64,000 nt of DNA from positions 34,842-98,841 of the forward strand of contig JAVKHQ010000007.1 of the NCBI GenBank assembly GCA_031459875.1, in the 5' to 3' direction. Position numbers and translations under genes: made by a program. The notes beneath the pieces were generated by a model, which did not search any database, was not told the origin of the DNA, and was given only the letters and a program-made list of their open reading frames with translations. The number at the start of each line of letters is the position of its first letter. Position 1 is the stretch's first letter. Source of the stretch: Candidatus Fervidifonticultor sextus. GTDB lineage: Bacteria; Sysuimicrobiota; Sysuimicrobiia; Sysuimicrobiales; Humicultoraceae. This document shows, one piece after another, positions 1 through 64,000 of this stretch.

Positions 1-286
1 GCGCTACGACGAATCCGGCAACCTGCTCACCGGAACGTTCGCGGACTACGCCCTGCCCAGGGCTCCCCAGGTGCCCAGGGTCGAGACGATCATCGTCGAG
101 GTCCCCTCCGAGGAAGGGCCGTTCGGGGCCAAGGGCGTCGGCGAGCCGCCGGTCATTCCCGCCGCCGCGGCGATCGCCAACGCCGTGGCCGATGCGATCG
201 GAGCCCGGATCACGGCACTGCCGATCACGCCCGGGCGCATCTTCCTGGCGCTGCAGGACCAGGACGGCCGCCCGGCGACAGGATGA
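1..286 (+). CDS. Xanthine dehydrogenase/CoxL-family molybdopterin-binding subunit, C-terminal end (partial at window edge)
   Basis: Reads ...GNLLTGTFADYALP...GPFGAKGVGEPPVIPAAAAIANAVADAIG-RITALPITP, the typical C-terminus of this family. Confidence 0.9.
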   Translation, partial: RYDESGNLLTGTFADYALPRAPQVPRVETIIVEVPSEEGPFGAKGVGEPPVIPAAAAIANAVADAIGARITALPITPGRIFLALQDQDGRPATG

Positions 287-493
287 GCCCCCGCCCCAGA
301 CGGTGGGGACGGCGCCGTTGGGCCGCACCCGGTGCGGCATCCGGCGCCTGGATTCGCCGAGGCCGTCGCCCGATGATGGAGGATGGCCGGGGTGGGCGTC
401 GAATTTTCTATTTTGGTCCGTAGGGGCCGGCGGACAACACCGGAGACCGCCGCCCGCCGCAGACCAATCTCGGATGTTCCACGGAGGTGAAAG

Positions 494-1240
494 ATGCGAC
501 GATTACTGTTCGCGCTGGCGGTGGTAGTCCTCCTGGTCGTGACGGCCGGTGTTCCGGCATCGGCGGCCTCGTGGTTCCAGTTGCGGGTCAACCCGTCTTC
601 GGGCGACTGGCGTGGCGGGTCGCCCGGATTTAGTGACCTCCCGTACACGTTCACCGCCAACATGTTCGGGCTCACCGGCTTCTGGCAGCCGTCGGGGTTC
701 CGGCTGGGGCTGAGGGGGAACCTCGACACGGGATCGCTGTCGTCGTTCTCCGCGGGCATCGGCTACACCGGCGGCAACTGGCGCTGGTGGGACCTCAGCC
801 TCGGCCTGCCGCTTCCCCTCGGTCCCGCCACGGCGTTGATCTTTGCCGGCATGGGAGACACCAGGTGGCAGGCGGACCTCCCGGGCGGCTTCTCGCGCCA
901 GACCACGAGCGGCATGGTGTTTGGCGCCGACGTCTGGGTGCCGCTGAGGGAAGGCCGGTGGTACGTCTACGGCCACGCGCTGTTCGGCCCGAGCCACAAC
1001 TACAGGTACGCGAACCTCGGCTTTGACCCCAGGTTCACGGGGAAGGCGGACGTGGCCAACTACTCCGCAGCTCTCGGCTACAACTTCCCCGGCACCATGA
1101 ACAGCATCGAGCTCGGATGGCGGTCCGGCGGGTTTAGGGTGAAGGACGCCATACCGGTGATTCCTGGGGACGTAAACATCAACGGCATGGAGACCCGCTG
1201 GTCAGGCGTCTATCTCGGCGTGGTGGTGCGCCGGCCCTAG
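494..1240 (+). CDS. Secreted, probable outer-membrane beta-barrel protein
   Basis: GGAGGTG RBS; signal peptide ending ASA-A; alternating aromatic/Gly beta-strand pattern throughout. Confidence 0.65.
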   Translation: MRRLLFALAVVVLLVVTAGVPASAASWFQLRVNPSSGDWRGGSPGFSDLPYTFTANMFGLTGFWQPSGFRLGLRGNLDTGSLSSFSAGIGYTGGNWRWWDLSLGLPLPLGPATALIFAGMGDTRWQADLPGGFSRQTTSGMVFGADVWVPLREGRWYVYGHALFGPSHNYRYANLGFDPRFTGKADVANYSAALGYNFPGTMNSIELGWRSGGFRVKDAIPVIPGDVNINGMETRWSGVYLGVVVRRP

Positions 1241-1264
1241 CCGGACGGGACGGCGGACGGATGC

Positions 1265-1288
1265 GAGGGGCGGCGGATGCCGCCCCTC
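1265..1288 (+). terminator. Hairpin downstream of the beta-barrel gene
   Basis: GAGGGGCGGC-ggat-GCCGCCCCTC perfect 10-bp stem; weak U-tract. Confidence 0.5.
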
Positions 1289-1310
1289 CGTCTTGGGCCC
1301 TGCGGCATTC

Positions 1311-1319
1311 TGCTATAAT
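1311..1319 (+). promoter_or_regulatory. Extended -10 promoter of tRNA-Ala
   Basis: TGcTATAAT about 25 nt upstream of the tRNA. Confidence 0.65.
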
Positions 1320-1343
1320 CCAGGTGCGCGAAGTGTCGAACGT

Positions 1344-1418
1344 GGGGACGTAGCTCAGCGGGAGAGCACCTGCTTTGCACGCAGGGGGTCGGGGGTTCGA
1401 ATCCCCTCGTCTCCACCA
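1344..1418 (+). tRNA. tRNA-Ala(TGC)
   Basis: Acceptor stem GGGGACG/CGTCTCC with G3:U70; anticodon arm CCTGC-tt TGC ac-GCAGG; GTTCGAATC T-loop; encoded CCA. Confidence 0.98.
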
Positions 1419-1489
1419 ATCCAGTCAGGACGCGGGTTTCCGCCGTTGAGCCCCTCGCCAAACCCGCCGAAAAAGCAGGGGCTCACCCC

Positions 1490-1615
1490 CTCGCTGATGC
1501 CGTCGAGGCGTTCCTGCTGACCAAGCGCGTGGCCGGCTGTACCGAGGCCGCGCTCCAGGTCTACCCCTGGTGGCTGCGCCGGCTGACCGCCGAGGTGCCC
1601 GAGGTGACGGCGCGG
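1490..1615 (+). pseudogene. Tyrosine integrase N-terminal (core-binding/SAM-like) fragment
   Basis: LADAVEAFLLTKRVAGCTEAALQVYPWWLRRL resembles XerC/D-type N-termini; no catalytic domain follows. Confidence 0.6.
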
Positions 1616-1652
1616 CCTCGCGGCGGGTCAAGACGGTGGGTGGTCGTGTCGA

Positions 1653-2393
1653 TCAGTTGCAGCGCGGCAGCTCAATGGAGATAGGAGCGTTGAAGTCCTG
1701 GTAGTCCATACCCATCATGGGCTTGCCCTGGTCGAACATCTCCGACCGTCGCGGCATCCCGTCTGCTGTGACGTAGAAGCGCTGCTCGCCGGCGGGCTGT
1801 CCCGGCATCCGCCACACGATCCGGTAGACCCGCACGGGAACACCGCCCAGCGTCGCGTCGGAGAGCCGCCCCACCTCGACCTCGGACTCCCCGCCCCCTT
1901 GCCCACCGCTGCTCCCGCCGCCCTCGTCCAGGGTCTGGCACCGCCACCCCATGAGGCGCTGCGCGGCCGCCTGCATCATGGCGTTCACGGCCGCCTGCAT
2001 GAGGAACCCGGCGAGGAAACCGACCGGGTCCATGAAGGCGCCGATCAGCCCGCCGAGGCCGAGCGAGGGCTGCGGCACCGCCGGCTGCGCGGACCTGCTC
2101 ACGAACCGGGAGGCCACCTGTCGCCCGACGATGATCGATTCGGCCGTCCCTTCCGGGAACTCCACGACCGCCCGCCGCCGGTCGGGATTCACCACCTCCG
2201 TAAGGATCGTCATCTGTCGTTGGGCGCTCAGCTCGGGAGCTAGCGCCATGATCATCCTGTAGGTGCGGAGGGCCTGCAGGCGGTCGAAGGCCGCCTTGAC
2301 CTCCTCCCAGGCCCCCGCGTCCCCGCTCACCCGCTGGGCCAGCGCAGGCGTGACCGCCAGGACCACCAGCAGCACCGCGGCGATCAGGCGCAC
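1653..2393 (-). CDS. Secreted hypothetical protein, possibly LolA/LppX-like fold
   Basis: GTG start, signal peptide ...LAVTPALA-Q; C-terminal MDYQDFNAPISIELP pattern seen in LppX-like proteins. Confidence 0.65.
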   Translation of the reverse strand: MRLIAAVLLVVLAVTPALAQRVSGDAGAWEEVKAAFDRLQALRTYRMIMALAPELSAQRQMTILTEVVNPDRRRAVVEFPEGTAESIIVGRQVASRFVSRSAQPAVPQPSLGLGGLIGAFMDPVGFLAGFLMQAAVNAMMQAAAQRLMGWRCQTLDEGGGSSGGQGGGESEVEVGRLSDATLGGVPVRVYRIVWRMPGQPAGEQRFYVTADGMPRRSEMFDQGKPMMGMDYQDFNAPISIELPRCN

Positions 2394-2466
2394 TGCCCTC
2401 ACCCCCTGCCATGGTCTGCGGGCGGGATCCCGCCGAGTCCGTCGTCGGTTCCCGCCGCGTGCGGCG

Positions 2467-2712
2467 CTACCCCTTCGGGTAGGAGTAGTTGACCATCCAC
2501 TGCACCCCGAACCGGTCCGTGAAGCTGCCGCAGTAGTCGCCCCACACCTGGTCGGCGATCGGCATCTCGATCTTCCCACCCGCCGAAAGCGCGTTGAAGA
2601 TCCGGTCCGCCTCCTCCTTCGTCTCCGGATGGACGGAGATGTAGACGTTGTTGCCCTGCACGAGCGTCTGCCCGAGCGACTCAAGGGTGTCGGAGGCCAT
2701 CAGAACACCATT
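2467..2712 (-). pseudogene. VOC/PhnB-family protein, C-terminal half only
   Basis: LMASD...FNALSAGGKIEMPIADQVWGDYCGSFTDRFGVQWMVN; in-frame TAG just upstream, N-terminal half absent. Confidence 0.75.
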
Positions 2713-2744
2713 CTAGCAGGAGCGGCGCGAACGCGCCGGACATG

Positions 2745-2850
2745 ACAGCTCGCCCGAGGTCGCCGGGGCCTTCGCGCACGCAGACCCATACGTGACGAAC
2801 GGGCCGGTCACGCGCTGGCGGTGCGGAAGTGAACCACCGTGATCGGCGAA
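2745..2850 (+). pseudogene. YciI-family C-terminal relic
   Basis: SPEVAGAFAHADPYVTNGPVTRW, then a frameshift to VRK*TTVIGE (family pattern DPYV.NGLV..W.VR.W.TV.G). Confidence 0.65.
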
Positions 2851-2918
2851 TCCCTCGTCTCCACCAAGCGTCAAGCTGCGAGTTTCCGGCCGCGACAGGG
2901 TGACAGTCGAGACGTCCG

Positions 2919-5012
2919 TCATCGGAGATCGAACAGGTAGTACCCGCCGTCGGCGTATTCGAGCCGCGGGCCGTCTTCCCCGAACGCCTCCCGGGCCAGC
3001 CAGCCGCCGGGACGGCGCCACCGGACGATGAGCGGATACTGCGGGTACACGACGAGGTGTGTGAACCCGGCACGAGTCAGAACGGTGCGGACCTCCTGTC
3101 CGCTCTCGGCCGCCAGGACCGCATCCCGCAGGTCGCGTCCGAAGAGGCGGCCGTACCACGACAGCGGCACGAAGAAGCGATCGTAGTAGTACGCCTTGTC
3201 CTCGCCGGCACCGTAGATGCGGGCCGAGGCGGGGAGCGCGCGCCGGGCGTAGTCGGCCACGTTGAATCCCGCCACGCGTTGCTCCAGATATGCGGTCCTC
3301 GACAGCCGCCGCGCCGCCACCTGCCAGGGGAAGTATGACAGCGCCGGCGCGATCCAGGCCCCGGCCCCCAGCGCCAGCCCCACGGTCAGGACGAGGGCCG
3401 AGGACAGCGCGCCCGGGCCGCGCCGCGGCTCTGCGAACAGTCCCGCCGCCCCGACGAGGGCGGCCAGCGGGAGGACGGGCAGCAGGAACCTCAGATACTG
3501 CGCGGTCACGAACCAGATCAGACCCGACGCGCCGAGCACGCCGGCCAGCCACCGCGGGACCTGACGGCGGGCCACGGCCAGCAGGGTGGCCGGCAGGAGG
3601 ATCAGGTAGACGATGCCGAGCGTCCCGTCCTCCACGAAGCGGCCGGGGAAACGCGTGACCCGCCACGGGATCAGGAGCAGGTCCACAGGCGACCTCCCCG
3701 TCCCCTGCACCGGCAGCGCCGGCAGCCCGCCCCCTGGCCCCGCCAGCGGGCTTTTGAAGACCTCGTTGAACAGAGGAAATACCGGGTTCCCCGTCAGCAG
3801 CCAGGCCCTGAGGTACCAGTATGCTCCGGTGGCGGCCAGCCCGACGGCCAGGGCCAGCAGGTCCGGCCACAGCGAACGGTCCGCGCGCGTGCGCCGTGCC
3901 ATCAGGAGGAACGCCGCGACGCCGGGGAGTACGACTGCAGAGGCGGTGACCTTCACCCCCAGGGCCGCGCCGGCCAGTAGGCCGACCAGCAGGGCGCGTC
4001 CAGGTCCCGGTCGACGGGCGTAGCGCTCCAGGGCGGCCGCCAGCCCGACGGCGAAGAGCACGACCCAGAGATCGGTGTAGGCCGCCCCACCGACCCACCA
4101 CACCAGCGGGGTGCCGGCCGCAACCGCCGCGCCCGCCAGGCCGACGCGAGCGTTCCAGAGTCTCGCGCCCAGGTCATAGGTCAGGAAGCAGGCCGTCGCT
4201 CCGGCGAGGAAATGGAGGAGTTTGGGCACGGCCTCCCCCGGGACGAGGGTCATGCCCATGGCGAAGAGCAGGTCGCCGTTCAGCTGGAAGTAACTCGCGG
4301 CGTTCTGGCGCATCTCCACGATCGCGCCAACTCTGGCGAACTCGCGAGCAATCGGCAGGTGCGCGGCGAGCGCGTCGTAGCGCACCTCGGGGGCTGTGGC
4401 GCCCACCAGCCCGATCAACAGGAGCAGCACGAACCCCCACCACCAGGCCAGGCCCGGACGCTCCTCGGCAGGCAAGGATGCAGCGTCCCGTCCACGCCGC
4501 AGGGAAAGGACGGCGCCGCCCACGCCGGCGAGGACACATGCGACCACGAAGGGCGCCCTCAAAACCCCCAGCGTGCCCGATGCGAGGCCGAGCACGATCA
4601 AAACCGCCCACCCTGCGGTGGCCAGGAGCGGCGCGGTCTGCCAGGAGCCGGTCTCGTCGGCGAGGTCCAGCCACGGTGCGAGCATTCGTCCGTAGCCGTA
4701 GGCCGCGGCCAGCATGCAGCAGGCGACGGCGAATGCCCAGGCGACCTGGGCGCCGGCGGCGATGGACGTCGCGGCGAGGCCCGCGACCGCCACCAGCAGC
4801 CAGACGGCCCGCGCCGGCCGGCGGCGCTCGAGCCACCGTAGGGCGGCAGCAGGAACGGCCACCGCCGCGGCGCCGGCGAGTCCGACCAGGGCGAGGAACG
4901 CGTAGTCCCTCCCCGGGCGCAGGAGAGGGAGTGCAGCCACGTAGAGGGCAGGGGGCAGGGAGACCCACGGAGCCAGGATCGTGGTGAGTCGGGAGAGCCG
5001 GCTCACCGTCAT
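2919..5012 (-). CDS. Polytopic membrane glycosyltransferase (GT-C, ArnT/PMT-like)
   Basis: Many TM helices; PEVRYDALAAHL, YTDLW, LGVKVT, TGNPVFP and RFLLP motifs. Confidence 0.8.
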   Translation of the reverse strand: MTVSRLSRLTTILAPWVSLPPALYVAALPLLRPGRDYAFLALVGLAGAAAVAVPAAALRWLERRRPARAVWLLVAVAGLAATSIAAGAQVAWAFAVACCMLAAAYGYGRMLAPWLDLADETGSWQTAPLLATAGWAVLIVLGLASGTLGVLRAPFVVACVLAGVGGAVLSLRRGRDAASLPAEERPGLAWWWGFVLLLLIGLVGATAPEVRYDALAAHLPIAREFARVGAIVEMRQNAASYFQLNGDLLFAMGMTLVPGEAVPKLLHFLAGATACFLTYDLGARLWNARVGLAGAAVAAGTPLVWWVGGAAYTDLWVVLFAVGLAAALERYARRPGPGRALLVGLLAGAALGVKVTASAVVLPGVAAFLLMARRTRADRSLWPDLLALAVGLAATGAYWYLRAWLLTGNPVFPLFNEVFKSPLAGPGGGLPALPVQGTGRSPVDLLLIPWRVTRFPGRFVEDGTLGIVYLILLPATLLAVARRQVPRWLAGVLGASGLIWFVTAQYLRFLLPVLPLAALVGAAGLFAEPRRGPGALSSALVLTVGLALGAGAWIAPALSYFPWQVAARRLSRTAYLEQRVAGFNVADYARRALPASARIYGAGEDKAYYYDRFFVPLSWYGRLFGRDLRDAVLAAESGQEVRTVLTRAGFTHLVVYPQYPLIVRWRRPGGWLAREAFGEDGPRLEYADGGYYLFDLR

Positions 5013-5066
5013 CTCAGACAGGAACTCGCCGGCGCGATCGCGTAGACGGGATACCGAGCCGGAGCG

Positions 5067-5888
5067 ATGCCACCACGAGCTTCCCAGTCTACAGAGAAAG
5101 CCTTCTGGGAGCACACGGGTGATCGATTCCCTTCTCTCAAAGGGGCCCCCTCCACCGACTACTACTTCGACTGCGAGCGCACGCTCTTCCAGGACTACTT
5201 CCCCGCCCTCCAAGACCTCCTGCTCCTGAAGACCGACCTGTGGGACGAGGCCAAGAACACCGAGATCCTGCGCTGGGCCGCAGAGCAGGGGGCCAGACCC
5301 GTGGGGATCGACATTGCAGACAGCATCGTCCGGCAGGCCAGAGCGATCCTGCGCCGCCACGAGGCGTGCCTGGTGGCCGATGTGCGAGCCCTCCCATTCC
5401 GCGCCAACGCCTTCGACCTGGTCTACTCCATGGGCACGATCGAGCACTTCCCCGAGTACCGGACCGCCGTCGGCGAGATCTACCGCGTGCTGAAGCCCGG
5501 GGGCCGGGCGATCATCGGCGTGCCCAACAAACTCGACCCCTTCCTCCGTCCCCTGCTGGTCTCCCTCCTGCAGGTGCTCGGCCGCTATCCCTACGGAAGC
5601 GAGCGCGCCTTCACGCCTGCGGCCTTGCGCCGCCTCCTGACCGACGCCGGTTTTCGGGTGACGGCCCTCTCCGGGATCCTCTTCATGCCGGGCTGGCTGC
5701 GGATCGCCGACCTGTGGTGCCACCTGCGGGTTGCGCGCCTGGCCAGGCTCACCGGCTGGCTGGTCCGCCCCTTTGCCTGGGCGTACCGGCGCTTCCCTGC
5801 GCTCCGCCGCCACGGCTACCTGCTTGCCTGCGTGGTGGTGAAACCCGACGGCGCAGTGCCGGGCCTCCCTCCCGGGAAGACGTCCTGA
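5067..5888 (+). CDS. Class I SAM-dependent methyltransferase
   Basis: VGIDIA, ADVRALPF..NAFDLVYS, IEHF, RVLKPGG motifs; motif I atypical (KTDLWDE). Confidence 0.85.
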   Translation: MPPRASQSTEKAFWEHTGDRFPSLKGAPSTDYYFDCERTLFQDYFPALQDLLLLKTDLWDEAKNTEILRWAAEQGARPVGIDIADSIVRQARAILRRHEACLVADVRALPFRANAFDLVYSMGTIEHFPEYRTAVGEIYRVLKPGGRAIIGVPNKLDPFLRPLLVSLLQVLGRYPYGSERAFTPAALRRLLTDAGFRVTALSGILFMPGWLRIADLWCHLRVARLARLTGWLVRPFAWAYRRFPALRRHGYLLACVVVKPDGAVPGLPPGKTS

Positions 5889-7447
5889 TGGCCCTCCCCT
5901 GGTGGGGAGAAGCCGCCATGCTGGCCAGGCTGGCCCGCGACCTCGGGACCTTCCTCCGCACGCCGGTGACCGTCGAAGCAGCCCGCGAGGCCACGCGGGC
6001 ACGGCTGGCCTCGCGCGAGGCACGCTTCCTCCGGATTGCCAGAGAGCTGATCTACGGGTATCCGCGCAGCCCCTACCGACGCCTGCTGCGCGCGGCCGGA
6101 TGTGAGTTCGGAGACCTGGAGCGCCTGGTCGCCCGCCTGGGCCTGGAGGCGGCGCTCGCCCGCCTGGCCGCCGACGGCGTCTACGTCACCTGCGAGGAGT
6201 TCAAGGGCCGCCGAGAAGCCGTCCGCGGGAACCAGCGGTTCCACTTTGTCAACGCCGACTTCGACAACCCCCGCGCGGCGGCGCACTATGCAGCCCCAAG
6301 CGGCGGGACGCGCGGGCCGGCCGTCGCGGTGAAGATGAGCCTGACGTTCATCGAGGACCTGGCGACCAACACCGCGCTGGCGCTCCACGCGCACGGCCTG
6401 ACCGGGCACGACCACGTGATCTGGCTGGTGGCCGGCGTGACCCCGATGCTCATCTACGCGAAGCTGGGCCGGCCGCCGCTGGCCTGGCACTACCAGATCC
6501 CGCCGCTGCCGGTCCCAACGCGGGCGGGCTCCCGCTACCTGGCCCTGCTGGGCCGGCTGGCGTCGATCCGGCTGCCGGCCCCCTCCTTCCTCGATCTCCG
6601 GAACCCCGAGGCGATGGCGGCCCGCCTCGCCGGGCTGCGCCGCAGCGGGTCGCGGGTCTGCGTGACGACCTACGCCAGTTCCGCGGTCCGCATCGCCGCG
6701 GCCGCGCAGGAGCAGGGGCTCGACCTGTCAGGGGTCTGGTTCATCACCCTGGGCGAGCCCTTCACCGAGGGCAAGCGGCGCATCATCGAAGCCTCGGGGG
6801 CGCGCGCGCTGGTCCGTTACGCCTTCACCGAAGCCGGCATCATCGGTTATGCCTGCGCCACGCCCCAGGCGCCCGACGACCTCCACTTCTTCCGCGACTG
6901 CTACGGGCTGGTCCAGCGGCCGCGCCCGGTGGACGCCGCCGGCCTGCAGGTGGACGGCTTCCTGTTCACGTCGCTCCTGCCGTCCGCCCCCAAGGTCCTG
7001 CTTAACGTCGAGAGCGGCGACTACGGCGTGATCGAGCAGCGGCCGTGCGGGTGCGGCCTAGGCGAGGCGGGGCTGACCACACACCTCGCTCACATCCGCA
7101 GCTTTGAGAAACTCAGCGGCGAGGGGATGACGTTTGTCCAGACCGACCTGCTCAGGGTACTGGAGGAGGTCCTGCCCGCCCGCTTCGGCGGGACGGGCAC
7201 CGACTACCAGATCCTGGAGGAAGAGTCAGACGGCATCCTGCGGCTCGCGTTGATCGTCAGCCCCCGCGTCGGCGCCGTGGACGAGGACCGCCTGCGGCGG
7301 ACATTCCTGGAGGAACTGGGCCGTGGGGGAGCCGTGGCCCGGGTCGGCGCGCGCTTCTGGCAGCGCGCCGACACCATTGCGGTGAGGCGACAGTGGCCGA
7401 AGACCACCCCGGCGGGGAAGATCCTGCCGTTCGAGATGGCACAATGA
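5888..7447 (+). CDS. Adenylate-forming (ANL) enzyme, phenylacetate-CoA ligase/CapK-like
   Basis: SGGTRG, YAFTEAG, ESGDYG, CGCG and TTPAGKI motifs; TGATG coupling to the upstream gene. Confidence 0.7.
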   Translation: MALPWWGEAAMLARLARDLGTFLRTPVTVEAAREATRARLASREARFLRIARELIYGYPRSPYRRLLRAAGCEFGDLERLVARLGLEAALARLAADGVYVTCEEFKGRREAVRGNQRFHFVNADFDNPRAAAHYAAPSGGTRGPAVAVKMSLTFIEDLATNTALALHAHGLTGHDHVIWLVAGVTPMLIYAKLGRPPLAWHYQIPPLPVPTRAGSRYLALLGRLASIRLPAPSFLDLRNPEAMAARLAGLRRSGSRVCVTTYASSAVRIAAAAQEQGLDLSGVWFITLGEPFTEGKRRIIEASGARALVRYAFTEAGIIGYACATPQAPDDLHFFRDCYGLVQRPRPVDAAGLQVDGFLFTSLLPSAPKVLLNVESGDYGVIEQRPCGCGLGEAGLTTHLAHIRSFEKLSGEGMTFVQTDLLRVLEEVLPARFGGTGTDYQILEEESDGILRLALIVSPRVGAVDEDRLRRTFLEELGRGGAVARVGARFWQRADTIAVRRQWPKTTPAGKILPFEMAQ

Positions 7448-8142
7448 GCCCTCCCCTGCTCTCGGTCGTGATCCCGGTGTACAACGAACGGGGCACGATC
7501 GAGGAGGTGCTGCGCCGCGTCCGGGCCGTGGGGATCGCAAGCGAGATCATCGTCGTGGACGACGGCTCCACCGACGGCACGCAGGAGGCCCTCCGGCGCC
7601 TCTGCGAGCATGCCAGCCGCGATCACACCCGGATCCTCTTTCAGGCGACCAACCGGGGGAAGGGTGCCTCGGTGCGATGGGCCTTCCAGGAGGCGCGCGG
7701 CCGCATCGTCCTGATCCAGGACGCGGATCTGGAGTACGACCCCGCCGACTACCCGCGGCTGCTCCAGCCCATCCTGAACGGAGACGCCGATGTCGTCTTT
7801 GGCTCCCGGCTCCGCCAGCCGGGCTACAGCGGGAGCATCGGCCAGGTGCTGGGCAACCGCGTCCTGACCAGCCTCTCCAACCTGCTGACCGGACTGCGGC
7901 TCACCGATGTCTACGTCGGCTACAAGGTCTTCCGGCGGGAGGTGCTGGCGCAGATCCGGCTCAGGGAGGACCGGTTCGGATTCGAGGCCGAAGTCACGGC
8001 CAAGGTGGCCCGCGGCGGCTGGCGGGTGCGCGAGGTGCCCGTCTCCTACCGTCCGCGCACCTGTGCCGAGGGGAAGAAGATCAGGCTGCGGGATGCCCTC
8101 TGGGGCCTCTGGTGCATCGTCAGGTACCGGCTGGCGGACTGA
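7444..8142 (+). CDS. Glycosyltransferase family 2 (polyprenol-phosphate sugar synthase-like)
   Basis: LSVVIPVYNE, VDDGSTDGT, NRGKG, QDADLEYDP, FGSR; ATGA overlap. Confidence 0.93.
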   Translation: MSPPLLSVVIPVYNERGTIEEVLRRVRAVGIASEIIVVDDGSTDGTQEALRRLCEHASRDHTRILFQATNRGKGASVRWAFQEARGRIVLIQDADLEYDPADYPRLLQPILNGDADVVFGSRLRQPGYSGSIGQVLGNRVLTSLSNLLTGLRLTDVYVGYKVFRREVLAQIRLREDRFGFEAEVTAKVARGGWRVREVPVSYRPRTCAEGKKIRLRDALWGLWCIVRYRLAD

Positions 8143-8167
8143 CCGTGGTTCCCGGGCGGCCAGGCAG

Positions 8168-8647
8168 TCACGCGCCCCGGCCCTCTGATGCGGTCAGCGG
8201 CGCTACCCGTGCGCCCGTGGCCCGGATCAGGTCTTGGGGATCGATCCAGATCTGCAGCCCGCGCACCCCGGCGCTGACACTGATGTGCGCATGGTCCAGC
8301 GCCGAGGCGTCAATGAAGACCGGATACCGGCGCCGGGTGCCCAGGGGGGAGACCGCGCCCTTGATGTATCCGACGAGCCGCACCAGCGCCGAGGCGTCTG
8401 CCATCTCCATGCGTTTCACCCCGGCACTCCTGGCCAGCGCGCGCAGATCCAGCTCCCGGCTCCCCGGGACGCAGGCCAGGAAGACCTCACCGCGATCCGA
8501 CCGCACGACGAGCGTCTTGAAGACCTGCTCCGGCGGCAGGCCCAGCCGCGCTGCGGCCTCGGCGGCCGTGTGGGCTTCGGCCTCGAACTCCAGCAGGCGG
8601 TAGGCCAGGCCCAGGGCGTCCAGGGCGCGGGTGGCTCGGGTCCGCAT
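8168..8647 (-). CDS. ybaK: Cys-tRNA(Pro) deacylase, YbaK/EbsC family
   Basis: QVFKTLVV, GYIKGAVSPLG, SAGVRG motifs. Confidence 0.9.
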   Translation of the reverse strand: MRTRATRALDALGLAYRLLEFEAEAHTAAEAAARLGLPPEQVFKTLVVRSDRGEVFLACVPGSRELDLRALARSAGVKRMEMADASALVRLVGYIKGAVSPLGTRRRYPVFIDASALDHAHISVSAGVRGLQIWIDPQDLIRATGARVAPLTASEGRGA

Positions 8648-8710
8648 CCTGGACTACCGTTCGCCGCCTGCTTCCGGGCAGCCCTCTGGGCCAGGCAGAA
8701 CGGCGCAAAA

Positions 8711-8896
8711 GACGGCGGCCCCGGGTAGGCTCGGTGCGGCTCGCGACACTCCGCGCGGGTGACTGGGCGGTCCGCCTGGTGTCTTGCTGAGGAGGCTGTG
8801 GCCCGCTTCTTGGTCGCGGCCGGCTCCTGTCCTCGCCAGGGGGTGCCGCAGTCTCTCCCTGCCGCGAGCGCCCGCTGTACCCGGGGCCCTTCGGTC
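8711..8896 (-). ncRNA. Candidate rod-shaped ncRNA (6S RNA-like)
   Basis: Nested inverted repeats closing an 11-bp perfect stem (8717-8727/8878-8888); -10-like TATGGT 6 nt upstream; TTTT directly after the 3' end. Confidence 0.5.
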
Positions 8897-8984
8897 ACTT
8901 CCACCATAAATGAAGGGGCTTCGGGCTGGCTATCCGGTGGCCACCTGATTGCGGAGCGTGCCCCCATCCGGCCGCCTCCGCGCG

Positions 8985-9022
8985 TTGACGGACGGCATGA
9001 GCCATGACTAGAATTATAGTCA
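8985..9022 (+). promoter_or_regulatory. Sigma70 promoter and palindromic operator of the relE-phd module
   Basis: TTGACG-18-TAGAAT; TGACTA-n6-TAGTCA (9005-9022) overlaps the -10. Confidence 0.7.
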
Positions 9023-9024
9023 AA

Positions 9025-9348
9025 ATGGCGCGACGGCCGACGTTCGAGTTGACCTATGCTCCGGTCACGAGGCGACACCTGCGGGCGATCGAGCCGGGAT
9101 GCTATCGACTCATACGCCGCGAGATTGAAACCCAATTGCCGGTCGGGCCTGACACTGAGACGCGCAGTCGAAAACCTTTGAAGCGGCCAGGGATCTTTGG
9201 GGCGGTGTGGGAGATGCGGTTCGGTCCCGGATGCCGGTTTCGCGTCTTCTACAGGGTCAACCGGGACGAGCGGCACGTCGAGATCCTGGCGATTGGCGAG
9301 AAGGAAGGAAGCAGTCTGTTCGTGGGCGGAGAGGCAATTGAAACATGA
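9025..9348 (+). CDS. RelE/ParE-family type II toxin
   Basis: 107 aa basic protein; WEMRFG..RFRVFYRV....VEILAIGEK. Confidence 0.85.
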   Translation: MARRPTFELTYAPVTRRHLRAIEPGCYRLIRREIETQLPVGPDTETRSRKPLKRPGIFGAVWEMRFGPGCRFRVFYRVNRDERHVEILAIGEKEGSSLFVGGEAIET

Positions 9349-9608
9349 GGATTGCTTCCGTCGCCGAGGTCAAGGCCAAGTTGAGCGGCTACATCGAGGC
9401 GAGCAAGACGGGGCCCATCATCGTCACCAAGAACGGGAAACCCGTGGCCGTCCTGCTGTCGGTGCAAGACGAGGACGAGATAGAGCGATTGCTATTGGCC
9501 TACTCCCCCAGGTTGCAGCGCGTCCTGGCGATGGCGGAACAACAGATTCGAGCCGGGAAGGGGATCAAGCACGACGCGTTCTGGCATGAGTTTCCCGCAG
9601 AGGCATGA
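9345..9608 (+). CDS. Phd/YefM-family antitoxin
   Basis: SVAEVKAKLSGYIE...PIIVTKNGKPVAVL; ATGA overlap with the toxin. Confidence 0.92.
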   Translation: MRIASVAEVKAKLSGYIEASKTGPIIVTKNGKPVAVLLSVQDEDEIERLLLAYSPRLQRVLAMAEQQIRAGKGIKHDAFWHEFPAEA

Positions 9609-9636
9609 GGACCTGCACGCACGCTATACTGACCGC

Positions 9637-11667
9637 ATGACCGATGCCACCGCGGCGCGTCCGGGTCGACCCTCCGCGGTCTCCCTCCACCCCGGCCTCG
9701 CTCCGGTGCTGGCCGAGATCGGCGAGGTGCCGCCCGGTCCGTTCGTCCCGGCCTCGTTCCAGCGGGACGCGCTGGCGGCCCTCGTCACCCACGACGTGCT
9801 GGTCATGGCGCCGACCGGCAGCGGGAAGACGTGGATCGCGCAGGAGGCGATCCGCGCCCGGGCCGCCGGGGCCGGCCAGACCTGGTACACGACACCGCTG
9901 AAGGCGCTGTCCAACCAGAAGTTCCGGCAGTTCCAGGGCCTGTTCGGCGAAGAGGCCGTCGGGCTGCTGACCGGCGAGCGCCGGATCAACCCCCGTGCGC
10001 CGATCATCGTCGGCACGACCGAGATCCTGCGCAACGTCCTCTATGGCGGCGCTGACGGGATCGGGTTCATCGTGCTCGACGAGGCGCACTACCTGGGGGA
10101 TGTGGAGCGCGGCACCGCGTGGGAAGAAGTCCTGCTGCTGGCCTCACCCAGCACGCGGCTGCTGCTGCTCTCGGCCTCGCTGCCCAACGCCGACGAACTG
10201 GCCGGCTGGCTGGAAGAGGTGCGCGGCCGGCGTCCCGTGGTCGTGCGCGAGGACCGGCGTCCCGTGCCGCTGCGCATCCTGCTGGCGGACGCGGCGGGCC
10301 GCCTCCTGCCGCCGGCCATGGCCGGAAGGCTGCGGCGCGAAGAGCGGCGCCGGACCTGGCTCCCTGAACTGCTCCGCCAGCTCGAGGCGGGCCATCTGCT
10401 GCCGGCGATCCTTTTCTTCCCCTCCCGGCGCGAGTGCGACGTTGCCGTGCGCGAACTCGCGCCGCTGCGCCAGGGCGGCGCGGAGGAGCGCGCGCGGGCC
10501 CTGGGCCGGTGGGAAGCCGAGTACCCGACGCTATTGGGCCATCCCTTCCGGCACACGTTGATCCAGGCGGGGATCGCGCCGCACCACGCCGGCCACCTGA
10601 TGGCGTGGCGCCTGGCGGTGGAGGATCTGCTGGCCCGCGGCCTGATCCGTGCCGTCGCGGCGACGACGACGCTGGCCAGCGGCCTGGATGTGCCGGCGCG
10701 CACCGTGGTCCTGAGCACGCTGGTCAGGAACAGCCCCGAAGGGCCCGTGGCGCTGTCGGCCACTGAGTTCCAGCAGATGTCCGGCCGGGCCGGCCGCCGG
10801 GGACGCGACCGGGTCGGCGTGGTCGTCGTCCCCGCCTCCGAGCGCAGCGAGGCGCACCTGGGGTTGGGCCTGGCCGAGGCCGACCCCGAGCCGGTGACCT
10901 CGGCGTTTGCGCCGTCCTACACGCAGGTGCTCAACATGCTGGCGCGCCGCCGTCTCGAGGAGGCGGTCGCCGAACTCCATCGGTCCTTCGCCGCCTACCA
11001 GGGCCTGCTGGGCCGCCGGATGCGCCTGCCGCGCCACCTGCCCGAGGGCGCCGTCGCCGAGGCCGCCCACCGGGCCCGGGACGGCCTGACGGCGGCGTTC
11101 CTGATGCGCGCCGCGGTCCTCCAGGTCCTCGGGTATCTGGACGCCAGCGCCCGCCCGACCGACGACGGCCGCTGGGCGATGCGCCTCCGCCATCCCCGGC
11201 TGCTGGTCCTGGCCGAACTGGTGCGCCGGCGGCAGGTGCCCGCGACCGTCCCCCGCCTGGCCGCAACGGCCGCGGCGCTCGGCACCGAGCGACCGCCCCG
11301 CGGAGGCGGGACGAAGGCGCGCCTGGCCGCGCTCTCGCACGTCGTAGAGGAGGTCGTGCGCCTGGAGCGGATGTTCGGGTTGGAACCCGACCCCGTCGCC
11401 GGGGAGTTCAAGGTCGAGTGGAACCGGCACCGCCACCGCGTGATGCCTTCTCCGGCCGAGCGCCGGGCCGAGGCGGTGGAGGCCTGGGCTCGGGGGGCGG
11501 AGTGGCTCCGCCTCGTCACCGCGGTCGAGTCGGAGGAAGGCGACCTGCAGCGGACGGTGCTTCAGGCGGCGGAGGTCCTCATGCAACTGGAGGGGTTGCC
11601 CTTCCCGTCGCTGCGGGCGCTGGCGCACGAGGCGCGGGAGGCGCTGCTGCGACCGCCGGTGGTGTAG
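9637..11667 (+). CDS. Ski2/HelY-like DEAH-box RNA helicase
   Basis: PTGSGKT, PLKALSNQK, DEAH, SAS, HHAG, QMSGRAGRRG; DSHCT-like EEGDLQR C-terminus. Confidence 0.92.
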   Translation: MTDATAARPGRPSAVSLHPGLAPVLAEIGEVPPGPFVPASFQRDALAALVTHDVLVMAPTGSGKTWIAQEAIRARAAGAGQTWYTTPLKALSNQKFRQFQGLFGEEAVGLLTGERRINPRAPIIVGTTEILRNVLYGGADGIGFIVLDEAHYLGDVERGTAWEEVLLLASPSTRLLLLSASLPNADELAGWLEEVRGRRPVVVREDRRPVPLRILLADAAGRLLPPAMAGRLRREERRRTWLPELLRQLEAGHLLPAILFFPSRRECDVAVRELAPLRQGGAEERARALGRWEAEYPTLLGHPFRHTLIQAGIAPHHAGHLMAWRLAVEDLLARGLIRAVAATTTLASGLDVPARTVVLSTLVRNSPEGPVALSATEFQQMSGRAGRRGRDRVGVVVVPASERSEAHLGLGLAEADPEPVTSAFAPSYTQVLNMLARRRLEEAVAELHRSFAAYQGLLGRRMRLPRHLPEGAVAEAAHRARDGLTAAFLMRAAVLQVLGYLDASARPTDDGRWAMRLRHPRLLVLAELVRRRQVPATVPRLAATAAALGTERPPRGGGTKARLAALSHVVEEVVRLERMFGLEPDPVAGEFKVEWNRHRHRVMPSPAERRAEAVEAWARGAEWLRLVTAVESEEGDLQRTVLQAAEVLMQLEGLPFPSLRALAHEAREALLRPPVV

Positions 11668-11681
11668 GCGGGCCTCTGGAC

Positions 11682-11878
11682 CTACGGTCTTCGGATGGAT
11701 TCGAGGCCGACCCGGCGCGCTACGGACTCAAGCCGTGAGTCCCAACAAGCGAACAGCACCGGGGCGGACAGGCGTTCCCTGTGAGAGTGAGCGCCGAGGC
11801 CAGATGGAGGGCATCGTATGCCCGGAGATGGTACTTCTCCGCAGCGTCCCCCGCAGTCATGATCAGCGAGTCTGTCAC
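11682..11878 (-). pseudogene. vapC: VapC/PIN toxin, C-terminal half with frameshift
   Basis: VTDSLIMTAGDAAEKYHLRAYDALHLASALTL, then in another frame PVLFACWDSRLESVARRVGL; N-terminal half missing. Confidence 0.75.
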
Positions 11879-12126
11879 GCGAACGTGAACGAGCGCCCTC
11901 TGATCTTGACCGGTCTTCGCGCTCCCCTGGGTTTCCCGCCATTCCAGTGCGCGGTTCCATCCTGCAGCATCGCCTCGAACCGCTCGTCGATCTCGCCTTC
12001 CGGAGCCGGCACCATGACCGCGATGGGCTCCCCGTGGGTGGTGACCACGATGCGCTCGCCCTCTTTGATGCGCCGCAGATAGTGGCTCAGACGTGCCTTG
12101 AGCTCCCTCACGCCGACAGTCGCCAT
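11875..12126 (-). CDS. Phd/YefM-family antitoxin (C-terminus possibly truncated)
   Basis: MATVGVRELKARLSHYLRRIKEGERIVVTTHGEPIA; AGGAG RBS. Confidence 0.88.
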   Translation of the reverse strand: MATVGVRELKARLSHYLRRIKEGERIVVTTHGEPIAVMVPAPEGEIDERFEAMLQDGTAHWNGGKPRGARRPVKIRGRSFTFA

Positions 12127-12196
12127 GAAACGGCTCCTCATCCTTTGTGACTAGATTTTATTGAATTATGGACACATCCACATCAGCCGACCCCCA

Positions 12197-13120
12197 TCAT
12201 CTCTGTTGCCGCACACCATCGGCCAACACCGCGTCCAGTCCGCGCCGCAGATCGCCCAGTTCACTCTCTGCCACCGGCCGCAGCGGCGCCCGCACGTGGG
12301 GCCCGATCACCCCGCGCAGCGCCAGCGCCGCCTTGATGTGGGGGACCGAGGCGCCGTTGTGCAGCATGCGGCACACCGCCGCGACCTGCCGGTACGCTTC
12401 CTTCACGTCAGGCCAGGCCCCGCGCGCCGCCGCCCGCCACAGCGCCACATACGGCTCCGGCACCGCGGCCGCCGGCCCGGAGACCGTGCCCGCCCACCCC
12501 ATGGCGACCATGGCAGGGATGAGCAGGTCGGCGCCGACCAGGATGCGGAAGCCCGGACCTGCCGCCTCCGAGATCAGCACCACACCGTAGGGGTCCCCGG
12601 TGCTGTCCTTCATGCCGACCAAGTTCGGCCGCCCGAGCAGCGCGCGGACCACCGACGGGGTCAGGGGATTGCCCGTGGTCTGCGGGATGTTGTAGAGCAG
12701 CACCGGGTGATCGGGGACTGCGTCGGCCACCGCCTCGAAGTGGGCGATGAGCGCCTCCTCGGCGTGCCGGAAGTAGAACGGCGCCATGACCGCCAGCGCA
12801 TCCACGCCCGCTCCGACGGCGGTTCGAGCCGCCGCGATCGTCCCCGCCGTCGTCATCCCGCCCACCTGCGCGATGACCGGGACCCGGCCGGCTGAGGCGG
12901 TCACCGCCGCGCGCAGCACGGTGACCCGCTCCTCCAGGTCCAGCAGTGGCCCCTCCCCTGTTGTCCCGCACGCGAAGATCCCGTCCACGCCCCGGTCCAC
13001 CAGCCACCCGACCAGATCGCCCACGCCGCGCGCATCCACCTGGCCGTCTGCGTGCATCGGGGTCGGGAGGGCGATGATCACCCCCCGCAGACGCTCGACA
13101 ACCTCACGCCGGATGCCCAT
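12197..13120 (-). CDS. DHDPS/NAL-family class I aldolase
   Basis: GTTGE, LYNIP, GMKDS motifs. Confidence 0.9.
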   Translation of the reverse strand: MGIRREVVERLRGVIIALPTPMHADGQVDARGVGDLVGWLVDRGVDGIFACGTTGEGPLLDLEERVTVLRAAVTASAGRVPVIAQVGGMTTAGTIAAARTAVGAGVDALAVMAPFYFRHAEEALIAHFEAVADAVPDHPVLLYNIPQTTGNPLTPSVVRALLGRPNLVGMKDSTGDPYGVVLISEAAGPGFRILVGADLLIPAMVAMGWAGTVSGPAAAVPEPYVALWRAAARGAWPDVKEAYRQVAAVCRMLHNGASVPHIKAALALRGVIGPHVRAPLRPVAESELGDLRRGLDAVLADGVRQQR

Positions 13121-13345
13121 GGAGATTCAGCACCCTCCCGGCCGCCTGCGCGGCCCCGCTCACGCTCTCGCCGTACCCGCGGGTCCCGTGCCCTGGACGC
13201 TTCGACGCCTGCACCGCCTCCTCTTGCTCTGCGGGGTGGAGCCGGTCCTGCCCGGTATCCATCGCCGCCCTCCTGACGCTACAGTAGTTGTGGAGGCGCC
13301 TCCGTGAGCCTGCACGAACACCCGGACGCGCACCGCTCATGCGAC

Positions 13346-14278
13346 GTGACCGCCGGCACCCTGCCCAAAGGAATCGTCCCCGTCCTGCAGACGCCCTTCG
13401 CGCAGGACGGGAGCATCGACCTCGAGGGCCTGGAGCGGCTCACTGAGGACGCCGTCCGCGCCGGGGCGCGCGGCGTCCTGGCCCCGGCCGTGGCCAGCGA
13501 GGTGGACTACCTCGCGCGCGCGGAGCGGCGCAGGCTCGTCTCCATCATCGCCCGATCGCTGGCGGGGCGCCTGCCGTTCATCGTCGGCGCGTCGTCGAAC
13601 CACGTCGAGGAGTGCGTGGAGGTCGCGCGGCTCGCCGAGCAGGTCGGCGCCGCAGCGTACCTGGTTGCCGTGCCGGACGCGCTCTACCGCAGCCCTGAGG
13701 ACATCCCGGGCTTCTTCCAGGCCATCGCATCGAAGGCCGGGCTCCCGCTGATCATCCAGGACCTGGAGTGGAGCGGCCCCGGCCTGCCCCTCGAGGTACT
13801 CCGCACCCTCAAGGCGGCGATTCCCACCCTGGCGGGGATCAAGATCGAGACGGTCCCGGCCGGGCCGAAGTACACCGCCGTGCGGGAGGCCTTTGGGGAG
13901 GCCTTCTACATTTGCGGCGGCTGGGCGGTCCCCCAGATGATCGAGGCGCTGGACCGCGGCGTGGACGCCATGATCCCCGAGGCGTCCATGGTGAGGGTCT
14001 ATGCGGCGATCTACCGCCTCTACCATGCCGGAAATCGCGGGAAGGCGCAGGAGGTCTTCCGGGAACTGCTGCCGGTCCTGGCATTTGCCAACCAGGAGAT
14101 CCGCCTCTCCATCGCCTTCTTCAAGGCGCTGCTCGTCCGGAAAGGGATCTTCCGGTACGAGACGATGCGCTGGCCGGGCTTCCGCTGGGATGCCTACCAC
14201 CGTCGAATCGCCGACGAATTGATCGAGCACTACCTGGCGCTGGAGGAGCGCGTAGGCCGGCTCTCCCTACCGACCTAG
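13346..14278 (+). CDS. DHDPS-family protein, 2-keto-3-deoxy-pentonate dehydratase-like
   Basis: GIVPVLQTPF, AVASE, IQD, IKIE variants of the family motifs; start may be 13304. Confidence 0.8.
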   Translation: MTAGTLPKGIVPVLQTPFAQDGSIDLEGLERLTEDAVRAGARGVLAPAVASEVDYLARAERRRLVSIIARSLAGRLPFIVGASSNHVEECVEVARLAEQVGAAAYLVAVPDALYRSPEDIPGFFQAIASKAGLPLIIQDLEWSGPGLPLEVLRTLKAAIPTLAGIKIETVPAGPKYTAVREAFGEAFYICGGWAVPQMIEALDRGVDAMIPEASMVRVYAAIYRLYHAGNRGKAQEVFRELLPVLAFANQEIRLSIAFFKALLVRKGIFRYETMRWPGFRWDAYHRRIADELIEHYLALEERVGRLSLPT

Positions 14279-15544
14279 GCCGGGCAGGAACATCACCAGC
14301 TGGGGCACCAGCGTAATGAGGAAGAGACACCCGACCAGGACGACGATGTAGGGGACGAGTTCCTTCAGGATCACTGCCATCGGCAACTTCGTCAGCCCGC
14401 TCAGCAGGAACAGCAGCATCCCGAAGGGCGGGGTGAGCAGCCCGATCATCACGTTGAGCACAAAGACCACCCCGAAGTGGACCAGGTCGATGCCCAGCGC
14501 CTGAACGATGGGGATCACGATGGGCAGGAAGATGAGCATGATGGCCAGCGTCTCCATGAACATGCCCAGGATCAGGAAAAGCACGTTCAGGATCAGCAGC
14601 ATCACCACCGGATTCCGGGTGATCTCCAGGAAGAACGCCGCGATGGCCTGGGGGATCTGCTCGCGGGCCAAAATCCATCCGAACACCGAGGCCGTGGTCA
14701 CGATGAACATGATCATGGCCGTGTTCTCGACCACGCGCAGGGCCAGGCGGGGGATCTCGCGGGGCGGGATCTCGCGGTAGGCGACCGTTCCCAGGGCCAG
14801 GGCGTACAGCACCGCGACGGCCGCCGCCTCGGTCGGCGTGAAGAACCCGCTGTAGATGCCCCCCAGGAGGATGACCGGGGCAAGCAGCGGCGGGACGGCC
14901 TTCCAGAACGCTGCCACGAACTCCCGGAACGTGACCCGCGCCTCGCGGGGGAAGCCCCGCCGGACGGCCTGGACGTAGACCAGGCCCATCATCGCCAGCC
15001 CCATGAGGACCCCCGGGATCACGCCGCCCAGGAAGAGAGCCCCCACCGAGACCTGGGCCATGGACCCGTAGATGACCATGGGGATGGACGGCGGGATGAT
15101 CGGCCCGATGGTGGAGGTCGCGGCCGACAGCGCCGCGGCGAACGGGCGGGGGTAGCCGGCGCCTTCCATCGCCTCGACCTCCATCATGCCCACGCCTGCG
15201 GCGTCGGCGATGGCCGAACCCGACATGCCGGCGAAGATCATGCTGTTCACGACGTTCACGTGCGCCAGGCCGCCCGGCACGTGGCCGACCACGGCATGGG
15301 CGAACTGGAAGATGCGCCGTGTCGTGCCGGTGGTGTTCATCACCTCGGCAGCCAGGATGAAGAACGGCACCGCCAGCAGCAGGAAGGAGTCGATCCCGAA
15401 GATCATCCGCTGGGCAACGATGGTGATGTCGATGGTCCCCACCAGCACCATGTAGATCGCGCACCCCAGGCCCAACGCGAAGGCCACCGGGAGTCCCGTC
15501 GCGAACCCGACCGCGACGACGCCCAGCAGGATCCACTTCTCCAC
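14267..15544 (-). CDS. dctM: TRAP transporter large permease
   Basis: LLAVPFFILA, SGSAIAD, IIPPSIP, FTPTEA, LTPPFG. Confidence 0.95.
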   Translation of the reverse strand: MEKWILLGVVAVGFATGLPVAFALGLGCAIYMVLVGTIDITIVAQRMIFGIDSFLLLAVPFFILAAEVMNTTGTTRRIFQFAHAVVGHVPGGLAHVNVVNSMIFAGMSGSAIADAAGVGMMEVEAMEGAGYPRPFAAALSAATSTIGPIIPPSIPMVIYGSMAQVSVGALFLGGVIPGVLMGLAMMGLVYVQAVRRGFPREARVTFREFVAAFWKAVPPLLAPVILLGGIYSGFFTPTEAAAVAVLYALALGTVAYREIPPREIPRLALRVVENTAMIMFIVTTASVFGWILAREQIPQAIAAFFLEITRNPVVMLLILNVLFLILGMFMETLAIMLIFLPIVIPIVQALGIDLVHFGVVFVLNVMIGLLTPPFGMLLFLLSGLTKLPMAVILKELVPYIVVLVGCLFLITLVPQLVMFLPGLGR

Positions 15545-16047
15545 TAGCGAGCCCTCAGCGAGCGGATCAGATCTGCGGCCTGCTGGAGGTGGTGGATCAG
15601 GAGGAGCACGCAGGCGACCGGGACGGCGACGACCAGGTACCCCGAGGGCACCTCCATGGCGGGTGAGGGAATCTTCCGATAGAACGCGAAGAACGCCAGG
15701 CCGCTTTGGAGCCCGTACAGCAGGAAGAAGAGGATGGCCACCTCGTGGACCAGCAGCAGGACCGTCCTGGCCCGCCCGGGCAGCCTGTTGGGGACGAAAT
15801 CCATGCGGATCTGCGCGCGCCGCCGGCTCACCAGCGCCGCCCCCAGGAAGACCATCCAGATGTACAGGTACCGGGCCAGTTCATCCGCCCAGGTGGGCGG
15901 CCGCGTCAGGACGTCGCGCATGAAGATCTGGTAGATGACGACGACGAACATGAGCAGGAGGAGCAGGGAGGGCACCGTCTCCTCCACGAGGTGGACGATG
16001 CCCTCCCACAGCCGGACCCGGGTGGACCGTGCGGCCTGCGGCGTCAC
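15544..16047 (-). CDS. dctQ: TRAP transporter small permease
   Basis: 4 TM; WADELARYLYIWMVFLGA. Confidence 0.92.
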   Translation of the reverse strand: MTPQAARSTRVRLWEGIVHLVEETVPSLLLLLMFVVVIYQIFMRDVLTRPPTWADELARYLYIWMVFLGAALVSRRRAQIRMDFVPNRLPGRARTVLLLVHEVAILFFLLYGLQSGLAFFAFYRKIPSPAMEVPSGYLVVAVPVACVLLLIHHLQQAADLIRSLRAR

Positions 16048-16053
16048 CGACGT

Positions 16054-17049
16054 CTAGCGCGCCGACGCGATGGCCTCATACACGCCCTGACCCCAGACCT
16101 TCCCGAACTTGTCCGGCAGGCAGCGCCGGGCCTGGGCGCGGAAGGCGTCCATGTCGGGGGTGATCACCTCCATGCCCGCGGCCCTGAACTTGCCCAGCAG
16201 TTCGGCCTCATCCTTCAGCACCAGCGCATTGGAGACCTTACCCCCCTCCTCGAAGGCCTGCACCACGATGCGCTGGCCCTCGGCCCCCAGCGCCTCCCAC
16301 GTCTTCTCGTGGATGATGGGGATGATCGGCCCGACCTGGTGGCCGGTCAGCACCAGGTACTTGGCGACCTCGTAGAATTTGAAAGCGTTGATGTTGGTGA
16401 ACGGGTTCTCCTGGCCGTCCACCACGCCGGTCTTCAGAGCCAGGTAGACCTCACCGATGCCCATCGGGACCGGGTTGCCGCCCATGCACCGGAGGTTCTC
16501 GATGTAGATCGGGTTGTTGGGCACCCGGATCTTCAACCGGGCCAGCTCCGCCGGCGTCCTGAAGGGCTTGTTGGTGGTGAAGTGCCGGGTCCCCAGGTAC
16601 CAGACGTCCACCACCCGGATGGTGATGGCGCTGGGCAACTGCTTGAACAGTTCTTGCCCGATGCGCCCCTTCATGACCCTGAACATGTGGTCGACATCGA
16701 CGAACAGGTAGGCGGCCTCCAGCACGCCGACCGTGGCCAGATATGGCGCCATCCAGGACGGGTTGGAGAACCACATGTCCTGGGTGCCGCGCATGGTGTT
16801 GATCATCTGCTCGGCCTGGCTGCCGAGCTGATCGCCGGGAAACACCTGCAGCTGGATGCGGCCCCCGGACCGCTGGGCGATGATGTCTGCGGCCTTCCTG
16901 GCGCCCACATCCACCGGATGGCCCACCGGGTTGTTGGTGCCGAAACGGATCACGATGCGTTGCTGGGCGGCCAGCGGCTGGATCCCGACCAGCAGCGCCA
17001 GCACGGCCACGACCGTCACCGTCAGCCCACGTCGTATTACCTGCTCCAT
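16054..17049 (-). CDS. dctP: TRAP substrate-binding protein
   Basis: Signal peptide; LKIRVP, EVYLALKTGVVDGQENP. Confidence 0.95.
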   Translation of the reverse strand: MEQVIRRGLTVTVVAVLALLVGIQPLAAQQRIVIRFGTNNPVGHPVDVGARKAADIIAQRSGGRIQLQVFPGDQLGSQAEQMINTMRGTQDMWFSNPSWMAPYLATVGVLEAAYLFVDVDHMFRVMKGRIGQELFKQLPSAITIRVVDVWYLGTRHFTTNKPFRTPAELARLKIRVPNNPIYIENLRCMGGNPVPMGIGEVYLALKTGVVDGQENPFTNINAFKFYEVAKYLVLTGHQVGPIIPIIHEKTWEALGAEGQRIVVQAFEEGGKVSNALVLKDEAELLGKFRAAGMEVITPDMDAFRAQARRCLPDKFGKVWGQGVYEAIASAR

Positions 17050-17063
17050 GCTCCTCTCCTCCT

Positions 17064-18815
17064 TTACTCGGGTGCGCCAGCTCCCGTCGTCTGTGTCCCC
17101 CTGAGGCCTGCCATAAGCTCGTGACGGCTTCCACCCCCCTGTCCGGTTGGGGATCCTTGCCGCGCTCCCACCCGCAGGCGGCGCAGGCGCCTCATCACTT
17201 CACTGTGGCCCTCGCCGAAGTATTGCGCCAGCGCCAGGTAGTCGCGGTAGAGGGTCTCGTAGATCTGCTGCGCATCCGGTCGCGGGCGGTAGCGGATGCG
17301 GTCGGCGCTGCCCATGCGCCGGATGGCCTCGACCATGGTGTCGTAGCCTCCTGCACGCTCGCCCGCAGCCGCGGCCGCATAGATCGCCGCTCCCACCGCC
17401 GAGGCATGCTGGACTCGCGCTACCAGCACCTCGCGGCCGATGATGTCGGCGGTCAACTGCAACAGCAGCGGGTTGCGCTCGGCCAGCCCGCCGCAGGCGT
17501 GGACCTCGTGCACCGGGACGCCGCCGGCCTCGAACGTCTCGATGACCCGACGCGTGCCGAACGCGGTGGACTCCAGCAGCGCGCGGTAGATCTCGTGGGG
17601 TTCAGTGGTGACCGTCAGCCCCACCAGGAGGCCCGTCAGGTCGGCGTCCACCAGCGGCGTGCGGCAGCCGTTCCACCAGTCCAGCGCCAGTACTCCCGCC
17701 TCGCCGGGGGCCAGTCGGGCGGCGTCGGCTTCGAGGCGGTCGTAGACCGCAGCCTCGCCCCCATCCCCCCCTGCGTAGCGCGCGGGCACTGCGGTTCGCA
17801 CGAACCACTGGAAGATGTCGCCGACCGAGGCCTGGCCGGCCTCGTACCCGAACAGCCCCGGCAGGATGCCGTCTTCGACCACGCCCGAGATGCCGCGCAC
17901 GATCCGGCGCGCGGGGTCAACGAGGAGGTGGCAGGTCGAGGTCCCCATGATCGCCACGAGCCGGCCTGGCTCGCAGACGCCCACGGCGGGCACGGCGGCG
18001 TGCGCGTCGATGACCGCCACGGCGACCGGCGTGCCCTCGCGCAGGCCGGTCCGCTGCGCCCATGTGGCCGACAGGCCGCCGGCGCACGCCGCCACCGGGT
18101 GCGGGGGCGGGCCGAGTTTTTCCAGGAACGACGGCAGGTCGGGATCCAGCGACGCCCAGAACGCCGCCGGCGGATAGCCGGCGTCCTTCTGCCAGTGCGC
18201 CTTGTACCCCGCCTGACAGGCGCTGCGCACCTCCTCGCCGACCAGTTGCCAGACGATCCAGTCGCCGCCCTCGATCCAGCGGGCGGCGGCAGCGGCCACC
18301 TGCGGCGCCTCGGCCAGTACCTGCCAGGCCTTGGCCCAGGACCACTCCGACGAGGTGCGCCCTCCGTACCACTGGAGGAACCCCGCATCCGGCCGGCCTG
18401 CGGTGGCGTTGATCCGATCCGCGTACGGCTGCGCGGCGTGGTGCTTCCACAACTTGGGCCAGGCGTTGGGGTCCGTGGCGAACTCGGGCAACAGGCACAG
18501 CGGCGCGCCCTGGGCCGTGGCGGGCATCACGGTGCACGACGTAAAGTCCACGCCGATCCCGATAATGGCCCGCTGCGGCGCCCCCGCGGTCAGGGTGCGC
18601 AGCAGGGTCTCCAGCGCCTCGATCCAGTCGCCGGGGTGCTGCAGCGCCCAGTCTGGCGGCAGACGCTCCTCGGTGTCGGGCAGCGCCCGATCGATGACAC
18701 CGTGGGGATACGAGTAGGTCGCCGTGCCGGCGATGCGTCCATCGGCGGTGTCCACCAGCACCGCGCGCGCCGACTCGGTGCCGAAGTCTACCCCGATCGT
18801 GTAGCGCGTCGCCAC
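17064..18815 (-). CDS. araB: Ribulokinase (FGGY family)
   Basis: IGVDFGTESARA, WALQHP, KLWKHHAAQ, IDAH, GTSTC, LDWWNGCRTPL. Confidence 0.9.
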   Translation of the reverse strand: MATRYTIGVDFGTESARAVLVDTADGRIAGTATYSYPHGVIDRALPDTEERLPPDWALQHPGDWIEALETLLRTLTAGAPQRAIIGIGVDFTSCTVMPATAQGAPLCLLPEFATDPNAWPKLWKHHAAQPYADRINATAGRPDAGFLQWYGGRTSSEWSWAKAWQVLAEAPQVAAAAARWIEGGDWIVWQLVGEEVRSACQAGYKAHWQKDAGYPPAAFWASLDPDLPSFLEKLGPPPHPVAACAGGLSATWAQRTGLREGTPVAVAVIDAHAAVPAVGVCEPGRLVAIMGTSTCHLLVDPARRIVRGISGVVEDGILPGLFGYEAGQASVGDIFQWFVRTAVPARYAGGDGGEAAVYDRLEADAARLAPGEAGVLALDWWNGCRTPLVDADLTGLLVGLTVTTEPHEIYRALLESTAFGTRRVIETFEAGGVPVHEVHACGGLAERNPLLLQLTADIIGREVLVARVQHASAVGAAIYAAAAAGERAGGYDTMVEAIRRMGSADRIRYRPRPDAQQIYETLYRDYLALAQYFGEGHSEVMRRLRRLRVGARQGSPTGQGGGSRHELMAGLRGTQTTGAGAPE

Positions 18816-18822
18816 GAGGCCC

Positions 18823-20238
18823 TCACGCGAAGACCCGGGGCTCGATCCCGGTCATCCTGCAGAACCACACCAGGTCGTCCACGTAGTTGCCGTAGACGCC
18901 GTGGATGTGGTTGGAGTCGTACTCGCCGAGGAACTCTTCGGCCGACACCTTGAACCTGGCGAAGGCGTGCGGCCATTCGGGTGTGGTGGCCCTGGCCCGG
19001 GCGGCCGCCTCCTCCGGGACGAACTGCAGGAACTCGCCCGGCACGATGGCCATCCAGTACCGGCCGTTGCGCCGCGCCAGCCGCGCCAGGGTCACCTCGC
19101 CGGGGGCCGCAATGTGCATCACGGAGGCGCCACCGGCCGGGAAGTAGATGATCGCCGGGTAGAGGTGCACGTGGGGGAGGTTGACCGCCGGGTCAAAGGA
19201 CCGGCCGGCGAAGTAGGTGGCGTGCTGGCCGGAGTTGACCAGGTCCCACACATCGTCGGCGGCGTCGTAGTGGCGGACGTCGGCGAAGAGCACCGGAGTC
19301 CCGGCGAGGTGCTTGAAGATCTCCATCGTGAGCGCGCCGTCGCTGTCGGCCTCGGTGGCGCACACGATGGGGTCGTGGGGACCTTCCCAGTCGTAGGGGT
19401 CGTTGAGGAACGCCTCGGCCACGTCCATGGTGGCGAAGTGGTTGGTCATCTCCGGCTGGCCCTTGATGCCGCAGAAGTCCAGCCGCCACTCGTCGATGAT
19501 CTCGCGCACCGCGTGGTAGGACTTGATCTGGCGGCGCAGGAGGTCGGGGGTGAGCTTGCGCCCGTCGTAGTGGATCGTGGCGCCGTGCCGCTGGAGCCAG
19601 GCGATGCCGGCGTCCGCGCGACTGTCGGGAATGGCCTCCGCGCGCCGGATGATCTCGAACTGGTCGATGTGCTCGATGTCGACCCCGAACTCCCGCCGCC
19701 ACTGGTCCAGCGCCGGCACGGCGGTGTACATGCCCATGGATCGGCCGCCGATGACCCCGTACACCTCGCCTCGCAGCCGGTTCTTCGCCACCGCCGGCCG
19801 CAGGAAGCGCAGCACCCGCTCGAAGACCCCCTCGTCGTCAATGTCGCCCGAGACGCGGCCGCAGAAGGCGCCCACCTGGTCGAGGCTGCCGGCGGCGGCC
19901 AGCATCGCCACCAGCCCCGGATACTGGGGGTTCACGTTGCTGAACAGGAGGATCGGGCCGGGGACGAACTGCGCGGCGATGGCCGAGTAGTGGGGCCACG
20001 CCCAGATGGCGTAGTTGAAGACCGTGGCCTCGACACCCTGGGCGGCCAGGTACCGGCCCTCGCTGGCCGCCAGATCGGTGGTCCACACGATCTCGCGCCC
20101 GGTCACCACCTCCCACCCGACGGTCCGCAGCCGCGCGGCCAGGCGGTCCTGGAACTGCCGGGTCATCGGGAGCAGTTCGGCGTGCACGTGGGGCCGGCCG
20201 TCGGAGAACGTCAGGATGCCGACCTTGGGGCTCCGCAT
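18823..20238 (-). CDS. L-fucose/D-arabinose isomerase family protein
   Basis: GGRSMGM, DVAEAFLNDPYDWEG, ATEADSDG, PEWPHAF, SNHIH. Confidence 0.88.
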   Translation of the reverse strand: MRSPKVGILTFSDGRPHVHAELLPMTRQFQDRLAARLRTVGWEVVTGREIVWTTDLAASEGRYLAAQGVEATVFNYAIWAWPHYSAIAAQFVPGPILLFSNVNPQYPGLVAMLAAAGSLDQVGAFCGRVSGDIDDEGVFERVLRFLRPAVAKNRLRGEVYGVIGGRSMGMYTAVPALDQWRREFGVDIEHIDQFEIIRRAEAIPDSRADAGIAWLQRHGATIHYDGRKLTPDLLRRQIKSYHAVREIIDEWRLDFCGIKGQPEMTNHFATMDVAEAFLNDPYDWEGPHDPIVCATEADSDGALTMEIFKHLAGTPVLFADVRHYDAADDVWDLVNSGQHATYFAGRSFDPAVNLPHVHLYPAIIYFPAGGASVMHIAAPGEVTLARLARRNGRYWMAIVPGEFLQFVPEEAAARARATTPEWPHAFARFKVSAEEFLGEYDSNHIHGVYGNYVDDLVWFCRMTGIEPRVFA

Positions 20239-20279
20239 GAGCGACCTCCGCTTCCCCGCGGCGCAGTGCCGGCGGGTAG

Positions 20280-20292
20280 GAGAACGTTATCA
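20280..20292. promoter_or_regulatory. LacI-type operator 1
   Basis: GAGAACGTTATCA, near-palindrome with central CG. Confidence 0.75.
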
Positions 20293-20402
20293 GAGTCCTG
20301 GAGGAGCATTCGCGGCCAGCAGGGGGATTCCTGCCTCGCCCGCCGGACCCGGGCTCCGGCGGCCGGGACGGAAGGAACCGCTCCTGAGCAGGTGGAAGTC
20401 AA

Positions 20403-20415
20403 GAGAACGTTATCA
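20403..20415. promoter_or_regulatory. LacI-type operator 2
   Basis: Identical GAGAACGTTATCA ending 1 nt before the regulator ATG. Confidence 0.75.
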
Positions 20416-20416
20416 C

Positions 20417-21445
20417 ATGCCTACCATCCGCGACGTCGCCCGCCGCGCCGGGGTCTCGGTGGCGGCCGCCGCCCGCGCCCTCGGCGGCTACGGTTACACC
20501 AGTGCAGCCACGCGGGAAAAGGTGCTGCGTGCAGCCCAAGCCCTCGACTACCACCCCAACGCCATCGCCCGCAGCATGATCAAGGGACGCACGCAGACCC
20601 TGGGCGTGATCGTCTCCGACAACGCCAACCCGTTCTTCGCCTCGGTGGTGCGCGGCATCGAGGACGCGGTCCTGGGCCAGGGCTACGCCATCGTCCTCTG
20701 CAACGCCGACGAGGATCCGGCCAAGGAGGCGATCTACCTCCGGACAGTCCGCCAGAAGCGCGTCGACGGCCTGGTCATCTCGCCGTCGGGCGGGTCGGCG
20801 GCGGCCCTGCGGGGTCTGATGGACAGCGGGACCTCCATCGTCCAGGTGGACCGTCGCCTGCCCCGGCTGGCAGCGGATGCCGTGCTCACCGACAACCGGG
20901 CAGGCGTGCGCGCGGCCGTCGAGCACCTGATCCGTCTCGGCCACCGTCGCATCGGTATCCTCAGCGGCCCGCGGCGGCTCTACACCGGCCGCGAGCGCCT
21001 GGAAGGCTATCTGGCTACCATGCGGGATGCCGGGCTCCCGGTGGCGGACGGGTGGGTCCAGGAGGGCAACTTCAAGGAAGCGAGCGGCTACGAACTGGTC
21101 GGCCGCTTCCTGGGACTTCGCCGCCGGCCCACGGCCATCTTCATCGCCAACAACCTGATGACCATCGGCGCGCTGCTGGGCCTCAAAGAGGCCGGCGTGC
21201 GGATTCCGGAGGAGATGGCCGTGGTGGGCTTCGACGACATGGACTGGGCGCCGATCCTCACCCCACCGCTGACGGCCGTGGCCCAGCCCGGGTATCACCT
21301 GGGGGCGACGGCGGGCCGGCTCCTGCTGGAACGACTGGCCCAATCCTACCGGGGCAGGCCCCGCACCGTCGTCTTCCAGCCCCGACTGGTCGTCCGGGAA
21401 TCCTGCGGCGCGCCCCTGCGCCAGGGCCCCGGGGTCAGGCGCTGA
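20417..21445 (+). CDS. LacI-family transcriptional regulator
   Basis: MPTIRDVARRAGVS, YHPNAIAR, NPFF, VVGFDD. Confidence 0.95.
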   Translation: MPTIRDVARRAGVSVAAAARALGGYGYTSAATREKVLRAAQALDYHPNAIARSMIKGRTQTLGVIVSDNANPFFASVVRGIEDAVLGQGYAIVLCNADEDPAKEAIYLRTVRQKRVDGLVISPSGGSAAALRGLMDSGTSIVQVDRRLPRLAADAVLTDNRAGVRAAVEHLIRLGHRRIGILSGPRRLYTGRERLEGYLATMRDAGLPVADGWVQEGNFKEASGYELVGRFLGLRRRPTAIFIANNLMTIGALLGLKEAGVRIPEEMAVVGFDDMDWAPILTPPLTAVAQPGYHLGATAGRLLLERLAQSYRGRPRTVVFQPRLVVRESCGAPLRQGPGVRR

Positions 21446-21595
21446 GGCCCCCTCCCCCGCGGGCGACCCGGGGCCGGCCCCCGCGTCTGAGAGACGCCTA
21501 AACCGGCCGGGTTTTGGGCAAATTCCCTCTGCCTGGCCAGGATGGGGATGGACCGCGGGCTCGCCAGCGCCGGACTCGACCGGGAGTGGTGGGCT

Positions 21596-22018
21596 ATGCG
21601 CGCAAGGCGAGCGCAAGCCGGGCTGAGTCTGATCGAGGTCACCGTGGTGGGCGCCGTCGCCGCGGTGGTTCTCGTGGCCTCGATCGGCCAGTACCGGGAG
21701 TTCGTCAGCAACCAGCGGCTGAATGCCTGGGCGGAGACCATCGCTACAGATCTCCGGGCCGCCCAGCAGCTCAGCGTGGCCAGACGTGAGACGGTCGTCG
21801 CGGTCTTCGCCCCGAACCTCTACGCCATCCGCATCGGCGGCACCGACGTCAAGGTCGGCACCCTTCCTCCGGACCTCGTCAGCTCCTCAGAGACCGTCAC
21901 CTTCACGACCCTCGGGACGACCTCGAATGCGGGGACCATCACGCTGCGCAGCACGATGACCAACCGGACCAAGCAGATTTCCATCTCGTCATCCACGGGG
22001 CGCATCAGAATCGACTGA
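21596..22018 (+). CDS. Minor pilin/pseudopilin, FimT/GspH-like
   Basis: Class III signal G|LSLIE plus hydrophobic helix. Confidence 0.8.
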   Translation: MRARRAQAGLSLIEVTVVGAVAAVVLVASIGQYREFVSNQRLNAWAETIATDLRAAQQLSVARRETVVAVFAPNLYAIRIGGTDVKVGTLPPDLVSSSETVTFTTLGTTSNAGTITLRSTMTNRTKQISISSSTGRIRID

Positions 22019-22032
22019 CGGACGGTGCGGGC

Positions 22033-22458
22033 ATGATCTCCAGACGGGCACAGGCGTGCCGCCGGTCAGGCGGCCAGCGGGGGTTTACCCTGATCGAGGT
22101 GATGATCGGCATGCTCCTGCTGGCATCCATCGTGGTCATGTTGGCCCAGGGCTACATGGCCGCGCTCAGCCGGGCCGGGGAGACCGGCGACCACACCATG
22201 GCGGCGGCGTGGGCGCAGGCCATGGTGGACTACCTCCGCAACCAGGGCTATGGGGTCAGCGGTTCCTGGAGCGAGACGCCGGCGGCCTGCGCCGCGCCCA
22301 AACCGTGCCTCCCCCCCGTGTTCAGCCGCGCCGACATCGTCGTCAGCAACACCGGGATCCCGTCCCTCAAGCAGATCGACATCACCCTCTACCGGATGGG
22401 GTCGGGGTCGCCCTTCATGGCGCTCTCCACGTACGCCGCGGACCTGAGGTTTCCGTGA
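22033..22458 (+). CDS. Minor pilin, PilV-like
   Basis: QRG|FTLIEVM. Confidence 0.85.
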   Translation: MISRRAQACRRSGGQRGFTLIEVMIGMLLLASIVVMLAQGYMAALSRAGETGDHTMAAAWAQAMVDYLRNQGYGVSGSWSETPAACAAPKPCLPPVFSRADIVVSNTGIPSLKQIDITLYRMGSGSPFMALSTYAADLRFP

Positions 22459-23147
22459 TGCGGCGGACCATGGCAGGCCGGACCGGGCGCGGCGAGCGGG
22501 GGCTCACCCTTGTCGAAGTCATCGCCGCCATGGCGATCGGCTCATTGGTGCTCTCGACGATCTACCTGGCGCTGGGCACGGCGATCAAGGCCCGCCTCCT
22601 GGTGTGGAGCCAGGTGCACAACCAGCAGCACGGCCGCCTGGTCATCCAGTGGATGGCCGACCGCCTGCGCCAGGCCGGCTACGCCGTCAGCCCGGCCAGC
22701 CCGCTGCCGCGCTGCCAGGACGCGCTGGTCGCCGAGGATCCGGCGCTGCGCCCCACCGCCTCTCAGATCTACTTCAACACGGACCTGGACGGCGCAGGGG
22801 CCGGCGCCCCGACGCAGACCATCGGGTTCCGCGTGGGCAGGGAGAGCGCGGGTGGGACCATGGTCAATGTGGTCGAGGAGTCGGTGGCCGACTGCACAAG
22901 CGGCGCCCCCTCACGGGTTTCCAGCGTGACCGACCCAACCTCCGTGGCCATCGCCTCGCTGACGTTTGACTACTACGATGCCAGCGGGACCCCGGTCACC
23001 GACCTCGCGACGCCAGACAGCATTCGGACGATCCGCATGGTCCGCATTACCCTGGTCGAGCAGGCCTCGGCCGGCTCGCTGGGTCCCAGGGGGCAGACAT
23101 GGAGCGTACTCGTCTCGCTACGGAATCCGGACCCGCGCAACCCGTGA
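22458..23147 (+). CDS. Minor pilin, PilW-like
   Basis: ERG|LTLVE, DRLRQAGY; TGATG coupling. Confidence 0.85.
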   Translation: MRRTMAGRTGRGERGLTLVEVIAAMAIGSLVLSTIYLALGTAIKARLLVWSQVHNQQHGRLVIQWMADRLRQAGYAVSPASPLPRCQDALVAEDPALRPTASQIYFNTDLDGAGAGAPTQTIGFRVGRESAGGTMVNVVEESVADCTSGAPSRVSSVTDPTSVAIASLTFDYYDASGTPVTDLATPDSIRTIRMVRITLVEQASAGSLGPRGQTWSVLVSLRNPDPRNP

Positions 23148-24448
23148 GCCGGGGGCGTCCGGCCCCCCGCGGCGAACGGGGGAACGTCCTGTTGATCATC
23201 CTGGTGTTCCTGGTGGCAGGCGGGGTCCTGGCCATGGGCCTCCTCAACAGCCTGCTGGGAGAGATCCAGGGGGGCCTGTCCTACCGCCATGCGGTCCAGG
23301 CCCTGTCGGTCGCCGAGGCCGGCGTGCACTACGCGGCCGCCAGGGTCAATGAGGCAGGCGGCGCCGCGTATGCCGGCGAGACCGACCGCTGGGTCTCGCA
23401 CCCCCTCCAGGGGAACGTCGGCCTGTTCGATGTCACGGTGCGGTGCTCCGACGGCACGGTCCCGGGGAATCCCAGCCCCTGTGCAGGCGCTCCCCAACCC
23501 AACGTGCGCGTCGTCACCTCGACTGGGTACGTGCCGAGCAAGGCGATCCCGCTGGGGCGCCGCACCGTGGTCACCACCATCCGGCAGCAGATCCTCACCT
23601 CTTTGCAGTACGCGGTCTGCGGGGAGGATGGGGTGACCCTCAACCAGAGCACCAGCACCTACGGCGACGTGGGCAGCAACCGCAACATCACCCTGCTGGG
23701 CCCGCCCCAGACGCCTGGATCGCTGGCGCGCATCTACGCCTTTGCCGGCCAGCGAGGCGACGCCACCGCCGGCGGCGCGGTGGCCTGCTCGGCGTCGTGC
23801 GGGCCGTCCTACTACCAGGTCCAGGGGACCGCGACGAGCTACGGGACCCCGGGCCGCCAGGTCTGCCCGGTGCTGCCGTCCTTCGCGTGCACCCCGGGCA
23901 CACGAGACGAGATCCGCGGCGCCGGGGCGAGCCTGGTGATCAGCGCGGCGAACGGCAACACGGCGCTGCGCAACGTCAGCCTGGGGAGGAACTCCACCCT
24001 GACCTTCCAGACCACCGGCCCCAACGAGACCCTCGTCGTCCAGATGAACAGCCTGACGGTCGGGCAGAACAGCCGCGTGCGCGTGACCGGAGGCGGCAAG
24101 GTGGTCCTGCACCTGGCCGACCGCTCGACGATCAACCAGGGCACGCTCTTCGGCGTCGACGCCACCGATGTCGGCATCGAGCCCGGCCGCTTCCTGATCC
24201 AGAGCTGCGCGACGGACGGGGGGGCCAACGAGTTCGCCCTGGAGTTCCACCAGACCGGCGGCATCTACGCCATCCTGTTCGCGCCGAACGGGACGGTGCA
24301 GCTGGACCAGGCGAACCTCTCCCGCGGGGCGATCTCTTCGCGTTACGTGCAGTTTGATCAAGGTACCGACTTCCGGTACGACACCACCGGCCTGGCCATC
24401 AGCGCCGGCCCCTACAACACCATCGCGGCCTGGCGGGAGCAGCCGTAG
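23144..24448 (+). CDS. PilX-like pilin with large Cys-containing beta-rich C-terminal domain
   Basis: ERG|NVLL (no Glu5), QALSVAEAGV, ILFAPNG, C-terminal AWRE. Confidence 0.8.
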   Translation: MSRGRPAPRGERGNVLLIILVFLVAGGVLAMGLLNSLLGEIQGGLSYRHAVQALSVAEAGVHYAAARVNEAGGAAYAGETDRWVSHPLQGNVGLFDVTVRCSDGTVPGNPSPCAGAPQPNVRVVTSTGYVPSKAIPLGRRTVVTTIRQQILTSLQYAVCGEDGVTLNQSTSTYGDVGSNRNITLLGPPQTPGSLARIYAFAGQRGDATAGGAVACSASCGPSYYQVQGTATSYGTPGRQVCPVLPSFACTPGTRDEIRGAGASLVISAANGNTALRNVSLGRNSTLTFQTTGPNETLVVQMNSLTVGQNSRVRVTGGGKVVLHLADRSTINQGTLFGVDATDVGIEPGRFLIQSCATDGGANEFALEFHQTGGIYAILFAPNGTVQLDQANLSRGAISSRYVQFDQGTDFRYDTTGLAISAGPYNTIAAWREQP

Positions 24449-24462
24449 CGGCTCCCGCGACC

Positions 24463-24503
24463 GGCCCGGCACGCCGTTGACCTCCCCGGCGGCGTGCCGG
24501 GCC
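24463..24503. terminator. 14-bp perfect inverted repeat after the pilin operon
   Basis: GGCCCGGCACGCCG / CGGCGTGCCGGGCC with 13-nt loop. Confidence 0.55.
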
Positions 24504-24584
24504 ACTTCACCAGGCAGGAATTCTGCTGCGCAATCCGTAATTCACCAACTCGTCTGTTCCTGAATCCTCAACCAGGGGGGGCTG

Positions 24585-25358
24585 GTGCGCGGCCTCTATC
24601 TGATTCCCGGTGCCATATCCCGCAGGGAGGGCGGGGCCGCTGAACTGGCGCGGCGGGCTGCCGTCGTCCAGCGCCTAGCCAATGCGGGCTGGACCATGGA
24701 CACCTGGGAGGTCACTGCAGGGCCGGCGTCCATCGAGTCCGCCTACGAGGAGTACCTCGCGGTGCCCGGCGCCATCGAGCGGCTAGTCGAGGCCGAGCGC
24801 GCGGGGTTCGACGGCGCGATTTTGGGCTGCTTTGGCGATCCGGGGCTGGAGGCCGCCCGGGAGATGGTGAGCATCCCGGTCACCGGCCCCGGGGAAGCCT
24901 CCATGCTCTTCGCCGCCACGCTGGGGCACCGGTTCAGCATCGTGACCGTCCTGGACACCGTCTGTGCCCTGCTGGAGCGGCTGGCCTGGCAGGTCGGCGT
25001 AGACCGGAAACTGGCCTCGGTGCGGGCGATCGACGTCCCGGTGCTGGACCTCGACCGCGACCCCAAGGAGACCTTTGCCCGCATGGTCCGCGAGGCCGAG
25101 GCGGCCCGCGACCGCGATCGCGCCGACGTCATCGTCATGGGCTGCATGACGATGGCCTTCCAGGAGCGCCAGGCGGAGATGGCGCGCCTGCTGGGGATCC
25201 CCGTCGTCAACCCGCTGCACGCCGCGGTGAAGATGATGCAGGCCCTCGCCGAGCTCGGGCTGCGCCACAGCCGGCGGGCCTATCCGACCCCGCCGAAGCT
25301 GCGACAGCAGGCTGCGGCCACCGGACCCGGAGGAGTCACCCCGCGTGGGGCGCGCTGA
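24585..25358 (+). CDS. Asp/Glu/hydantoin racemase family
   Basis: GPASIE, GCFGDPG and GCMTM (two catalytic Cys), PVVNP. Confidence 0.9.
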   Translation: MRGLYLIPGAISRREGGAAELARRAAVVQRLANAGWTMDTWEVTAGPASIESAYEEYLAVPGAIERLVEAERAGFDGAILGCFGDPGLEAAREMVSIPVTGPGEASMLFAATLGHRFSIVTVLDTVCALLERLAWQVGVDRKLASVRAIDVPVLDLDRDPKETFARMVREAEAARDRDRADVIVMGCMTMAFQERQAEMARLLGIPVVNPLHAAVKMMQALAELGLRHSRRAYPTPPKLRQQAAATGPGGVTPRGAR

Positions 25359-25842
25359 CCGGCTCGATGCCCTCGACCAGAGCATCATCCGCTGCCTCCA
25401 GCGCGACGGCCGGACCAGCTACAGCGCCATGGCCAAACTGCTGGGGGTCACCGAGGGCACGGTGCGTAACCGGGTGGCCCGCCTGCTGGCCGACCGCGTC
25501 ATCCGCGTCGTGGGCGTGGCGGACCTCTTCAAGGTCGGCATGCACGCCGCCGCCATCACCGGCATCAACGTCCAGCGCCACAAGATGAAGCAGGCGCTGT
25601 CGCGCCTGATGGAGATGCCCGAGGTCCGCTACATCGCCGTGACCACCGGCGCCTTCGACATCATCATCGAGGTGGTGCTGCCCGACACCGACGCGCTCCA
25701 CGACTTCCTGGTGGACCGCCTGGCGGGCGTGCCGGGGTTGCTGCGGACCGACACCTCCATGATCCTCAAGATCCACAAGCAGAGCTACACCTGGCTCCCG
25801 GAGCCGGACGGCGCGCGCCCGCTCCCAAGAGGCGCGCGATGA
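25345..25842 (+). CDS. Lrp/AsnC-family regulator
   Basis: LDALDQSIIRCLQRDGR, TVRNRV, TTGAFD. Confidence 0.93.
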   Translation: MGRADRLDALDQSIIRCLQRDGRTSYSAMAKLLGVTEGTVRNRVARLLADRVIRVVGVADLFKVGMHAAAITGINVQRHKMKQALSRLMEMPEVRYIAVTTGAFDIIIEVVLPDTDALHDFLVDRLAGVPGLLRTDTSMILKIHKQSYTWLPEPDGARPLPRGAR

Positions 25843-25855
25843 GGGGGGAGAGCAC

Positions 25856-27433
25856 GTGCGAGAGCGACGAGGGATGGCAGTCCTGCTGGGGCTCGCCCTG
25901 GTGGCCGGGACCTTGCTGCCGGCGGCCGGCGGGCCGGCCGCCGCTGGCGGCGTGGTGTTCCCCATCGTGGGGGACCCGATCTTCAACCCATGGCACCCGC
26001 GGGCGTTCATCGAGTCAATTCCTCCCAACCGGGTCCTCTTCAACGGGCTGACGAAAATCGGCAAAGACCGCCAGCCCGCGCCCGACCTGGCCGAGCGGTG
26101 GGAGATCTCGCCCGACGGGCTGGTCTGGACGTTCCACCTGCGCAGGGGCGTCAAGTGGCACGACGGCCGCGACTTCACCGCCGACGACGTGAAGTTCACC
26201 TACGACCTCGTCATCAACCCGCGCCTGGGGGCCCAGAACGCCGGGGCGTTCCGGGCCCTCAAGGAAGTCAGGGTCGTCGATGCCAGCACCGTGCAGCTGG
26301 TGCTGGAGACGCCCGTGGCGAGCCTGGGCGCGCTGGTGGCCACCAACGCCGGGATTATCCCCCGTCACGGCTTTGCCGGCGTGAGCGACCCCTGGACCCA
26401 CGACGCCTTCAACAAGCGGGCGCCCGTCGGCACCGGCGCCTTCAAGATCCGGCAGTACGTGGCGGGGTCGTTCGTGGTGCTGGAGCGCAACCCGGCCTAC
26501 TTTGCCGGCGCGCCCACCATCGAGACGGTCACCTTCAAGGTCCTGCCTGACGTGAACGCCCAGGTGGCCCAGTTGCTTGCCGGCGACCTGACGCTCATCT
26601 TCATCGACAACCCGGCGCTGGTCCGGGCCGTCCAGCGGAATCCCAACGTGGAGATCTCCACGGTCCCCGAGGCCACCTTCTACTGGGTCGCCCCGCACTT
26701 CGGTAACCGGCTCTTCCAGGACCGGCGCGTGCGGCAGGCCATCATGCACTCGTGGGATCGCCCGGCCATGATCAGGGGATTCCTGGAAGGCTTCGCGACC
26801 CCGGCCAGCGGGCCGATCTCCCCGGCGCTGGGCACCTACTACAACCCCAACGTGAAGACCTACGAATTCGACAGGGCCAAGGCCCGGGCGCTGCTGGCCG
26901 AGGCCGGCTGGCAGATGGGCCCCGACGGCGTCCTGGTCAAGGACGGCCAGCGGTTCCGCGTCACGCTCACCTACCCCACCGTGCAGTACTTCGAGCCCCT
27001 GGCCGCGTTGATCCAGCAGTACCTGCGGGCGGTGGGCATCGAGGTCGCCCTCGACGGCCTGGAGTTCAACCAGTTCATCGCCCAGCGCTTCCTGCCCAAG
27101 CGCTACGAACTCATTGCCGGATGGTGGCGGTATCCGCCCGATCCGGACATGTTCCCCTACCTCCACAGCAGCAACGCCGAGCGCGGGTTCAACGTGCCGG
27201 CCTACAGGAATGCCGAGGTGGACCGGTGGCTCGAGGAAGGCCGCAAGGCCACCACGGCGCGCGACCGCCAGCGCGCCTACGCCAGGCTCCAGGAACTGGT
27301 CGCCGAGGATCTGCCCTACCTCTACCTCTGGTGGCCGAACGAGATCCGGGCGATCAGCAAGCGCCTCAAGGGCGTGCCATCCATCGGGCTGCGGGACGGC
27401 TTCCAGTACATGCACGAGTGGAGGCTGGAGTAG
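25856..27433 (+). CDS. Peptide/nickel ABC substrate-binding protein (family 5)
   Basis: Signal peptide; PDLAERW, LRRGVKWHDG, PVGTGAF. Confidence 0.95.
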   Translation: MRERRGMAVLLGLALVAGTLLPAAGGPAAAGGVVFPIVGDPIFNPWHPRAFIESIPPNRVLFNGLTKIGKDRQPAPDLAERWEISPDGLVWTFHLRRGVKWHDGRDFTADDVKFTYDLVINPRLGAQNAGAFRALKEVRVVDASTVQLVLETPVASLGALVATNAGIIPRHGFAGVSDPWTHDAFNKRAPVGTGAFKIRQYVAGSFVVLERNPAYFAGAPTIETVTFKVLPDVNAQVAQLLAGDLTLIFIDNPALVRAVQRNPNVEISTVPEATFYWVAPHFGNRLFQDRRVRQAIMHSWDRPAMIRGFLEGFATPASGPISPALGTYYNPNVKTYEFDRAKARALLAEAGWQMGPDGVLVKDGQRFRVTLTYPTVQYFEPLAALIQQYLRAVGIEVALDGLEFNQFIAQRFLPKRYELIAGWWRYPPDPDMFPYLHSSNAERGFNVPAYRNAEVDRWLEEGRKATTARDRQRAYARLQELVAEDLPYLYLWWPNEIRAISKRLKGVPSIGLRDGFQYMHEWRLE

Positions 27434-27434
27434 T

Positions 27435-28382
27435 CTGAGCCGCTACCTCCTCCAGCGTGCGGCCCAGGCACTGGTCGTCCTCTTCGTCGTCTCCACCATC
27501 ACCTTCGTGATGGTCAGCCTGGCCCCGGGCGGGCCGGCTATCATGACGACGATGGAGACCACGCCCGAGATGCGCGAAGCCCACCGGCGGCGGCTGGGGC
27601 TCGACCAGCCGCTGCCAGTGCGGTTCGTGAAGTGGACGGCCGCGGCCGTCCGGGCGGACTTCGGCCGGTCGTTCAACGACGGGCGCCGCGTCGGCGAGGT
27701 GATCCGGGAGCGCCTGCCCAACACGCTGCTGCTTGGGGGCGCGGCGCTCCTGCTGTCCGTCCTGATCGGGATCCCCGCCGGCATCGTGTCGGCCACGCGC
27801 CGGGCGTCGCCGGTCGACTACACCGTCACCTTCTTGAGTTTCATCGGCGTCTCGATCCCGGCCTTCTGGTTCGCGATCCTCCTCATCCTCCTCTTCTCGG
27901 TCCGGCTGGACTGGCTGCCGGCCTCCGGCATGGCCACCATCGGGGCTCCCTTCTCGCTGGCCGACCGGCTCCTCCACCTGATCATGCCGGCATTCGTCCT
28001 GGCGACGGCCACCATGCCCGGCCTGGTGCGGTTCATGCGGTCGGCCCTGCTGGAGGAACTCGGGCAGGACTACGTGCGCACCGCGCGGGCCAAGGGTCTG
28101 GCCGGCCGCCGGGTCCTCACCCGTCATGCGATCCGCAACGCCCTCATCCCCGTCGTCACCATCCTGGGCGTGCTCATCCCCCGGCTGGTGGGCGGGGCGG
28201 TCATCACCGAGACGATCTTTGGCTGGCCGGGCATGGGACAACTGGCGGTCGCGTCCACCGTGGGACGCGACTACCCGCTGGTCATGGGCCTGACCGTCGT
28301 GGTGGCCATCGTGGTCGTGTTCTCCAACCTGGTCGTGGACCTGGCCTACGGCTGGCTCGACCCCCGCATCACCTATGGGTAG
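27435..28382 (+). CDS. Peptide ABC permease (DppB/OppB-like)
   Basis: SRYLLQR, DYVRTARAKG, HAIRNALIP, LDPRI; apparent CTG start. Confidence 0.92.
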   Translation: MSRYLLQRAAQALVVLFVVSTITFVMVSLAPGGPAIMTTMETTPEMREAHRRRLGLDQPLPVRFVKWTAAAVRADFGRSFNDGRRVGEVIRERLPNTLLLGGAALLLSVLIGIPAGIVSATRRASPVDYTVTFLSFIGVSIPAFWFAILLILLFSVRLDWLPASGMATIGAPFSLADRLLHLIMPAFVLATATMPGLVRFMRSALLEELGQDYVRTARAKGLAGRRVLTRHAIRNALIPVVTILGVLIPRLVGGAVITETIFGWPGMGQLAVASTVGRDYPLVMGLTVVVAIVVVFSNLVVDLAYGWLDPRITYG

Positions 28383-28390
28383 CGCGGCGC

Positions 28391-29308
28391 GTGGCTAGCA
28401 CGCGGTTCCGGACGGCGGTGGCTCCCCCATCCCGCGGGACGGTGGCGCTGGTGGGTGCGGCGCCTGCGCGGACGCTGTGGCGGACGGCCGCCAGACGCCT
28501 GCGCCGCAACCCCCCCGCCATGATCTCCATCGTGTTCCTGGCAGCCATCCACCTCGTGGCGGCCGTAGGGGTGGGGGTGCTGCCGCACGATCCTTTTGCG
28601 ACCAATCCGCTGGAATCGCTGCGGGCAGGCAGCCTCCAGCACCCTCTGGGCACCGATGAGGTCGGCCGGGACGTCCTGGCCCGGCTGGTGCTGGGCTCCC
28701 GCGTCTCGCTGGCGGTCGGGTTCGTCGCCATGGCCATCTCCGTGCTGGTGGGCGTCGCGGTCGGGGCGGCGGCGGGCTACCTCGGACGGTGGATCGATGT
28801 GGTCCTGATGCGCTTCACCGACGCGATGATGGCGCTGCCGACTCTCTTCGTGGTCCTGGCCGCCCTGGCCGTCTTCGGCGGCGGGCCCATCACGGCCACG
28901 GTGGTGATCGGCCTGACCGCCTGGATGCCGGTGGCACGCGTCGTGCGCGGCGAGTACCTCCGGTGGCGGGTGAGCGAGTTCGTGGACGCCGCCAGGGCCG
29001 TCGGGGGGAGCGACCTGCGCATCATGCTGCGCCACATCCTGCCCCAGGTGGTCCCGTCGATCATCGTGGCGGCCACCCTGAACATCGCGTTTGCCATCCT
29101 GACCGAGTCGGCCATCTCCTACCTGGGGCTGGGCATCCGGCCGCCGCTGCCGTCCTGGGGCAACATGCTGCAGAACGCCCAGATCTACATCTGGTCGGCG
29201 CCCACCCTGGCGCTCTACCCCGGGCTGCTGATCCTGATGACGGTGCTGGCGTACAACTTCCTGGGCGACGGGCTGCGGGATGCCCTGGATCCGCGGCTGA
29301 AACTGTGA
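28391..29308 (+). CDS. Peptide ABC permease (DppC/OppC-like)
   Basis: HPLGTDEVGRD, RHILP, PSWGNML, GDGLRDALDP. Confidence 0.93.
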   Translation: MASTRFRTAVAPPSRGTVALVGAAPARTLWRTAARRLRRNPPAMISIVFLAAIHLVAAVGVGVLPHDPFATNPLESLRAGSLQHPLGTDEVGRDVLARLVLGSRVSLAVGFVAMAISVLVGVAVGAAAGYLGRWIDVVLMRFTDAMMALPTLFVVLAALAVFGGGPITATVVIGLTAWMPVARVVRGEYLRWRVSEFVDAARAVGGSDLRIMLRHILPQVVPSIIVAATLNIAFAILTESAISYLGLGIRPPLPSWGNMLQNAQIYIWSAPTLALYPGLLILMTVLAYNFLGDGLRDALDPRLKL

Positions 29309-29341
29309 TCCGGCATCCTCGGTCGTGAAGGAGGAGGGTGA

Positions 29342-31114
29342 ATGATCACCGTGAGCACGTGGCGCAACGAGACCGACGAGCGGCGGCTGATCGACGACGT
29401 CTCGCTGGACGAACCGTGGGCGCTCATTGAAGCCTACACTGGGCTGATCCGCGAGTCGGGCACGCAGGACGAGCGTCGGGCCTTCGACTACCTCAGCCGG
29501 CGCCTGGCGACGTTTGGGGTGCCCCACACGGTCCACACGCCGACGCTGCTGATCAGCGTGCCGCGTCAGGCCCGCCTGGAGGTCCTGGCCCCCCAACGCC
29601 GGATGGTGACCGCCAAGACACCGTCCATGTCGCTGTCCACCGGCGGCCGGTGGAAGCGCGGCCAGGTGGTCTACCTCCCCACCGGACAGGTGGATCACAT
29701 CCGAGGTCTGTTCGAGGGCGCGGGTGCCCTGACGGCGGAGATGGACGGGAAGATCGTCCTCACCGAGGGCTACCCCTCGCCGGGCAAGGTCGCCGACTTC
29801 ACCAGGCGTGGCGCCGCCGGTGCCATCTTCATCAGCCCCGGCGAGCGCATCCACGAGGGCATCTGCACCACCATCTGGGGCTCGCCGGATCTCGACTCCT
29901 GGGAGCGGAAACCCACGATCCCTGTGGTGGCGGTGAACAAGACCGAGGGCGCCTGGCTGCGCGACCTGGCCCGGGGGGGCGGGGTGAAGGTGCGCCTGTC
30001 CACGAACCTCGCCGAGGGATGGGTCGCCTGCCCGCTGTGCGTCGCCGAGATCCCGGGCCGCGAGGTCCCCGAGGAGTTCGTCCTGGTGCACGGCCACGTG
30101 GACGGCTGGCACCAGGGGATCGGCGACAACGCCACCGGCGATGCGACGCTGCTGGAACTCGCCCGGGTCCTGTGGACTCACCGCGAGCGCCTGGCCCGGA
30201 CGGTCCGGATTGCGTGGTGGCCCGGCCATTCCCAGGGACGGTATGCGGGATCGGTGTGGTATGCGGATACGTTCGCCCTGGACCTGGACGCGCACTGCAT
30301 CGCCCACATCAATTGCGATTCGCCCGGCTGCCGGTGGGCGACCGTCTACGAAGACGTCTTCTGGATGAGCGAAGCCGAGGGGATCGGCAGGGCCGTCATC
30401 CGCGACGTCACCGGCCAGGAGGCCGCCGGCGGCCGGCCGCTACGGGCCGGCGACTGTTCCTTCTCCAACATCGGCGTCTCGACGTTCTACATGCTCTCCT
30501 CCACGATGCCCAAATCCCTGATCCAGGAAAAGGGCTACTACCCGGTCGGCGGCTGCGGCGCCAACATCGCCTGGCACACCGAGGACGACACCATCGAGAT
30601 CGCCGACCGCGACAACCTGCTGCGCGATATCAAGGTCTACCTGCTGGCGGCCTACCGCACGGCCAACGCCCCCCTGCACCCGCTGGACTTCACGGCGCTC
30701 GCCGACGAGATCGCCCGGACTCTGCAGGCCTACCAGGACGCCACCGACGGCGAGTTCGACCTGGGCGAGGCGATCGCCGAGGCGCGGGCGCTGCGCGCCG
30801 ATCTGGAGCGCTGGTACCTGGACCGGGCCTCCCTGCTGGACCGCTCGCCGGCGGATCCCGAGGTCCGGGGCGCCAATGCCACGCTGCGGCGGCTGGCGCG
30901 CATCCTGGTGCCCATCAACTACACGCGGGCCGGCCGGTTCCGCCACGACCCCGCCGTCGACGTCCCGCCTCTGCCGGATCTGGCGCCGGCGCGGACCTGG
31001 AAGACCCTGACGCCGGGGAGCGACCTCTACCACGTGACGCGCACACACCTGGTGCGCGGGCGCAACCGGGTCCTGGGGGCGCTGCGGGACGCCCGTGCCC
31101 TGGTGCAGTCCTGA
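29342..31114 (+). CDS. M28-family metallopeptidase-like protein with PA domain
   Basis: HVD, DNATG, NCDSPG, WHT motifs; GGAGG RBS. Confidence 0.85.
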   Translation: MITVSTWRNETDERRLIDDVSLDEPWALIEAYTGLIRESGTQDERRAFDYLSRRLATFGVPHTVHTPTLLISVPRQARLEVLAPQRRMVTAKTPSMSLSTGGRWKRGQVVYLPTGQVDHIRGLFEGAGALTAEMDGKIVLTEGYPSPGKVADFTRRGAAGAIFISPGERIHEGICTTIWGSPDLDSWERKPTIPVVAVNKTEGAWLRDLARGGGVKVRLSTNLAEGWVACPLCVAEIPGREVPEEFVLVHGHVDGWHQGIGDNATGDATLLELARVLWTHRERLARTVRIAWWPGHSQGRYAGSVWYADTFALDLDAHCIAHINCDSPGCRWATVYEDVFWMSEAEGIGRAVIRDVTGQEAAGGRPLRAGDCSFSNIGVSTFYMLSSTMPKSLIQEKGYYPVGGCGANIAWHTEDDTIEIADRDNLLRDIKVYLLAAYRTANAPLHPLDFTALADEIARTLQAYQDATDGEFDLGEAIAEARALRADLERWYLDRASLLDRSPADPEVRGANATLRRLARILVPINYTRAGRFRHDPAVDVPPLPDLAPARTWKTLTPGSDLYHVTRTHLVRGRNRVLGALRDARALVQS

Positions 31115-31128
31115 GGAGGGGTCGGGCC

Positions 31129-32208
31129 GTGGCCTCGCTCCCCTCCACGATGCGGGCCGTCGTCGTGCGGCGGCACGGCGGCCCGGAGGTGCTGAACATC
31201 GAGGACGTTCCGGTGCCCTCGCCGGGAGCTGGCGAGGCGTTGATTCGGGTGAGGGCCTGCGCGCTGAACAACATGGACATCTGGGCGCGCTCCGGCCCGC
31301 CCGGCGGCCGCCCCATCTTCCCCTGGCGCGAGCGCGCGTTTCCGTTCACCAGCGGCGGCGATGTGGCGGGCACGGTCGAGACCCTGGGTGCCGGCGTGCA
31401 GGACTGGGTCCGGGGCGATCGGGTCGTCGTGAACCCCATCCTCTCCTGCGGTGACTGCGAGTTCTGCCTGGCCGGCGAACAGACCATGTGCCTGCACTAC
31501 CGGATCTTCGGCGAGCACACCCCGGGGGGCCTGGCGGAGTATGTGGTCGCGCCGGCGCGCAACCTGCTGCGCCTGCCCGATCACGTGCCGTTTGAGAAAG
31601 CCGCAGTGCCGGCGGCGTACTGCACCGCATGGCGGATGATGATCACCGCCGGAGGGCTCCGCGCCGGCGAGGACGTGCTGATCGTCGGCGCCTCCGGCGG
31701 CGTGGGGACGGCGGCGCTGCTCATCGCCAGGATGGCCGGAGCCCGCCGCATCTTCGCCGTCGTCACCGGGGCGGAGAAGGCCCGCAAGGCGGCGGAGGCC
31801 GGAGCGATCCCCATCGACCGCGCCGTTACTCCCAACTTCAGCGAGCACGTGCTGGAAGCGACCGAAGGGGCCGGCGTGCACCTGGCCGCCGATCCCGTGG
31901 GCGCGCCCACGTGGCCGCAGACGATCCGCAGCCTGCGCCGCGGGGGCCGCATGACCATCTGCGGCGCCTCGGGGGGCGAGCGGCCGGACTTCGATATCCG
32001 CGAGGTCTACCAGCGACACCGCCGCATCATCGGCGCGCCGATGGGTAACGTGAGCGACCTGGGCGCGGTGATGGGCGCCATCTTCTCGGGGGCGATCGAT
32101 CCGATCCTCCACGCCGTGCTACCGCTGGACCGAATCCGCGAGGCCCACCGCCTCATGGAGGCCCGCGAGCATTTCGGGAAAGTCGTGATGGTGCCGCCAA
32201 CAGGTTGA
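31129..32208 (+). CDS. MDR-family zinc-binding oxidoreductase
   Basis: HGGPEVL, CGDCEFC structural Zn site, GASGGVG, FGKVV. Confidence 0.9.
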   Translation: MASLPSTMRAVVVRRHGGPEVLNIEDVPVPSPGAGEALIRVRACALNNMDIWARSGPPGGRPIFPWRERAFPFTSGGDVAGTVETLGAGVQDWVRGDRVVVNPILSCGDCEFCLAGEQTMCLHYRIFGEHTPGGLAEYVVAPARNLLRLPDHVPFEKAAVPAAYCTAWRMMITAGGLRAGEDVLIVGASGGVGTAALLIARMAGARRIFAVVTGAEKARKAAEAGAIPIDRAVTPNFSEHVLEATEGAGVHLAADPVGAPTWPQTIRSLRRGGRMTICGASGGERPDFDIREVYQRHRRIIGAPMGNVSDLGAVMGAIFSGAIDPILHAVLPLDRIREAHRLMEAREHFGKVVMVPPTG

Positions 32209-32261
32209 CAAGCCACCGATGATCTTGGACGATAAGGGCGAGCCTTTCATGCGTCGAGCCA

Positions 32262-33062
32262 ATGCCTAGGGCCAACACTGTCGTCGAGATCGACGTCAAG
32301 ATCTTCGACCGCCCCCGGACCTTCGTGTTTCGGGGACGATCGCTGCGGGCGCTGGCTGCGGCGCTACGCCGCGAAGCCGAGCGGTCCAACCCGCAGCTCG
32401 GACGCATCGCCGGCCTGCTGGACACGCTCGCCGCCGCCGGCTGGCGGTTTGCGGCCTTCAAGGGCCAGGTGGTCACCCTCGTGCATGCCCACGCCACCAA
32501 CCGCGCGGAAGCCGAGGCCTTCCTCAGCGAGCGCGTCGGCCCCGACCTGCTGGCGCGGATCAGCGTGCGGGAGCGGGTCAACGGGCCGTCGGCCAAACCG
32601 CCGCGCCTCCCGAAGGCCGACGACGAACTCAGCCGCGAGATCCGTCGGCTGGTCGGGGCGGAGAGCCACAAGAAAGACCTCTACCTGGGTCACCCCACCG
32701 AGGAACTCGCCGAACTGCTCCTGGACATGAGTTTCCTCGCCCAGGAGGCCATGGACGATCCGGACGTCGCGCGCCTGCTGGATCGGCTGCGCGCCGAGCA
32801 CGAAGAGGACCAGCAGTACCGCGACCTGCACAGCCGGTACCTGTCACTGACCGAACGGACCGGCATGGGGCATCCCGCCGCCGAGGAGGCCTACTGGGAC
32901 CTGTTCTCCTACACGGCCCACAAACTGTCGCGGCTGATCCCGGCGCTGCGGGGCTTCCTGGAGCGGCGCGGCTTCTCCGATCTCTGCGAGCACGAGGCCA
33001 CCGCCTTCCTCACGGCGGCGCTCTCGCTGGCGCTGTCGACCATCGAGGCCGACGATCACTGA
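32262..33062 (+). CDS. Hypothetical protein
   Basis: 266-aa ORF with host-like codon usage; no motif recognised. Confidence 0.65.
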   Translation: MPRANTVVEIDVKIFDRPRTFVFRGRSLRALAAALRREAERSNPQLGRIAGLLDTLAAAGWRFAAFKGQVVTLVHAHATNRAEAEAFLSERVGPDLLARISVRERVNGPSAKPPRLPKADDELSREIRRLVGAESHKKDLYLGHPTEELAELLLDMSFLAQEAMDDPDVARLLDRLRAEHEEDQQYRDLHSRYLSLTERTGMGHPAAEEAYWDLFSYTAHKLSRLIPALRGFLERRGFSDLCEHEATAFLTAALSLALSTIEADDH

Positions 33063-33074
33063 CGCCTGCCGCAC

Positions 33075-33201
33075 CACCTTGAAGTTAACCTGCGCCCTGG
33101 CCGCTGCGTCGTTCCCGCTGATCTAGATGTGATGGTGGTCGCCGGCCACCCGGCCGGGGTTGACCATCATGTTGCAGTTGACCGTGGTGCGCGTTTTCAC
33201 G
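33075..33201 (-). pseudogene. NADPH-dependent F420 reductase/NADP oxidoreductase relic
   Basis: VKTRTTVNCNMMVNPGRVAGDHHHI*ISGNDAAARAQV resembles VK..NT.N...MVNP......D.F.SGND..AK..V. Confidence 0.55.
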
Positions 33202-33250
33202 AACGGGCCGGCCTCCGCGCGAGGCGACCGCCTCGGATCGGGAACCACCT

Positions 33251-34573
33251 CTACGCCGGGATTGGGCCTGTGGCCGTGGACCCCACGGGTTCCAGGTACA
33301 GCACCTCGGCGCTGTCGTCGTAGGCGAGGACCTCTGCGTAGCGTCCCCAGTTGACGATGGTGTCGAGCTGCCGTTCCGCCTCTTCCGCGGGGAACTCCAA
33401 CTCCAGCGCGGCCAGCACCACGCTCCACTCCAACCGCTGTCCCTTTGCTGCGCGCAGCAGGGAGAGCAGCCAGGTGAAGATGGGCAGCCGGCGGATGCGG
33501 GTGGCGAAGATCTCCTTGCGGACCAGAATGCTGGCCTCGGCGAACGTCTCGCCCAACGGCGTGAGGGTGATGTCGCCCTGCGCCACCGTCGCAAACCCGA
33601 GCAGCTCGGTGGCGTCGGTGAGACGCAGGAGATGGTCGGTGTCCACGCCCAGGTCATCGTCGAGCCGGTGGAGGTCTGCGCGCAGGCCGGGTCGTTCGGC
33701 GAGATGCTCGATGAGGCCGGTCAGGGCGTGGATCGTGATGTGCGGCAGGCTCCGGATCCGGCCGGGCCCGCCTGGCGCGCCGCCCAGCTCCACGGGCTCC
33801 GGTCCCGTCTCGCCGGCGAGGGTCGCGTAAACGTGGTCCACGACTGCGAGGAAGTCCAACGACTTGCGGTTGCGGGGGTGGGGGAGACCGATCGGCAGAT
33901 CGGCCACCACGCGGCCGGGATCCTTGTCCATCACGACGACCCGGTCGGCCATGAAGACCGCCTCGTCGATGTTGTGCGTGACCATCAGGATGGCCCGCGT
34001 GGGGATGCGGCCGGTGGTCCACAGCTCCAGGAGGTCGCCGCGCAGCGATTCGGCGCTGAGCACGTCGAGCGCCGAGAAGGGCTCGTCGAGGCAGAGCAGC
34101 TCCGGCTCCACCGCCATGGCCCGAGCGAAGCCGACTTTCTGTCGCATGCCGCCCGACAACTCTCGGGGATAGGCGGACTCGAAGCCGTCGAGGCCCACGC
34201 GGTCCAGCAGGTCCACCGCACGCGCGGTCCGGACCGCCGGGGAAATGCCCCGGGCCTTCAACGCGATCTCGACATTCTGCTGCACCGTCAGCCACGGGAA
34301 CAGCGCAAACGTCTGGAAGACGATGGTCGCGTGCGGGTTCACGCCGCGGAGCGGCTGGCCGCGGTATAGCACCTGTCCCTCCGTCGGCCGCTGGAGCCCG
34401 GTGATGATCCGCAGTAGCGTGCTCTTGCCGCACCCCGACGGACCCACGAGGGTCACGAACTCGCCCTCGGAGACCGACAATGACACATCCTGCACGGCGA
34501 CGAACCGTCTGGCGCCGACGCCATAGGACTGTCCGACGTGCCTGAGTTCCAACAGCGGAGCGGTGTCGGCCAT
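33251..34573 (-). CDS. NitT/TauT-family ABC ATPase with C-terminal AAA-associated domain
   Basis: GPSGCGKST, LSGGMRQK, LDEPFSALD, C-terminal WGRYAE. Confidence 0.93.
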   Translation of the reverse strand: MADTAPLLELRHVGQSYGVGARRFVAVQDVSLSVSEGEFVTLVGPSGCGKSTLLRIITGLQRPTEGQVLYRGQPLRGVNPHATIVFQTFALFPWLTVQQNVEIALKARGISPAVRTARAVDLLDRVGLDGFESAYPRELSGGMRQKVGFARAMAVEPELLCLDEPFSALDVLSAESLRGDLLELWTTGRIPTRAILMVTHNIDEAVFMADRVVVMDKDPGRVVADLPIGLPHPRNRKSLDFLAVVDHVYATLAGETGPEPVELGGAPGGPGRIRSLPHITIHALTGLIEHLAERPGLRADLHRLDDDLGVDTDHLLRLTDATELLGFATVAQGDITLTPLGETFAEASILVRKEIFATRIRRLPIFTWLLSLLRAAKGQRLEWSVVLAALELEFPAEEAERQLDTIVNWGRYAEVLAYDDSAEVLYLEPVGSTATGPIPA

Positions 34574-34576
34574 GGA

Positions 34577-36295
34577 TCACTCCATACGGTAGCGCTCCGC
34601 GGCGACACCGTACAGCCGCCGCCAGACTAGCCGGTTGACCGTGACGACCGTGGCCACCATGGCCAGCGTGGCCGCCAGCAGTAGCGGGTAGTCGCCGGAC
34701 GCCGTCGCGTGGCTGATGAGGGCTCCGATCCCGACAGTGGACAGGGTCCGGCCGCCGAACTCGATGTACTCGGCAACGATGCTGGCGTTCCACGCGCCGC
34801 CGCTCGCGGTGATCGCGCCCGTGATAATGTACGGAAACAGCGCGGGCAGCACGAGCGTCCGCCACCGCTCTCGCCGGTCCAGCTGGAGGAGCGCGCTCGT
34901 GTACTTGAGATCCTGCGGGATGGCCGAAGCGCCGGCGATGATGTTGAACAGCAGGTACCATTGCGTGCCCATCAGCATAAGCAGCACCGCGGCTAGGTTG
35001 AGACCCGCCGGCAGCGCCGCCAGCGCCAGCACGAAGACCGGGAACAGCGCGGTGGCGGGGACCGATGCCGTGACCTGGATGACCGGCTGGAGCCAGGTCG
35101 CCAGGCGCGGGGAACTGCCGATCGCCACGCCCAACGGGACGGTCCAGGCCAGCGCGATGGCCAGCGCAGCCGTCACCCGCAGGAGCGTGGCGATGAGGCC
35201 CACGCCGATCGCCGCCCACTGGCCCGGCGGGATCCGCAGCAACACCTCAACCGCGCGCGCCGAGCCGTAGAGCAGACCTGCCGCGCCCAGCGCCAGCGCG
35301 GCGTACCAGCCCCATCGGCCTGCCCTGGAGCCGCTGCTTGACGCGACGGTCACCGCGAGCCGACGCCCGATCCACCCTTCGGCGGCCTCGAGCACCTGAT
35401 ACGCGACCCGCGCGCCGAGCCAGTGCGCCATCCGCGACGTGCGCCAGGCGTCGTAGAACCACGATGTCGGGGGGGTCCGGTTTTCGACCATCTCCAGCTT
35501 GAACCGGTCCGACCAGGCCAGGAGCGGCCGCCACACGAGCTGGTCCAGCACGACAATCAGGACGACCAGTGTGCCGATCCCGAATCCCACCGCACGCAGG
35601 TCGCCCCGGTTCGCGGCTGCCTGCAGGTAGGCGCCCAGGCCGGGGAGGCGGAAGTCGCGGTCGCCCACGGTGAAGATCTCCGCGGCCATCAGGAAGAACC
35701 AGCCGCCGGCCCAGCCCATCATGCTGTTCCAGATCAGGCTGATCGCGGCAAAGGGCAACTCCAACGTCCTCAGCCGCAGCCAGCCCAGCCTGAAGACGTC
35801 GCTGACCTCCCGCAGTTCCTTCGGAATCGTGGTCAGCGACTGATACCAGGCGAAGGTGATATTCCACACCTGGCTGGTGAAGATGAGCACGATGGCGGCA
35901 AACTCCGCGGCAATGGCCTGTGGCAGGATGGCGCTGAAGCTCAGCAGCACGACCGGCAGGAAGGAGAGGATGGGTACGCTCTGCAGGACGTCAAGCAGCG
36001 GCAGCAGCATCTGTTCGGCCCGCCGGCTGTAGGCGGCCAGGTATCCATAGACCAGCGAGAACGCCATGGACAGCGCATACGCCGCAGCCATGCGCCCGAG
36101 CGAGCGGAACGTGTACCAGGGCAGCGTGCCGGGCGCCAGCGAGATCTCCGGTCCACGGACGGCGGGGGGCGCGTTATAGGCGAGCCGGACTCCGGCATAG
36201 ATCAGCGTGATGATAACCAGCAGAACGATCACGTCGCCCCAGGTAAAAGGACGCTCGGCTGGCTGCTCGACCCTGAAGAGTCGGGTGATACGCAC
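34577..36295 (-). CDS. NitT/TauT-family ABC permease (duplicated domain)
   Basis: DVLQSVPILSFLP, WNSMM.WAGGWFFL, GGAWNASIVAE; start approximate. Confidence 0.9.
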   Translation of the reverse strand: MRITRLFRVEQPAERPFTWGDVIVLLVIITLIYAGVRLAYNAPPAVRGPEISLAPGTLPWYTFRSLGRMAAAYALSMAFSLVYGYLAAYSRRAEQMLLPLLDVLQSVPILSFLPVVLLSFSAILPQAIAAEFAAIVLIFTSQVWNITFAWYQSLTTIPKELREVSDVFRLGWLRLRTLELPFAAISLIWNSMMGWAGGWFFLMAAEIFTVGDRDFRLPGLGAYLQAAANRGDLRAVGFGIGTLVVLIVVLDQLVWRPLLAWSDRFKLEMVENRTPPTSWFYDAWRTSRMAHWLGARVAYQVLEAAEGWIGRRLAVTVASSSGSRAGRWGWYAALALGAAGLLYGSARAVEVLLRIPPGQWAAIGVGLIATLLRVTAALAIALAWTVPLGVAIGSSPRLATWLQPVIQVTASVPATALFPVFVLALAALPAGLNLAAVLLMLMGTQWYLLFNIIAGASAIPQDLKYTSALLQLDRRERWRTLVLPALFPYIITGAITASGGAWNASIVAEYIEFGGRTLSTVGIGALISHATASGDYPLLLAATLAMVATVVTVNRLVWRRLYGVAAERYRME

Positions 36296-36389
36296 GACAG
36301 GACAACTCGTATCGGCTGGCCGCGCGTCTTGCGCTGCTGACGCGCCGCTGAGGAGTTCGCGCCCGGCGTGGGATACTCCCCCAACGGTC

Positions 36390-36503
36390 ATGGAGCCGAT
36401 CGTCTCGCTCGCGCGGCCCGACAGCGCAGGGTTCGCGGCCAATCGCCGCCACCACGAGCGGCAGGTCGCGGAACTGCGTGAGCGGGTGGCCGTGGTGAGC
36501 ATG
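36390..36503 (+). pseudogene. Acyl-CoA carboxylase carboxyltransferase (MCC beta-like) N-terminal relic
   Basis: MEPIVSLARPDSAGFAANRRHHERQVAELRERVA; similarity ends abruptly. Confidence 0.45.
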
Positions 36504-36581
36504 CCGTGCACGGCGCCTGCCTGCAGGACTCCGCTTCCGGGCGGCCGCCGGATCTCACAACCTCGAAGGAGGAGAGTATCA

Positions 36582-36615
36582 ATGCCGTTCGAGCTTCCAG
36601 CTTTGCCTTGCGCGC
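36582..36615 (+). pseudogene. Fe/Mn superoxide dismutase 5' relic
   Basis: AAGGAGG RBS then MPFELPALPCA (family start MxFELPxLPYA); nothing SOD-like follows. Confidence 0.45.
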
Positions 36616-36761
36616 GAGGTACCGCGAGAGCTATCTACCGCGTGGCCCATCGCATGCTGGGGAGCCGCCACACCGCCAGCTCTCCCGCCCAGGGACCTCC
36701 GCGGGGGGGTCCTGTCATAAATCCTTGACCTAGTTCTGTATCGTTGCTTATCCTGTCAGCA

Positions 36762-37877
36762 ATGGGGCGTCGGGTGCCGGCGGAACTGGAAGGCCGCGTG
36801 CGGGCGGTACGGGAGGTGTGCGGCCTGTCCCAGGCGGAGCTGGCGCGTGCTGCGGGGCTTTCGCGGCAGGCTCTGTCTGCCATCGAGTCGGGCCGTTACC
36901 TGCCCAACACCGCCGTGGCGCTCCGGCTGGCCCGGGCCCTGGGCTGCACAGTCGAGGACCTGTTCACCCCTCCCGTCCTCCCCGCACTCAGAGCGCGCCT
37001 GGCCGAGGACACCCCTACCCTCCGGGTGCGGCTGGGTCGGGTGCGCGAGGAGCTGGTGGCCTGGCCGTTGTGGGGTTGGGCAGCGCCGCTTCCAGCGGAT
37101 GGTACCCTGAGGAGTCGGTCCGGACGCAGGGCCACGGTGGCCCTTCTCCCCGGGGCGGCGACGCTCGAGCGCATGCAGACCCTGTTTCTGGCTGGCTGCG
37201 ACCCGGCCCTGTACATCGCAGCCGCGCTGGCGGAGGCGAGCGGGAAGGTGCGGGCGCACTGGATTCCGGTCAGTAGCGCTCGCGCCCTTCGGGCCCTTCG
37301 CGACGGCTTGGTCCACGTGGCGGGGACCCACCTCCACCCGCCTGAGGACCCGGAAGGCATCGAGACCATCCGCCGCATCGTAGGGCGGCTGCCGGCCGTG
37401 CTGGTGTCCCTGGCCCGGTGGGTGGAGGGGGTCGTGCTGAGGCCAGGGGCGCGGGTTCGCAGGCCCGAGGACCTGCTCCAAAGGGGAGTGCGCGTGGTGA
37501 ACCGTGAGCAAGGTTCCGGCAGCCGTTTGCTTTTCGACCACTGGCTTGCGGGCGCGGGGGTGCCGGTCGACCGGGTGACGGGCTACCGCCGCGAACTGTC
37601 GAGTCATCTCGCAGTGGGAGAGGCGGTCGCCGGGGGGCTTGCCGATGCGGGCCCGGGGGTGCTGCCGGTGGCGCGCAGCTACGGCCTGGACTTCCTGCCC
37701 CTCGCCGAGCATCGATACGACTTGGTGATCCCCCGGGACCTCATCGACACAGAGCCCGTGCGGGTTCTGCTGGACGTCGTAACCGGTCGCCGGTTCCGTC
37801 AGCAGCTGGCGGTCATCGGAGGCTACGACCCGGCCCCAGCGGGCGGGGTGCGGACGCTGGAGGGCCCAGCAGGGTGA
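36762..37877 (+). CDS. XRE-HTH plus periplasmic-binding-like domain regulator (molybdate-associated)
   Basis: LSQAELARAAGLSRQALSAIESG; AGCDP, HVAGTHL, VNREQGSGSR, SHLAV. Confidence 0.88.
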   Translation: MGRRVPAELEGRVRAVREVCGLSQAELARAAGLSRQALSAIESGRYLPNTAVALRLARALGCTVEDLFTPPVLPALRARLAEDTPTLRVRLGRVREELVAWPLWGWAAPLPADGTLRSRSGRRATVALLPGAATLERMQTLFLAGCDPALYIAAALAEASGKVRAHWIPVSSARALRALRDGLVHVAGTHLHPPEDPEGIETIRRIVGRLPAVLVSLARWVEGVVLRPGARVRRPEDLLQRGVRVVNREQGSGSRLLFDHWLAGAGVPVDRVTGYRRELSSHLAVGEAVAGGLADAGPGVLPVARSYGLDFLPLAEHRYDLVIPRDLIDTEPVRVLLDVVTGRRFRQQLAVIGGYDPAPAGGVRTLEGPAG

Positions 37878-38653
37878 GGAGGGCCCTCCGGATTCTCCCG
37901 TTGGTGGCCCTGTTCTGTCAGACCCCAGCGGCAGGCCGGTCCCCGGAGGCGTTACTGGTGGCGGCCGCGGCGGACCTCCGGTATGCCTTCGAGGAGCTTG
38001 CGGAGGCGTTCCGCGCCCGCGCGGGCCTGCCCGTGACGGTGTCCTTGGGTTCCTCAGGCCAACTCGCCCACCAGGTGGAGCATGGGGCGCCCTTCGACGT
38101 GTTCTTCTCCGCCAACGAGGCGTTCGTCCAGCGGCTGGCGGAGCGGGGGGACATTCTGCGGGACACGGTCCAGCTGTACGCGGTGGGCCGCATCGTCCTG
38201 TGGGTACGCCGCGGAAGCGACCTGGCTCTCGATCGAGGGCTGACCGTCCTAGTGGATCGTCGGGTACGCTACGTGGCCATCGCCAACCCTGAACACGCTC
38301 CGTACGGGCAAGCCGCCCGTCAGGCCCTGGTGCGTTCCGGGGTGTACGAACCGGTGCGGCCGAAGCTGGTCTACGGGGAGAACGTCAGCCTGACCTTGCA
38401 GCTGGTCCAGTCAGGGAACGCGGACGTGGGGGTCGTGGCCCTGTCCCTGGCCCTGGCACCTCCGGTGTCCCGGCAAGGCCGATTCTGGCTGATCCCGCAG
38501 GAGTTGCACGATCCCATCCGCCAGGCTGCAGGCGTAGTCGCACGGTCTACCCGCCAGCGGCAGGCGCGGGCCTTCCTGTCCTTCGTGAACGGCCCCGAGG
38601 GCCGGCCGGTCATGCGGCGTTACGGCTTCGTGCTCCCCGGGGAGGAGCGGTAG
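37874..38653 (+). CDS. modA: Molybdate ABC substrate-binding protein
   Basis: AAADL, GSSGQL, GAPFDVFFSAN, IANPEHAPYG, GENV. Confidence 0.93.
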   Translation: MRRALRILPLVALFCQTPAAGRSPEALLVAAAADLRYAFEELAEAFRARAGLPVTVSLGSSGQLAHQVEHGAPFDVFFSANEAFVQRLAERGDILRDTVQLYAVGRIVLWVRRGSDLALDRGLTVLVDRRVRYVAIANPEHAPYGQAARQALVRSGVYEPVRPKLVYGENVSLTLQLVQSGNADVGVVALSLALAPPVSRQGRFWLIPQELHDPIRQAAGVVARSTRQRQARAFLSFVNGPEGRPVMRRYGFVLPGEER

Positions 38654-38655
38654 CC

Positions 38656-48130: not shown

Positions 48131-48191
48131 ACAGCACCCCGGGGTCAGGGGTGGGGCGGAGACCTCACCCCCGACCCTGCCCCGAGTCGCC

Positions 48192-49208
48192 GTGCGGCGG
48201 CCCGCCACCGCGACCCCCCTCTGGCGCGACGCCCGTGTGCTGGGCGTTACGGCCCAGATCCTGTTCGTCGTGCTCCTGGTCGCCGGGACCTGGGGCGCGA
48301 AGGCGGCCGTCGAGCGCAGCATGCTCCGGCAGAACATCCGCCTCGATTGGGGCTTCTTCAGGCATTCCGCCGGCTTCGATCTCACGGCCCTCACCTGGAC
48401 GATTGATCTGAACAGACTCAGCCTCAAGCGCTACAGTCCTGAAGATTCCTACGCGGAGGCCATGATCGCCGGCCTGTTCAACACCATCAAGGTCGCGATC
48501 CTGGGGATCGTGCTGGCACTCGGGCTGGGCCTGATGGTGGGCGTGGCCCGCCTATCGCGCAACTGGCTGGTCAACCGGCTGGCGCTGGGCTACGTCGAGG
48601 TCCTGCGCAACACGCCGCTGTTGGTACAGCTCTTCTTCTGGTATTTCGGCGTCTTCCTCCAACTGCCGACCGGCGCCGCCACCAGTCCACCGATCACCTT
48701 CTTGGGCGGGTTCGTCGTGCTCACCAACCGCGGGCTCGCCGTCGGCGGGGTCCTGACCGAACGCTTCGGCCGCCAGATGGTCGACGGCGGGTTCCAGATG
48801 ACCAGCGAGTTCTCGGCGCTGGTGGTCGGACTGGCCGTCTACACATCGGCCTTCATCGCCGAGATCGTCCGCGGCGGCATCCTGGCCATCCCCCGGGGTC
48901 AGATGGAGGCCGCCCGCAGCCTGGGGCTGAACTACCGCCAGGCCCTGCGATGGGTGGTCCTGCCCCAGGCCCTGCGGATCATCATTCCCCCGCTGGGCAA
49001 CCAGTTCCTGAACCTGACGAAGAACAGCAGCCTGGCCATCGGCGTGGGCTTCGCCGACATGTTGACCTCGGCCATGACGGTGGCGAGCCAGTCGTTCCGG
49101 GCGCTGGAGACCTTCACGTTCGTCACCCTGGCCTACCTAGCCCTCTCGCTGACGATCTCGGCCGTGCTGAACCTGGTGCGGGCCCGGCTGGCTCTGCCCG
49201 GCGGATAG
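48192..49208 (+). CDS. Amino acid ABC permease (AapQ-like)
   Basis: RNTPLLVQLFFWY, AFIAEIVRGGI, NLTKNSSL. Confidence 0.93.
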   Translation: MRRPATATPLWRDARVLGVTAQILFVVLLVAGTWGAKAAVERSMLRQNIRLDWGFFRHSAGFDLTALTWTIDLNRLSLKRYSPEDSYAEAMIAGLFNTIKVAILGIVLALGLGLMVGVARLSRNWLVNRLALGYVEVLRNTPLLVQLFFWYFGVFLQLPTGAATSPPITFLGGFVVLTNRGLAVGGVLTERFGRQMVDGGFQMTSEFSALVVGLAVYTSAFIAEIVRGGILAIPRGQMEAARSLGLNYRQALRWVVLPQALRIIIPPLGNQFLNLTKNSSLAIGVGFADMLTSAMTVASQSFRALETFTFVTLAYLALSLTISAVLNLVRARLALPGG

Positions 49209-50225
49209 ATGTCCTCACCCGCGGTGCTGCTGGCACCCCCCGAACGGCGATCCGCACCGCTGGAGTGGCTGCGCCGCAATCTCTTCGACGGGTGGCTGAA
49301 CACCGTCCTCACCGTCCTGGTGGCGGCATGCCTCCTCTGGACGGCCTGCCTGATCGGGCGGTGGGCGGCAGGCGCGCACTGGGATGTGGTGACCCGCAAC
49401 CTGCGCCTCTGGGCGGTCGGCCTGCTGCCGCTGGCCCACGTGTGGCGGGCGTGGTGGGCCGGGGGGCTGGTGGCGACGGCAGCCCTGCTGACGGTGATCG
49501 GCGTTCGCGCTCGGGTGCAGCCCCGGGCGCTGGTCGGCCTCTGGGTCGGTACGGTCGTCGCGGTGGTCTGGCTCTTCTCGCCGATGCGACTCGACCAGGT
49601 CGGCGGGCTGTACCTGACGCTGTTGCTGGCGGTCGTCTCCATCGGCGCGTCGTTCCCCGTCGGCGTGCTGGTGGGCATCGGCCGCACCAGCCGGCTGCCG
49701 GTGGTGCGGCTGTTCTGCACGGCCTACATTGAGGGCATCCGCGGCATCCCCCTGATCACCGTCCTCCTGTGGTTCTCGATCTTCGTCAGCCTGCTCTCGG
49801 GGGAAGCCATGCCGCGCGTGGCGCGGGCGATGATCGGCATGACGGTCTTCGCCTCGGCCTACGTGGGGGAGATCATGCGCGCGGGCATCCAGTCGGTCCC
49901 GCGCGGTCACGTGGAGGCCGCCAGGGCGCTGGGGCTGTCGGGCTGGCAGACGATGCTGTTCATCGTGCTCCCGCAGGCCTTCAAGAACATGATCCCGGCC
50001 CTGGTGGGGCAGTTCATCAGCCTGTTCAAGGACACCTCGCTGACCGTCATCATCGGGCTCTCGGACCTGCTGGGGGTGGGCCGGTCGCTGCTGGCGCTGA
50101 CCGAGTACCTGCACGACGTGCGGGAGGTGTACGTCTTCGCGCTGGTTGTCTATTTCGTGTTTTCCTATACGATGTCGTATGGGAGCCGGGTGCTCGAGGG
50201 AAAGCTCGGCCTGGGAGAGCGGTAG
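49209..50225 (+). CDS. Amino acid ABC permease (AapM-like)
   Basis: [24 protein letters not shown]. Confidence 0.93.
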
Positions 50226-50227
50226 CC

Positions 50228-50989
<762 letters not shown>

Positions 50990-50992
50990 CGC

Positions 50993-51883
50993 ATGATCAT
51001 CGACGCCCACGTGCACCTGATGACCGCCGGGATGTTCCGACGCCAGCAGCAGCGCGCCGCTGCCAGCCGGCAGGCCGCGCGCGAGCGGGCCCGCGTCCGG
51101 GGCATGACCTTCCAGGAGCGCATCGTGCAACTGGAGGCCGTGCCGCTGGCCGAGCAGGCCAGGATGTGGCTGGAAGGCTTCGACCGGGCGGGCGTCCACG
51201 CCGGCGTCTTCATCGCGATGGGGGAGGTCAACGATGAGCTGGCGGACTTCTGCCGGTTCGACCCCCACCGCCTCTACGGGTGCGGGTCGCTACTGGACCC
51301 CACCCATCCCGACGCGGCGCGGGAGGTCCGCCGTTTCCCGCAGTTAGGTCTGCGGGCGCTGAAACTCTACGCGCCGGCCTACCGCCACCACCTCAACGAC
51401 CGCCTGTTCTACCCGGTCTACGAGGCTGCCGCCGAGTGCGGCCTGCCCATCATCGTGCACTTCGGGATCACGGTGGGGACCTTCTACGATCTGACCTACG
51501 CGAACCCGCTGGCGCTGTCGGCGCCGGGCCGGGACTTCCCGGAGATCACGTTCGTCGTCGCCCACTTCGGCGCCGGGTTCCTCCGCGAGACGATGTTCCT
51601 GGCATACCACACCGAGAACATCTGCGTGGACACCTCGGGCACGAACAACTGGCGCCTCTACGTGCCGGGCGAACCCTCGCTGGAGCAGGTTTTCCAGGAT
51701 GCGCTGCGCGCGTTTGGCCCTCAGCGGATCCTGTTCGGCACCGACTCCACGTGGTTTTCGGGGTACCGGCAGCCGATCGTGGAGGAACAGGCGGCCGTCT
51801 TGAACCGGCTCGCCCTCTCCGATGCCGACCGGGACCTGATCCTGGCCGGCAACGCCCGCCGCGTCTTCGGGATCAGGGACTGA
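50993..51883 (+). CDS. Amidohydrolase_2 family protein
   Basis: IDAHVH, VHFG, AHFG, FGTDS, GNARR. Confidence 0.9.
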   Translation: MIIDAHVHLMTAGMFRRQQQRAAASRQAARERARVRGMTFQERIVQLEAVPLAEQARMWLEGFDRAGVHAGVFIAMGEVNDELADFCRFDPHRLYGCGSLLDPTHPDAAREVRRFPQLGLRALKLYAPAYRHHLNDRLFYPVYEAAAECGLPIIVHFGITVGTFYDLTYANPLALSAPGRDFPEITFVVAHFGAGFLRETMFLAYHTENICVDTSGTNNWRLYVPGEPSLEQVFQDALRAFGPQRILFGTDSTWFSGYRQPIVEEQAAVLNRLALSDADRDLILAGNARRVFGIRD

Positions 51884-52258
51884 TCAGCGGGCCGGCCGAT
51901 ACCGAACGCCCTCCACGCCGTCGAAATCGGCATCCTGGGTCCAGAGTACGGCGCTGTACGCTCGGGCTGTCGCCAGCATGACGCTGTCGGCCATCGGGAG
52001 CGCCGACTCGAGTGAGATCCTGGCGGCGCTCAACGCAATGAGGGCCGTGAGGTCGACAACCGTCCCCCGCTGCATGACCGCCACAGCACGGAGCGCCCGG
52101 GTCTCATCGCGTTGCTGGAAGACCCGTTTGAAAACCTCGTAGAGGCTGATCGTGGGGACGATGAGTTCCGAAGGCTTCCGGATCGCCGGCGCAAAGAAAT
52201 CGGCGTTGGGACCGTCGGCGAAGTACTCCAGCCAACCCGACGAGTCCACGACGTTCAC
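51884..52258 (-). CDS. vapC: VapC/PIN toxin
   Basis: VVDSSGWLEYF, LYEV, MADS, WTQDADF. Confidence 0.92.
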   Translation of the reverse strand: MNVVDSSGWLEYFADGPNADFFAPAIRKPSELIVPTISLYEVFKRVFQQRDETRALRAVAVMQRGTVVDLTALIALSAARISLESALPMADSVMLATARAYSAVLWTQDADFDGVEGVRYRPAR

Positions 52259-52461
52259 AGACGGTCGGGCTCCCGCTCCACCGACGTGTCGATACCCTTG
52301 AGGAACCCGCGCGCCCGCGTGATCGGCTCCAGGGGGATCAGTTCGATGCGGCCCTCGTAGGGGATGACTTGGACTTTCTGGCCTGGCCGGAGCCCCAGCG
52401 ATCGTCGAACGCGGAGGGGAATGACCACTTGGTACTTGGGCGAGATGGTGGATGTTTCCAT
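52255..52461 (-). CDS. AbrB/MazE-family antitoxin
   Basis: TISPKYQVVIP..VRRSLGLRPGQ; GTAA-tacg-TTAC palindrome upstream. Confidence 0.92.
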   Translation of the reverse strand: METSTISPKYQVVIPLRVRRSLGLRPGQKVQVIPYEGRIELIPLEPITRARGFLKGIDTSVEREPDRL

Positions 52462-52662
52462 ACGGCTCTCCTATCGAACAATAAATCGTAATACGTTACT
52501 CTATCACTATTTGGCCCCACGGTCAACCGCGGCGCCACACCGCGCTTCAAGCGCGCCTGGGACGGGCATATCACGGGGCGAACGTGCTCACGCCAGAAGG
52601 CGCGTGGGGCCCCAATTGCAGGATTCCCCACGAGGACGCAAAACTACGCCTGTGACCACGCC

Positions 52663-53802
52663 ATGGCCATTGCGGGCTCGACCGGGACGCGGCCTCGCAG
52701 CGGGCCGAAGCTCTACCACCTGGCCGATGTGCGGCTGGGCGGGGCCTTCCCGTTCCTGGGAGCAGCCGGCGGGGCGCATCGCGGCCAGGTGCGCGAGACG
52801 TTTGTCCGCGCCATCGACCAGGCCCTGGAGCTTGGGCCCGCGCTGGTCCTGATCACCGGCAACCTCTTCGGCACCCCCTTCCCTTCCCGGGATCTGGCCG
52901 AGTTCGCCCGCGGGCAGATCGCCCGCCTGGCGCAGGCCGGCATCTCCACGTGCGTGGCGGCCGGCGCCCTCGACGCGATCTACGAGCGGCACTACGCCGC
53001 GGGCGCGCTGGCCGACCAGGACGGGGTGACCGTCTTTCCGCCCACGCCCAAGGCCGTTGACCTGCCGGGCCTGGACCTCAGGGTGGTGGGCGCGTCCTGG
53101 GGGTCGGCGCCGGTCCAGGCGGATTTCCTCTCCGCCATCGCCTCCCAGCGGACGCACCGCCACCTGGTCGGCGCGTGCTACCTCCAGTGGCCCGAAGCCG
53201 AGGACGGCCTGCGGGCGCTTCGCCGGCAGATCGCGGCCTCCGGCGCCACCTACCTGGCCCTGGGCGGATCCGCGGTGCGGCGCAACGTCTCCACGGAGAA
53301 GGTGGCCGCCTGGTGTCCGGGCGCCCCGGAGATGGTGGTCCCCGAGGAGGGCGAGGGGTCACCGCTGCTGGTGACGCTGGGGGACGAGCCGGAGGTCACG
53401 CCGAAGCCCGTGGCACGGCGCCGGTTCGCCAGGTTCACCCTGCAGCCGATGGCCTACGCGACGACGGAGGACCTCGCCAGCGCCATCCGCGCCCTGGGTG
53501 ATCCCCATCTGGCCGCCACCGTGCGTCTCGCCGGGACGTCCCGGATCAACCAGTTCATTGACGTCGCGGAGCTGCGCGAGCGACTGGTCCACGAGTTCCT
53601 GGCCCTCGACATCGTAGACGAGTCGCGTCCCAACCTGGAAGACCTCAACGCGACGGTCTACCCGGAACTCTCGGTGGCCGGCAGATTCCTGGCGGTCGCG
53701 CGGGCCGAGATGGAGCGTGCCGGGTCGGAGGAGGCCCGCCGCAGGATCGGGGCGGCGCTGCGGTTGGGCCTCGCTCTGCTGGAAGGGCGGAGGCCGACGT
53801 GA
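52663..53802 (+). CDS. SbcD/Mre11/YhaO-like metallophosphoesterase-fold protein, metal ligands lost
   Basis: Motif frames kept but altered: HLADVRLG, ITGNLF, AGALD, GACYL, YLALGGSA, PGAPE. Confidence 0.8.
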   Translation: MAIAGSTGTRPRSGPKLYHLADVRLGGAFPFLGAAGGAHRGQVRETFVRAIDQALELGPALVLITGNLFGTPFPSRDLAEFARGQIARLAQAGISTCVAAGALDAIYERHYAAGALADQDGVTVFPPTPKAVDLPGLDLRVVGASWGSAPVQADFLSAIASQRTHRHLVGACYLQWPEAEDGLRALRRQIAASGATYLALGGSAVRRNVSTEKVAAWCPGAPEMVVPEEGEGSPLLVTLGDEPEVTPKPVARRRFARFTLQPMAYATTEDLASAIRALGDPHLAATVRLAGTSRINQFIDVAELRERLVHEFLALDIVDESRPNLEDLNATVYPELSVAGRFLAVARAEMERAGSEEARRRIGAALRLGLALLEGRRPT

Positions 53803-55943
53803 CCATCACCCAGCTCCGGCTGCGCCGGTTCAAGAAGTTCGCCGACTGGTCGGCCGCCTTCGCGCCCGGCCTCACGGTGATCCGCGGCCCCAACGAGGCC
53901 GGGAAGACGACGCTCATGGAGGCTCTGTTCGAAGGGCTGTTCAGGGACCCGGGCCGCGGCGAGGCCACCGCCCGGTTGAGGTCGTGGGGGGAGCAGCGGC
54001 TGGGCGAGATCACCATCGACCTCCAGGTGCGGGGGGTGCGCTACCTGCTGCGCAAGGACCTGGAGGCGGGCACGATCCTCCTGCAGAGCGAAGACGGGCG
54101 CGACCGGCTGGAGAATCCCCGCGACGTGCAGCGCCGCCTCCTGGAATGGATCGGACTGGCCAGCGAGGCCGCCTACCGCTCCACCGCCTTCGTGGCGCAA
54201 GGGGACATCGCCCGCGTGAGCGAGGACCGCCGCCTGCTCTCCACCCACCTCTCGCGCATCCTCAGCGGAGCCGGGGTGGAGACCGTCCAGCAGGCCCTGC
54301 AGTGGCTGGCCGACCAGCGCGCACGGCTGACCGCCCCTCCGCCGGGCGGGCGGACCCTGGCCGAGCGGATCGCCGACCTGCGGGCCCAGCAGACGGTCCT
54401 GCGGCAGCGTGATGAGCGCATGCAGCGCCACCGCATCGAGCTGCGCGAGGTCACCCGACGCCTGGAAGAGGTCGAGCGGGAAGCGGCCGAGCGGACCGAA
54501 CTGGTGCGCGTCGCCAAATGGGCGGCCGATCTCCAGCGCCGCGAACAGGCCCTGATCGAGGAGGAGGCCGCCACCCGGGACTACCTGGTGCGCGCCGAGT
54601 CCCTGCTGGCGCGCCTGGCCGCGCTGGATGCCGACCTGGCTGAATTCTCCACGCAGCAGGAAGCGCTGATCGCCGAGTTGTTCCACGCCCGCCGCCAGTA
54701 CCTTCAGCTCGAGTCCAACCTGCAGGCTGCCGGGCAGCAGGCCGAGCGCGAAGAGCGCACGCTGGAGCACCTGGCCACACGCCACCACAATGCGATGCGC
54801 CTGGGCAGCCTGGGGTGGACGCTGGCGGGCAGCGGACTGATCGGGGTCGTCGGCGGCGGCCTCATCGTGGCGCTCATCAACTTCCACTGGATCGGATGGG
54901 CGCTGCTCGGCATCGGCGCCGGCGTCCTGCTGATCGGGATGCGCTACCGCGGCCGGATCAGCGAGGCCGGGGCCGACTACCGCAACCAGGAGCAGCGCGT
55001 GCTCGACCTGCGGCGCCGCATCGAGGTCATGCAGCGCCAGCTTGCCGAAGCGCAGGAGATGGTCTCGACCCGGCTGCAGGCGGTGGGCGGCGCCAGCCTG
55101 GAGGATGTGGAGCGCCGCTTCTCCCGGTACATGGACCTCCTGCGCGAGCGCGAGGAGGTCCGCGCCTCCCTGCGCCAGATCCGGGGCGCCGACCCCAGAG
55201 CCGCCCTGGAGACCCGGCTCAGGGAGATCGCCGAGGAACTGGCCAGCGTCCGCGCGACCATGGACACGTTGCCCAAGGCCGCCCGGAAGGGGCCGGTAGC
55301 CGCGGCCGAACAGCTGGAGCAGCAGGCCCGGGCGCTGGCCGCCGAACTCCAGGGCCTGCGCGAGCGGCGGGCCCGGCTGGAGGGCGTGCTGGACGAACTC
55401 CGGGACCGCGGCGATGAGGGCGCGCGGCTGGAGGAGGAGATCGCCAGCCTCCAGTCCCGGATGTCGCGCGAGCGGCAGGCCCTGGAGGTCGTGGAGTTGA
55501 CGATGCGGCTGCTGGAGGAGGCGCGGACGCTGTCGGTCTACCCGGCGCGCGAACTGCTCGAACGGCGGGCCGGGGAGTACCTGGCCATGGCCACGGACAG
55601 AGCGTACGGCCGGGTGGCCGTGGACGAACGCGCCCTGCGGCCGCAGGTCTGGGTCCCGTCGGCCGGGGCGTGGAAGGACGCCTCGGAGTTGAGCCAGGCG
55701 ACCAGCGACCTGCTCTACCTCTGCCTGCGGCTGGCCCTGCTGGACGTCATCACGGCGGAGCGCCGGCCCCCCCTCTTCCTCGACGAACCCTTCGCCCACC
55801 TGGACGACCAGCGTCGCCGGGCCGTCCTCCCGCTGCTGGCCATCGCCGCCAGGGAGCGCCAGGTGGTGCTCTTCACCTGCTGGCCGGACTACGACCAGGT
55901 GGCAGAGAAAGTCGTCGTCTTGGACCGCGCCGCCGTCCCGTGA
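53799..55943 (+). CDS. SbcC/Rad50/YhaN-like coiled-coil ATPase with central TM hairpin
   Basis: GPNEAGKTT, FVAQG, LSQATSDLLYL, FLDEPF, FTC; long coiled coils; two hydrophobic helices mid-protein. Confidence 0.9.
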   Translation: MTITQLRLRRFKKFADWSAAFAPGLTVIRGPNEAGKTTLMEALFEGLFRDPGRGEATARLRSWGEQRLGEITIDLQVRGVRYLLRKDLEAGTILLQSEDGRDRLENPRDVQRRLLEWIGLASEAAYRSTAFVAQGDIARVSEDRRLLSTHLSRILSGAGVETVQQALQWLADQRARLTAPPPGGRTLAERIADLRAQQTVLRQRDERMQRHRIELREVTRRLEEVEREAAERTELVRVAKWAADLQRREQALIEEEAATRDYLVRAESLLARLAALDADLAEFSTQQEALIAELFHARRQYLQLESNLQAAGQQAEREERTLEHLATRHHNAMRLGSLGWTLAGSGLIGVVGGGLIVALINFHWIGWALLGIGAGVLLIGMRYRGRISEAGADYRNQEQRVLDLRRRIEVMQRQLAEAQEMVSTRLQAVGGASLEDVERRFSRYMDLLREREEVRASLRQIRGADPRAALETRLREIAEELASVRATMDTLPKAARKGPVAAAEQLEQQARALAAELQGLRERRARLEGVLDELRDRGDEGARLEEEIASLQSRMSRERQALEVVELTMRLLEEARTLSVYPARELLERRAGEYLAMATDRAYGRVAVDERALRPQVWVPSAGAWKDASELSQATSDLLYLCLRLALLDVITAERRPPLFLDEPFAHLDDQRRRAVLPLLAIAARERQVVLFTCWPDYDQVAEKVVVLDRAAVP

Positions 55944-55964
55944 AGATCACACGGGTGCTGGCAG

Positions 55965-56066
55965 GTGGCCGGGGCCCTCGTCGCCGTCCTGCCGCTATTC
56001 GCGGCCTTCTTCCTGTTCCAGCGTCAGTTCATCCAGGGGATCGCGCTGGCGGGGATGAAACAGTAG
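55965..56066 (+). pseudogene. Carbohydrate ABC permease (MalG-type) C-terminal relic
   Basis: AGALVAVLPLFAAFFLFQRQFIQGIALAGMKQ*. Confidence 0.75.
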
Positions 56067-56069
56067 CCG

Positions 56070-57110
56070 GTGCACACGCGGGTCTACCGGAAGGCCGACG
56101 GCCGGTGCCTGCTGCTGTACGGCACCGCGCCGCATACCCTCGCGCCGCTACCCGAAGGCGCCCCAGCCCCGGTCGCGCAGCCTCACCTCCGCTGGCATCC
56201 GCTACGCGGCGAGTGGGTAATCCACGCCGCCCACCGGCAGGAGCGCACGTTCCTGCCGCCTGCCGAGTTCTGTCCGCTCTGCCCGAGCCGCCCGGGCGGC
56301 GAGCCCACCGAGATCCCCTTCGAGGACTTCGAGGTGGCGGTGTTCGAGAACCGGTTCCCGGCCCTCGTCCCAGGCCCGCCGGCACCGCCGGCGCTGGCGG
56401 TCGAGACCGCACCGGCTGGGGGCGCCTGCGAGGTCGTCGTCTACGCGGCCGCCCACACCGGGAGCCTGGCCACGCTGCCGCAGGAGCGCCGCGACCTGCT
56501 ACTGCGGGTATGGGCCGACCGCTACCGGGACCTGTATGGGCGGGAGTCCATCCGGTCCGTCATGCCGTTTGAGAACCGGGGCGAGGTCGTGGGCGTCACG
56601 CTCCACCACCCCCACGGACAGATCTACGCGTACCCCTTCGTGCCGCCCGTGCTGCAGCAAGAGGCCGCGGCGTTCCGGTGGCGACCTGTGCTGGAAGATC
56701 TGCTCGCCCGCGCGGGGGACACCTATGTCGTCGAAGAAAACAGCGCCGCGGTGGCGCTGGCGCCCCCCTGTGCCCGGTTTCCCTATGAGGTGTGGGTCGT
56801 GCCGCGACGCCGCCATGCGGGCCCCTGGACGTTCGACGATGCGGAGGTGGCCGGCTTCGCAGCGGTCCTGGGCCGCGTCGTGGCGCGCTATGATGCCCTG
56901 TTTGCGAAACCCTTCCCGTATATCATGGTGCTGCACGCCGCCCCCAGGGGCGAAGAGCAGCACTTCCACTTCCACGCGGAGTTCTACCCGCTGCTGCGGG
57001 CTCCGGGCCGCCTGAAGTACCTGGCCGGCACCGAACTGGGCGCCGGCGCGTTCACCGTGGACGTCCTGCCCGAGGAGGCGGCGGCGGCGCTGCGGCAGGT
57101 CACATTGTGA
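56070..57110 (+). CDS. galT: Galactose-1-phosphate uridylyltransferase
   Basis: CPLCP, FENRFP, FENRG, HPHGQ catalytic motif. Confidence 0.95.
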   Translation: MHTRVYRKADGRCLLLYGTAPHTLAPLPEGAPAPVAQPHLRWHPLRGEWVIHAAHRQERTFLPPAEFCPLCPSRPGGEPTEIPFEDFEVAVFENRFPALVPGPPAPPALAVETAPAGGACEVVVYAAAHTGSLATLPQERRDLLLRVWADRYRDLYGRESIRSVMPFENRGEVVGVTLHHPHGQIYAYPFVPPVLQQEAAAFRWRPVLEDLLARAGDTYVVEENSAAVALAPPCARFPYEVWVVPRRRHAGPWTFDDAEVAGFAAVLGRVVARYDALFAKPFPYIMVLHAAPRGEEQHFHFHAEFYPLLRAPGRLKYLAGTELGAGAFTVDVLPEEAAAALRQVTL

Positions 57111-58198
57111 AGGAGATCAGGCCCACCACGGATGGCCTGGACGCCCGCCTGACCTTCAGGCAGGTCTTCAACACCGACCCGGAGACGGATGCGGCCGCCC
57201 CCGGCCGAGTGAATCTGCTGGGCGAGCACACCGACTACAATGACGGCTACGTCCTTCCCACAGTGCTCCCCTACCAGACCCGGGTCCTGGCGGCGCGGGC
57301 AGCTGAGATGGTCGAGGCATACGCAGAGGGGTTTGGAGAGGTGCTGCGGCGGGCTGCGGGCGAGGGACGCCAGGGCAACTGGCTGGATTACGTCGCTGGC
57401 TGCCTGTGGGTGCTCGCACAGGAAGGACTCGGAGTCGCCGGCGCCAGGCTCTATCTCGACCGTGGGGTCCCCGTCGGCGCCGGACTGGCCAGTTCGGCTG
57501 CGCTCGAAGTCGGCGTATTGCGGGCGCTGCGGGCGCTGTACAGCCTTCCTCTCGACGACCTGCGTCTGGCGCTGATCGCCCATCGGGCGGAGGTCGAGTA
57601 CGTGGGCGTCCGATGCGGCGTCATGGATCAGATCGCGGCGTCCCTGGGCCGGCTGGGCCAGGCGCTGTTCCTCGACACCCGTACGCTCCGGTGGGAGGCC
57701 ATCCCCATTCCCCATGGATGCCGGTTTGTCGTGGTGGACTCAGGCATCCCGCGCCGGCTGGCCGAGGCCGGGTACAACCGGCGGCGGGCCGAGTGCGAGG
57801 AGGCGGCGGCGCGGCTGGGCGTCCGGGCGCTGCGCGATGTGGCGCCTGGGGCGCTGGATCGGGTCGCGTCGCTTCCCGACCCGTTGAACCGGCGCGCCCG
57901 CCATGTGGTCACCGAGAACGCGCGCGTGCTGGAAGGTGTCGAGGCGCTCAGACGAGGCGATGCGGAAGCCTTCGGCCGGCTGATGCTGGCCTCGCACCGG
58001 TCGCTGCGCGACGATTACGAGGTCTCGACGCAGGAACTCGACCGGCTGGTGCAGCTGGCGGTGGAGCACGGGGCGCTGGGGGCCCGGCTCACCGGCGCGG
58101 GGTTCGGCGGGTGTATCGTGGCGCTGGTGCCGGCAGATCGGTACGCGGGGTTCGGTGAGGGGGTCCGGGCTGGCTATGAGGGGGCGATGCTCTATTGA
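57107..58198 (+). CDS. galK: Galactokinase
   Basis: APGRVNLLGEHTDYN, GAGLASSAA, CGVMDQ, GARLTGAGFGG. Confidence 0.96.
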   Translation: MKEIRPTTDGLDARLTFRQVFNTDPETDAAAPGRVNLLGEHTDYNDGYVLPTVLPYQTRVLAARAAEMVEAYAEGFGEVLRRAAGEGRQGNWLDYVAGCLWVLAQEGLGVAGARLYLDRGVPVGAGLASSAALEVGVLRALRALYSLPLDDLRLALIAHRAEVEYVGVRCGVMDQIAASLGRLGQALFLDTRTLRWEAIPIPHGCRFVVVDSGIPRRLAEAGYNRRRAECEEAAARLGVRALRDVAPGALDRVASLPDPLNRRARHVVTENARVLEGVEALRRGDAEAFGRLMLASHRSLRDDYEVSTQELDRLVQLAVEHGALGARLTGAGFGGCIVALVPADRYAGFGEGVRAGYEGAMLY

Positions 58199-58237
58199 GG
58201 CGACCCGCAGACAGGACGCCCGCAGGTCCCCCTGGAG

Positions 58238-59410
58238 TCACGCACGAAGAGGAAGCGCCACCGTAAACGTGCTCCCCTCCCCCACCCGGCTCGCCACCCA
58301 CACCCGCCCGCCGTGGGCCTCGACCAGCGACTTCACGATCGCCAGGCCCAGGCCCGCGCCGCCGCTGGCGCGCGACCGCGACGCATCCAGCCGGTAGAAG
58401 CGGTCGAAGACGCGCTCCAGCTCCTCCGGCGGGATCCCGGGGCCGGTGTCGGCGACCGTCAGACGCACCTCCGCACCGGCGGCCTCCAGCCCCACGGTGA
58501 TCGTCCCTCCGGGCGGCGTGTGCCGGAGGGCGTTGTCCAGCAGGTTGTGGACGACCTGCATCAGGCGGTCGCGGTCCACCGGCACCGGCGGGAGTCCCGG
58601 CGTCAGGCGGCTTTGAATGTCGACGCCCTTCTCGTTCGCGTGCGGCTGGACCACCGCCACCGCGTCCGCCACCAGCGCCGCCAGGTCGGTCGGCGCACGG
58701 GTCAGCACCAGTCGGCCGGCCTGCGCCAGCGAGAGGTCGCGCAGGTCGTCCACGAGGCGCGCCAGCAGCCCGACCTGGGTGTGCAACGCGGCCAGGCGGT
58801 CCGGGGCGACCTCCACGACGCCGTCCAGCATCCCCTCCAGGTTGGCCTGGAGGACAGACAGCGGCGTGCCGAGTTCGTGAGCGATATCCGCCACCAGGTG
58901 GCGCCGGCTCTCCTCCAGGCGCCGGAGGTCCGCGGTCATCGCGTTGAAGGCCCGCGCCAGATTCCCCAGTTCGTCATCGGACGGCACGGGAACCTCGTGC
59001 GCGAGATCGCCCCGGCCGACTCGCGCCGCGGCCGCCGACATCTGGCGCAGCGGCGCGGTCAAGTAGCGCGCCACGACGATCCCCAGCAGCACCGCGGCCA
59101 GGACGCCGGCCATCGCCGCCTGCCACGTGGCCCGGCGCAACTGGGCCAGGAAGCGCGCCTCCGGGGCGCCCATGACGCGCCGCATCATGGTGCGCATGGC
59201 TCCCGGATCGGTCATGTGGGGCATCCGCGGCGGCAACTGGGGCCGCGGCCCCACGTCGCCCGGGGCGGGCGGTCCCATCATCGGCATGCCGAAGAAGTAG
59301 CGGTCGAACTCCGCGCGGATCGCGGCGCCGGTCAGCGCGGCCACCGACGCGATGGACACCAGCGCCACGGCCGCGAAGGCCAGGATCAGGCGGCCCTGCA
59401 GGCTCCTCAC
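58238..59410 (-). CDS. HAMP sensor histidine kinase (BaeS-like) with Met-rich sensor loop
   Basis: AHELGTP, NLLDNA, DTGPGI, GAGLGL; 2 TM. Confidence 0.95.
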   Translation of the reverse strand: MRSLQGRLILAFAAVALVSIASVAALTGAAIRAEFDRYFFGMPMMGPPAPGDVGPRPQLPPRMPHMTDPGAMRTMMRRVMGAPEARFLAQLRRATWQAAMAGVLAAVLLGIVVARYLTAPLRQMSAAAARVGRGDLAHEVPVPSDDELGNLARAFNAMTADLRRLEESRRHLVADIAHELGTPLSVLQANLEGMLDGVVEVAPDRLAALHTQVGLLARLVDDLRDLSLAQAGRLVLTRAPTDLAALVADAVAVVQPHANEKGVDIQSRLTPGLPPVPVDRDRLMQVVHNLLDNALRHTPPGGTITVGLEAAGAEVRLTVADTGPGIPPEELERVFDRFYRLDASRSRASGGAGLGLAIVKSLVEAHGGRVWVASRVGEGSTFTVALPLRA

Positions 59411-60108
59411 GAGACGGGCTCCCGGCCCGGTTCCGCCAGGCGGTACCCGGCACCGTGGACCGTGAGGATGTAGCGGGGCCGGTGAGGCTCGGGCTCGAGT
59501 TTCTGCCGCAGGTTCTTGATGTGCGCGTCGATGGTGCGGTCGTAGCCCTCGAAGGCGTGGCCGTAGACCAGGTCGATCAACTGCAGCCGGGTGAAGACGC
59601 GGCCCGGGGCGCGCGCCAGCGCCGCCAGGAGCCTGAATTCGGTGGCCGTGAGGTTGATGGCCTCCTCGCCGCGGCGCACTTCCATGCGGGCCAAGTCGAT
59701 GGTCAGGTCGCCCACCGCGAGCACCTCAGGGGCTGTCTCGCCGCTGGTGCGCCGCAGCACCGCCCGGACCCGTGCCACGACCTCGCGGGGGGAGAACGGT
59801 TTGGTGATGTAGTCGTCGGCACCCAGGCCCAGCCCCACCAGGCGGTCCACTTCGTCGCCGCGCGCGGTCAGCATGATGATGGGCGTGCTGCCTGCCGCGC
59901 GGATCCGACGGGCGACCTCCCACCCGTCCACTTCGGGCAGCATGAGATCCAGCAGGACGAGGTGCGGCTTCTCGCGCTGAAACGCCGCCAGCGCCGCCCG
60001 GCCGTCGGCGGCGCTGATGACGCGGTAGCCGTCCTGCTCGAGGTACCGGCGGACCACATCGGTGATCTCGGGCTCGTCGTCCACGACGAGAATCGTCCGG
60101 CCCCGCAC
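59407..60108 (-). CDS. OmpR-family response regulator
   Basis: VVDDE, LDLMLP, GADDYITKPF, RTIDAHIKNLR. Confidence 0.96.
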   Translation of the reverse strand: MRGRTILVVDDEPEITDVVRRYLEQDGYRVISAADGRAALAAFQREKPHLVLLDLMLPEVDGWEVARRIRAAGSTPIIMLTARGDEVDRLVGLGLGADDYITKPFSPREVVARVRAVLRRTSGETAPEVLAVGDLTIDLARMEVRRGEEAINLTATEFRLLAALARAPGRVFTRLQLIDLVYGHAFEGYDRTIDAHIKNLRQKLEPEPHRPRYILTVHGAGYRLAEPGREPVS

Positions 60109-60140
60109 GTCGCGTCACCGACCTCGGTCCGCGTGTGCCT

Positions 60141-60653
60141 TCATGGGGTGACCACGATCCGCCCGACCATCCCGGCCTCCCGGTGCCCCGGGACGCTGCA
60201 GAAGAACTCGTACTCCCCGGGCACGTCGGACCTGAACCCGCTGACCACCGCCCGTCCCGGCGGCGCGACGAGCCAGATCCCCTGGGACGGGACCACGAGA
60301 TCGTGCGCCGTCACGCCCTGGTTGACGAGCCGGAGGTTGACCACCTCGCCGGCCCTGACGCGGACTTCGGCGGGATTGAAAGCGAAGTCGGTGGCGACGA
60401 CATCGACGGTGCGGGCGCCGGCCACCGGCGGCAGCGCTCCCCGGCCGGGCCCGGGCGCCGACCACGGCCCGTACATGTGGTGGGGGCCGAATCCAGGCAT
60501 CATCGGGCCGTGCGGCCATCCCCACCAGCCCCAGCCGCCTGGCCAGACGTCATCGGTCTGCGTCCAGCCCGCGATGCCCGAGACCACCAGCCCGCCGACG
60601 CCGATGGCAATCAGGACGATGCCCACAAGAAGCGTGCCGGAGATCTTCCCCAT
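60141..60653 (-). CDS. Membrane-anchored cupredoxin
   Basis: Type-1 Cu ligands H...CSVPGHREAGM; Gly/Met/His-rich linker. Confidence 0.88.
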   Translation of the reverse strand: MGKISGTLLVGIVLIAIGVGGLVVSGIAGWTQTDDVWPGGWGWWGWPHGPMMPGFGPHHMYGPWSAPGPGRGALPPVAGARTVDVVATDFAFNPAEVRVRAGEVVNLRLVNQGVTAHDLVVPSQGIWLVAPPGRAVVSGFRSDVPGEYEFFCSVPGHREAGMVGRIVVTP

Positions 60654-60663
60654 GGCGCCGCTC

Positions 60664-61020
60664 CTAGGACAGTTCCTTCTTGAGGGCCTCGTACTCGTCG
60701 CGGCTGATCTCGCCCTTCGCCAGCCGGCGCTTGAGAATGTCCAGCGGTGCCTCGGCCTGGCCCGCCGACGGCCCGACCCCCTCCCGCCGGGTCAATGCCA
60801 CCACGGCGAGCACGATGCCGGCCAGGATCAGCAGCCCGAAGAGCCCGCCGAGGAAGGGCATCCCCCACCCCGCGCCCCACCGGCCGCCGGACCACGGGCC
60901 CATCATGCCCGGCCCCATCATCCCCCAGCCGCCCATCATGCCGAAGCCGCCCAGCAGCGGCAGAAGGATCAGCACGCCGATCACGACCAGCGCCACGATC
61001 CCGAGATCCCGACCGCTCAT
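60664..61020 (-). CDS. SHOCT-domain membrane protein, GMM-rich
   Basis: GMMGGWGMMGPGMMG; PLDILKRRLAKGEISRDEYE. Confidence 0.88.
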   Translation of the reverse strand: MSGRDLGIVALVVIGVLILLPLLGGFGMMGGWGMMGPGMMGPWSGGRWGAGWGMPFLGGLFGLLILAGIVLAVVALTRREGVGPSAGQAEAPLDILKRRLAKGEISRDEYEALKKELS

Positions 61021-61096
61021 CGCGCTCACCTCGCCTGGATGGGGGAAGCCGCCCGGGCTGGCTCCCCCGGATTGTAGTTCCTCTCGTGCAGGCCTC

Positions 61097-61843
61097 CTAC
61101 GGGATCGCTTGCTCCCGGATCACCGTGCCGTAGTGCCACGCATACCACACCTGACCACCGAACGCATGAACGCTCGCCAGCGCGAAGGTCTTGCCGTCGC
61201 GCACGAGCCGGTAGGTGAAGAATCCCGGAAACTCCACGACCTTTCCGATCCCCGCTCCGGGGAACGCCTGAGCGACCCACGTCTGTAGCACCGCCCGGGC
61301 CCTGCTCTCGTCCAGTGGAGTCACCGCCGGACGGACCGGCGCGCCGGGAGCCGGCGGCGTGCCGGGACCTGCTCCCCACCCTGCTGCGCCGGGGCCGTAC
61401 CCCCAACCCATCATCCCGACACCCATCATACCCGGTCCGTGGCCCCAAAACCCGCCGGCCCAGGGCCCGTACTTCGTGTTCCACATCGCCGGCGGACCCA
61501 TCTCGGGCGCGACGTTGCCGTTCCACAGGTTGACCAGGAGCGCGAAGGCGCCCTTGCCGGTGGCCTTCTCCTGGACGACCACATAGAACACGTTGGAGAA
61601 CTCGATGATCTCGGCCGGGACCAGATCGGGGTTGCGGTACTGAGCGAGGTACTGGCGGACGCGGGCTGTAGCCTGGTCCACGGTGAGCGCAGGCCCGGGC
61701 GGCCGGGTACCGGCCTGCGCACCGATCCCGTACATCCTGCCCGGCCCGTACATGCCCCCGGGGCCCCACATCTGTGCCCACGCCGGCGTGGCCCCAGCGG
61801 CCACCAGCACCAGGACGCCCACGATTGCGATTGCGCGCACCAT
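61097..61843 (-). CDS. Secreted GMM-rich protein with two PepSY-like repeats
   Basis: Signal peptide; EFSNVFY/EFPGFFT repeats; MWNTKYG; GMMG motifs. Confidence 0.75.
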   Translation of the reverse strand: MVRAIAIVGVLVLVAAGATPAWAQMWGPGGMYGPGRMYGIGAQAGTRPPGPALTVDQATARVRQYLAQYRNPDLVPAEIIEFSNVFYVVVQEKATGKGAFALLVNLWNGNVAPEMGPPAMWNTKYGPWAGGFWGHGPGMMGVGMMGWGYGPGAAGWGAGPGTPPAPGAPVRPAVTPLDESRARAVLQTWVAQAFPGAGIGKVVEFPGFFTYRLVRDGKTFALASVHAFGGQVWYAWHYGTVIREQAIP

Positions 61844-61911
61844 CTCTCCATCCTCCCTTCAGGGCTGGACTTGTGCCGAGTCCCACGCTAGCGGGGCGCC
61901 GTGGAGGGGTC

Positions 61912-61938
61912 GTGAACCGGTTGTGAATGTCTTGTGAA
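61912..61938 (-). promoter_or_regulatory. OmpR-type direct-repeat boxes
   Basis: GTGAA (TTCAC on minus) at 61912, 61923 and 61934, 11-bp period. Confidence 0.7.
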
Positions 61939-62004
61939 CGGGGCGGCGGGCGGATGGCGCGGTCCTTCGCGAAAGCCCTGGTACAATAGGGGTGTGGTGG
62001 GCCT

Positions 62005-63078
62005 ATGAGCCCGGTGACCGGGACCGCTTTGGACCTGGCCGCAGTCCTCGACGCCAGGACCACCGAGGGCACGCTCTACGAGCGCCTGGACGACGACAAA
62101 GTCCGGTGCCTCGCCTGCGGGCACCGGTGCGTCATCTTCCCCGGTCGCCGCGGCATCTGCCAGGTGCGCTTCAACGAAGGCGGCAGGCTGCGCGTGCCGT
62201 GGGGCTACGTCGCGGCCCTGCAGTGCGATCCCACGGAGAAGAAACCCTTCTTCCATCTGCTGCCGGGATCGAAGACGCTGACCTTCGGCATGCTGGGCTG
62301 CGACCTGCACTGCCCCTACTGCCAGAACTGGCTGACCTCTCAGGCCCTGCGGGACCCCGTCGCCGGCATCCTGCCCGACGACGTCTCCCCCGAGCAGCTC
62401 GTCGCCCTCGCCCGCCGTCACGGCGCGCGGCTTCTCGGCAGTTCGTACAACGAGCCGCTGATCACCACCGAGTGGGCGGTGTGCGTGTTCAGGATGGCGC
62501 GGGAGGCCGGCCTGCGGACCTGCTTCATCAGCAACGGCAACGCCACGCGGGAGGTCCTGACGTTCCTCCGTCCCTGGTGCGACGGGTACAAGATCGACCT
62601 CAAGACCATGAACCAGAAGGGCTACCGCCAGCTGGGCGGGGTCCTCGACCGCGTGCTGGACACGATCAAGATGGTCTTCGGGTTGGGGTTCTGGATGGAG
62701 ATCGTCACGCTGGTGATCCCGGGCTGGAACGATTCGGAAGAGGAACTGGGGGCCGCGGCCGAGTTCATCGCGTCGGTCTCGCCGGACATCCCCTGGCATG
62801 TGACGGCCTTTCATCCCGACTACAAGATGCAGGACTACGACTCCACCTCGGCCGCCACGCTGGTGAGGGCAGCCCGCCTCGGGCAGGCGGCCGGCCTGCG
62901 CTACGTCTACGCCGGCAACCTCCCCGGACGGGTCGGCGAGTTCGAGTCCACGTTCTGCCCGAACTGCCGCGCGCTGCTCGTCGAGCGCCGGGGGTACCAC
63001 ATCCTCCAGAACCACCTGTCGGCGACGGCCGGCCGCTGCCCGCGCTGCGGGTTCCAGATCCCCGGCATCTGGGCGTAG
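62005..63078 (+). CDS. amrS: AmmeMemoRadiSam system radical SAM enzyme
   Basis: CLACGHRC, DPTEKKPFFH, GCDLHCPYCQNW, SYNEP, YVYAGN, CPNC/CPRC; TGgTACAAT upstream. Confidence 0.92.
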   Translation: MSPVTGTALDLAAVLDARTTEGTLYERLDDDKVRCLACGHRCVIFPGRRGICQVRFNEGGRLRVPWGYVAALQCDPTEKKPFFHLLPGSKTLTFGMLGCDLHCPYCQNWLTSQALRDPVAGILPDDVSPEQLVALARRHGARLLGSSYNEPLITTEWAVCVFRMAREAGLRTCFISNGNATREVLTFLRPWCDGYKIDLKTMNQKGYRQLGGVLDRVLDTIKMVFGLGFWMEIVTLVIPGWNDSEEELGAAAEFIASVSPDIPWHVTAFHPDYKMQDYDSTSAATLVRAARLGQAAGLRYVYAGNLPGRVGEFESTFCPNCRALLVERRGYHILQNHLSATAGRCPRCGFQIPGIWA

Positions 63079-63285
63079 GCCGACGCCGGAGAACCGGGCT
63101 TCGGCAGGAGGGCGGGGGTGTGATGCGCGGCCCGCCCGGCACCTGAGATCCCCTGGTCCCGAAGGCGCGGGCACGCCTGGACCGACGGCTGGCAGTATCT
63201 GCCGGAGCGGATCGTCGGCAGGACGAGCCGGGACATCGAGGCCAACGAGGTAAGGACTTCTTCAGGCGCCACAGGGTCAGGTGGT

Positions 63286-63522
63286 GATGTCGACCTGAGT
63301 GCCATTGAAGCCGTCTACGAGGACGAGCTGCGTGGGGGTCCACCGTACCACCCGGCGATGATGGTCAAGGTGCTGCTGGACGCGTACACCCAGGGAGTGT
63401 ACGCCTCGCGGCGGATTGCGCGGCGGCTGCACGAGGATGTCGCCTTCCGCGTGCTGGCGGCGGGGAACGCCCCGGACTTCCGGACGATCAGCGACTTTCG
63501 CCAGCGCCACCCAGGCGGATGA
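63286..63522 (+). mobile_element. IS1182-family transposase N-terminal fragment
   Basis: DLSAIEAVY..GGPPYHPAMMVKVLL.AY.QGV.ASRRIAR...DVAFR......PDFRTISDFR. Confidence 0.85.
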
Positions 63523-63843
63523 GCTGGTGAGCGCCTTGGGCATCACCAGATGCGGCCAGACGGTGATGCGGGGGTTGTGCAGACGGCGACGGAGCACCGC
63601 ACGGTGTGCGCGGCCTTCCTGCGAGAGCTGGTGGCCCGCAGCCTGCGGGCTGACCAGGGCCTGCTGGTGGTGATCGATGGCGGCAAGGGGCTGCGGGCCG
63701 AGGTGCAGGAGGTAGTCGGGGCAGCGGCCCAGGTCCAGCGGTGCCAGTGGCACAAGCGAGAGAACATGGCGGCCCCTCTGTCCAAGGGCCAGCAGGCGAC
63801 CTGGCGGGCCAAACTGCAACGGAGGTACCAGCAGCCGACCTAG
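63523..63843 (+). mobile_element. IS256-family transposase internal fragment
   Basis: FLRELVAR.L....LLVVIDGGKGLR...VQRCQWHKREN. Confidence 0.85.
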
Positions 63844-63845
63844 GC

Positions 63846-64000
63846 TGTCCAGTTTCGGAAGGGTGTGCACACATCAGGCATGAGCGAGGTGGTCACGGTC
63901 ATCCCTCCCGGCGACGCCCCAGAACATCTCGGCGGGTGGCCGACCGTGGGTGCGGTAGCCCAGGTGCGGCCGGCGGTAGTTGTAGAACTCGAGGTACCGA
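63846..64000 (-). mobile_element. IS481-like element right end (transposase C-terminus 63874-63999, partial)
   Basis: RYLEFYNYRRPHLGY...GRPP; element end starts TGT(CCAG...) on the + strand. Confidence 0.7.

Follow-up and report, generated by a model that had tools for sequence, protein, structure and literature searches.

Pairs of genes encoding an SbcD-like protein and an adjoining SMC-like ATPase, termed SbcE/SbcF or YhaN/YhaO, are little studied, the Bacillus subtilis representatives being the sole studied relative of the pair described here. In the available part of the published account (PMC2811018), SbcE/SbcF is described as affecting both double-strand-break repair and transformation; YhaO is predicted to be a nuclease and closely resembles SbcD, and YhaN (SbcE) has no CxxC motif but a central, partly hydrophobic domain that proved insoluble by itself. 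This domain is not termed a membrane anchor in that part of the account. A different arrangement is found in Lamassu, in some systems of which, according to the accessible portion of a preprint (bioRxiv 10.1101/2025.03.14.643221), LmuC looks like Mre11 reduced to its capping and Rad50-binding regions, the nuclease domain being absent; LmuB keeps a zinc hook and the separate effector LmuA does the damage.

A pair of this type lies within a 64,000 nt stretch of DNA from Candidatus Fervidifonticultor sextus (assembly GCA_031459875.1, contig JAVKHQ010000007.1, positions 34,842 to 98,841 of the forward strand), referred to as the window. The host is a hot-spring bacterium. Both open reading frames (ORFs) noted in an earlier, sequence-only reading were found, joined by a GTGA junction in which the TGA stop of the first, encoding a 379 aa protein, overlaps the GTG start of the ATPase (Table 1), and a nuclease-like gene is directly followed by an ATPase gene in all 48 loci tabulated in a survey of 94 genomes of the order. 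As described for SbcE/SbcF in the available text, the window's ATPase lacks CxxC and has a central hydrophobic domain, a link that rests on a Pfam AAA_27 match, database names (cluster members are labelled 'uncharacterized protein YhaN' in the source databases) and the description in PMC2811018 rather than on direct alignment. By contrast with YhaO, the 379 aa protein has no metal site, and B. subtilis also has SbcCD, which the genome containing the window lacks. Both folds are shared with Mre11-Rad50/SbcCD, as are the Walker A, Q-loop, Walker B and D-loop motifs and, in the model, C-terminal helices on the coiled-coil base, whereas the metal site and H-loop His are missing and a hydrophobic hairpin replaces the zinc hook. 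Like the LmuB-LmuC (MC1 type) part of Lamassu, as outlined in the accessible portion of the preprint, the pair combines a Rad50-like ATPase with an Mre11-derived non-cutting subunit, but it retains the whole Mre11 fold with a dead site, has a hydrophobic hairpin at the apex and lacks an adjacent effector. What is new is a nuclease-dead variant of SbcE/SbcF pairs, its pseudo-nuclease probably maintained by natural selection as a scaffold in a membrane-tethered, ATP-gated complex that would hold DNA, a function we infer from the features described below.

Table 1. Features of the pseudo-nuclease and ATPase genes, in window coordinates
Feature	Position	Strand	Basis or remark
Pseudo-nuclease, 379 aa	52663..53802	+	ORF; Mre11/SbcD (YhaO/SbcF-type) fold, without metal site
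Motif I remnant D22-V-R24 (canonical D-x-H)	52726..52734	+	Aligns with D8/H10 in 1ii7_A
Motif II remnant G66-N67 (canonical G-D)	52858..52863	+	Sequence
Motif III remnant G101-A-L-D104 (canonical G-N-H-D)	52963..52974	+	Ligand Asn and catalytic His both lost
Motif IV position Tyr173 (canonical His)	53179..53181	+	Alignment with canonical relatives
Motif V remnant G201-G-S-A204 (canonical G-H/D-x-H)	53263..53274	+	Sequence
C-terminal helix pair, residues 334-379	53662..53799	+	AlphaFold helices 338-352 and 356-373
YhaN/SbcE-type Rad50-like ABC ATPase, 714 aa	53799..55943	+	PF13514 match, model, Foldseek
Walker A GPNEAGKT	53886..53909	+	Sequence
Q-loop Gln134	54198..54200	+	Sequence
Hydrophobic two-helix hairpin, residues 335-381	54801..54941	+	Hydropathy and model; predicted membrane anchor
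Signature motif LSQATSDL	55689..55712	+	Sequence
Walker B and D-loop LFLDEPFAHLD	55773..55805	+	Sequence
H-loop position T-C-W, without His	55875..55883	+	Sequence

The 379 aa protein has no match at E ≤ 1 in Pfam, Metallophos included, NCBIfam or PADLOC. Its AlphaFold model (pLDDT 83.5) nevertheless gave 138 Foldseek matches at E ≤ 0.001, including 1ii7, 4tug, 6s85 and 4lty, the best being to Mre11/SbcD (3av0_A, E 1.5e-14), and combines a phosphoesterase core and capping domain with a pair of C-terminal helices. A bridging profile matched Mre11 of Pyrococcus furiosus (1ii7_A; E 2.2e-21), and HLADIHLG, IAGDLFHS, GNHD and ALGHIH were in register; on the basis of this match and the alignment with canonical relatives, the motif columns can be equated with the ligand columns of Mre11. 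Only one of the eight canonical positions is kept and one of the seven metal ligands (D22) is left, the catalytic His having been replaced by Leu; the remaining positions are occupied by R24, N67, A102, L103, Y173, G202 and A204. The proposal that all five phosphoesterase motifs had been replaced with the loss of every ligand other than the first Asp is thus borne out. Inactive calcineurin-like phosphoesterase folds that have lost their ligands and act as protein-binding modules are found in Vps29 of retromer and the B subunits of replicative DNA polymerases; these belong to complexes unrelated to that considered here, and to our knowledge none partners a Rad50-like ATPase as an Mre11-type subunit.

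The dead state extends across a clade. All 70 homologues of the protein, found in Armatimonadota metagenome-assembled genomes at 54-100% identity, have the dead pattern, are intact, with no stops or frameshifts, and lack any Pfam domain. Among those with a residue at the position in question, the motif I His is Arg in 65/66 and the motif II Asp is Asn in 65/66, while the D22 column holds 59 Asp and three Glu (n = 63). In motif III (n = 68), the Asn column contains 60 Pro, five Ala, two His and one Ser, and the His column 65 Leu, two Met and one Phe; in motif V, the first His is Gly in 66/70 and the second is Pro (57), Ala (8), Ser (3) or Thr (2) across the 70. The motif IV column is more varied (His 23, Tyr 22, Cys 14, Ala 5, Ser 4 and Phe 2; n = 70), such that the reported replacement of its His holds for the window's protein but does not describe the clade. 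Active partners are the norm elsewhere, as had been presumed, with 116 of 146 representative relatives keeping all eight positions.

These columns bear on whether the protein might still be a nuclease or phosphoesterase using a reduced or alternative site, for example by coordinating a single metal through D22, N67 and a neighbouring His, or by Arg-assisted chemistry. Conservation of D22, N67, D104 and H19, the motif IV His of 23/70 homologues, and the partly eroded paralogues described below, which keep one motif V His, along with motifs I and II in most loci, and may retain one metal site, are all consistent with such an activity. Yet the equivalents of Mre11 H10, D49, N84, H85, H206 and H208 have become Arg, Asn, Pro/Ala, Leu, Gly and Pro/Ala, and Pro, Ala, Leu and Gly can neither bind metal nor act as a general acid; with the motif IV position unconstrained, accepting six different residues, and the Metallophos signal absent, residual catalysis appears very unlikely.

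A second alternative is that the nuclease gene is a decaying remnant on its way to being lost after the pair ceased to function. By the NG86 method, dN/dS between the window's pseudo-nuclease and 14 orthologues ranged from 0.11 to 0.45, well below one in every comparison, with dS of around 0.9, near saturation, in the distant pairs; the corresponding ranges were 0.15-0.41 for the ATPase and 0.13-0.26 for the neighbouring amidohydrolase. Since this constraint accompanies a pattern common to all 70 homologues, the loss is clade-wide and recent decay at this locus is excluded; the refuting observation named in the earlier reading, ligands retained by close orthologues, was not made. Decay would fit the value against the closest orthologue (0.34, at dS 0.11), which exceeds those of the ATPase (0.18) and amidohydrolase (0.17), the ATPase being more conserved than its partner, and also the pair's absence from five genomes of the crown genera, including the 98% complete G021 and the 91% complete G020, where it must therefore be dispensable. 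Set against this are the intact reading frames, the translational coupling kept in related loci, and 51 columns invariant in 28 sequences, some in clade-specific loops that the complex model places at the ATPase interface. The idea of a decaying remnant is consequently highly improbable and has already been largely refuted, and the evidence supports the view that the 379 aa protein is a conserved, Mre11-fold protein under purifying selection that lacks a metal site.

The ATPase has Pfam matches to PF13514 AAA_27 (36.4 bits; cut-off 22), AAA_23 (43.8 bits) and SMC_N (42 bits), and falls far below the cut-off of NCBIfam Rad50 models (95.4 bits vs 700). Its AlphaFold model (pLDDT 84.4) is most similar to Rad50 (7zr1_D, E 2.1e-18). 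The Walker A, Q-loop and Walker B motifs are intact, as originally suggested, with G30, P31, N32, G35, K36 and T38 of Walker A invariant in 25 sequences; Walker B has D-E in 10/10 ATPases of the dead clade and 5/5 partners of partly eroded proteins, and D-D in 17/17 full-length partners of active nucleases. The altered signature is likewise present, with Ala for Gly, but this variation falls within the range of the family: the same G to A change is found in five of ten tabulated dead-clade ATPases and at an unrelated locus (L088), and Q to L changes also occur in partners of active nucleases. The H-loop His, whose replacement by Trp695 the earlier reading did not mention, is missing from every one of the 32 tabulated full-length ATPases, even those paired with active nucleases, and kept in two distant relatives (P0144 and P0168). 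There is no CxxC zinc hook, the sole Cys residues being 642 and 694. Instead, residues 335-381 form two hydrophobic segments without a charged residue, and the model places a turn (360-363) between helices 336-359 and 364-429 at the apex of an antiparallel coiled coil, where Rad50 has its hook. Hydropathy and model thus agree with the reading of two apical transmembrane helices, membrane anchoring being a prediction. The hairpin also occurs in the partners of partly eroded and active nucleases; because it, the missing hook, the signature variation and the missing H-loop His are features of the whole family and are all found beside active enzymes, none is linked to the death of the nuclease, contrary to the suggestion that hairpin, missing hook and signature formed part of a repurposing.

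Complex modelling of the pseudo-nuclease with the ATPase gave an ipSAE of 0.85 in 3/3 runs, the best control reaching 0.60, in support of the predicted binding; the ipSAE mark was calibrated as one reached by 116/157 solved complexes and 2/215 mismatched pairs. At least 85% of contacts agreed between runs and partner pLDDT was at least 86. The C-terminal helices, within which the sequence AALRLGL..LEG is invariant in the homologue alignment, pack against ATPase residues 535-586, the contacts of lowest error being between pseudo-nuclease residues 342-372 and ATPase residues 564-575. The helix pair is therefore predicted to grip the ATPase where its coiled coil begins, at the base, much as Mre11 does with its Rad50-binding domain, and the model supports binding of the pseudo-nuclease to an ATPase that is intact, Rad50-like and predicted to have a membrane hairpin, although its success may reflect likeness to, or memory of, solved Mre11-Rad50 structures. 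Taken with the sequence evidence, it is very probable that the two proteins form a functional, non-nucleolytic complex.

Of the 94 genomes of the order, 83 contain the pair or its paralogue, in most cases with one match only. In other families a single canonical nuclease, YhaO-like, accompanies a YhaN-like ATPase; within the window's family, three genera have such a canonical pair together with a partly eroded paralogue, and crown genera have the fully dead copy only. The 48 tabulated loci comprise canonical examples from families f3-f6 (16) and f1 (7), six that are partly eroded and 19 that are fully dead. In the partly eroded group DxH and GD are each kept in 5/6, while GNHD has become GE(A/S/N)D or GAAD and GDWH has become GG(S/L)H; Pfam Metallophos scores parallel this erosion, falling from 48, 45.7 and 41.6 bits through 26.6 and 23.5 to none. 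Dead copies group with partly eroded ones in a single clade (SH-aLRT 100), and the two kinds share the upstream amidohydrolase locus, partly eroded paralogues occupying the window's locus in both cases with enough upstream sequence. From these comparisons, the dead state appears to have arisen by stepwise erosion of a paralogous pair, with subsequent loss of the active paralogue in crown genera. The combined clade falls outside the active clade of the order; its stem is long (0.91) and the backbone of the tree weakly supported, so that this tree does not distinguish between duplication, transfer and long-branch attraction. One genome (G022; 59% complete, 490 contigs) has one dead and one partly eroded copy, either because the bin is mixed or because the relationship between the two is not one of simple orthology.

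No separate active sbcCD or yhaON, the search for which had been proposed at the outset, was found in the window's genome (96% complete), which had a single match to the family profile, no second Mre11/SbcD-type gene and no match to TIGR00619, even from the pseudo-nuclease gene. Of its four PF00149 matches, one is 5'-nucleotidase-like, another lies next to RNase Y and two are small phosphoesterases, and its remaining SMC-type ATPases are only SMC-, RecN- and RecF-like. TIGR00619 was equally without matches in genera g1 (0/5), g2 (0/3), g6 (0/1), g8 (0/1), g10 (0/1) and g11 (0/2). Genus g12, however, has an additional SbcD-like and SMC-like pair, so that the dead pair is the only Mre11-type system in the window's genus and some others rather than throughout the dead clade.

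The resemblance to Lamassu raises the prospect of a Rad50-like anti-phage or anti-plasmid sensor, in which the dead subunit would be an LmuC-like adaptor and the effector would be encoded elsewhere. The ATPase matches PADLOC mad3 (2.1e-19) and LmuB (3.5e-16), and LmuC of some Lamassu systems is, in the accessible part of the preprint (bioRxiv 10.1101/2025.03.14.643221), an Mre11-like subunit that lacks the nuclease domain. These PADLOC matches are nevertheless of a generic SMC-head kind and have no counterpart in the 379 aa protein. Moreover, the pair is near-universal in the order and holds a conserved chromosomal position among metabolic and regulatory genes, between an amino-acid ABC transporter/amidohydrolase operon and either galTK or a two-component system. 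Across the 14 loci compared, neither a third conserved gene nor an effector gene adjoins the pair. The closest related locus (L013) lacks the VapBC genes that neighbour it in the window, and these have no match in the other 13. Defence, as first suggested, is accordingly quite unlikely.

Under the preferred reading, that of a selected, nuclease-dead scaffold, two ATPases and two pseudo-nuclease subunits would form an Mre11(2)-Rad50(2)-like assembly, anchored in the cytoplasmic membrane by the hairpins, which may also dimerise the arms there, and ATP binding would close the ATPase heads on DNA. The dead subunit would act only as a dimerising, gate-keeping scaffold, a role that real Mre11 has too, and the complex would therefore hold or tether DNA at the membrane but leave it uncut. 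Its substrate might be DNA ends, or incoming or broken molecules, which would be left to genome-encoded enzymes such as RecN, RecJ and Ku. This specific job is proposed tentatively, at somewhat less than even likelihood. A machine unrelated to DNA, engaged in membrane remodelling or the scaffolding or regulation of the envelope, with the lost nuclease site as the sign of a switch in substrate, has in its favour that no sequence feature ties the complex to DNA once the nuclease is dead, and that the anchor is conserved and the neighbours are metabolic or regulatory. It is unlikely, given that both subunits have their closest structural matches among DNA-end machines, that SbcE/SbcF affects double-strand-break repair and transformation in B. 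subtilis (available part of PMC2811018), and that canonical paralogues in sister genera combine the full nuclease site with the same anchor. Conservation of a dead partner across a bacterial lineage suggests a repair-like machine with a job independent of cutting.

More speculatively, and with considerable doubt, membrane-hairpin YhaO/YhaN pairs as a family might serve at their core as a nuclease-independent, ATP-gated tether between DNA and membrane, the nuclease being an optional addition that lineages shed. Shedding would follow a preferred route, through His to Arg in motif I and Asp to Asn in motif II, with Arg filling the emptied metal pocket and the fold and ATPase interface being kept. 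The D-x-R/G-N pattern is also present in a far-off lineage (P0247, P0286, P0303 and locus L088), and since the sister group of the dead clade mostly has D-x-H and G-D (5/6 each), it has been acquired at least twice. This count would stand even were the two lineages related.

The two genes of the pair (see table) meet at a GTGA junction, in which the TGA stop of the first ORF overlaps the GTG start of the second. The 714 aa ATPase scores 43.8 bits against AAA_23, 42 bits against SMC_N and, over a cut-off of 22, 36.4 bits against AAA_27/PF13514; its matches to the NCBIfam Rad50 models fall far under their cut-off (95.4 vs 700 bits). The 379 aa protein has no match to Pfam, NCBIfam or PADLOC, even at E ≤ 1, and as a single sequence found only chance matches in the PDB (best E 0.48), so that a fold search and a bridging profile were needed. 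An AlphaFold model, generated with 28 homologues as input (mean pLDDT 83.5), gave 138 Foldseek matches in the PDB at E ≤ 0.001, with Mre11/SbcD structures at the top (3av0_A at E 1.5e-14, followed by 5dny, 4tug, 1ii7, 6s85_B and 4lty). Bridging profile A3, comprised of 34 sequences spanning relatives with dead, partly eroded and canonical metal-ligand states, matched Pyrococcus furiosus Mre11 (1ii7_A; E 2.2e-21), and the motifs line up in register. The alignment columns bear out the motif changes described in the sequence-only reading: D-x-H of motif I is D22-V-R24, G-D of motif II is G66-N67, G-N-H-D of motif III is G101-A-L-D104, the His of motif IV is Y173 and G-H/D-x-H of motif V is G201-G-S-A204. 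Of the seven metal ligands only one remains; the catalytic His has become Leu. The protein is hence a conserved Mre11-fold subunit without the metal site, and source names within its clade such as 'DNA repair exonuclease SbcCD nuclease subunit' claim an activity no longer backed by the sequences.

Coordinates, strands and supporting evidence for the pair, its upstream neighbours and the additional pair of genus g12 (window positions, except for locus L086)
Feature	Position	Strand	Basis or source
Amino-acid ABC transporter operon (binding protein, two permeases, ATPase) running into Amidohydro_2 gene	47108-51883	+	PF04909, E 3.8e-35
PIN-domain toxin of VapBC-type pair, 124 aa	51884-52258	-	PF01850, E 6.2e-14
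MazE/AbrB-type antitoxin, 68 aa	52255-52461	-	PF04014
Pseudo-nuclease ORF, 379 aa	52663-53802	+	ORF call
Rad50-like ATPase ORF, 714 aa	53799-55943	+	ORF call
g12-type extra SbcD-like gene and ATPase gene	L086 896-2089 and 3-899	-	genus g12

Searching 5.8 billion clusters by word index gave 70 homologues at E ≤ 0.001, all 54-100% identical and none with a precomputed Pfam domain; those with a source name are Armatimonadota or 'bacterium' MAGs. In their alignment, counting only sequences with a residue at the given column, the motif I His position is Arg and the motif II Asp position Asn, each in 65/66. The ligand-Asn position of motif III is occupied by Pro (60), Ala (5), His (2) or Ser (1), and the catalytic-His position by Leu (65), Met (2) or Phe (1). 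One position of motif V is Gly in 66/70 and the other Pro (57), Ala (8), Ser (3) or Thr (2), while the motif IV position is His (23), Tyr (22), Cys (14), Ala (5), Ser (4) or Phe (2). There are 51 invariant columns in a 28-sequence alignment. The dN/dS (NG86) of the pseudo-nuclease gene against 14 orthologues is 0.11-0.45, compared with 0.15-0.41 for the ATPase gene and 0.13-0.26 for the neighbouring amidohydrolase gene, although all values past the closest pair are rough, as dS of 0.7-1.6 is near saturation (distant pairs approximately 0.9); for the closest orthologue, which is 93% identical, the ratio is 0.34 at dS 0.113. The pair consists of coupled genes under purifying selection. Whether ligand loss is clade-wide and accompanied by dN/dS below 1, a question raised by the sequence-only reading, is answered positively by these 70 homologues and 14 orthologues, and the dead state is not recent decay. 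Five genomes from genera with the dead pair (G006, G020, G021, G031 and G032), two of which are 98% and 91% complete, have no family-profile match, and some lineages appear able to do without the pair. At one dead-clade locus (L046 1465-2745, in G028), a single 427 aa frame yields two separate profile matches (1-252 and 242-379), which points to an insertion or local duplication of around 25 residues.

The clade profile has a match in 83 of the 94 genomes of the window's order. Of 50 loci fetched, two in genomes flagged as unpublished were left out; each of the 48 tabulated consists of a nuclease-like ORF followed by an ATPase ORF, with the nuclease-like subunit found in several states. The 16 loci of families f3, f4, f5 and f6 are fully canonical (D-x-H, G-D, G-N-H-D, H and G-D-W-H), and seven loci in genera g3, g4, g5 and g7 of the window's own family, f1, are likewise canonical. 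A partly eroded second copy is found at six loci, in g3, g4, g5 and on one contig of genome G022; these copies retain D-x-H in 5/6 and G-D in 5/6, with G-N-H-D changed to G-E-(A/S/N)-D or G-A-A-D and G-D-W-H to G-G-(S/L)-H. The 19 loci of genera g1, g2, g6, g8, g9, g10, g11 and g12 are fully dead, and no canonical copy was recovered with the profile in these genera. The Pfam Metallophos score falls with erosion, from 48, 45.7 and 41.6 bits in canonical proteins, through 26.6 and 23.5 bits in partly eroded ones, to no match in the window's protein.

Dead and partly eroded copies form one clade in a 71-row tree (SH-aLRT 100), on a long stem of 0.91 and outside the order's canonical clade, with weak backbone support. 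Two partly eroded loci (L078 and L081) share the upstream context of the window, an ABC transporter and an amidohydrolase, and none of the window's neighbours was found beside canonical copies within the flanks fetched. These comparisons are best read as stepwise erosion of a paralogous pair at the amidohydrolase locus, with the canonical pair then lost in the crown genera. The sequences do not distinguish between duplication, transfer and long-branch effects. G022 (59% complete, 490 contigs), in which a dead copy occurs alongside a partly eroded one, is possibly a mixed bin. In another genome, G009, which also carries a partly eroded pair, the ATPase partner of the canonical nuclease is split over two overlapping frames matching the profile at 1-460 and 420-712 (L060 2611-5144); this may represent a frameshift, an assembly error or beginning decay.

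The sequence-only reading left it to be seen whether a separate, active sbcCD or yhaON encoded elsewhere accompanies the pair. The window's 3.05 Mb genome, which is 96.2% complete, contains no second Mre11-type nuclease detectable with PF00149 or TIGR00619 (sbcD): the latter has no match, and the four matches to the former proved on inspection to be a 5'-nucleotidase-like protein, one encoded beside RNase Y and two small phosphoesterases. AAA_23 exceeds its cut-off in the pair's ATPase, an SMC-sized frame, a RecN-like protein and a RecF-sized frame. Across the order, TIGR00619 detects canonical YhaO-like genes at approximately 1e-12 to 1e-21, and has no match in g1 (0/5), g2 (0/3), g6, g8 and g10 (0/1 each) or g11 (0/2, one of these genomes being unpublished). 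True SbcD, over the TIGR00619 cut-off, is found within the order only in g28 (3/3) and genome G071. In g12, where the dead pair is present, 6/8 genomes encode a further, distinct SbcD-like protein, its gene followed by that of an AAA_23 SMC-like ATPase; this extra SbcD-like protein scores 43.5 bits against Metallophos and has D-W-Q at motif I, with the remaining motifs canonical. Ku and RecJ are both encoded in the window's genome. Ku was rejected as a tracker of the dead state, as it is found order-wide (80/94 genomes) and is absent from g12 (0/8) despite the dead pair there.

Beyond the order, 1.84 billion representatives searched with the clade profile gave 2939 proteins at E ≤ 0.001, of which 119 reach E ≤ 1e-30. 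Of 150 listed matches 147 were aligned, three rows of the window's own clade being excluded, and one fragment was dropped to leave 146. Retention was counted over eight positions; following the family's own majority pattern, Asn and Thr were both accepted as canonical at the ligand-Asn position, as were His and Asp at the first position of motif V. All eight are kept in 116 of the 146 representatives, seven in 12, six in four, five in five, four in two, two in three and one in four. Strongly eroded forms are therefore a recurrent minority; by this count, the wider family is normally active. The D-x-R and G-N pattern extends beyond the Armatimonadota dead clade to distant relatives P0247, P0286 and P0303 and to L088, a metagenome contig encoding a relative of one strongly eroded representative. 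This 366 aa protein has D-I-R, G-N, N-R-D and G-G-Q, and its gene is overlapped by that of a 714 aa YhaN-like ATPase with a mid-protein hydrophobic stretch and the signature LSRAT. The free tree places this lineage apart from the Armatimonadota clade, but an AU test constraining the dead and partly eroded Armatimonadota copies to group with P0247, P0286, P0303, P0305 and P0326, a group chosen after the tree was seen, does not reject a single clade (p 0.42), and the separation alone is therefore no proof of independent origins. As the partly eroded sisters mostly keep D-x-H and G-D, parsimony places the appearance of Arg and Asn on the dead clade's own stem, suggesting that these substitutions arose independently of those in the other lineage.

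The ATPase retains intact Walker A (GPNEAGKT), Q134, and Walker B with D-loop (LFLDEPFAHLD) motifs, and lacks CxxC. It was compared with other partners in a table of 10 dead-clade, five partly eroded and 17 full-length canonical sequences; one shortened row was kept uncounted, and L060 was excluded on account of its ATPase being divided over two frames. None of these sequences has His at the H-loop column, which is mostly Trp in dead and partly eroded partners and mostly Arg in canonical ones; the His is kept in two distant relatives, P0144 and P0168. Walker B is D-E in 15/15 dead and partly eroded partners and D-D in 17/17 full-length canonical ones (L058-L076), making the former the more orthodox. 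The signature varies in every group, with G replaced by A in 5/10 dead-clade rows and Q by L in canonical partners too, such that the altered signature noted in the sequence-only reading is ordinary for this ATPase family. The same reading placed two transmembrane helices at the apex of the coiled coil. Hydropathy does resolve an uncharged stretch of 47 residues (335-381) into two hydrophobic segments, and an AlphaFold model (pLDDT 84.4), for which the best structural match is Rad50 7zr1_D (E 2.1e-18), predicts a turn at 360-363, between helices 336-359 and 364-429, as the apex of an antiparallel coiled coil. Comparable segments are present in all rows but one of the dead, partly eroded and canonical partners, and the predicted membrane anchor is therefore a family trait rather than part of the nuclease loss.

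The head and coiled-coil base of the ATPase (1-230 and 520-714) were modelled with the whole 379 aa protein, alongside controls. An ipSAE of 0.85 was obtained in 3/3 runs, the best control reaching 0.60; the ipSAE mark is reached by 116/157 solved complexes and 2/215 mismatched pairs, a calibration only approximate here owing to the custom alignments used. The runs share at least 85% of contacts, with partner pLDDT of at least 86. In the model, the C-terminal helices of the 379 aa protein (334-379) lie on ATPase residues 535-586, and three conserved loops of that protein (26-40, 70-78 and 107-117) contact the ATPase at 155-173 and 205-216. As Mre11-Rad50 complexes have already been solved, this pass may reflect likeness rather than binding.

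Most likely, the pair would form a membrane-anchored, Mre11(2)-Rad50(2)-like assembly in which the dead subunit would serve as a dimerising scaffold, the Gly-rich hairpins perhaps dimerising the assembly in the membrane; ATP would close it on DNA, which would then be held without being cut. Which Mre11-Rad50 tasks require cutting has long been probed in the laboratory with nuclease-dead Mre11 mutants, and nature appears to have made and kept their equivalent. The sole studied relative of the pair is Bacillus subtilis SbcE/SbcF, for which a role in double-strand-break repair and transformation, collection at the poles of competent cells, and a partly hydrophobic, insoluble central domain are described (PMC2811018). 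A preprint on Lamassu describes the MC1-type LmuC as resembling the capping and Rad50-binding parts of Mre11 (bioRxiv 10.1101/2025.03.14.643221), a precedent for non-cutting Mre11-derived subunits. A literature search, with most subscription journals outside its coverage, turned up no account of an Mre11/SbcD/YhaO homologue that is inactive yet retained beside its Rad50-like partner. The YhaO/YhaN kind of pair is itself known, if poorly studied; what the window contributes is a dead state shared by the whole clade, a series of erosion stages and the disappearance of the active paralogue. Fully dead, partly eroded and canonical pairs within one bacterial order, sometimes two in one genome, form a comparative set on which one can test what the SbcE/SbcF (YhaN/YhaO) family, hardly studied to date, does, what its membrane hairpin contributes, and what Mre11 does as a structural rather than a catalytic subunit.

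The pair is adjacent in 14/14 related loci from named MAGs (Candidatus Fervidifonticultor, Candidatus Nitrosymbiomonas and Armatimonadota). The amidohydrolase gene lies upstream in 11/14, the remaining three having at most around 1 kb of upstream sequence, and either galT/galK or a histidine kinase and response regulator lie downstream. The ABC transporter and amidohydrolase block is kept upstream of the pair in the dead clade and the two partly eroded loci, and the site is a conserved chromosomal position, not a defence island. The amidohydrolase was rejected as a possible effector, as its gene is coupled to the transporter operon and the opposite-strand VapBC-type genes stand between it and the pair in the window. 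These two genes, the start and stop of which overlap, are found between amidohydrolase and pair in the window alone among the related loci, and look like a recent insertion, since the closest relative (L013) has only around 180 bases at this site. Directly upstream of the minus-strand antitoxin gene, approximately 60 bases (52461-52520) are AT-rich in a genome of 70% G+C (around 70% across the window too), and are possibly the promoter or operator of that gene.
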